Assembly (NCBI RefSeq): GCF_031312535.1
Contig: NZ_CP133594.1
Span: forward strand, 1,817,934-1,841,933
Direction: 5' to 3'
Length of the DNA stretch: 24,000 bases
Source: Methanolobus mangrovi
GTDB taxonomy: Archaea > Halobacteriota > Methanosarcinia > Methanosarcinales > Methanosarcinaceae
Part shown: positions 1 through 24,000 of the stretch, piece after piece
How the letters are laid out: every line of letters begins with the position of its first letter
Position numbering within the stretch: the first letter of the stretch is position 1
Program-made: the position numbers and the translations under genes
The notes under the pieces: generated by a model
What the model saw: the letters and a program-made list of their open reading frames with translations, nothing else
What the model was told of the DNA's origin: nothing
The model's database searches: none

Positions 1-1
1 A

Positions 2-709
2 GAAGACTTTACAACCGACATCCCTGATGAACAGAAAACACTGTTCGAGTATGACGACGAAAATAAGAACATCAAAATAGTCGTTGACCAGAGGGAGATA
101 CGCAGCTCTGTTGCCCGCAACCTGGACAGGAAAGGTGTAGAAATAATTGTCAAGACCCTTGAGGTAGGCGACTACATCCTGAGTGACCGCATAGCTGTTG
201 AGAGGAAGGAATCACAGGATTTTGTCAGTTCAATGATAGATAAAAAGCTCTTCGAGCAAATTGCAAACCTATCCAGAGCGTATGAAAAACCGATACTCAT
301 TATTGAAGGTGAAAGCCTGTTCAATTGCAGAGGAATGAATCCAAATGCAATTCATGGTTCATTGACCTCAATATCCCTTGATTTTGGTGTGTCCCTATTC
401 TACACTCGTGATGCTGAAGACACAGCAGCCCTGTTATCCCAGATAGCAAAAAGAGAGCAAGTAGATGAAAAAAGAGAAGTGAACATGCATGGGAAAAAAT
501 CTGCACCTATGTTACCACAGCAACAGGAATATGTCATATCGTCAATCCCGGATATCGGACCAAAGGCAGCTCGCAGTCTGTTGGAACATTTCGGCTCGGT
601 GGAGGATGTGATGAAAGCAGATTATGAAGAATTGATAAAGGTCGATAACATCGGACCGAAGACCGCAGCCAGGATAAGAGAAATTGCAGGCAGCGAGTAC
701 AAAAGATAA
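2..709 (+). CDS. hef: Hef/XPF-family structure-specific nuclease, C-terminal ERCC4 nuclease plus (HhH)2 part; 5' end lies outside the window
   Basis: The frame of tracked ORF 233..709 is open back to nt 2. Translation from nt 2 gives ...IVVDQREIRSSVARNLDRKGVEIIVKTLEVGDYILSDRIAVERKESQDF, the ERCC4 nuclease core with the ERK motif. Two helix-hairpin-helix motifs follow (IPDIGPKAARSLLEHFGS, VDNIGPKTAARI). TAA stop at 707-709. Confidence 0.85.
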   Translation, partial: EDFTTDIPDEQKTLFEYDDENKNIKIVVDQREIRSSVARNLDRKGVEIIVKTLEVGDYILSDRIAVERKESQDFVSSMIDKKLFEQIANLSRAYEKPILIIEGESLFNCRGMNPNAIHGSLTSISLDFGVSLFYTRDAEDTAALLSQIAKREQVDEKREVNMHGKKSAPMLPQQQEYVISSIPDIGPKAARSLLEHFGSVEDVMKADYEELIKVDNIGPKTAARIREIAGSEYKR

Positions 710-753
710 AGTTCAATTCAAAAATAAAGAGTAGAGTGAATATTCATCCACGC

Positions 754-1230
754 CTACAGCGAGTTACGCATTTTGACTACAATTTCCATGCAACGATCTA
801 TCACATCGAGATACTCCGTTACCCTTCTTGCATCAGACTCATCCTGCATTTCGCGTGCTATTGCAAGCATCTTGTTAATCATCAGGGATTCCAGATCCAG
901 AACAGAACCCTGTAATGGGGCTGCACTCGCTGCAAATTCCGCTTTTGATCTCTTTTCAGGTAAAGCTTGACCAGCGACTGCCGCAACAGGAGATTCCTTT
1001 TCTTTTACAGGAGAAGGTTCAGGTTTTGGAGACGGGCGGGAAATTGTAGCTGAAGTTGGCTGGCCAGCCCCCCGGGGATCGCGAACATCATCACATACAG
1101 GACATAAAACACGCCCCTGGTAACGGAAGAGAGGAGCACCGCAATTATCACAATGTTGTGCCAGCATTGTACCTCCAATCTCAAGCATCTTTGATATTTT
1201 CTGTATATTATCATCATCAGTATTTGACAT
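754..1230 (-). CDS. Zinc-ribbon protein of the UPF0148 / autoantigen p27-like family
   Basis: 158 aa. The N-terminal MLEIGGTMLAQHCDNCGAPLFRYQGRVLCPVC matches the p27-like CxxC...CxxC ribbon. The middle is low-complexity and P/S/A-rich. A TATA-like TTATATATG on the minus strand lies about 25-30 nt upstream of the ATG. TAG stop. Confidence 0.7.
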   Translation of the reverse strand: MSNTDDDNIQKISKMLEIGGTMLAQHCDNCGAPLFRYQGRVLCPVCDDVRDPRGAGQPTSATISRPSPKPEPSPVKEKESPVAAVAGQALPEKRSKAEFAASAAPLQGSVLDLESLMINKMLAIAREMQDESDARRVTEYLDVIDRCMEIVVKMRNSL

Positions 1231-1348
1231 ATTATCTCCTTGTTTTTCAAAACATATATAACAATGAAAGTCTTTTTATAGAATATAATTATTTAGGAGC
1301 TAATTAAGCAATCCTATTTTGATTTTAAGGTTATCAAGGTGATCCTAC

Positions 1349-1615
1349 ATGTCAAGTTTTGAACAAGTCATTGATGAATGTAAGCAGAAGTTGGAATATA
1401 TCGCAAACGATAATTCTGTGCCAAGAAATATAAGGCGCTCTGCAAATGAAATTCTAGATACATTGAATAAAAAGGATGAACCTCTCTTTTTGAGAACATC
1501 ATCCAGCATATCCATTCTTGAAGATATAAGCAACGACCCTAACATACCTGTCCACACAAGGACACTCATATGGGATGTTGCAAGCCAGCTCGAGACCATT
1601 CCGGTCGACGAGTAA
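1349..1615 (+). CDS. Small conserved archaeal protein, UPF0147-like
   Basis: 88 aa. ATG is preceded by GGTGAT (SD) 5 nt upstream. The sequence ([16 protein letters not shown]...[15 protein letters not shown]) has the size and repeated helical motif I associate with UPF0147. The family call is from memory only. Confidence 0.6.
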
Positions 1616-1779
1616 GCAAGCCAGGAAGTAATTATTCATTATTTCCTTTTCAATCTTTTTTAATTTGGATTTTGTTGTTGCACTTACAGCAATATTTTAT
1701 GAATAAATTTTTTCCCGGTTTTTGCGTAAGCTTTCGAAAAAGTGTTTATACCAGACTGCAAATGAACTAAAGGATTGTA

Positions 1780-2415
1780 ATGATCAATAACATTTCCAGC
1801 AGAATAAAGGACAAATTCGAGGAAAAAGACAAAGCCAGAGAGAGCACTCTGGCGATTTCCAGGGATGTCGTACGTAATTGCAGGACTGCAATGTACAGCA
1901 TACATAAAAAGGATTTCAAAAAAGCCAGTTCGTTAATTGAAAAGGCTGCAGAAATGCTTGGAAAAATGAACTCCTTGCTCCAAACTCATCCCGACATATA
2001 TTATGCCGGATTTCTGGAACATGCACAACAGGAATTTGTTGAATGTACGATAGTTTACGGAATACTCAACAAAGAAAATGAAGATGGAACAATACCAGGT
2101 CCAGAGGAACTTAATGTAAGTGATGTTGCATACCTGAATGGTCTTGGGGACGTGAGCGGGGAACTCAGAAGGCATATACTTGACCTTATCAGAAAAGGTC
2201 AGCCCGAAGAAGGAGAAAGCCACCTTCGGCTGATGGAAGATATCCATAATTGCCTGATGATGTTTGATTATCCTGATGCAATGACACATGGACTCCGCCA
2301 TAAGACTGACACGACAAGGTCCATCATAGAGAAAACCAGAGGAGACCTTACAAACGCAATCCGTCAGCAAAAGCTGGAAAAGGCCATGAAGGAATTCGAA
2401 AGCAGAATTAATTAA
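1780..2415 (+). CDS. Translin-family protein (archaeal translin-like)
   Basis: 211 aa and all-helical. The motif YLNGLGDVSGELRRHILDLIRKG matches the translin GxxDxxGEL(M/R)R signature. A TATA-like TTTATA lies about 31 nt upstream of the ATG. Confidence 0.6.
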   Translation: MINNISSRIKDKFEEKDKARESTLAISRDVVRNCRTAMYSIHKKDFKKASSLIEKAAEMLGKMNSLLQTHPDIYYAGFLEHAQQEFVECTIVYGILNKENEDGTIPGPEELNVSDVAYLNGLGDVSGELRRHILDLIRKGQPEEGESHLRLMEDIHNCLMMFDYPDAMTHGLRHKTDTTRSIIEKTRGDLTNAIRQQKLEKAMKEFESRIN

Positions 2416-2445
2416 ATCATATTAATAACATTACGAGGTAAATTT

Positions 2446-4065
2446 ATGAAATTCAATCCTGATGATATCAAAAAAGCAGCAAAAGAGGATTTTGATGCTG
2501 CATGGAACATGGGGAAGAACTACATCAGTGAAACAAAGCTGAATGAGCAGTACCCACATATGACCCTCAAATACGGAAAACCACACCCCGTATATGACAC
2601 CATCTCAAAACTCCGTGACGCATACATGAGAATGGGATTCGAGGAAATGATGAACCCGCTCATAGTGGACGAGAAAGAGGTTCACAAACAGTTCAGCCAT
2701 GAGGCACTTGCTGTTCTTGACAGATGCTTCTACCTATCAGGACTCCCACGCCCTAATGTAGGCATCTCCGATGAACGTATCAATAGTATAAAAGAGATAC
2801 TTGGAGACATCGATGATGAAGCCATTGAGACCATCAGGAAGGTCCTTCACTCATACAAGAAAGGAGATGTGGAAGGAGATGACCTTGTACCTGAGATAGC
2901 TGCCGGTATCAATGTCTCTGATTCACTTATTGTGGAAATGATTGACCAGGTTTTCCCGGAGTTCAAGGAGCTCATACCACAGGCAACAAAGAAGACCCTC
3001 AGAAGTCACATGACATCAGGGTGGTTCATCAGCCTTTCATCTATTATCGAACGTGCAAATCCGCCATTCAATTTCTTCTCCATTGACCGCTGTTTCAGAA
3101 GAGAACAGGACGAAGATGCCGCACGCCTCATGACATACTACTCCGCATCCTGCGTAATAATGGATGAGAACGTCACAATAGACCACGGTAAAGCGGTCGC
3201 TCAGGGCTTGCTTTCACAATTCGGTTTTGAAAAGTTCATGTTCAGGCCTGATGACAAGCGCAGTAAATACTATGTCCCTGATACCCAGATAGAGGTATTT
3301 GCATATCATCCTAATCTGGTCGGTTCTAAGACCAAATATTCCGACGGATGGATAGAGATAGCAACCTTTGGTATTTACTCGCCTACAGCCCTTTCCCAGT
3401 ACAATATACCATATCCTGTGATGAACCTGGGACTTGGGGTTGAAAGGCTGGCAATGATACTTCACGATGCAACTGACATCCGTTCACTCACATACCCACA
3501 GATACCACAATACTCTGAGTGGAAGATGACCGATAACGAGCTTGCAAGGATGACATACATAGAGAATGTCCCCGAAACAGAAGAAGGCAAAGAGATCGTA
3601 AAAGCAATTGTAGCGGTTTGTGAAGAGTATGCAGCAACCCCAAGCCCATGTGAGTTCCCTGCATGGGAAGGAAGCATCAATGGAAAGACGGTAAAAGTGG
3701 CAGTCATTGAGCCAGAGGAAGAAACTAAACTCTGCGGACCTGCTCTGTTCAACGAAGTGGTTACCTATAACAGCGACATTCTTGGAGTACCTGATAACAA
3801 GAAATGGAAAGCAGTACTGGAGAATCATTCTGCAAGGACCGGCGTGAGATTCCTTGATGCATTTGCATGCCAGGCAGCAAAGGACATAGAGGATGCTGTT
3901 GCAAACGGAGAGAGCGAAGTCGAGACAAGAGTAAGGATAGTGAAAGTACCTTCTGAGATCAACATCCGCCTTGAGCCTCTTGCACAGCGTTACATCACAA
4001 GCAACAAAAAGAAGATAGACATCCGTGGACCGGTATTCACAACTGTACGGGCAACCATCGAATAA
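2446..4065 (+). CDS. sepS: O-phosphoseryl-tRNA(Cys) synthetase (SepRS)
   Basis: 539 aa, collinear along its whole length with Methanocaldococcus jannaschii SepRS as I remember it. Shared segments include RMGFEE..NP.IVDE, LAVLDRCFYL.GLPRP.VG.SDE, LRSHMTSGWF, FSIDRCFRREQ, LMTY.SASC, GLLSQFGF, VMNLGLGVERLAMI and IDIRGPVF. GAGGT SD upstream. Confidence 0.95.
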   Translation: MKFNPDDIKKAAKEDFDAAWNMGKNYISETKLNEQYPHMTLKYGKPHPVYDTISKLRDAYMRMGFEEMMNPLIVDEKEVHKQFSHEALAVLDRCFYLSGLPRPNVGISDERINSIKEILGDIDDEAIETIRKVLHSYKKGDVEGDDLVPEIAAGINVSDSLIVEMIDQVFPEFKELIPQATKKTLRSHMTSGWFISLSSIIERANPPFNFFSIDRCFRREQDEDAARLMTYYSASCVIMDENVTIDHGKAVAQGLLSQFGFEKFMFRPDDKRSKYYVPDTQIEVFAYHPNLVGSKTKYSDGWIEIATFGIYSPTALSQYNIPYPVMNLGLGVERLAMILHDATDIRSLTYPQIPQYSEWKMTDNELARMTYIENVPETEEGKEIVKAIVAVCEEYAATPSPCEFPAWEGSINGKTVKVAVIEPEEETKLCGPALFNEVVTYNSDILGVPDNKKWKAVLENHSARTGVRFLDAFACQAAKDIEDAVANGESEVETRVRIVKVPSEINIRLEPLAQRYITSNKKKIDIRGPVFTTVRATIE

Positions 4066-4756
4066 GAATGAACTGGACCACTGGTTCGACCCTGGTTCCC
4101 ATACACTGAAAGAACTTAGAAAACTTCAGGAAACAGCCATACATAATTTGAGTATTGTGGATGGCTATGAGAAGATAGACAGGATAGCTGGCACAGACTG
4201 CGCATATTTCGATGATAAGATCATCTGTGTGATGGTTGTCCTGGACTATACAACCCTTGAAGTCATAGAAAAGAAATATACCGTACAGAAAGTGGTTTTT
4301 CCATATATTCCCACCTACCTGAACTTCAGGGAAGGAAAAGCCATTGCTTCTACTTTTTTAGAACTTGGGAACAAGCCGGACATAGTGATGTTTGACTCCT
4401 GTGGCATCAATCATCCTACAAGAGCAGGAATGGCAAGTTATTTCGGAGTTGTAATGGATGTACCGACAATAGGTGTTTCGAAGAAGATACTTTGTGGCAT
4501 TTCAGAAACACCTGCAGAAGTTGAAGAATCCCGGAAGTTGATATACGACGAGGAGCAGGTTGGCTGGTTACTGAAAAGCAATAAAAGGAGTAATCCCATA
4601 ATAGTCGCACCCGGACATAAAGTATCTCTGGAAAGCTGCCTGAAAATTGTAAAACATTGCCTGAAAGGATACAAGCTTCCCGAACCTACAAGGCTTGCAC
4701 ATATGTATGCAAATGAAGTAAAGAAATTCGTGTCAGGAAGAGAGGTCAAAGAATGA
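4025..4756 (+). CDS. nfi: Endonuclease V (deoxyinosine 3' endonuclease)
   Basis: Collinear with E. coli Nfi. Shared motifs are IAGTDCAY (catalytic Asp region), PYIPTYLNFREG, DSCGINHPTRAGMASYFGVVMDVPTIGVSKK, IIVAPGHKVSL and CLKGYKLPEPTRLAH. The only in-frame start upstream of the conserved N-terminal helix is GTG 4025, 41 nt inside sepS, so the start is uncertain. Confidence 0.85.
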   Translation: MDRYSQLYGQPSNKNELDHWFDPGSHTLKELRKLQETAIHNLSIVDGYEKIDRIAGTDCAYFDDKIICVMVVLDYTTLEVIEKKYTVQKVVFPYIPTYLNFREGKAIASTFLELGNKPDIVMFDSCGINHPTRAGMASYFGVVMDVPTIGVSKKILCGISETPAEVEESRKLIYDEEQVGWLLKSNKRSNPIIVAPGHKVSLESCLKIVKHCLKGYKLPEPTRLAHMYANEVKKFVSGREVKE

Positions 4757-5379
4757 ACTCATGCAGATATCCCAATATTAAGGCGCTCATGGACAATGGT
4801 CAACCTGTGTGCATCACGCTATGTGAAGATGAAGGCAGCACATCTGACCTCCTGTACTGTGAACTTGTACATATGGCAAGAACCGGAGACTCATTCTGCA
4901 TAGAACACCAGCGATGCAGGCCGGGAGATTATATATTGGGCATAAGTGAAACCAGTCCTGCAGACTATTACCTGAAATCTCACAGGTACAAAGACCTGAA
5001 GACTGCAGAAAATGCTGTGAGTTCCCTTCCAAGAATAAAAAAAGGGTTCAAATCCTTAAGAATTGAGCCATTGAAAGAAAACGAAGGGAAATTCGATGTA
5101 CTCCTGCTTTATCTCAAACCGGAAAGAGTAATGAAGATAATACAGGCATATGCATACCATAACGGTGAAGGGATCACATCAAGATCCATTGGTGCAGCAT
5201 CCATATGCGGTGATTGTACTGCAAGACCGCTTCAGGAAGGAATTGGCATATCCTATGGATGCAAAGGTTCAAGAAAACATAGCGGCTATCCTAATGAAGA
5301 AGTACCTATCGGCATAAGTTATGAATTGGTAAACACAATAGAAGAGGGATTAAAGAATATCCCTGCAACATTTGACTGA
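4753..5379 (+). CDS. Conserved archaeal protein, probably DUF169 (COG2043-like)
   Basis: 208 aa. The ATGA overlap with the nfi stop suggests translational coupling. The C-terminal part (CGDCTARPLQEGIGISYGCKGSRKHSGYPNEEVPIGISYELV) resembles the DUF169 pattern. The family call is from memory. Confidence 0.5.
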   Translation: MNSCRYPNIKALMDNGQPVCITLCEDEGSTSDLLYCELVHMARTGDSFCIEHQRCRPGDYILGISETSPADYYLKSHRYKDLKTAENAVSSLPRIKKGFKSLRIEPLKENEGKFDVLLLYLKPERVMKIIQAYAYHNGEGITSRSIGAASICGDCTARPLQEGIGISYGCKGSRKHSGYPNEEVPIGISYELVNTIEEGLKNIPATFD

Positions 5380-5388
5380 ATTCTTATT

Positions 5389-5778
5389 TTATCTGGCATT
5401 GTAGAGTGGAATCTCTTCCGCATCGACCTTTGTAGCCTCACCTATCGTATTGTTCAGCACCTTACGCACACGTGCAATACATTTTGGGTCAAGCTGCAAC
5501 CTGAGGCTTGTGGTCTCACGTTCTTCGTAGTAAAGCTCACTGCTCTGCATCAGACGATGAGTAGATATCTGATGCCTGACCAATTTTGCAACTACCCCCA
5601 TACTTCCGCCTGTGAGGTCCTCAGGACTTGTGTGTGTAAGTAATAACATATCACCTACATTCAGATGCAAAGCAGCCATGAAATTATAAGGGTTTCTTAT
5701 TTCAATAGTAAGAAGCCGGTTTTGCCTTAGTTCAGATATAACACGTTCAGATATTCCTGTTAAAGCAACATATTCCAT
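5389..5778 (-). CDS. Hypothetical protein (129 aa), second gene of a pair with the PAC2 chaperone gene
   Basis: The ATG start lies 4 nt after the stop of the upstream PAC2-like gene on the same strand. I recognise no family. Coding is supported only by length, coupling and unbiased composition. Confidence 0.5.
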   Translation of the reverse strand: MEYVALTGISERVISELRQNRLLTIEIRNPYNFMAALHLNVGDMLLLTHTSPEDLTGGSMGVVAKLVRHQISTHRLMQSSELYYEERETTSLRLQLDPKCIARVRKVLNNTIGEATKVDAEEIPLYNAR

Positions 5779-5782
5779 GCTA

Positions 5783-6544
5783 TCACCCGTACATAGGGAA
5801 CTCTTTTCTTGGCCCTGCTGGCTGTTCAGCGGTCCTTACATCCTCAGCCAGACGCTGCATTTCTATTTCGATCTTCTCTGCCTGTTCAATAAGGCTTTCA
5901 GTATCGATCTTTAAGTCATAAAGAATGTTCAGGACATCAATCACTACTGCTGCTGCCCGTGGATCCGGATTCTGGCTCATGGTAGAACCCAAAAGACTTA
6001 TTGCGGGCATTTTACGCACAAAGCATTCACCCATGATACTGCCGGATATACCGGAAATTGTGCCCATCTGGAAAAGTTCTACCTTATCCCTTATCCGTTC
6101 CAGCATCTCAAGGGTTGTTGCAGCACCAAAGACCTTGTGGTCTTCACTCATGGTTGCGATGCCTGCGAGGGAGACTATTTCCTTGACGTTGATGGCTTGT
6201 GCCCAGTCCAGAAGAGCTTTACTTATATCGTAGGCCACTACCGGATTGATAGGGATATCGGAAACCACCATCACCATGTTATGTTCCACACTTTCATATA
6301 TCCTCACAGGCATGTTTATAAGACCTTCATAGAGGACTGCAATGGGTGGGAAGTGTCTTGAGTCAATGGAACCAAGGTAGTCCATCTTCAATTCGTCAAT
6401 AATCTGCTGGCTTGCAATATTACCTACAAGACCGATTCCCGGAAAACCCTCTACTAAAATAGGATTCTCTGATTTTATATCTGTGGTTATGATCTTTACA
6501 TTGTTATTATCATAATCTGTTACTGCCAAACTATCACCTTTCAA
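5783..6544 (-). CDS. PAC2-family proteasome assembly chaperone (PbaA/PbaB-like)
   Basis: The N-terminal PILVEGFPGIGLVGNIASQQIIDEL is the PAC2 hallmark. The tail is acidic/helical and ends in a hydrophobic-Tyr-X type terminus (FPMYG). No ATG is available. Candidate starts are TTG 6544 or TTG 6529, the latter 3 nt after a GGTGAT SD. Confidence 0.75.
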   Translation of the reverse strand: MKGDSLAVTDYDNNNVKIITTDIKSENPILVEGFPGIGLVGNIASQQIIDELKMDYLGSIDSRHFPPIAVLYEGLINMPVRIYESVEHNMVMVVSDIPINPVVAYDISKALLDWAQAINVKEIVSLAGIATMSEDHKVFGAATTLEMLERIRDKVELFQMGTISGISGSIMGECFVRKMPAISLLGSTMSQNPDPRAAAVVIDVLNILYDLKIDTESLIEQAEKIEIEMQRLAEDVRTAEQPAGPRKEFPMYG

Positions 6545-6676
6545 AAATACGACTTGCTAAACTCCCTTATATTAATATAACAGCCAGCTTATAGATAAGA
6601 GCATCGTTTGCGTTCATTAATTAAACTTATATGTGAGAAGCAGAGCAATTGTTATTCAGAAATCAAAGGTGATAAC

Positions 6677-7270
6677 GTGGATAAATCAATAACATATTTT
6701 GATGATGTAGGTAAAGCAAATACAGAAGAAGTAATGAAATTATCTGCAAAAAGAGCAGCAGAACTTGGAATAAAACATGTGGTCCTGGCGAGCACAAGCG
6801 GTGAGACAGCACTTGTGGCTGCAGAAGCATTCAAGGATCAGGACGTAAAACTGATCGCTATAACCCACCAGTATGGACTGAAGGAAAGCGGAAAATGGGA
6901 AGTTGACGAGGATAAACTGAAGAAACTGAACGAACTGGGAGTCGTAATGACCACACAGTCCCACATGTTCTCAGGTGTCGAGCGTGCAATCTCAAACCGC
7001 ATTGGCGGTGCAAGTCGTGCTGACGTAATATCTGATACATTGCGTGCTGTTTTCGGAAAAGGATTCAAGGTAGCCATTGAATCTGCAATGATGGCTGCAG
7101 ATTCAGGACATATCCCGGTTTCCCCTGAAACAGAGATAATAGCTATAGGTGGAACTAGACAGGGTGCTGATGTTTCAGTTGTGCTCAGGCCTGCGCATTC
7201 TTTCGATTTCTTCAGCATTCAGGTAAGAGAAATAATAGCAATGCCAAGGGCTAAGGAAGAGCCAAAATAA
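6677..7270 (+). CDS. Pyruvate-kinase C-terminal (alpha/beta) domain-like protein
   Basis: The tracked ORF starts at TTG 6608. GTG 6677 is preferred because AAAGGTGAT lies 3 nt upstream. The motifs KHVVLASTSGETALVAAEAF...VKLIAITH and IIAIGGTRQGADVSVVLRP resemble the PK_C fold pattern. A hairpin terminator follows. Confidence 0.55.
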   Translation: MDKSITYFDDVGKANTEEVMKLSAKRAAELGIKHVVLASTSGETALVAAEAFKDQDVKLIAITHQYGLKESGKWEVDEDKLKKLNELGVVMTTQSHMFSGVERAISNRIGGASRADVISDTLRAVFGKGFKVAIESAMMAADSGHIPVSPETEIIAIGGTRQGADVSVVLRPAHSFDFFSIQVREIIAMPRAKEEPK

Positions 7271-7295
7271 GCCCTGCTTCAGAATAGATAATAAT

Positions 7296-7318
7296 GCCGG
7301 ATCATCCGGCTCTTTTTT
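7296..7318 (+). terminator. Hairpin plus T-tract terminator after the 6677..7270 gene
   Basis: GCCGGA-tca-TCCGGC forms a perfect 6-bp stem (7296-7310), followed directly by TCTTTTTT (7311-7318). Confidence 0.6.
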
Positions 7319-7320
7319 AA

Positions 7321-7500
7321 TCACTTCTGCTCATCCGTTTCAGGAATAACAGAAGGTTCCTCTTTATCCAATGACCCATCCTCTTCACCTTTATTGTCAA
7401 TGGAATTCATGACTATGTAACTTTTAAGGAAATAGGCAGTGAGGAGAACAAATACAACAAAGAGAGTAATAGCGATCAATATCACAGAAAAAAGGTCCAT
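7321..7500 (-). CDS. Possible small single-pass membrane protein (59 aa), below the ORF-track cut-off
   Basis: Hand translation gives MDLFSVILIAITLFVVFVLLTAYFLKSYIVMNSIDNKGEEDGSLDKEEPSVIPETDEQK*. It has one clear hydrophobic helix and an acidic tail. ATG 7500 follows the mtd terminator T-tract directly. No SD or promoter is seen, so it is tentative. Confidence 0.3.
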   Translation of the reverse strand: MDLFSVILIAITLFVVFVLLTAYFLKSYIVMNSIDNKGEEDGSLDKEEPSVIPETDEQK

Positions 7501-7531
7501 AAAAAGAAAAAGTAAGTACCTTAAAGGTACT
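7501..7531 (-). terminator. mtd terminator: perfect palindrome abutting the stop codon, followed by a T-tract
   Basis: The minus strand reads TAA-AGTACCTT-T-AAGGTACT-TACTTTTTCTTTTT. The arms are 8 bp (7515-7522 / 7524-7531), followed by an oligo-T run at 7501-7512. Confidence 0.55.
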
Positions 7532-8353
7532 TTACTGTGGCTTCTCGTAGAGAGCTGTCTTGGTCATCAGGTGGCCTTTCTTTGCGTGTGGCTGTCTGAA
7601 GACACTGTTGTTTGCTTTCTCGATCTCTCTTGCGTCGATTGCCAGCTGTGCTGCTGCGCGCATCATCTCATGACCTGCTGCTGTTGTGAGAGTAACCTGC
7701 TCGATCTCCTTCATCATGAAGCATGCAGGGAAGTTGATCTTTGCGACCATGTCAGCCATGTGAAGAGCTGCAAGTGCCTTTGCCTTTGCGTATGGGTTGC
7801 TGAAACCTGCTCTCTCGATACACTTCTCTGGCTTTGCGAGGATGTGTGGGAGTTCGAGTGCCTTGCCTTCGTCTGCCATTGCGGCAACTTTGTCGAGCTC
7901 TTCCTGAATAAGTCTTACAACACCACATGTTGAAAGTACTTTCATTGCGTCAGAGTTGAATGATGCCATCTCTACAGGGTCAAGGAATTCGGTCTTTGCG
8001 CCGATGAGTGGGTCAACGGTCATGATAATGTAACCAAAGCCTGCTTCCTCAAGTGCTGCGCGGTCTTCCTTCTTTGTTGGACCGTCTGAGATAACGATAC
8101 ATGGAACATCCTTGTATATCTCACGTGCTGCTGTTGGGCCTGGTGCACTTGAGTTAGGGCTGATCATTACGTAGAAGTCAGCATCGAAGTTTTTGAGTTC
8201 TTCTGTTGCTGCTGCTTCGTCTTTACCCATTTTAGGACCGGTTCCGAAAGAACGGATAGTAATTCCTTCTCTTGCTGCGATCTCATCCTGAACGAGGTCT
8301 ATAACCTGGCTCATACCTAAGTTACCGAGTTTAATAAATCCAATCTTTGCCAT
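7532..8353 (-). CDS. mtd: F420-dependent methylenetetrahydromethanopterin dehydrogenase
   Basis: 273 aa, collinear with Methanopyrus/Methanosarcina Mtd. Shared segments are IGFIKLGNLG.S, SAPGP..ARE, GFGYI, EFLDPVEMA..N.D.MKVL...GV.R..QE, ENPYA..KA.AAL, AHEMMR.AA.LA..ARE.EK.N..V.R.PHA. Confidence 0.95.
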   Translation of the reverse strand: MAKIGFIKLGNLGMSQVIDLVQDEIAAREGITIRSFGTGPKMGKDEAAATEELKNFDADFYVMISPNSSAPGPTAAREIYKDVPCIVISDGPTKKEDRAALEEAGFGYIIMTVDPLIGAKTEFLDPVEMASFNSDAMKVLSTCGVVRLIQEELDKVAAMADEGKALELPHILAKPEKCIERAGFSNPYAKAKALAALHMADMVAKINFPACFMMKEIEQVTLTTAAGHEMMRAAAQLAIDAREIEKANNSVFRQPHAKKGHLMTKTALYEKPQ

Positions 8354-8367
8354 GTAAAATCACAGTA

Positions 8368-8420
8368 GTGCAATGGACAGAGTAGCATATATTATTTTTG
8401 GAATAACACTTCCATTGCAC
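8368..8420 (-). promoter_or_regulatory. 10-bp perfect inverted repeat bracketing a TATA-like AT-rich box just upstream of mtd
   Basis: GTGCAATGGA (8368-8377) and TCCATTGCAC (8411-8420) are exact reverse complements, 33 nt apart. The spacer reads AAAAATAATATATG on the mtd strand. A second TATA-like TTTATAAT lies at about 8436-8444. The left arm ends 15 nt before the mtd ATG. Confidence 0.4.
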
Positions 8421-8474
8421 AATCTGGATAGATACATTATAAAAGAAAAAAGTGGAATAAATGAGAAAATATGG

Positions 8475-9413
8475 CTAAATTGTCGGGGCCTTATTAAGCC
8501 GGACCCAGAAATTACTGCCGTTTTCAGGAGAATTGCTATCCACACCAACACCACCATTGTGAAGAGTAACTATCTTGTGCACAATTGCAAGACCAAGACC
8601 CGTACCTTTGATACTGCCTTTATTGACCTTATCTAATCTTGAAAAACGGGTGAAGATCATTTCCCTGTCCTGTTCAGGTATACCACTGCCGTTGTCTTTC
8701 ACATTTACCTGCCATTCTTTCCCTGCATCTGATATGGATATATCCACATGACCACCTTTTGGACCATATTTTATGGCATTGGAAATAAGGTTAACAAAAA
8801 CCTGCTCAATAAGGGGATTTACCAATGAGGGGTATGATCTGTCAATACCCATATCCACAGTCATTTCATTTTCCTCGAACTTGGGCATAAAAGTATCCAC
8901 GATATCCTGTAGAATTAAGCCAAGGTCATGAGTAGAATAATCCAGTTCTTCCACAGAATCCAGTTTGGCAAATTCTGCTGCTTTCTCTATAATGTATACA
9001 AGATTTCGGTTGCTCTTTTCTATATTTGTAAGTAGGGACTTTTTCTTTTCATCTTCCTCCCATTCAAGCAGAATAGAAACAAAGCCGTTGACCAAAGAAG
9101 CAGGATTCAGGAGATCATGACGCATAATGTCAGCAAAAAGCTCTTTCAGCTCATTGGAATGTTGTAACTCCTGAGCATACATAATGAGTTCCTGTTTGCT
9201 TTTTTCCAGATCATCGATCCATTGCCTGAACGCAAGACCATATGCCATCATAAGTTCTACAAGTGGTGTGGAAAGGAAACCTACACATTCCATCATATTC
9301 TTTGCAGGAAGGTCAGTGGCTAGCCTTGAGATCGCTAATTCATGTAGTTCAACAATATCTTCCGGAGGGACATTGCACCTGACCAATTCATAGCCTAGAT
9401 CTTCAGAACGCAT
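8475..9413 (-). CDS. Sensor histidine kinase with an RsbU_N-like (RsbT-binding type) N-terminal domain; true N-terminus probably upstream of the first ATG
   Basis: HisKA and HATPase_c motifs are present: H-box FADIMRHDLLNP, N-box NLISNAIKYGPKGG, G-boxes VKDNGSGIP and GTGLGLAIV. The N-terminus (NVPPEDIVELHELAISRL ... LVELMMAYGLAFRQW) aligns with B. subtilis RsbU residues IPPEEIISIH ... IEVMIGYGMAYQEH. There are no TM segments. The frame is open 28 more codons, up to 9497. TAG stop. Confidence 0.85.
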   Translation of the reverse strand: MRSEDLGYELVRCNVPPEDIVELHELAISRLATDLPAKNMMECVGFLSTPLVELMMAYGLAFRQWIDDLEKSKQELIMYAQELQHSNELKELFADIMRHDLLNPASLVNGFVSILLEWEEDEKKKSLLTNIEKSNRNLVYIIEKAAEFAKLDSVEELDYSTHDLGLILQDIVDTFMPKFEENEMTVDMGIDRSYPSLVNPLIEQVFVNLISNAIKYGPKGGHVDISISDAGKEWQVNVKDNGSGIPEQDREMIFTRFSRLDKVNKGSIKGTGLGLAIVHKIVTLHNGGVGVDSNSPENGSNFWVRLNKAPTI

Positions 9414-9497
9414 CAGGTATTTTTCTTCACGAGTGGTAACATAACCTTTCAGAATCCCATAATACCTTTCTTTAAAATCGGTTTCCGTAATAATGCA

Positions 9498-10079
9498 TCA
9501 CCCCTGCATATACACTAATATGGTTGCATCATCAGTCATGCGCCCGTGATCATCCAGTATTTTTTTTGCCAGCTGTTGCTCATCCTGTAGCATGTATGAG
9601 TCATACGATGAAATCTTAATATTTTCAGGAATACCATCAGTCCACATTACCAGAAGATCATTTGTGGAAATATTTGCCCTCTCAATATGTAAATGCCTGA
9701 ATCCACCACCTACGATACCCCAGCTGGAAGGAAAATGAGAAGCTTTTTCACCATATATCATTGTACGAGTATTTCCAATACCCCCATACTCAAGAATACC
9801 CTCATTCTGATCGATGCGGGCGATGCTCATGGCTACACCTCTTGTTTGTTTTATAGCCCTGTCACATCCTGAGAACAGAGTACCAAGAGATTCCTGCAGA
9901 TGAGAGGAAACGTAATCTAAAGCAGCTTTTGCTGCTTCTTCAGCATGTTTACCATGACCGAGTCCATCAACCATACAGAGAGTCAATGTATCATCTTCAA
10001 GCCACCAGTCACACTGGTCTCCACAGTGTATATCACCATTGAACGAACGTGATTCTGTTGCTACTCGCATAAATACCAC
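9498..10079 (-). CDS. rsbX: RsbX-like PP2C-type serine phosphatase (short, single-domain)
   Basis: 193 aa. The segments HCGDQCDWW...LCMVDGLGHGKHAEEAAKAA...TRGVAMSIARID...GIGNTR...LLVMWTDGI are collinear with B. subtilis RsbX (SGDSY...VADGLGSG...RGATASILKI...SVGNVR...IIHTDGL). Start is GTG 10079 or ATG 10070, and both overlap the upstream gene. Confidence 0.85.
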   Translation of the reverse strand: MVFMRVATESRSFNGDIHCGDQCDWWLEDDTLTLCMVDGLGHGKHAEEAAKAALDYVSSHLQESLGTLFSGCDRAIKQTRGVAMSIARIDQNEGILEYGGIGNTRTMIYGEKASHFPSSWGIVGGGFRHLHIERANISTNDLLVMWTDGIPENIKISSYDSYMLQDEQQLAKKILDDHGRMTDDATILVYMQG

Positions 10080-10504
10080 AACCGGGTTGTAATACAGGTC
10101 TTTGAATCGCCTGTTACTGAAATATCTAATTCGTCCATAATCCTTTTAACTGCAGGTAGTCCGGAACCAAGGCCATTGCCCGTGGAATAACCATCCTGCA
10201 AAGCCAGATCCACATCCATTATACCCGGACCAGAATCGTTGGATACTATCTCAATTCCTATGTACCCATCTTTCCGGACCTCCCTGATAGTTATGGAGCC
10301 ACCGTTACTGGCATGGTGAACCAGATTAGAAGCAAGCTCGGATGCAGAAGTCGCGGCTTTATGTGAAGCAAGTTCTGAGAATCCTAGTTTCTTTGCAATT
10401 GACCGAACAGTAGTCTGAACATTTGCAACATGAGACAAGTTCGTTACCTCTACCATCGACTTCAGTCCATTTTCAGGAGACGTGTATTCACAAATTTCAG
10501 ACAT
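10061..10504 (-). CDS. Second RsbT-type GHKL serine kinase paralog
   Basis: 147 aa. The motifs ATSASELASNLVHHA (N-box) and NDSGPGI...DGYSTGNGLGSGLPAVKRIMDEL have the RsbT-type C-terminal signature, not the RsbW-type. An 8-nt ATGTCTGA overlap joins it to the upstream rsbT-like gene. TAG stop. Confidence 0.8.
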   Translation of the reverse strand: MSEICEYTSPENGLKSMVEVTNLSHVANVQTTVRSIAKKLGFSELASHKAATSASELASNLVHHASNGGSITIREVRKDGYIGIEIVSNDSGPGIMDVDLALQDGYSTGNGLGSGLPAVKRIMDELDISVTGDSKTCITTRLWYLCE

Positions 10505-10919
10505 TAGGACGACACATCTCTAAATTTATTTTTGTTAAGCCGGGACGTGATTCTATAGAAAAATCATTCACAAGCCTCTTTGCGCCAGGAAGACCTGCGC
10601 CTAAACCGCCACCAGTCGTATATCCGTCTTCCATGGCCTTATTCAGATCAGCGATCCCCGGACCATAATCTTCGATCTCTACTTTTACCTTGATTTCTGC
10701 CGATGAAACTTCCGTAATGATATGGCATACGCCTTGGCCTGCATATTTAATCACATTCCTTGTCAGCTCAGAGATTGCAGTAGCCATACGAGTCTGATCT
10801 GCGGAACCAAAGCCTATTTCTGCCATTTCTTTTCTGGCAATCTGCCGGGCTATGAGAATATCATCTTCAATCTTGAGATCAATGCTTTTCTCGGCTATGC
10901 TACTCAACCCCTTCTTCAA
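10497..10919 (-). CDS. rsbT: RsbT-like serine kinase (stressosome kinase / switch protein)
   Basis: 140 aa. The segments DILIARQIARKEMAEIGFGSADQTRMATAISELTRNVIKYAG...DYGPGI...MEDGYTTGGGLGAGLPGAKRLVNDF are near-collinear with B. subtilis RsbT (DIVAARQLGRNVAKELGFGTVDQARITTAISELARNIYLYAG...DQGPGI...MEDGFSTSGGLGAGLPGVKRLMDEF). The tracked start is TTG 10919 and overlaps the rsbS end. An alternative TTG at 10907 makes the start uncertain. Confidence 0.88.
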   Translation of the reverse strand: MKKGLSSIAEKSIDLKIEDDILIARQIARKEMAEIGFGSADQTRMATAISELTRNVIKYAGQGVCHIITEVSSAEIKVKVEIEDYGPGIADLNKAMEDGYTTGGGLGAGLPGAKRLVNDFSIESRPGLTKINLEMCRPNV

Positions 10920-11265
10920 TCATTTCAAGAAGCTTGTCAAAGCCTTTGTCGAGATTAAGGGCAGTGTCAACTCCAATAAGTTCCCGCCCCATCTCAACCA
11001 GTGTAAGCGCAACCATTGGCTGCATACCACACAGGACAACGCGAGTACCCATAAGACGTGCCATCCTTGCCGTCTCATTGATCACACGGGCCATGAAAGA
11101 ATCCACAATATCCATTGCAGTTATATCAATGATAAGACCCTTTGAGCCACTTTTTTCAAGAGTTGAAACGACGTCTGATTGATACTTCAGAGCATCATCG
11201 TCAGTCATGTCACTCTGTATTGAAGTGAGCAGGATATTCTTTAGTTTCAGTATTGGTATTTCCAT
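10900..11265 (-). CDS. rsbS: RsbS-like single-STAS-domain stressosome scaffold protein
   Basis: 121 aa, collinear end to end with B. subtilis RsbS. IPILKL.N.LL.SIQ and LIIDITAMDIVDSFMARV match VVIDLTSVDMIDSFIAKV, and GTRVVLCGMQPMVALTLVEMG matches [21 protein letters not shown]. Ser56 aligns with the phospho-acceptor Ser59. GGGTG SD upstream. Confidence 0.9.
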   Translation of the reverse strand: MEIPILKLKNILLTSIQSDMTDDDALKYQSDVVSTLEKSGSKGLIIDITAMDIVDSFMARVINETARMARLMGTRVVLCGMQPMVALTLVEMGRELIGVDTALNLDKGFDKLLEMIEEGVE

Positions 11266-11280
11266 AGGAACACCCGGAGC

Positions 11281-12078
11281 TCATACCATTTTTTTTCCTA
11301 CAATAGCAAAAGCCTTTGAGACACCGTCACGCAATGAACCAGTAGTGATTATACCGCTCATGTCAACTCCGAGAGTCACAATTGTTTGGGCAACATTTGG
11401 ACTGAAACCGGTAATGATTACTTCCGCACCAAGCATTTTGCCGGCACTTACAGTCTTCAGGATATGCTGTGCAACACTTGTATCTATCATTGGAACACCA
11501 GTCACATCAAGTATTGCCACAGCTGCTTCATTTTCAACAATCGAGGATAATAGGTTCTCAATTATCTGCTGAGCACGCATTGTATCGATCACCCCTACTA
11601 ATGGAAGAATCACAATACCATCCCAGAGTTTAATAACAGGTGTTGAAAGTTCCATTATAGTACGGCTGTGAGCCCGGACCTCTGCTTCAATCTTTACCCT
11701 GTCACTTATGTCAATGACATATTCAACTCCACCTATAATGTTACCTTCTTTATCCTTCAATGGAGCTGCAGTATACTCTACAGGGAAGGTTTTGCCAGCA
11801 GCTGTGATCTCATTCCTCCAGACATATACCCTGCCATTTTCCATGGCTTGTTTAACACGGCAATTGTTGGTATTACAATGAGGAGAACGCACCAGGTCAT
11901 AACATTTCTTACCTTCAATGTTCTCAAAATCCTCTCCAAGCCACCTACATCCAACAGCATTAAGAGAAAGGATGTTAAAATCAAGATCAACTGCCATCAC
12001 CATACATGGAAGCTGATCAAGTACATTTTTATTAGAAAAATTATCCATCACAGCAGGAATTTCTGTTTCTGTTTTCAT
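11281..12078 (-). CDS. rsbR: RsbR-like stressosome sensor: N-terminal PAS domain plus C-terminal STAS domain
   Basis: 265 aa. Residues about 15-130 have a PAS pattern (MVMAVDLDFNILSLNAVGCRWLG...GKKCYDL...PLKDKEGNIIGGVEYVIDISDRVKIE). Residues about 145-265 match the RsbR STAS domain: TPVIKLWDGIVILPLVG, LDVTGVPMIDTSVAQHI and ITGFSPNVAQTIVTLG. These correspond to B. subtilis LDITGVPVVDTMVAHHI and GIRPEIAQTIVNLG. Confidence 0.88.
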   Translation of the reverse strand: MKTETEIPAVMDNFSNKNVLDQLPCMVMAVDLDFNILSLNAVGCRWLGEDFENIEGKKCYDLVRSPHCNTNNCRVKQAMENGRVYVWRNEITAAGKTFPVEYTAAPLKDKEGNIIGGVEYVIDISDRVKIEAEVRAHSRTIMELSTPVIKLWDGIVILPLVGVIDTMRAQQIIENLLSSIVENEAAVAILDVTGVPMIDTSVAQHILKTVSAGKMLGAEVIITGFSPNVAQTIVTLGVDMSGIITTGSLRDGVSKAFAIVGKKMV

Positions 12079-12290
12079 ATGAAAGCCTCTCGAATAAACA
12101 ATTATACACTAAATATATATTATAACACTGTATAATAATACATATATATAAACGGGACTGTTAACACAATATGCTTTTTTGCAAATTTGTACAAAAAAAT
12201 AAAATAACCATAAACAATGCATCCTATCCGAAAACCTTAAAAGCAATGTAGCGTATTTCAAATCAATCTCGGCACTTAAATACTGTTTCA
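12079..12290. promoter_or_regulatory. AT-rich divergent promoter region between the stressosome-like operon (minus) and serB (plus)
   Basis: The 212-nt spacer carries several TATA-like boxes on both strands (for example TTTATATATATG and TTATAATATATA on the minus strand). It also holds a 10-bp palindrome TTTGTACAAA flanked by T6/A7 runs (12175-12199). Which box is used cannot be told from sequence. Confidence 0.4.
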
Positions 12291-13019
12291 ATGCGGGATT
12301 CAAATTCCAGGTTTGATGAAGTGAGTTGTACCAGCAATAATTCTGATAGGATAAAGTTAGTAGTTTTTGATATGGATAGCACCCTTATAGATGCTGAAAC
12401 CATTGACGAACTCGCACATGCCGCAGGAGTGGGAGACGAAGTCGCCTCTATTACAGAAAAAGCAATGCGTGGAGAAATTGATTTTTCCAATGCGCTTGTT
12501 GAAAGAGTCAGACTACTAAAAGGACTTACACTCGATGATGCTCATGCCGCGCTTGACAAAATGCCTTTTATGCCCGGTGCGAAAGTACTTGTCAATTACC
12601 TGAAATCCCGAGGTTATAAAACTGCAATGATCTCAGGTGGATTTACCATCGCTGCTGAGCGCGTTGGTGAAACACTTGGCATGGATCATGTGGTTTCAAA
12701 TGAACTACTGATAGACAATGGATGTCTGACAGGAGAAGTAAGGGGGCCCCTTACAGGACAATGCTCTAAGGAACATGTTCTTGAAGAAATCTCCCGAAAA
12801 TATGGATTAGAACCTGAAGAATGTATTGTAGTTGGCGACGGTGCCAACGACATATGTATTTTTAAAAGGGCAAGATATGCCATAGCATTCAATTCCAAAC
12901 CGATTCTCCATGAGCATGCTGATATTGTCATAACAGAAAAGAACCTTGAAGCAGTTATACCGGTTATCCAGTTGTTGGAATCGGAAAAAGGCCAAGTATC
13001 GTGCATTAGAGATGCATGA
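12291..13019 (+). CDS. serB: Phosphoserine phosphatase (HAD superfamily, SerB type)
   Basis: HAD motif I is VVFDMDSTLIDAETIDELA. It is followed by ITEKAMRGEIDF..AL..RV.LLKGL, ISGGF and VVGDGANDI, the classical SerB pattern. TGA stop at 13017-13019. Confidence 0.9.
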   Translation: MRDSNSRFDEVSCTSNNSDRIKLVVFDMDSTLIDAETIDELAHAAGVGDEVASITEKAMRGEIDFSNALVERVRLLKGLTLDDAHAALDKMPFMPGAKVLVNYLKSRGYKTAMISGGFTIAAERVGETLGMDHVVSNELLIDNGCLTGEVRGPLTGQCSKEHVLEEISRKYGLEPEECIVVGDGANDICIFKRARYAIAFNSKPILHEHADIVITEKNLEAVIPVIQLLESEKGQVSCIRDA

Positions 13020-13920
13020 AATGCCAGCTCTTTTGCTGGACCGGGAGGATAATAAAGAAATGATAAAAGAACTTAACGACAAGAAGACTGAGCTTAAGAC
13101 ACAGTCAGAAGAATACAAAGAGAAACGTAACGAGCTTAATGCAGAGGCAAGCACACTTGCATCAAAGCGCAATGAGCTGAACAAGAAGACTAAGGACCTT
13201 ATCAACGAAGCACAGGAATACAAGGTACTCCGTGACGAGAACAACGAAAAGGTAAAGGAATACAAGGTACTCCGTGATGAGGTCAACAACAAGGCAAACG
13301 ACGTATTTGCGAAGATAGACCAGATCCGCAATGAGAATAACCTTGGTGGACCTTCGATCAAAGACATACGCAAGGAGATCGACAGACTCGAGTTTGCACA
13401 GCAGACAGAAGTCCTCACAACCAATAAGGAAAGAGAATTGGTCAACAAGATCACTGAACTCCAGAAGCAATATGTTGTAAAGAAGCAGCAACTTGAAGGA
13501 AATGAAGAACTCAAGAAACTGCTGGACGATGCACAGGAGATCAGGGACGAAGCTTCAAATCATCACGCTACACTTTCAGAGTATGCACAGAAGGCACAGG
13601 AATATCATGACAAGATGATCACTACCTTCAAAGAAGCCGACAAGATTCGCGCAGAATCTGATGCTGCTCACAAAGAATTCGTCCAATTCCAGGAAAAAGC
13701 TGACGAACAGCACAAACTCTTCATTGCAGCACAGAAAGAGATCCGCGACATCGACAAGGAACTCCGCAAGATGAAGAAAGGAGATTTCGACGGTAAGAAG
13801 GAAGCTGCAAGGGCAGATGCACGCAAGGATGCAGAAGACATCTTTGACAATTTCAAGTCCGGTGGAAAGCTTACTATGGAGAACCTGATGGCACTCCAGA
13901 GATCAGGATTCCTAAAATAA
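13012..13920 (+). CDS. Archaeal coiled-coil protein (COG1340-like), K/E-rich
   Basis: The tracked ORF starts at 12946 inside serB. The first ATG after the serB C-terminus is 13012 (MHEMPALLL...), with an 8-nt overlap, and a second ATG sits at 13021. The protein is almost entirely heptad-like and charged (ELNDKKTELKTQSEEYKEKRNELNAEA...). A strong terminator follows. Confidence 0.7.
   Translation: MHEMPALLLDREDNKEMIKELNDKKTELKTQSEEYKEKRNELNAEASTLASKRNELNKKTKDLINEAQEYKVLRDENNEKVKEYKVLRDEVNNKANDVFAKIDQIRNENNLGGPSIKDIRKEIDRLEFAQQTEVLTTNKERELVNKITELQKQYVVKKQQLEGNEELKKLLDDAQEIRDEASNHHATLSEYAQKAQEYHDKMITTFKEADKIRAESDAAHKEFVQFQEKADEQHKLFIAAQKEIRDIDKELRKMKKGDFDGKKEAARADARKDAEDIFDNFKSGGKLTMENLMALQRSGFLK
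13215..13298 (+). repeat. Two tandem 42-nt (14-codon) units inside the coiled-coil gene
   Basis: Unit 1 spans 13215-13256 and unit 2 spans 13257-13298. The first 21 nt are identical (GGAATACAAGGTACTCCGTGA) and 36 of 42 positions match by hand count. The units encode EYKVLRDENNEKVK / EYKVLRDEVNNKAN. Confidence 0.8.
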
Positions 13921-13930
13921 TCAAAATTTA

Positions 13931-13982
13931 GAGGGTGATATTCACCCTCCTTTCAACTGTTTTTTGTTGAAACTTTTTTTTG
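13931..13982. terminator. Bidirectional terminator region between convergent genes (two hairpins plus T-tracts)
   Basis: The first hairpin is GAGGGTGA-tat-TCACCCTC (13931-13949). The second is TTTCAAC-tgtttttt-GTTGAAA (13951-13972), followed by T8 (13974-13981). The reverse strand shows equivalent hairpins followed by T-rich sequence. Confidence 0.65.
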
Positions 13983-13989
13983 AACAATA

Positions 13990-15135
13990 TTATTGTTCCA
14001 GTCCAAGGTGGACAGTCCTAAAATCAGAATCCCTCATTAGACAGGGGCCTGAAGTGAAAACAGGATCTTTGTATATATTTTTCCATATGGAAGCCAGGCT
14101 TTCCTCATGGATGTTACCATATGGTTTTGGCATGCATGCACATGGAAGTACATCCCCCTCAGGAGTTACATGAAGCCATTTTCTGCCTGCAAAACATCCC
14201 ATTTTCCTTATGATCTGAGGAATCGGGAAAACACGCGGCCCTTCAGCATGAGAAGTGCGCTCCACGAAATCATCGAACTTTTTCAGGCCTTCGGCTGAGA
14301 GGACTTCTTTTTCATGACCCAGCCATCTGCCGGTTGGGACTATTTCATAGAAAGAAAGTTCATGCACACCGAGTTTCTTTGCAAGCTCATAGAATTCGTC
14401 AAGTTCATCAACATTCCTAGGTGACAGAACAACGTAAATGCCAACCAGCAAGCCTGCATCCAGACCATTCTTTATGGCATTGACAGCATCATTGAACACG
14501 CCCGGCCTTCCACGCATGTAATCGTGACCTTCTTCATTTGCGCTGTCAAGGCTTACACTGAGCATGGAGAGACCCGCATTCTTAAGACTCAATGCACGCT
14601 GCGGAGTCATGCCAACACCGGACGTAAAAAGGCCCGGAATTGCGCGGGATTTGTCAACATAACTTATGAGATCCTCAAGGCCATCATATAACAGAGGTTC
14701 TCCACCATCAAATATAATGAGAGTTGTACCCATCTTCTGGGTTTGATCGATCACACTTTTCACAGCATCCGGACTGAGCCTTGCTTTGTTCTTAGTATCA
14801 GGAAGAGCACAGTGTATGCATCGGTTCGGGCACTCCTCTGTAATTGAAATTGTGATCTGTTCCGGAACGAATTTTCCCCTCATCGCACTCATCTGGCTTG
14901 AAACAAGCCTGTCAAATGCCTTGCTGGGTATAGGAGGCATCCAGGTGGAGTATATCAACTGGTCCTTTTCCACTTTAGAGGGTTTTGTATCCTCAAATAT
15001 CCCCATCATTTCCGAAACGTAAGAACCCATGATAGAGGAAGCAATACCGGAGGTTTTCATTTTTACCCGGTCATCCTCTATCTGGGCATAGACCTTGAAA
15101 AATGGATTCCTGTAAAAGTAATACTTGTTCTTCAT
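13990..15135 (-). CDS. Radical SAM enzyme with about 100-aa N-terminal extension and C-terminal SPASM/twitch-like Cys cluster
   Basis: 381 aa. It has the CxxxCxxC motif ITEECPNRCIHCALPD and a GGEPLL motif (IIFDGGEPLLY). The C-terminal cysteines run GCFAGRKWLHVTPEGDVLPCAC...GPC (C-x17-C-x-C...C). The ATG lies 3 nt after the stop of the upstream flavoprotein gene. Confidence 0.85.
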   Translation of the reverse strand: MKNKYYFYRNPFFKVYAQIEDDRVKMKTSGIASSIMGSYVSEMMGIFEDTKPSKVEKDQLIYSTWMPPIPSKAFDRLVSSQMSAMRGKFVPEQITISITEECPNRCIHCALPDTKNKARLSPDAVKSVIDQTQKMGTTLIIFDGGEPLLYDGLEDLISYVDKSRAIPGLFTSGVGMTPQRALSLKNAGLSMLSVSLDSANEEGHDYMRGRPGVFNDAVNAIKNGLDAGLLVGIYVVLSPRNVDELDEFYELAKKLGVHELSFYEIVPTGRWLGHEKEVLSAEGLKKFDDFVERTSHAEGPRVFPIPQIIRKMGCFAGRKWLHVTPEGDVLPCACMPKPYGNIHEESLASIWKNIYKDPVFTSGPCLMRDSDFRTVHLGLEQ

Positions 15136-15138
15136 TGC

Positions 15139-16296
15139 TCACTTCGTCCTGAAGATAGCCCTGTATGAAAGTATAGATGAAGGGTTATTTTTCAATATCA
15201 TTTTTGATACCTGTAATGCCTGGTTAAAAGGAGTTCCGCCAAGAACCTTCAAATCCTCTCCTTCAAAGACCTTCATAAGCTCATCAATCTCTTTATCATT
15301 CATTTTCCTGAGAGTCTCCATGGCAAACCTTCCAAGGTAGTACTCAGTCCTGTATGCGGCATTCCAGCGTTTCCTGTATTCCGAAAGGAAACTCTTTGAC
15401 AGATTACCTTTGGCAATTGCATCGGCAGCAACATCCCCACACATCTGGCCTGCATGCATCCCGTATCCTATACCTGACTGGGCAGCAGAACCACCGGTAA
15501 TCATGACGCCGTCAGCGACTATCTCACCTGGAATTGCAACTATAGGATCACCACCTACAGATTTACTGATGATCTTTACTTCATCAAGCCCTTTTAATGT
15601 CTTGAACTTTTCAAGCCATGCATCGAAGAAATCAGAAACATCCTTTCCATGCCTGCGGACATACATACCAAGAGTTGCCCTGTTGCCACCACATGGAGAA
15701 TAAGTGGATTTCCACCCTGGTGCATGGTTGCCCACGTAATATTCGAACATATCAGGCTCCCCAATGCCTTCAGCCTCTATCTCCGCTTCAAGTGACCAGG
15801 CAATGTCCTGAGGATATTTGATAGGTTTCATACCCAGAAGGGCACCTATCCTGGAATTTATACCATCTGAAACAATAACTAGCTTACACTTTATCTTTCC
15901 TTTTGAGGTGCTTACTGTGAAAACGCCATCTGAACGCAGAACATTAAGAACTTCGATTCCGAAGCGAACGTCTACACCTGCTTCTTCTGCCTGGCGAATG
16001 TAAAATTCATCGAATTTCTTCCGGTCAAGGAAATAAGCATCGCCTTCAAAAATGACATTCTTGCCGGATGGTGCTATTATATAGGCACCTTTGAGATTCT
16101 TAATAACATAACTCTGGTCAACTTCCTCGCCTGTCCGGTCAAACATCCCTTTGAAAAAAGTGTTTGCCGGATGAGTAGGTACACCTGCGGCTTCTTTTTT
16201 ATCGAGAAGGAGTACTTTGCAGCCTTTAGCTGATGCATTCCGTGCTGCCATGACCCCTGCAGGGGAAGCCCCTATTACAATGATATCTGCATCCAT
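15139..16296 (-). CDS. FAD-dependent oxidoreductase of the geranylgeranyl reductase (FixC/ChlP) family, divergent
   Basis: 385 aa. The N-terminal dinucleotide fold is DIIVIGASPAGVMAARNASAKGCKVLLLDKK. GGR-like middle segments are present (LDRKKFDEFYIRQAEEAGV, LVIVSDGINSRI). GAGGT SD lies 7 nt upstream of the ATG, 16 nt after the UbiA gene stop. Confidence 0.8.
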   Translation of the reverse strand: MDADIIVIGASPAGVMAARNASAKGCKVLLLDKKEAAGVPTHPANTFFKGMFDRTGEEVDQSYVIKNLKGAYIIAPSGKNVIFEGDAYFLDRKKFDEFYIRQAEEAGVDVRFGIEVLNVLRSDGVFTVSTSKGKIKCKLVIVSDGINSRIGALLGMKPIKYPQDIAWSLEAEIEAEGIGEPDMFEYYVGNHAPGWKSTYSPCGGNRATLGMYVRRHGKDVSDFFDAWLEKFKTLKGLDEVKIISKSVGGDPIVAIPGEIVADGVMITGGSAAQSGIGYGMHAGQMCGDVAADAIAKGNLSKSFLSEYRKRWNAAYRTEYYLGRFAMETLRKMNDKEIDELMKVFEGEDLKVLGGTPFNQALQVSKMILKNNPSSILSYRAIFRTK

Positions 16297-16312
16297 TTTG
16301 AACCTCGTGAAG

Positions 16313-17269
16313 TTACCATAAGATACCGGAGTATGCCGGTACGAGTATGCAAAGTATTACATCAAGTATGAGAGAACCAAACATGACACCTCTGTATCTT
16401 GAGCCCTGAAGGAACAGTTGTCCGCCACGCTGCTCTGTCGGATTCTTTATAAAATCGAATGATTGTGTAAGTATCCAGCCACCTGCCAGCAGTGCACCTG
16501 CAAAGTATATAGGACCTATCTTTGCAGTAATTCCGATGGCTATGGAAGCTATTATTCCTACTACCCACATTAGAGTTACAAACCTAGAGGTTGCCGGAAC
16601 TCCGTATGTTACCGGAAAAGTCGGTGCGCCCCTTGCCCTGTCGCCTTCTACATCCCTTGCAACACCGGACAGAGTGAAACCCCAGTCAGTGAAACACATC
16701 ATCAAGCCAAGGAATATAGCAGGGAGTGGGAGTATTGAACCATAGGAAGGTTCCTTGAGAATCCCTGCCGGATCGAATGCCAGCCAGATACCTATAGGTA
16801 CAAGTCCGTAAGCTATCCCCACAGGTACGAAACTAAGAAATGTCAGCCTTTTTGCAAGTTTTGAGTATATACTTATAGTGACGACTGCTATCACCAGCAC
16901 CACAAAAGATTCAGGATTAAGATAGAGAGCTGCCACACTTGCTATTAAAAACAACAGACCTGCATACTTCATAGCCTGTCCGCGACTTAGCTTATCAGAC
17001 ACCAACGGACGGTTTGGAAGGTTTATCTGATCAATATCAACATCACAACAGTCATTATATACATAAGAACTTGTGATCGCTGCATACCCTCCGATAACAG
17101 CTATGATGAAAAGAATTGGGTCCGGCAGTACCCCTATTGTAAGATAGGATGCCAGCAGAGCACTCGCTGCAGGAAGGGCTAAATCCATATCCGCTATCTC
17201 CGGCCTTAACATTTCCAGATAGGGATTTCTCGTTTTTGAACCTGAAGTGGAAACCAAGTATATCACCAA
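16313..17269 (-). CDS. UbiA-superfamily aromatic/isoprenoid prenyltransferase (polytopic membrane protein)
   Basis: 318 aa with about 8-9 hydrophobic segments. The first Asp-rich motif is NDCCDVDIDQINLPNRPL and the second is ARDVEGDRARG. The tracked start is TTG 17269. The conserved YLEMLRP helix requires a start upstream of the first ATG. Confidence 0.85.
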   Translation of the reverse strand: MVIYLVSTSGSKTRNPYLEMLRPEIADMDLALPAASALLASYLTIGVLPDPILFIIAVIGGYAAITSSYVYNDCCDVDIDQINLPNRPLVSDKLSRGQAMKYAGLLFLIASVAALYLNPESFVVLVIAVVTISIYSKLAKRLTFLSFVPVGIAYGLVPIGIWLAFDPAGILKEPSYGSILPLPAIFLGLMMCFTDWGFTLSGVARDVEGDRARGAPTFPVTYGVPATSRFVTLMWVVGIIASIAIGITAKIGPIYFAGALLAGGWILTQSFDFIKNPTEQRGGQLFLQGSRYRGVMFGSLILDVILCILVPAYSGILW

Positions 17270-17371
17270 TAGATTATAGCTCCTAATTTCCAGTATCGTA
17301 TATTAGTATTAGGGTGGTCTGACTAAAAATGAGTCATACAGGTCTAAAATAAAAAATAATTGGACAATAAG

Positions 17372-17412
17372 AACCTGAGTATCAGATGATAATCAGGTTT
17401 TATTTCCTTTTT
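17372..17412 (-). terminator. Hairpin with flanking T-tracts downstream of tgtA
   Basis: AACCTGA...TCAGGTT forms a 7-bp outer stem (17372-17378 / 17393-17399), with an inner TATCA/TGATA stem. T-rich runs follow on both strands (TTTATTTCCTTTTT on plus, TTATTTTTTATTTT on minus). Confidence 0.4.
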
Positions 17413-17427
17413 GAGATGAGATCGACT

Positions 17428-18897
17428 TCACTCTTTTTGGGAAGAGACAACTGTAAAGTTATCCATCTTTTCGAGTTTTTCAACAAGAGGATGCCCTAAT
17501 TTGTCCTGCATCAGGAAAGTGAACTTTGCATTGGGGTTCAGCTCCACAAGCCTGATAGTGTTCTCATAAGCACTCTCGAGGGATTCATAATCAGGAGTTC
17601 TTACAATTTCCGCATTGAACGGATAAACCTCTGCAAGTTCCTGCGGATAAGACCCGAATGGTGGTTTGAATATCAGGACGTTGTCATAATCACTGTCCCT
17701 TTTTGTCGGGTAAGTCCTTATCAAAGCCGAACCTTCTATGGTGAACCTTTCAAGCTGCCTGTTAAAGCGCAGGACTTCCGGACGTTTGGCAGACTCAGGA
17801 CCACAATAGAAGAATGTAGATTTGGATGAAGGGTCACACTCTTCCATCCATGGAGAATATGTGTACATCTGCTTAAGGGCTTCAAGCATTCGTGGATGAG
17901 CACGGCATCTCTGCTCTACAAGTTCAAGGAGATTGCCTTCCCATATAGCCTGTTTGACCTCACGAACCTCTTCAAAAGTCACATAAAGGTTGTGCCTGGC
18001 AAGAAGCTCGGTGCAGTTGTGGGCCGTTTTCAGTTCTTCCGCTGTGTGAGTCATACATACCGGACAGGAACATGGCAGGTATTTGAGCTTGTCCACATGA
18101 TATGTTCCTCTTGAAGTAATGTAACGCCTGTCCTTTGCATAGAGCGCATATGCAGCAGAATCGAAGAGATCACATCCAAGGGCAACGGCCAATGCGAACA
18201 TCATCGGGTGTCCGGCACCAAAAAGATGGACAGGTGCTGTAGGGTCGAGTCCTTTTTTAGCAGAAGCAATTACATCTACAAGATCGGCATAACGGTAGGA
18301 TTCCATCAGTGGAACCACAGCTCCGAATGGATATACATCAAAACCTATTTCTGAAAGCTCACGGGCACACTCCTCCCGGAGATCCTTGTAAATAGCACCC
18401 TGCACAGGACCTGCCAGAAGCATGTCACCTTTCACAAGTTCCCTTGCTTCCTTGAGACGCTGTATTGTAATATCCATATCTTCCTTTGCCTTTTCATAAG
18501 ACACGTCAGGATGTGTAGGAATATCCAGAGGAACGCCTATATCTGTTCCTATTTTTTGCTGGAAATCAATGATCATTTCATTAGTGACCTCCACTTCACC
18601 ATAGACTGATAACTGGAATGAACCGGAATCGGTCATGAGAGGACCATCGAAATCAAGAAGTGCATGAAGACCATCTTTGAGAGCCTTCTCCCTTAATTCA
18701 TCCTTACGGTAGATAATGTATGAGTTGGTGATAAGTATCTCAGCACCGAACTCCCTCATCTCGGAGGGTTTTATTGTCTGGATATTAGGATTAATGACAG
18801 GCATTACAGTAGGAGTTTCAACCACTCCGTGTGGAGTTGTCAGCTTACCGATACGCCCTGCTGCATCCTTATGAATTATATCAAATTGTGATGACAT
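17428..18897 (-). CDS. tgtA: Archaeosine tRNA-guanine transglycosylase (tRNA-guanine(15) transglycosylase)
   Basis: 489 aa. The N-terminus is DAAGRIGKLTTPHGVVETPTVMPVINPN. Further TGT motifs are LMTDSGSFQ, GVPLDIP, LFGAGHPMMFALAVALGCDLFDSAAY and the zinc motif CSCPVC..H. The length suggests the version without a full C-terminal PUA region. Confidence 0.92.
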   Translation of the reverse strand: MSSQFDIIHKDAAGRIGKLTTPHGVVETPTVMPVINPNIQTIKPSEMREFGAEILITNSYIIYRKDELREKALKDGLHALLDFDGPLMTDSGSFQLSVYGEVEVTNEMIIDFQQKIGTDIGVPLDIPTHPDVSYEKAKEDMDITIQRLKEARELVKGDMLLAGPVQGAIYKDLREECARELSEIGFDVYPFGAVVPLMESYRYADLVDVIASAKKGLDPTAPVHLFGAGHPMMFALAVALGCDLFDSAAYALYAKDRRYITSRGTYHVDKLKYLPCSCPVCMTHTAEELKTAHNCTELLARHNLYVTFEEVREVKQAIWEGNLLELVEQRCRAHPRMLEALKQMYTYSPWMEECDPSSKSTFFYCGPESAKRPEVLRFNRQLERFTIEGSALIRTYPTKRDSDYDNVLIFKPPFGSYPQELAEVYPFNAEIVRTPDYESLESAYENTIRLVELNPNAKFTFLMQDKLGHPLVEKLEKMDNFTVVSSQKE

Positions 18898-19036
18898 GAG
18901 CTTTTAGATGATAGTTAAGATATATTTAAGCTTCCTTTCAGGAACCTAAACTCAGAATTTACAATCTCAAATGAAAGAGGAGCAGAAGGAATATTCCATG
19001 ATATAATTTATAAAGTAACAGGAATTATTATAGTAT
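18898..19036. promoter_or_regulatory. Divergent promoter region tgtA / trkH with TATA-like boxes about 27-28 nt from each ATG (leaderless-type spacing)
   Basis: TTTATAAA at 19007-19014 precedes the trkH ATG at 19037. CTTAAATATATC on the minus strand (about 18919-18930) precedes the tgtA ATG at 18897. Neither gene has an SD motif. Confidence 0.4.
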
Positions 19037-20494
19037 ATGTACGAGCTACACTCGCCTGTTAACCACAAAGCTGTAGCAAAGTACATGGGATATTATCTTA
19101 TAGCTTTCACTTTTGTATTGGTTGTCCCGACAATTGCTGCATTGATCCTAGGAAATGTAGAAGCTGCCATAGATTATGGAAGCACTGCTGCAGTAGTATT
19201 CATAATTGGAACAGTTATTTATCGAGCTCTTCCTGATTATGAGCTTGAAACAAAGGAAGCACTCATCATTGTTGCACTGGTTTTTCCAATCTCTGCACTT
19301 CTTAGTGCAATACCAATGTCGCTTACAACAGGAATGACTTTTATTGATGCTTATTTTGAAAGTGTGTCAGCTGTTACGACAACTGGGCTCAGTGTTGCAC
19401 CACCAGATGTCGGACCGGTGTTCCTGTTTGCGCGTTCCTGGGGACAGTGGGTAGGAGGAATTGGAATAATCCTTGTGGTACTTTCTGTCCTTATCAGACC
19501 GGGAACTACTGCATCGAGGATGTACAAGGCAAACTATGGAGATATGAAGATCAAACCAACTGTGATAGCCACCACCCGTACACTTGGAAAAGTTTACATA
19601 ATTATAACATTGGTGTCCATAATATTGCTTTTAATGAGTGGTATGTCACTTTTTGATTCTATATGCCACGCCCTTTGTTGTGTGTCAACCGGCGGATTTT
19701 CAACACGTGCTGAAAGTATAGGTGCATACCAGGGAAGCCTTATACCCGCAGCCATTAGCATATCGTGTCTCCTGGGAGCGGTTAGTTTTGTACTCTACCC
19801 ATACCTCTTCAAGAAGCCAGAGAAATTCTTCAAAAATCTTGAACTCAGGGCTTTCCTTGCCTTTACAACTATAGGAGTAATTCTTTTTGCTTTTACTCTT
19901 GCAAAAGAAAATATGGAGTACAATTTGATCAAGGATAGTCTTTTCCAGGTAATATCTGCAGTTAGCACAGCAGGTTTTTCTACAGTAGACCTTTCCATAT
20001 TATCTGATGCTTCTAAAGCGGTGTTGATATTCATGATGTGGATAGGAGGTAACATAGGATCAACAGCTGGCGGAATTAAGGTTTTCAGAGTACTTTTGCT
20101 CTTTAAAGTGGTACACAATGTGTTGTTGAGATTGTTCCTGCCCAGGGAGACGCTTACACCCATTAAAATAGAGGAACACATTGTAGAGAGTGATGAAATC
20201 TACAATCTTGTGACTTTCATGCTGCTTTACACATTGATACTGGTTGTATCATCCTTTATTTTCATGCTTTATGGAGTGAATACAAATAATTCCGTATTCG
20301 AAGTATCAAGCGCTTTAAGCACTGTGGGACTTTCAGCAGGAGTCACAAGCACTGCAATGCCTGTCACCCTTAAGTTAGTACTGATAATTGACATGTTGTT
20401 TGGAAGAATCGAGATAATACCACTTATACTACTTTTCATGCCAGGAACATGGATAAAAATAAAAAGAGTAAATAAAAGGAGTGGTGAAATATGA
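19037..20494 (+). CDS. trkH: TrkH/KtrB-family potassium transporter membrane subunit
   Basis: 485 aa and polytopic. It has the repeated pore-loop signatures typical of TrkH (SAVTTTGLS, CVSTGGFS, SAVSTAGFS, SALSTVGLS). Confidence 0.9.
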   Translation: MYELHSPVNHKAVAKYMGYYLIAFTFVLVVPTIAALILGNVEAAIDYGSTAAVVFIIGTVIYRALPDYELETKEALIIVALVFPISALLSAIPMSLTTGMTFIDAYFESVSAVTTTGLSVAPPDVGPVFLFARSWGQWVGGIGIILVVLSVLIRPGTTASRMYKANYGDMKIKPTVIATTRTLGKVYIIITLVSIILLLMSGMSLFDSICHALCCVSTGGFSTRAESIGAYQGSLIPAAISISCLLGAVSFVLYPYLFKKPEKFFKNLELRAFLAFTTIGVILFAFTLAKENMEYNLIKDSLFQVISAVSTAGFSTVDLSILSDASKAVLIFMMWIGGNIGSTAGGIKVFRVLLLFKVVHNVLLRLFLPRETLTPIKIEEHIVESDEIYNLVTFMLLYTLILVVSSFIFMLYGVNTNNSVFEVSSALSTVGLSAGVTSTAMPVTLKLVLIIDMLFGRIEIIPLILLFMPGTWIKIKRVNKRSGEI

Positions 20495-21150
20495 GAGTAA
20501 TCGTAGTTGGCGCCGGTTCACTGGGAATAAATCTCACGAAAAATATGATCCAGCAGGGTAAAGAAGTAATACTGATAGAGAAAGATGAATCCATAGCCAA
20601 AGAACTGGCAGAGACCCTGGATTGTACAGTTATAAATGCAGAAGGTACAAGGCCGGATATATTAGAAAAAGCAGACATATCTAATGCAGATGCAGTTGTT
20701 GCCTGCACAAACATTGATCAGAATAATATCCTCATCGGCCTGATAGCCAGAGATGCAAAGGTTGAGAAAGTTATTCTGAAGATAGATGACAGGCAGTTCA
20801 TGGATGTTGCAAACAAACTTGGATTTTATTATATGATAAATCCCTCAAGCATATCTTCCAGATACATCTCTGATGTCCTTAGAGGTATTAACACAATTGA
20901 ACTGAGTAATCTGGTGCGTTCTGATGTGCGTTTTATGGGAGTGATGGCTACCGATCAGGTAATAGATATGAAATTATCAGAGATATCGTTACCTGAAAAT
21001 AGTGCATTCATAGGCATTTATCGCAAAGATGAATTCATCCTTGCAGAAAAAGATCCTAAATTACATGAAAAGGATGAACTTATACTGGTTACCAGAGCAG
21101 ATTTGATTAACAATGTCAACGAGGCTCTTGGAAGAAATATAAAGACATGA
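20491..21150 (+). CDS. trkA: TrkA-type potassium uptake regulatory subunit (RCK N + C domains)
   Basis: 219 aa. An ATGA overlap joins it to the trkH stop. The Rossmann motif MRVIVVGAGSLGINL is followed by a TrkA_C-like C-terminal half. Confidence 0.85.
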   Translation: MRVIVVGAGSLGINLTKNMIQQGKEVILIEKDESIAKELAETLDCTVINAEGTRPDILEKADISNADAVVACTNIDQNNILIGLIARDAKVEKVILKIDDRQFMDVANKLGFYYMINPSSISSRYISDVLRGINTIELSNLVRSDVRFMGVMATDQVIDMKLSEISLPENSAFIGIYRKDEFILAEKDPKLHEKDELILVTRADLINNVNEALGRNIKT

Positions 21151-21282
21151 ATAAATTTGCCACACGCATGCATACTCAGAAGAAAATAACATAAGTAGTT
21201 AACATAAAACAAACAAAAGTAAGAATAACAAATAGATTAGCTGTAGTAAAAACCAGTTAGAAAAAGTTATTGTTTATGAGTG

Positions 21283-21405
21283 AGTTGGCAGCGATCCAGA
21301 GTTCCCGAAGACTCTCGTACTTCAGTACAGTAAGGAACGCTGGCGGGCTTATCTTCTGTGTTCGGGATGGGTACAGGAATCTCCCCGCCGCTATGGCCGC
21401 CAAAC
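21283..21405 (-). rRNA. 5S: 5S rRNA
   Basis: The reverse complement reads TTGGCGGCCATAGCGGCGGGGAGATTCCTGTACCCATCCCGAACACAGAAGATAAGCCCGCCAGCGTTCC...GGATCGCTGCCAA. The terminal helix is UUGGCGGC/GCUGCCAA. Oligo-T runs follow on the minus strand. The ends are approximate to within a few nt. Confidence 0.9.
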
Positions 21406-21432
21406 TCTCTCATAATGAATAGTAAATGGTAA

Positions 21433-21504
21433 AGCCAAGGTCCGGATTCGAACCGGAATGGAATCGCTCTGCAGGCGATTGCGTAGCCGCTCCGCCACCT
21501 TGGC
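21433..21504 (-). tRNA. tRNA-Cys(GCA): tRNA-Cys (anticodon GCA)
   Basis: The reverse complement is GCCAAGG-TG-GCGG-AGCGGCTA-CGCA-A-TCGCC-TGCAGAG-GCGAT... It folds as a cloverleaf with acceptor GCCAAGG/CCTTGGC, anticodon stem ATCGC/GCGAT, loop CTGCAGA and T arm TCCGG-TTCGAAT-CCGGA. The discriminator is U, as expected for tRNA-Cys. No CCA is encoded. Confidence 0.93.
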
Positions 21505-21597
21505 AACAAGCGATTCATAAATGAATCAATTACACTTATACTTTACCTTGAGTTCGTGTATATTAAACATGCACATATCAGATTTCGCCTGGACAAA

Positions 21598-24000
<2,403 letters not shown>

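Follow-up and report, generated by a model that had tools for sequence, protein, structure and literature searches.

Methanolobus mangrovi, a methanogenic archaeon, probably possesses a signalling module of the stressosome type (RsbR-RsbS-RsbT-RsbX) whose output is a histidine kinase. The module is encoded by six close-set, co-directional open reading frames (rsbR, rsbS, rsbT, an rsbT paralogue termed T2, rsbX and the kinase gene) at positions 8475-12078 of the 24-kb stretch of DNA analysed here (the window), which also holds an archaeal 23S rRNA; all features described below lie on the minus strand. Each of the six products could be matched to its stressosome counterpart by profile, by the sequence of a solved structure or by direct comparison, and the profile searches proposed in the first-pass annotation indeed retrieved PAS_4 and STAS in RsbR, STAS in RsbS, HATPase_c_2 in both RsbT and T2, SpoIIE in RsbX, and RsbU_N, HisKA and HATPase_c in the kinase. 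The reading frames and the tight packing described there were recovered as well, with a gap of 15 nt between rsbR and rsbS, an overlap of rsbS and rsbT of 20 nt if rsbT begins at its first TTG or 8 nt if it begins at the second (10907), an overlap of rsbT and T2 of 8 nt (ATGTCTGA), and an overlap of T2 and rsbX of 10 or 19 nt depending on the start codon. Only the reported zero gap at the junction of rsbX and the kinase gene did not hold, as there is no zero-gap ATG and the kinase start in GenBank is the ATT at 9494.

All six genes are under purifying selection, with dN/dS ratios of 0.03-0.21 in comparison with two other Methanolobus genomes, which is similar to the neighbouring mtd (0.05-0.07), and because these ratios apply to every one of the six genes the arrangement lies far beyond chance. 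From this we conclude that the module is genuine and held by selection. The GC content of the locus matches that of its flanks, and both M. halotolerans and an uncultured Methanolobus have the full cassette at the same position between serB and mtd, in line with the earlier impression that the locus is not an obvious mobile island.

RsbS (10900..11265, 121 aa, GenBank WMW21496.1) consists of a single STAS domain (Pfam STAS, E 2e-10) and matches RsbS of B. subtilis (6jhk, E 7e-30) and of Listeria (6qcm, E 3e-29), the latter ungapped across residues 1-115; members of its cluster are annotated as "rsbT antagonist protein RsbS". As had been proposed, the protein is collinear with known RsbS, and Ser56 (codon 11098-11100) coincides with the phosphorylated Ser56 of Listeria. 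RsbR (11281..12078, GenBank WMW21497.1) combines PAS_4 (E 4e-16) and STAS (E 2e-14) domains, the latter matching Listeria RsbR with an E-value of 4e-32. Its AF2 model (pLDDT 84.6) has as best Foldseek match full-length YtvA (E 1.5e-16), which is of the same architecture type (PAS and STAS), with RsbR and RsbS structures from stressosomes ranking next. Within the STAS segment 11479..11583, the ungapped alignment (offset +9) places the Listeria phospho-threonines T175 and T209 (PMC8942246) at T166 (codon 11581-11583) and T200 (codon 11479-11481), which are thus the predicted RsbT phospho-acceptors. Among 121 homologues, D165 and D199 are invariant, position 200 is a threonine in 119, and position 166 is either threonine (84) or serine (37). 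Of the two sites named in the first-pass annotation, Thr200 therefore stands as the equivalent of Listeria T209, whereas Thr232, although conserved, is ruled out as a known phosphorylation site by the same alignment, T166 taking its place.

Alternatively, RsbR and RsbS could form no more than small oligomers and bind RsbT in the manner of RsbV/RsbW-type switches, without a hub of ~1.5 MDa. Such simple partner-switching would be compatible with the single RsbR gene in the window. However, the alignments of RsbS and of the RsbR STAS domain with proteins found in icosahedral cores are full-length (E 1e-29 to 1e-32), and systems with a single RsbR, namely those of Vibrio and Moorella, are represented among the matched stressosome structures (7o0i, 2vy9), which makes small oligomers distinctly unlikely.

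The PAS pocket region of RsbR carries a cysteine triad (C59-Y-D61 ... H67-C68 ... C73, i.e. C-x8-C-x4-C; 11860..11904), all three cysteines of which are invariant in 66 homologues of the same architecture, with D or E at position 61 in 57 of them. When the PAS domain alone was used for the search, the motif was present in 118 of the 148 top library representatives. The triad, a putative metal or Fe-S site, resembles the [4Fe-4S] PAS domain of OrpR (C52, D/E54, C61 and C65; PMC8359166), the resemblance being one of motif only; none of ten sampled relatives was a sigma-54 activator.

The switch kinase RsbT (T1; 10497..10919, GHKL Ser/Thr type, 136-140 aa, Pfam HATPase_c_2 and HATPase_c) shares 48% identity across 118 aa with B. 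subtilis RsbT, the reference sequence of which was verified by exact look-up, and contains the motifs TAISELTRN and GGGLGAGLPGAKRL reported before. Its start is probably the second TTG at 10907, the start called for rsbT in M. halotolerans. T2 (10061..10504, 147 aa, HATPase_c_2 E 9e-11; 100% identical to an M. mangrovi protein) shares 35% identity with T1 and 36% with B. subtilis RsbT, its GHKL motifs are intact (E56, N60, D90-x-G-P-G, G113-x-G115), and its dN/dS ratio amounts to 0.18-0.21. Of 80 metagenome loci, 16 carry T1 and T2 in tandem; a fusion of T2 to RsbX is present in 7 metagenome loci. RsbX (9498..10070, 190 aa from ATG, GenBank WMW21493.1; alternatively 9498-10079 from GTG 10079) is a single-domain PP2C/SpoIIE phosphatase (Pfam SpoIIE, E 1e-7), confirming the RsbX-type PP2C proposed previously, and among solved structures it comes closest to the stressosome phosphatase MtX of Moorella (3zt9, E 1.4e-21) and to RsbX of B. 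subtilis (3w40, E 9e-12).

A Deltaproteobacteria MAG and several metagenome contigs have the identical cassette of R, S, T, T2, X and RsbU_N-kinase, as does another contig, in which a REC-HTH regulator comes next, so that the kinase wiring is not specific to archaea, contrary to what the first-pass annotation had implied. Methanosarcina has the cassette without T2, and in Methanolobus sp. ZRKC1 rsbR through rsbX are deleted, leaving only a truncated kinase; some components can hence be dispensed with. In a neighbour-joining tree of RsbR the archaeal sequences form a clade (bootstrap 92/100) nested among sequences labelled Desulfobacterota. The cassette was thus probably acquired by an ancestor within the Methanosarcinaceae from, or is shared with, Desulfobacterota-like anaerobic bacteria, and has probably been passed on by vertical descent since then, in its place between serB and mtd. 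Reviews already state the presence of rsbRSTX in "some archaeal species", RsbU_N kinases in operons with rsbT have been described (PMC9237108; PMC12143880), and public GenBank annotation names a Methanosarcina homologue RsbR. The M. mangrovi cassette is hence a further instance of a known module and not a new system, contrary to the novelty implied at first; the accompanying statement that no archaeal stressosome has been described experimentally agrees with the literature searched, in which we found no such study.

The output protein is a soluble histidine kinase (8475..9494, 339 aa from the ATT start, GenBank WMW23468.1) composed of an RsbU_N four-helix domain (9222..9494), a linker and the DHp and CA domains. 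In the AF2 model (pLDDT 80.2) residues 74-144 form one unbroken helix that is predicted to run from RsbU_N via the linker into the H-box of the DHp domain. The phospho-accepting histidine of the H-box (MRHDLLNP; 9117..9119), His125 from codon 9491 or His126 in GenBank numbering, is invariant in an alignment of 35 kinase sequences. The suggested resemblance of the N-terminus to RsbU_N was borne out by Pfam (43.9 bits) and by structures, the domain matching only those of the B. subtilis RsbU N-domain (E 2.5e-7). The kinase is a chimera of this stressosome-type domain, the presumed docking site of RsbT, and a catalytic core typical of the Methanosarcinaceae, 50-53% identical to non-stressosome kinases. 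This lineage-typical core, together with the kinase retained in ZRKC1 without the other module genes and the failure to detect an RsbT-kinase interaction in V. vulnificus, could indicate that RsbT plays no part in regulating the kinase, that RsbU_N serves dimerisation only and that RsbT and/or T2 have their target elsewhere. We regard this as very unlikely, since RsbU_N, the RsbT-binding domain according to the literature, is retained in front of kinase cores of at least three kinds (HisKA in Methanolobus, another HisKA core in Methanosarcina, HisKA_2/HWE in L012), each time directly after rsbX. Moreover, RsbU_N is truncated in the orphan kinase of ZRKC1, consistent with partner loss, and the V. 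vulnificus kinase lacks this domain, unlike that of M. mangrovi.

Between the rsbX stop codon (9498-9500) and the first in-frame ATG of the kinase gene (9413) there is no in-frame ATG, GTG or TTG, the ancestral ATG having been displaced by a 1-nt insertion in M. mangrovi, and production of the complete RsbU_N domain therefore hinges on the non-canonical ATT start. Translated from 9413, the domain reaches 25.2 bits, just short of the 25.5-bit cutoff, while the 27-28 upstream codons raise the score to 43.9 bits and complete the profile. This loss, the deletion of five genes in ZRKC1 and the lack of T2 in Methanosarcina might suggest a decaying, non-functional relic of horizontal transfer, but all six reading frames are intact and under the constraint described above, and the 27 codons upstream of 9413 continue to change in the manner of coding sequence, 6 of the codon changes against the 91%-identical relative L001 being synonymous and 1 non-synonymous. 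The frameshifted start is common to these two species and has therefore persisted under selection, which renders decay highly improbable and favours a functional module.

By homology, RsbR and RsbS would join via their STAS domains, RsbT being sequestered by the resulting core, and the PAS domain may sense a signal, probably redox state or a metal or Fe-S cofactor on the cysteine triad. Upon the signal, RsbT would phosphorylate S56 of RsbS as well as T166 and T200 of RsbR, dissociate and dock on the dimeric RsbU_N of the kinase. Since RsbT is known to order the linker of RsbU, and RsbU_N-kinases have been proposed as analogous targets (PMC12143880; PMC9237108), docking could likewise order the continuous helix into the DHp domain and alter autophosphorylation at His125, the phosphoryl group then passing to a response regulator presumably encoded elsewhere. 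RsbX would reset the system by dephosphorylating RsbS and RsbR, and T2 most likely shares this reset or feedback role with RsbX, given that several related cassettes encode both as a single fused polypeptide.

The window contains no sigma factor, RsbV or RsbW gene, as noted at the outset, and no response regulator within its 24 kb. As read from the sequence, a TATA-box-like element (TTTATATATA; 12143..12152) that precedes the rsbR ATG by ~65-75 nt is a putative archaeal promoter of the operon, a Shine-Dalgarno-like GAGG stands 8 nt ahead of this ATG, and an oligo-T run (TTTTTTCTTTT; 8441..8451), which begins ~24 nt past the kinase stop codon, is a putative transcription terminator.

The stretch from 8475 to 12078 is filled by six co-directional ORFs on the minus strand, namely rsbR, rsbS, rsbT (T1), a paralogue of rsbT (T2), rsbX and a gene for a histidine kinase with an N-terminal RsbU_N domain. 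That these genes represent a stressosome-type module with a kinase as output is well supported by the sequence homology of the parts, while the assembly of the proteins, the nature of the signal, the coupling of RsbT to the kinase and the role of T2 are what we infer. The first-pass annotation of this locus was based on a real observation, which had been read correctly except for one phosphosite in RsbR (T232) and the junction at the start of the kinase gene. GenBank lists proteins of Methanolobus mangrovi that are identical to the predicted T2, RsbR, RsbS, RsbX and kinase (RsbR, WMW21497.1; RsbS, WMW21496.1; RsbX, WMW21493.1; kinase, WMW23468.1). The GC content of the cassette equals that of its flanks, which harbor housekeeping genes, on one side for SepRS, endonuclease V, PAC2 and Mtd, and on the other for a HAD/SerB-like hydrolase, DUF7121, a radical-SAM protein, UbiA, archaeosine TGT and TrkHA.

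The junctions from rsbR to rsbX are essentially as first described, with a gap of 15 nt between rsbR and rsbS followed by short overlaps. rsbS and rsbT overlap by 20 nt if rsbT starts at the first TTG or, more probably, by 8 nt if it starts at the second TTG (10907), where the start is called in M. halotolerans. The overlap between rsbT and T2 comprises 8 nt (ATGTCTGA), and the one between T2 and rsbX either 10 nt from an ATG, which is the start given in GenBank, or 19 nt from a GTG. A TATA-like element (TTTATATATA) precedes rsbR by about 65-75 nt, and the stop codon of the kinase gene is followed by an oligo-T run; both would fit with the six genes forming a single transcription unit, as they might.

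RsbS is about 120 aa long and consists of a lone STAS domain, in which a phosphorylatable serine stands in the D-S-F context (D55-S56-F57), and it matches B. subtilis RsbS with an E value of 7e-30. The alignment with Listeria RsbS is ungapped over residues 1-115, which bears out both the proposed collinearity and S56 as the phospho-acceptor, and S56 thus corresponds to Listeria Ser56, the phosphorylation of which was shown experimentally (PMC8942246). RsbR carries an N-terminal sensor domain of the PAS type and a STAS domain at its C-terminus (E 4e-16 and 2e-14 in profile searches, respectively), and its STAS half matches Listeria RsbR with an E value of 4e-32. Because this alignment is ungapped with an offset of +9, the Listeria threonines T175 and T209 map to T166 and T200, two phosphorylatable residues 34 positions apart, which are conserved across 121 RsbR homologues. 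T232, which had been proposed as one of the known phospho-Thr sites, is not one of them, even though it is conserved; the known sites are represented by T166 and T200.

T1 is a single-domain Ser/Thr kinase of the GHKL type (HATPase_c_2) with about 135 aa, which is encoded directly after rsbS, overlapping the stop codon of the latter, and which is 48% identical over 118 aa to B. subtilis RsbT (reference sequence confirmed by exact look-up as RSBT_BACSU). A phmmer search with the RsbT of the window retrieved no RsbT chain among PDB sequences. As in a stressosome, RsbR and RsbS would be expected to form an RsbT-binding pseudo-icosahedral particle of about 1.5-1.8 MDa, and RsbT to phosphorylate both proteins and to leave the particle on stress. 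In RsbX, a stand-alone SpoIIE domain spans residues 29-184 (protein length 193), and there is no N-terminal regulatory domain; the best solved relatives of this protein are MtX of the Moorella thermoacetica module (3zt9, E 1.4e-21) and B. subtilis RsbX (E 9e-12).

The output protein combines RsbU_N with HisKA and HATPase_c domains (29.8 and 98 bits, respectively) and has the invariant residues of a HisKA sensor kinase, i.e. H125 in the H-box, N238, D266-x-G-x-G and G296-x-G-x-G-L. Its N-terminus was indeed confirmed as RsbU_N (PF08673), as it reaches 43.9 bits (cutoff 25.5) over profile positions 1-75 when a non-ATG extension is included, and as its N-domain matches only RsbU N-domain structures in the PDB (E 2.5e-7). 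With ATG 9413 as the assumed start of translation, RsbU_N reaches 25.2 bits and falls just under the cutoff. The kinase is encoded in the same reading frame as rsbX, and between the TGA at 9498-9500 and ATG 9413 there is no in-frame ATG, GTG or TTG, so that the last junction of the cassette is not an ordinary start with zero gap, as had been assumed. The stretch from the TGA to ATG 9413 encodes helix 1 of RsbU_N, and the 27 codons upstream of this ATG evolve as coding sequence (6 synonymous vs 1 non-synonymous codon changes).

In M. halotolerans, the junction reads TGATG-AAT-ATT-ACA with a normal overlapping ATG start, whereas the window has TGATGCATTATT in place of TGATG-AATATT, i.e. one extra base directly after the ATG. 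The extra base is common to M. mangrovi, an uncultured Methanolobus relative with a 91%-identical kinase and Methanolobus sp. ZRKC1. The stretches concerned are 9413-9500 on the minus strand of the window, 9995-10087 in the locus of the uncultured relative (L001), about 6960-7000 in that of ZRKC1 (L016) and 6995-7010 in L017. Judged from this comparison, the ancestral overlapping ATG of the M. mangrovi kinase has evidently been lost by a 1-nt insertion. The simplest reading of the kinase start is the ATT at 9494, which is also the start given in GenBank. Neither read-through of the TGA, resulting in an RsbX-kinase fusion, nor -1 frameshifting from the displaced ATG found support; CATTATT is no canonical slippery site.

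An AF2 monomer model of the kinase (pLDDT 80.2) displays a four-helix RsbU_N followed by a continuous helix (residues 74-144), which runs into the H-box at His125. The published mechanism, in which RsbT orders the linker, requires a geometry like the one predicted here (PMC12143880). By analogy with B. subtilis RsbU and MtG of Moorella, binding of RsbT to RsbU_N would activate the kinase. Within the 24-kb window there is no gene with a receiver domain, i.e. for a response regulator.

The two parts of the kinase show opposite patterns of identity. RsbU_N is 56-57% identical to that of the stressosome kinases of Methanosarcina, whereas the kinase core (8475-9160), which was compared with the Methanosarcina cassettes L007 and L013 and with P0011-P0060, is only about 30% identical to that of the Methanosarcina stressosome kinases. 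With kinases of Methanococcoides, Methanolobus and Methanosalsum that do not belong to stressosomes, the core shares 50-53% identity. This indicates that the kinase is a chimera, which arose by a domain swap after the arrival of the cassette, with RsbU_N having been re-attached to different kinase cores. The cores bearing RsbU_N are of the HisKA type in Methanolobus, of another HisKA type in Methanosarcina and of the HisKA_2/HWE type in L012, a contig with a REC-HTH regulator. A contig scan with the kinase yielded one true orthologue, the other five matches being unrelated bacterial kinases with 26-28% identity. Three metagenome modules (L034 8428-8679; L062 8465-9277; L069 902-1723) contain rsbR-rsbS-rsbT followed by an ORF with RsbU_N, and a separate RsbX-like gene is located further downstream in all three. 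The ORFs of L062 and L069 additionally have a weak PP2C match (24-26 bits) and would correspond to a Bacillus-type RsbU; the sole PP2C match of L034 resides in another ORF, which is located about 2.5 kb downstream.

T2 is a paralogue with 35% identity to T1 and 36% identity to B. subtilis RsbT. In seven metagenome loci, a T2-type kinase and an RsbX-type PP2C are encoded in one ORF (HATPase_c_2 and SpoIIE; L031 149-1201, L035 6076-7140, L047 2006-3028, L065 8210-9442, L075 7731-9005, L082 1835-2857 and L087 7932-8993). These fusions, as evidence of the Rosetta-stone type, suggest that T2 works together with the reset phosphatase RsbX. No description of a tandem T2 kinase was found in the searchable literature.

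The AF2 model of RsbR (pLDDT 84.6) has full-length YtvA, the LOV-STAS protein of B. subtilis, as its best structural match (2mwg, E 1.5e-16), the next being structures of RsbR and RsbS from stressosomes, and the best NCBIfam match of RsbR is the YtvA family NF052652. A flavin-binding LOV domain as in the YtvA photoreceptor was nevertheless rejected, since the family score of 89.5 bits is far below the cutoff of 250, LOV matches have E values of about 0.08 or weaker, and the FMN-binding motif (GxNCRFLQ) is absent, with GKKCYDLV in its place. Instead, the PAS domain harbors an invariant Cys triad, C59-x-D61...H67-C68...C73 (residues 59-73, window 11860-11904). Searching with the PAS domain alone retrieved 15,372 library representatives at E values up to 0.001, and the Cys-triad motif is present in 118 of the best 148 of these, typically in the form CYDLFKTPHCxTxxC and often in tandem copies. 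Chemoreceptors and multi-PAS sensors contain 2-5 such copies, and the PAS subtype is very widespread. All 10 sampled relatives are chemoreceptor (MCP), HAMP or multi-PAS proteins, with no OrpR-like sigma-54 activator among them.

Among studied proteins, the closest in motif is the PAS domain of OrpR from Desulfovibrio vulgaris, a [4Fe-4S] redox sensor with C52, D/E54, C61 and C65 (PMC8359166). It shares with the RsbR PAS three conserved cysteines and an acidic residue at position +2 from the first of them (C-x-[DE]-x6-C-x3/4-C), a likeness in motif that we take as a lead rather than as demonstrated homology. The last spacing is x3 in OrpR and x4 in the window RsbR, and OrpR is a sigma-54 activator and not a STAS protein. 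YtvA in turn shares the architecture of PAS, J-alpha helix and STAS, but has the FMN-binding NCRFLQ motif, which the window RsbR lacks, having its Cys triad instead. On a 1.85-Mb ENA contig (L014 5638-9268), three PAS-STAS genes resembling rsbR are located in a row, two of which have a PAS-PAS-STAS organization and are 51-53% identical to the window RsbR; rsbS, rsbT and rsbX are absent within 7 kb of these genes.

Compared with two Methanolobus genomes, dN/dS ratios are 0.03-0.12 for rsbR, rsbS, rsbT, rsbX and the kinase gene, 0.18-0.21 for T2 and 0.05-0.07 for the neighboring mtd. The full cassette is found at the same site between serB and mtd in M. halotolerans and in the uncultured Methanolobus relative. 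In ZRKC1 (L016 5954-8907, CP146978.1), this site contains only an N-terminally truncated RsbU_N-kinase; the other five genes are gone, and no remnants of rsbR, rsbS, rsbT, T2 or rsbX were detected in the gap. The same genome has a gene with an SduA_C domain between TGT and UbiA (L016 328-1383), which is absent at the window counterpart. Methanosarcina horonobensis and Methanosarcina sp. KYL-1 encode rsbR, rsbS, rsbT, rsbX and an RsbU_N-kinase without T2 at a different locus, and the gaps between rsbT and rsbX (L007 9124-9420; L013 7780-7876) are free of T2 remnants. The gap of about 290 nt in KYL-1 contains a 96-aa ORF with neither a Pfam match nor similarity to T2.

The cassette is not confined to archaea. 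A Deltaproteobacteria MAG (L015) encodes rsbR-rsbS-rsbT-T2-rsbX followed by an RsbU_N-PAS-HisKA protein, with an RsbR 56% identical to that of the window, L012 has the same six genes with the REC-HTH regulator directly downstream, and the order including the RsbU_N-kinase recurs in the metagenome contigs L018, L020, L026 and L064. Of the 80 metagenome loci from a scan that used T2 motifs as seeds, 16 have T1 and T2 in tandem, several with an RsbU_N gene directly after rsbX, and most of the remaining loci are ordinary rsbR-rsbS-rsbT-rsbX modules. In a neighbor-joining tree of 66 RsbR proteins with the same architecture, the Methanolobus and Methanosarcina sequences form one clade with four unlabelled sequences (bootstrap 92/100), which nests among sequences that carry the label Deltaproteobacteria or Desulfovibrionales. 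The parsimonious reading of this pattern is that the module was transferred between bacteria and an ancestor of the Methanosarcinaceae, probably in the direction from bacteria to archaea, mainly because it is far more widely distributed in bacteria.

The stressosome of B. subtilis and Listeria has orthologous RsbS (E 1e-29 to 1e-30), the RsbR STAS domain, RsbT and RsbX, the conserved phospho-acceptor serine and both threonines as well as RsbU_N on the output protein in common with the window module. In contrast, the latter lacks the RsbU phosphatase, RsbV, RsbW and a sigma factor, its RsbU_N forms part of a histidine kinase, rsbX comes directly after the T1 and T2 kinase genes, the sensor is a PAS domain and not a non-haem globin, there is a second RsbT paralogue and the host is an archaeon. 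The minimal rsbRSTX modules of Vibrio vulnificus and V. brasiliensis share the gene order and a histidine kinase encoded immediately downstream, but their RsbR is a haem-globin O2 sensor and their kinase has no RsbU_N, whereas the window has a Cys-triad PAS sensor, the additional T2 and no adjacent response regulator. Some such kinases of alpha-, beta- and gamma-Proteobacteria do carry RsbU_N (Heinz 2022 PMC9237108, Baral 2025 PMC12143880), and their activation by RsbT via a coiled-coil linker has been proposed (PMC9237108, PMC12143880). The Moorella module MtR-MtS-MtT-MtX-MtG resembles that of the window in that MtX is the nearest relative of RsbX, RsbS matches MtS (2vy9, E 4e-26) and RsbU_N precedes a non-phosphatase effector; however, this effector is a GAF-GGDEF diguanylate cyclase and not a HisKA/HATPase kinase. 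L015 shares the gene order and the Cys-triad PAS on RsbR, but has a PAS-HisKA kinase core, whereas L012, apart from the gene order, differs by an RsbR PAS without the triad, its HisKA_2/HWE core and the adjacent REC-HTH regulator, which is absent at the archaeal locus.

Bacteria are already known to have these parts in this order and with the proposed logic, and the novelty that had been claimed is not supported: rsbRSTX was reported to occur "even in some archaeal species" (PMC9237108) and "in both bacteria and archaea" (PMC8942246), RsbU_N-kinases encoded beside stressosome genes in Proteobacteria have been described as likely RsbT targets (PMC9237108, PMC12143880), and public annotation already names homologues, among others as "rsbT co-antagonist protein RsbR". 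Experimental work on an archaeal module was not found in the searchable literature. Worth following are the chimeric nature of the output kinase, the connection of T2 with RsbX, the PAS domain with its Cys triad and the non-canonical start.

A tentative reading, which we consider rather unlikely, is that the Methanosarcinaceae domesticated a bacterial stressosome as a redox hub, combining the Fe-S-type PAS, the split into T1 and T2 and the re-fused RsbU_N. The Cys-triad PAS on RsbR would then read the intracellular redox or oxygen state, two specialized RsbT-family kinases would serve as output (T1) and as partner of RsbX in the reset (T2), and RsbU_N on a native archaeal core would allow a bacterial megadalton sensor to feed an endogenous two-component pathway. 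If true, this would be the first stressosome in Archaea for which the chemical input is defined and the output is a direct phosphorelay. If the module is functional, the transfer of RsbU_N, a small docking domain, to a local kinase would suffice to connect a supramolecular stress sensor of bacteria to the signalling of archaea, which lacks sigma factors. Signalling modules would then clearly have been rewired after a gene transfer between domains of life. For methanogen biology, the module points to a candidate pathway of redox or oxygen stress. Since the system is compact, with one RsbR, exclusively soluble proteins, a direct kinase read-out and a sensor with a conserved Cys triad, it could possibly represent a tractable model for the long-standing question of what stressosomes sense.

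Outside the cassette, rRNA and tRNA genes at 21283-24000, all on the minus strand, explain why the GC content rises where the window ends. They comprise a 5S rRNA (21283-21404), a tRNA (21433-21504) and, within the same stretch, 2.4 kb from the 3' part of an archaeal 23S rRNA.

What the first reader, a model, noticed from the sequence alone, without database searches (positions are those of the whole stretch)
13990..17269. UbiA prenyltransferase, divergent GGR-family flavoprotein and radical SAM operon: candidate isoprenoid cofactor or lipid tailoring pathway of unknown product
Seen in sequence: three minus-strand genes are tightly coupled, with a 16-nt gap carrying a GAGGT SD and then a 3-nt gap. 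A promoter-like AT-rich region lies upstream and a strong bidirectional terminator lies downstream. The products are a membrane UbiA-family prenyltransferase (NDCCDVDID and DVEGDRARG motifs), a GGR-family FAD enzyme and a radical SAM enzyme with an auxiliary Cys cluster. Established knowledge: UbiA enzymes attach polyprenyl chains to aromatic or glycerol acceptors, and GGR-family enzymes saturate isoprenoid double bonds. Methanosarcinales make methanophenazine, a 2-hydroxyphenazine ether-linked to a partly saturated pentaprenyl chain, and its biosynthetic genes remain largely unassigned. From memory, a GGR paralog with unusual regiospecificity in Methanosarcina acetivorans has been proposed to act on that side chain. 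Inference: prenylation plus selective reduction plus a radical SAM step is the enzyme set one would expect for methanophenazine or another prenylated redox cofactor. A non-canonical membrane-lipid modification is the alternative. I cannot establish orthology or product from sequence alone.
Basis: partly seen in the sequence, partly recalled or inferred. Interest (0 to 1): 0.65.

Follow-up and report, generated by a model that had tools for sequence, protein, structure and literature searches.

The report
Candidate methanophenazine biosynthesis operon
Three tightly packed Methanolobus genes (a membrane prenyltransferase, an atypical flavoprotein and a radical SAM enzyme) occur in just those methanogen relatives that lack menaquinone genes, which makes them testable, still unproven, candidates for the unknown pathway to the electron carrier methanophenazine.

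Summary
Three minus-strand genes (UbiA 16313-17269, GGR-like flavoprotein 15139-16296, radical SAM/twitch 13990-15135) are separated by 16 nt (GAGGT) and 3 nt and end at a hairpin plus T-tract. None reaches a curated family cut-off. The genome's DGGGP synthase, AhbC and AhbD are other genes.

- **Class Methanosarcinia (392 genomes):** strong matches occur in all Methanosarcinaceae, two other Methanosarcinales families (one matching contigs labelled ANME-2), Methermicoccus and Methanotrichaceae.
- **Complementary pattern:** matches are missing from Methanoperedens, a GoM-Arc1-type family and relatives, which alone carry the futalosine menaquinone genes. No genome has both.
- **Outside the class:** the UbiA was found in two further families and in none of about 315 other Halobacteriota genomes sampled.
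- **Larger system:** two paralogous radical SAM genes lie elsewhere, one beside geranylfarnesyl-diphosphate synthase. In Methanonatronarchaeia and small-genome MAGs, three to four radical SAM genes and the flavoprotein form one cluster, which in at least two of them also holds a divergent UbiA.

Best reading (about 0.6): part of methanophenazine-type carrier biosynthesis. No product evidence exists. The flavoprotein lacks the canonical catalytic Cys, and the radical SAM role is unknown. The scan noted this operon before on other Methanolobus DNA.

The parts
16313..17269 (-). UbiA-superfamily membrane prenyltransferase (318 aa from TTG 17269; alternative starts 17257 and 17212)
   Evidence: PF01040 scores 142.9 bits. 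It is below every NCBIfam curated cut-off; the best is PRK12884 at 112.5 against 269. Both Asp-rich motifs and at least 7 hydrophobic segments are present. The orthologue group is sharply bounded.
15139..16296 (-). Divergent GGR-family FAD protein ('GGRL', 385 aa)
   Evidence: TIGR02032 scores 125 bits, below the 158.8 cut-off. PDB 3oz2 matches at 3.4e-28. Clade-specific motifs PANT, APGWK[SA]TYSP and GG[AS]A[GA]Q replace the catalytic Cys, YxWxFP and GDAA.
13990..15135 (-). Radical SAM enzyme with a ~90-aa N-terminal beta3-alpha domain and one twitch-type auxiliary cluster (381 aa)
   Evidence: PF04055 and PF13186 match. No NCBIfam equivalog is reached; NirJ2 scores 132 against 500. There are 7 Cys only. 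The AF2 model has pLDDT 86.5. The nearest folds are SkfB, SuiB, BlsE, CteB, PqqE and MoaA.
16302..16306 (-). GAGGT Shine-Dalgarno-like element, 5 nt before the GGRL start
   Evidence: Sequence read.
13930..13950 (-). Terminator-like hairpin followed by a T-rich tail, shared with the convergent gene
   Evidence: z = -4.7.
17270..17427 (-). AT-rich intergenic region between tgtA and the UbiA gene (presumed promoter; not tested)
   Evidence: Sequence read. The tgtA-UbiA-GGRL-rSAM order is conserved across Methanosarcinaceae.

Best explanation
The three genes are one transcription unit. It belongs to a larger, dispersed gene set that makes the methanophenazine-type membrane electron carrier of Methanosarcinia and a few related lineages.

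Proposed mechanism, all steps inferred:
1. The UbiA enzyme transfers the C25 geranylfarnesyl chain from geranylfarnesyl diphosphate onto the hydroxyl of 2-hydroxyphenazine or a reduced or earlier precursor. The chain is made by the GFPS orthologue elsewhere in the genome. This is an O-prenylation of the DGGGP-synthase type.
2. The GGR-like flavoprotein then saturates the double bond of the isoprene unit next to the ether oxygen. From memory, that unit is the only saturated one in methanophenazine.
3. The radical SAM enzyme is one of three ancient paralogues, helped by a fourth PTO1314-like radical SAM enzyme. These build or tailor the redox head group without oxygen, much as MqnE and MqnC do in the futalosine route to menaquinone.

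Shown here: operon structure, family placement, distribution, and gene linkage across lineages. Inferred: substrates, order of steps, and product.
For: **1. Operon.** Gaps of 16 and 3 nt with a shared terminator.

**2. Distribution in class Methanosarcinia (392 genomes).**
- Strong matches (E < 1e-60) occur in 176/176, 20/20, 27/27, 3/3 and 105/105 genomes of five families, plus one Methanoperedenaceae-labelled MAG.
- Only paralogue-level matches or none occur in Methanoperedens (49 genomes), a GoM-Arc1-type family and relatives.
- Four of these families were named by exact look-up: Methanosarcinaceae, Methermicoccus, Methanotrichaceae and Methanoperedens. The GoM-Arc1-type assignment is mine, from the record name 'Methanoperedenaceae archaeon GB37'.

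**3. Complementarity with menaquinone genes.** MqnA/D (PF02621) is present in 56 genomes, all in the families without the trio, and in 0 of 332 genomes with it. PMC5244752 states that Methanoperedens encodes the futalosine pathway and that its enrichments lacked methanophenazine.

**4. Outside the class.** The UbiA orthologue was found only in families f11 and f34. It was found in 0 of about 315 other sampled Halobacteriota genomes. Across 185,579 species genomes only 277 stretches matched.

**5. Gene linkage.**
- All pairwise adjacencies occur somewhere: UbiA-GGRL in f4, UbiA-rSAM in Methermicoccus, GGRL-rSAM in f11, and all three in Methanosarcinaceae, one Methanoperedenaceae MAG and f34.
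- Paralogue rSAMp1 lies directly after the GFPS orthologue in Methanolobus, Methanothrix and f11.
- In Met12 and two 'Methanocellales' MAGs, four radical SAM genes and GGRL sit in one cluster, joined in Met12 and G444 by a divergent UbiA and an NMT1-like protein. Ca. Methanohalarchaeum keeps two of the radical SAM genes near GGRL.

**6. Other assignments excluded.** DGGGP synthase, AhbC and AhbD are other genes.

**7. Literature.** The pathway is described as undeciphered apart from GFPS (PMC8546582, PMC6315138, PMC3017947).
Against: - There are no chemical, genetic or expression data.
- Kin are not independent. The complementarity with Mqn rests on perhaps two or three evolutionary events.
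- Family f4, whose UbiA-GGRL layout recurs on contigs labelled ANME-2, has the trio but no separate GFPS orthologue (0/20). It has a single GGPS-like gene.
- f11 and f34 carry the genes, but no clear NarI-type HdrE cytochrome b was found in them.
- GGRL lacks the Cys thought to act in canonical GGRs, so it may not be a reductase.
- GGRL and the radical SAM family also occur where the UbiA orthologue is missing and only a very divergent UbiA sits in the cluster.
- Authors of a M. acetivorans Rnf/MmcA study proposed a UbiA-domain gene for methanophenazine synthesis. The text gives no usable locus tag, so it may be another paralogue.
- Methanophenazine has been demonstrated chemically only in Methanosarcina, as far as I know (from memory). 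Its presence in the other lineages is assumed.
Confidence: 0.6

Rival explanations
1. The genes make another prenylated small molecule or cofactor that is not the respiratory carrier. One example would be a peptide- or amino-acid-derived cofactor matured by twitch/SPASM radical SAM enzymes, as in PQQ or mycofactocin, and then prenylated.
For: - The radical SAM enzyme's nearest sequence and fold relatives are peptide or cofactor maturases: SkfB, SuiB, CteB, PqqE and MftC-type models.
- It has an N-terminal three-strand plus helix domain, reminiscent of a peptide-recognition element.
- f11 and f34 carry the genes but show no clear HdrE.
Against: - No conserved small ORF lies next to the compact clusters. 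The conserved upstream stretch is conserved in several reading frames at once, as non-coding DNA would be; it looks tRNA-like.
- This reading does not predict the strict complementarity with menaquinone genes.
- Linkage to the C25 synthase points to a long membrane anchor.
Confidence: 0.17
2. The genes tailor a membrane lipid: a non-canonical ether lipid made by a DGGGPS-like transferase, a GGR-like saturase and a radical SAM C-C or C-H modifying enzyme.
For: - The closest characterised relatives of the first two proteins are lipid enzymes: DGGGP synthase 6m31 at 4e-15 and DGGGPL reductase 3oz2 at 3e-28.
- Radical SAM enzymes do modify archaeal lipids. A weak Tes match was seen for the PTO1314-like paralogue.
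Against: - Canonical DGGGPS and four canonical GGRs are encoded elsewhere.
- The set was not found in Methanoperedens. From memory, that genus shares archaeol and hydroxyarchaeol lipids with its relatives.
- The distribution follows the absence of the menaquinone route rather than lineage (Methanoperedenaceae are split).
Confidence: 0.12
3. The genes prenylate a tetrapyrrole, giving a heme O-like cofactor for the cytochromes of these methanogens.
For: - The UbiA superfamily includes heme O synthase. One database record names an orthologue 'protoheme IX farnesyltransferase'.
- The radical SAM enzymes are distant relatives of AhbC, AhbD and NirJ.
- rSAMp1 lies beside CcmE and the Ahb heme cluster in this genome.
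Against: - The heme O synthase model scores 79 bits against a cut-off of 210.
- AhbC and AhbD are separately present.
- Cytochrome-rich Methanoperedens lacks the set.
- The link of rSAMp1 is to GFPS, and it is kept in Methanothrix and f11.
Confidence: 0.04

Closest known systems
Futalosine (Mqn) menaquinone pathway: MqnA/MqnD (binding-protein fold), MqnE/MqnC (radical SAM), MqnP (UbiA prenyltransferase), with a MenJ-type side-chain reductase in some bacteria
   Same: - The logic is the same: radical SAM enzymes, a UbiA-family prenyltransferase and a GGR-family flavoprotein. In the compact clusters a periplasmic-binding-fold protein is added.
- The two systems replace each other phyletically inside Methanosarcinales.
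   Different: - No protein reaches any Mqn or MenJ model cut-off: MqnP 63.6 against 430, MenJ 34.3 against 700.
- The binding-fold protein is NMT1/SsuA-like, not PF02621.
- The radical SAM enzymes are twitch/SPASM type. No match to an MqnC- or MqnE-type model appeared among their listed hits.
Archaeal ether-lipid pair: DGGGP synthase (PDB 6m31; NF009521) plus digeranylgeranylglycerophospholipid reductase (PDB 3oz2; TIGR02032)
   Same: These are the closest solved relatives of the first two proteins. The chemistry would be the same kind: O-prenylation followed by saturation of the allylic ether unit.
   Different: - Both proteins score below the curated cut-offs.
- Canonical copies exist elsewhere in the genome.
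- GGRL lacks the catalytic Cys, GDAA and YxWxFP motifs.
- A radical SAM partner is not part of the lipid pair.
Geranylfarnesyl diphosphate synthase of Methanosarcina mazei (MM_0789; from memory PDB 3ipi), the only enzyme experimentally tied to methanophenazine
   Same: Its orthologue in this genome (NF040627 340.8 bits; 3ipi 8e-88) is directly followed by a paralogue of the operon's radical SAM gene. That pairing recurs in Methanothrix and f11.
   Different: - It lies about 1.79 Mb from the operon.
- It is not found in family f4, which still has the trio.
Twitch/SPASM radical SAM enzymes (AhbD/NirJ, BlsE, PqqE, MftC, SkfB, SuiB, MoaA)
   Same: A CX3CX2C core plus a C-terminal auxiliary-cluster domain. 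These are the best fold matches.
   Different: - No equivalog cut-off is reached.
- There are only four auxiliary Cys.
- A family-specific N-terminal domain is conserved across three paralogous groups.

Membership tests
UbiA prenyltransferase superfamily (PF01040) | Pfam gathering score reached | tested here: met
   142.9 bits against a cut-off of 34.2.
UbiA prenyltransferase superfamily (PF01040) | Two Asp-rich motifs (NDxxDxxxD and DxxxD) in a polytopic membrane protein | tested here: met
   NDCCDVDID at residue 72 and DVEGD at residue 206, with at least 7 hydrophobic 19-mers. The motif residues are invariant in 12 orthologues.
DGGGP synthase (NF009521 / NF009522) | Curated equivalog cut-off reached | tested here: not met
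   84.2 against 296 and 79.9 against 353. A different gene of the genome scores 373.3 against 296.
Quinone and heme prenyltransferases (MqnP, UbiA, heme O synthase) | Curated cut-offs reached | tested here: not met
   MqnP 63.6 against 430; ubiA_proteo 58.7 against 275; cyoE_ctaB 79.4 against 210.
Geranylgeranyl reductase family (TIGR02032) | Subfamily cut-off reached | tested here: not met
   125 against 158.8. Four other genes of the genome score 225-245 bits.
Geranylgeranyl reductase family (TIGR02032) | N-terminal FAD-binding dinucleotide fold | tested here: met
   The sequence VIGASPAG aligns with the GxGxxG region of 3oz2 and of the canonical paralogues.
Geranylgeranyl reductase family (TIGR02032) | Conserved Cys near the flavin, plus the YxWxFP and GDAA motifs | tested here: not met
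   The Cys position reads HPANT, YxWxFP reads GWKSTYSP, and GDAA reads GGSA with a 6-residue deletion. These changes are conserved in all 10 orthologues.
Radical SAM superfamily with SPASM/twitch domain | CX3CX2C motif and a Cys-rich C-terminal auxiliary domain | tested here: met
   CPNRCIHC at residue 102. PF04055 82.6 bits and PF13186 36.1 bits. Four auxiliary Cys indicate the twitch type.
AhbC / AhbD / NirJ heme radical SAM enzymes | Equivalog cut-offs reached | tested here: not met
   NirJ2 132.5 against 500, AhbD 123.2 against 500, AhbC 96.1 against 650. The true AhbD (598.8) and AhbC (731.1) are elsewhere.
Methanophenazine biosynthesis (no defined family yet) | Loss of the gene abolishes or alters methanophenazine; the enzyme acts on a phenazine or its precursor | not testable with these tools
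   Only distribution and linkage could be tested.
Methanophenazine biosynthesis (no defined family yet) | Present in methanophenazine-type lineages; absent from menaquinone users and from methanogens without membrane carriers | tested here: met
   332 genomes carry the trio and 56 carry Mqn, with no overlap, in 392 class genomes. The UbiA was found in 0 of about 315 other sampled Halobacteriota genomes.

The most novel reading that the evidence does not exclude
This operon, the GFPS-linked and KaiC-linked radical SAM paralogues and a PTO1314-like radical SAM enzyme together form the long-sought methanophenazine pathway. In it the phenazine head group is assembled anaerobically by radical SAM chemistry, independent of the bacterial phz genes, and is then O-prenylated and partly saturated. 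The one-locus version in Methanonatronarchaeia, Met12 and 'Methanocellales' MAGs would be a portable cassette for the whole carrier.
Probability: 0.35. Interest if true: 0.9.

Novelty: new variant of a known kind. Interest (0 to 1): 0.72.

Why it matters
**The open question.** Methanophenazine is the membrane electron carrier of the methanogens that use acetate and methyl compounds, and probably of ANME-2 methane oxidisers. The searched literature still calls its biosynthesis undeciphered, apart from the C25 prenyl synthase.

**What these genes would give**
- A defined gene set would make the question testable in the genetically tractable M. acetivorans (AAM07762-AAM07764).
- It would give genomic markers to tell methanophenazine users from menaquinone users in uncultured archaea.
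- It could reveal an oxygen-independent route to a phenazine.

Tried and rejected
**Readings tested and rejected**
- The UbiA as the only DGGGP synthase. Another gene is the DGGGP synthase.
- The GFPS-adjacent paralogue as AhbC, placed there only because of the neighbouring heme cluster. AhbC and AhbD are other genes, and the GFPS pairing recurs in Methanothrix and f11.
- A ThiC gene inside the f34 cluster as a pathway member. It is a genuine ThiC, scoring 562 bits against a cut-off of 410.
- A 339-aa gene between the UbiA and a KaiC-like gene in some ANME-2-type MAGs as a new pathway member. It is a PRK06052 methionine-synthase-like protein and stands alone in this genome.
- A precursor peptide upstream of the compact clusters. 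The conserved stretch is conserved in several reading frames at once, so it looks like non-coding, tRNA-like DNA; nearby is a ThiS/MoaD-like small ORF.

**Checks that gave nothing usable**
- Linking GGRL to the published M. acetivorans GGR with unusual regiospecificity. No locus tag could be confirmed: 'MA1492' gave no paper, and only citations of Ogawa 2014 were found.
- HdrE as a positive marker in f11 and f34. The result was inconclusive.
- RNA evidence for co-transcription.
- Fold search of the radical SAM model. It returned only generic twitch/SPASM relatives.


Full report
**Observation**

- radical SAM, 13990-15135
- GGR-like flavoprotein, 15139-16296
- UbiA, 16313-17269

The UbiA stop is followed by 16 nt containing GAGGT and then the ATG of the flavoprotein gene. 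That gene's TGA is followed by 3 nt and the ATG of the radical SAM gene.

Downstream, a 9-bp G+C-rich hairpin with a T-rich tail sits between the operon and a convergent gene. It folds far better than shuffled sequence (z = -4.7). The 158-nt region upstream is AT-rich. No archaeal promoter tool was available.

Motifs are as stated:
- UbiA: NDCCDVDID and DVEGD, in a protein with at least seven hydrophobic segments.
- Radical SAM: CPNRCIHC plus exactly four more Cys, that is, one twitch-type auxiliary cluster.

**Family placement**

Pfam places the proteins in UbiA, the FAD/GGR fold and Radical_SAM plus SPASM. None reaches a curated NCBIfam cut-off:

| Protein | Best models (score against cut-off) |
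|---|---|
| UbiA | PRK12884 112.5/269; DGGGPS 84/296; MqnP 64/430; heme O synthase 79/210 |
| Flavoprotein | GG-red-SF 125/158.8 |
| Radical SAM | NirJ2 132/500; AhbD 123/500; PqqE 99.5/381 |

The genome is a 2.62-Mb single-contig Methanolobus. It holds three other UbiA genes, one of which is the DGGGP synthase at 373 bits against 296. It also holds four canonical GGRs and true AhbD and AhbC genes. The trio therefore does not duplicate lipid or heme functions.

**The flavoprotein**

I call it GGRL. Aligned with the solved DGGGPL reductase 3oz2 and with the genome's own GGRs, it keeps the FAD fold but differs at three signature sites:
- the Cys-containing loop reads HPANT;
- YxWxFP reads APGWK[SA]TYSP;
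- GDAA reads GG[AS]A[GA]Q, with a six-residue deletion.

All ten orthologues from seven families share these changes. This is a conserved subfamily, not decay.

**The radical SAM enzyme**

An AlphaFold model built on 13 orthologues has pLDDT 86.5. It shows an N-terminal three-strand plus helix domain, the partial TIM barrel and a twitch domain. Foldseek finds only generic relatives: SkfB, SuiB, BlsE, CteB, PqqE, MoaA and viperin.

**Distribution inside the class**

A concatenated query was run over 392 genomes of class Methanosarcinia. Only the two best candidates per genome were scored, so these figures show that a strong match exists, not that all three genes are present.

| Result | Families (genomes with a match / genomes searched) |
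|---|---|
| E < 1e-60 | f1 176/176; f4 20/20; f5 27/27; f7 3/3; f8 105/105; one genome of f6 |
| Only E of about 1e-31 to 1e-38, or none | rest of f6, plus f2 and f3 |

Exact-sequence look-ups named representatives:
- f1 contains M. acetivorans C2A (UbiA AAM07762, GGRL AAM07763, radical SAM AAM07764).
- f7 is Methermicoccus shengliensis.
- f8 contains Methanothrix thermoacetophila.
- f6 genus g29 is Ca. Methanoperedens nitroreducens.
- f3 is 'Methanoperedenaceae archaeon GB37', which I read as GoM-Arc1 type.

f4 and f5 were not named directly. The f4-type UbiA-GGRL arrangement recurs on contigs labelled 'ANME-2 cluster archaeon'.

Per-gene searches in representatives show that all three genes, and both extra radical SAM paralogues, are present in f4, f5, f7, f8 and f11.

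**Complementarity with menaquinone genes**

MqnA/D (PF02621) occurs in f2 1/1, f3 5/6 and f6 50/53. It occurs in 0 of 332 genomes that carry the trio. The single f6 genome with the trio lacks Mqn.

PMC5244752 reports that Methanoperedens encodes the futalosine pathway and that its enrichments lacked methanophenazine. Related genomes are not independent observations. I estimate two or three independent events behind the pattern.

**Outside the class**

In a sample of 401 Halobacteriota genomes the UbiA orthologue (45-67% identity) was found in two further families, and in none of the other roughly 315 genomes from more than 30 families:
- f11, MAGs labelled Methanocellales;
- f34, tar-biofilm Halobacteriota MAGs.

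The best paralogue matches are weaker than 1e-29, so the orthologue group is sharply bounded. A pattern scan of 185,579 species genomes found 277 relatives. The 80 listed are Methanosarcinia or these MAG groups, apart from three oddly labelled contigs (bacterium, Anaerolineales, Nanoarchaeia). Those three carry the UbiA next to the GGR-like or radical SAM gene as archaeal contigs do, and are probably mis-binned.

f11 and f34 lack Mqn.

**Gene linkage**

| Lineage | Arrangement |
|---|---|
| Methanosarcinaceae | tgtA-UbiA-GGRL-rSAM, then a convergent DUF7121 gene |
| f4 and ANME-2-labelled contigs | UbiA-GGRL |
| Methermicoccus | UbiA-rSAM |
| f11 | GGRL-rSAM |
| f34 | UbiA-rSAM-GGRL |
| Methanothrix | genes scattered |

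Every pairwise adjacency therefore occurs in some lineage.

**The wider radical SAM family**

The genome has two full-length paralogues of the radical SAM gene, including the N-terminal domain.
- rSAMp1 (41% identity) directly follows a polyprenyl synthase. That synthase's best matches are the methanogen GFPS model (340.8 bits) and PDB 3ipi (8e-88). The same GFPS-rSAMp1 pair occurs in Methanothrix and f11.
- rSAMp2 (39% identity) follows a KaiC-like ATPase gene.

A maximum-likelihood tree shows an rSAMp2 clade, and a clade in which the trio gene and rSAMp1 are sister groups.

GFPS orthologues follow the trio in most families: f1 171/176, f5 22/27, f7 3/3, f8 96/105, and the one f6 genome that has the trio. 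They are not found in the Mqn lineages. They are also not found in f4 (0/20), which has one GGPS-like gene only.

**A one-locus version**

GGRL is more widespread than the UbiA orthologue. It also occurs in four further families:
- f13 3/3 ('Methanosarcinales archaeon Met12', 1.07 Mb);
- f18 4/4 (includes Ca. Methanohalarchaeum thermophilum, Methanonatronarchaeia);
- f20 7/7 ('Methanocellales archaeon' MAGs);
- f22 3/4 ('Methanocellales archaeon' MAGs).

One representative each of f13, f18 and f20 was checked and lacks Mqn; f22 was not checked.

In three of the six loci examined (Met12, G444, G416) the genes lie together as two divergent units:
- one strand: an rSAMp2-like gene, a trio-like gene and a PTO1314-like radical SAM gene;
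- other strand: GGRL and an rSAMp1-like gene.

In Met12 and G444 these are followed by a very divergent UbiA. For Met12, Pfam scores it at 43 bits on PF01040 and identifies the next gene as NMT1/SsuA-like. The other loci are partial: G406 has the three forward-strand radical SAM genes plus GGRL, Ca. Methanohalarchaeum has two radical SAM genes near GGRL, and in G401 only GGRL was found.

The PTO1314-like gene has a 58%-identical orthologue in this Methanolobus genome, about 35 kb beyond the window.

This matches an earlier scan note on a seven-gene cluster (e1-2783714). It shows that the radical SAM paralogues, GGRL and a UbiA-type transferase work in one pathway.

**Interpretation**

The gene set is a prenyltransferase, a C25 synthase, a GGR-type flavoprotein and several radical SAM enzymes. 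It is confined to lineages that run, or are predicted to run, membrane electron transport without menaquinone. Inside one order it is replaced by the futalosine pathway. That fits biosynthesis of methanophenazine or a close analogue better than lipid tailoring or heme prenylation.

The literature available here describes the pathway as unknown apart from GFPS (PMC3017947, PMC6315138, PMC8546582). No paper assigning these genes was found. One preprint proposes an unnamed UbiA gene of M. acetivorans for methanophenazine synthesis, from expression data.

My mechanistic assignment is inference: O-prenylation by the UbiA, saturation of the first isoprene unit by GGRL, and head-group assembly or tailoring by the radical SAM paralogues.

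**Caveats**
- There are no chemical, genetic or transcript data.
- f4 lacks a separate GFPS.
- f11 and f34 show no clear HdrE.
- GGRL lacks the canonical Cys.
- From memory, methanophenazine itself has been characterised only in Methanosarcina.

**Earlier scan notes**

The scan noted the same operon before on other Methanolobus DNA, with a similar reading (e1-2457909, e1-2459475, e1-2458891). I re-tested its GFPS-paralogue claim, and it holds in this genome.

- the complementarity with Mqn genes;
- the naming of the lineages;
- the exclusion of AhbC, AhbD and DGGGPS;
- the link between the dispersed Methanosarcinia genes and the compact clusters elsewhere.

Noticed in passing
window 17428-18897 (-) and 12946-13920 (+): The flanks are conserved across Methanosarcinaceae. 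The archaeosine tRNA-guanine transglycosylase gene tgtA (TIGR00432, 648.7 bits) always lies upstream, and a convergent DUF7121 coiled-coil gene lies downstream. About 30 of 80 named loci show this order. No functional link is obvious.
   Followed up: partly
L023 (G000:C1:38000-56000): In this genome the GFPS-rSAMp1 pair sits next to CcmE and an Ahb heme cluster (AhbD, AhbA/B-like, a siroheme synthase part, GluTR, ALAD). Membrane-carrier and cytochrome cofactor genes are therefore neighbours.
   Followed up: partly
L199 (G396:C1:605000-623000), L202, L203; partial in L201 and L204: A compact cluster holds four radical SAM genes and GGRL, joined in L199 and L203 by a very divergent UbiA and, from Pfam on L199, an NMT1/SsuA-like binding-fold gene. 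It occurs in 'Methanosarcinales archaeon Met12' and 'Methanocellales' MAGs, and in reduced form in Ca. Methanohalarchaeum. A stretch conserved in all reading frames (tRNA-like) and a ThiS/MoaD-like small ORF lie just upstream.
   Followed up: partly
L022:1480-2454 (G000:C1:~1876450-1877424): A PTO1314-like radical SAM gene lies about 35 kb from the window. It is 58% identical to the fourth radical SAM gene of the compact clusters. It sits next to cbiM and has no assigned function.
   Followed up: partly
G022, G014 (family f4; UbiA-GGRL layout as on ANME-2-labelled contigs): This family keeps the UbiA-GGRL pair and all three radical SAM paralogues. It has only one GGPS-like polyprenyl synthase and no GFPS orthologue (0/20). 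This suggests a carrier with a different chain length, or a bifunctional synthase.
   Followed up: partly
L078 (G622:C270:2000-16640): Tar-biofilm Halobacteriota MAGs carry UbiA-rSAM-GGRL-ThiC followed by a second UbiA. That second UbiA is closer to the trio UbiA (32%) than to DGGGPS.
   Followed up: partly
L170, L130, L134: In some Methanosarcinales or 'Methanobacteriota' MAGs, the UbiA is followed by a PRK06052 methionine-synthase-like gene. Next comes the orthologue of the KaiC-like ATPase that precedes rSAMp2 in Methanolobus. This is a weak hint that the KaiC-like protein belongs to the system.
   Followed up: partly
L112, L159, L174: Contigs labelled 'bacterium Yes70-06', 'Nanoarchaeia archaeon' and 'Anaerolineales bacterium' carry the archaeal UbiA-GGRL or UbiA-rSAM arrangement at 51-70% identity. 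They are probably mis-binned archaeal contigs.
   Followed up: no
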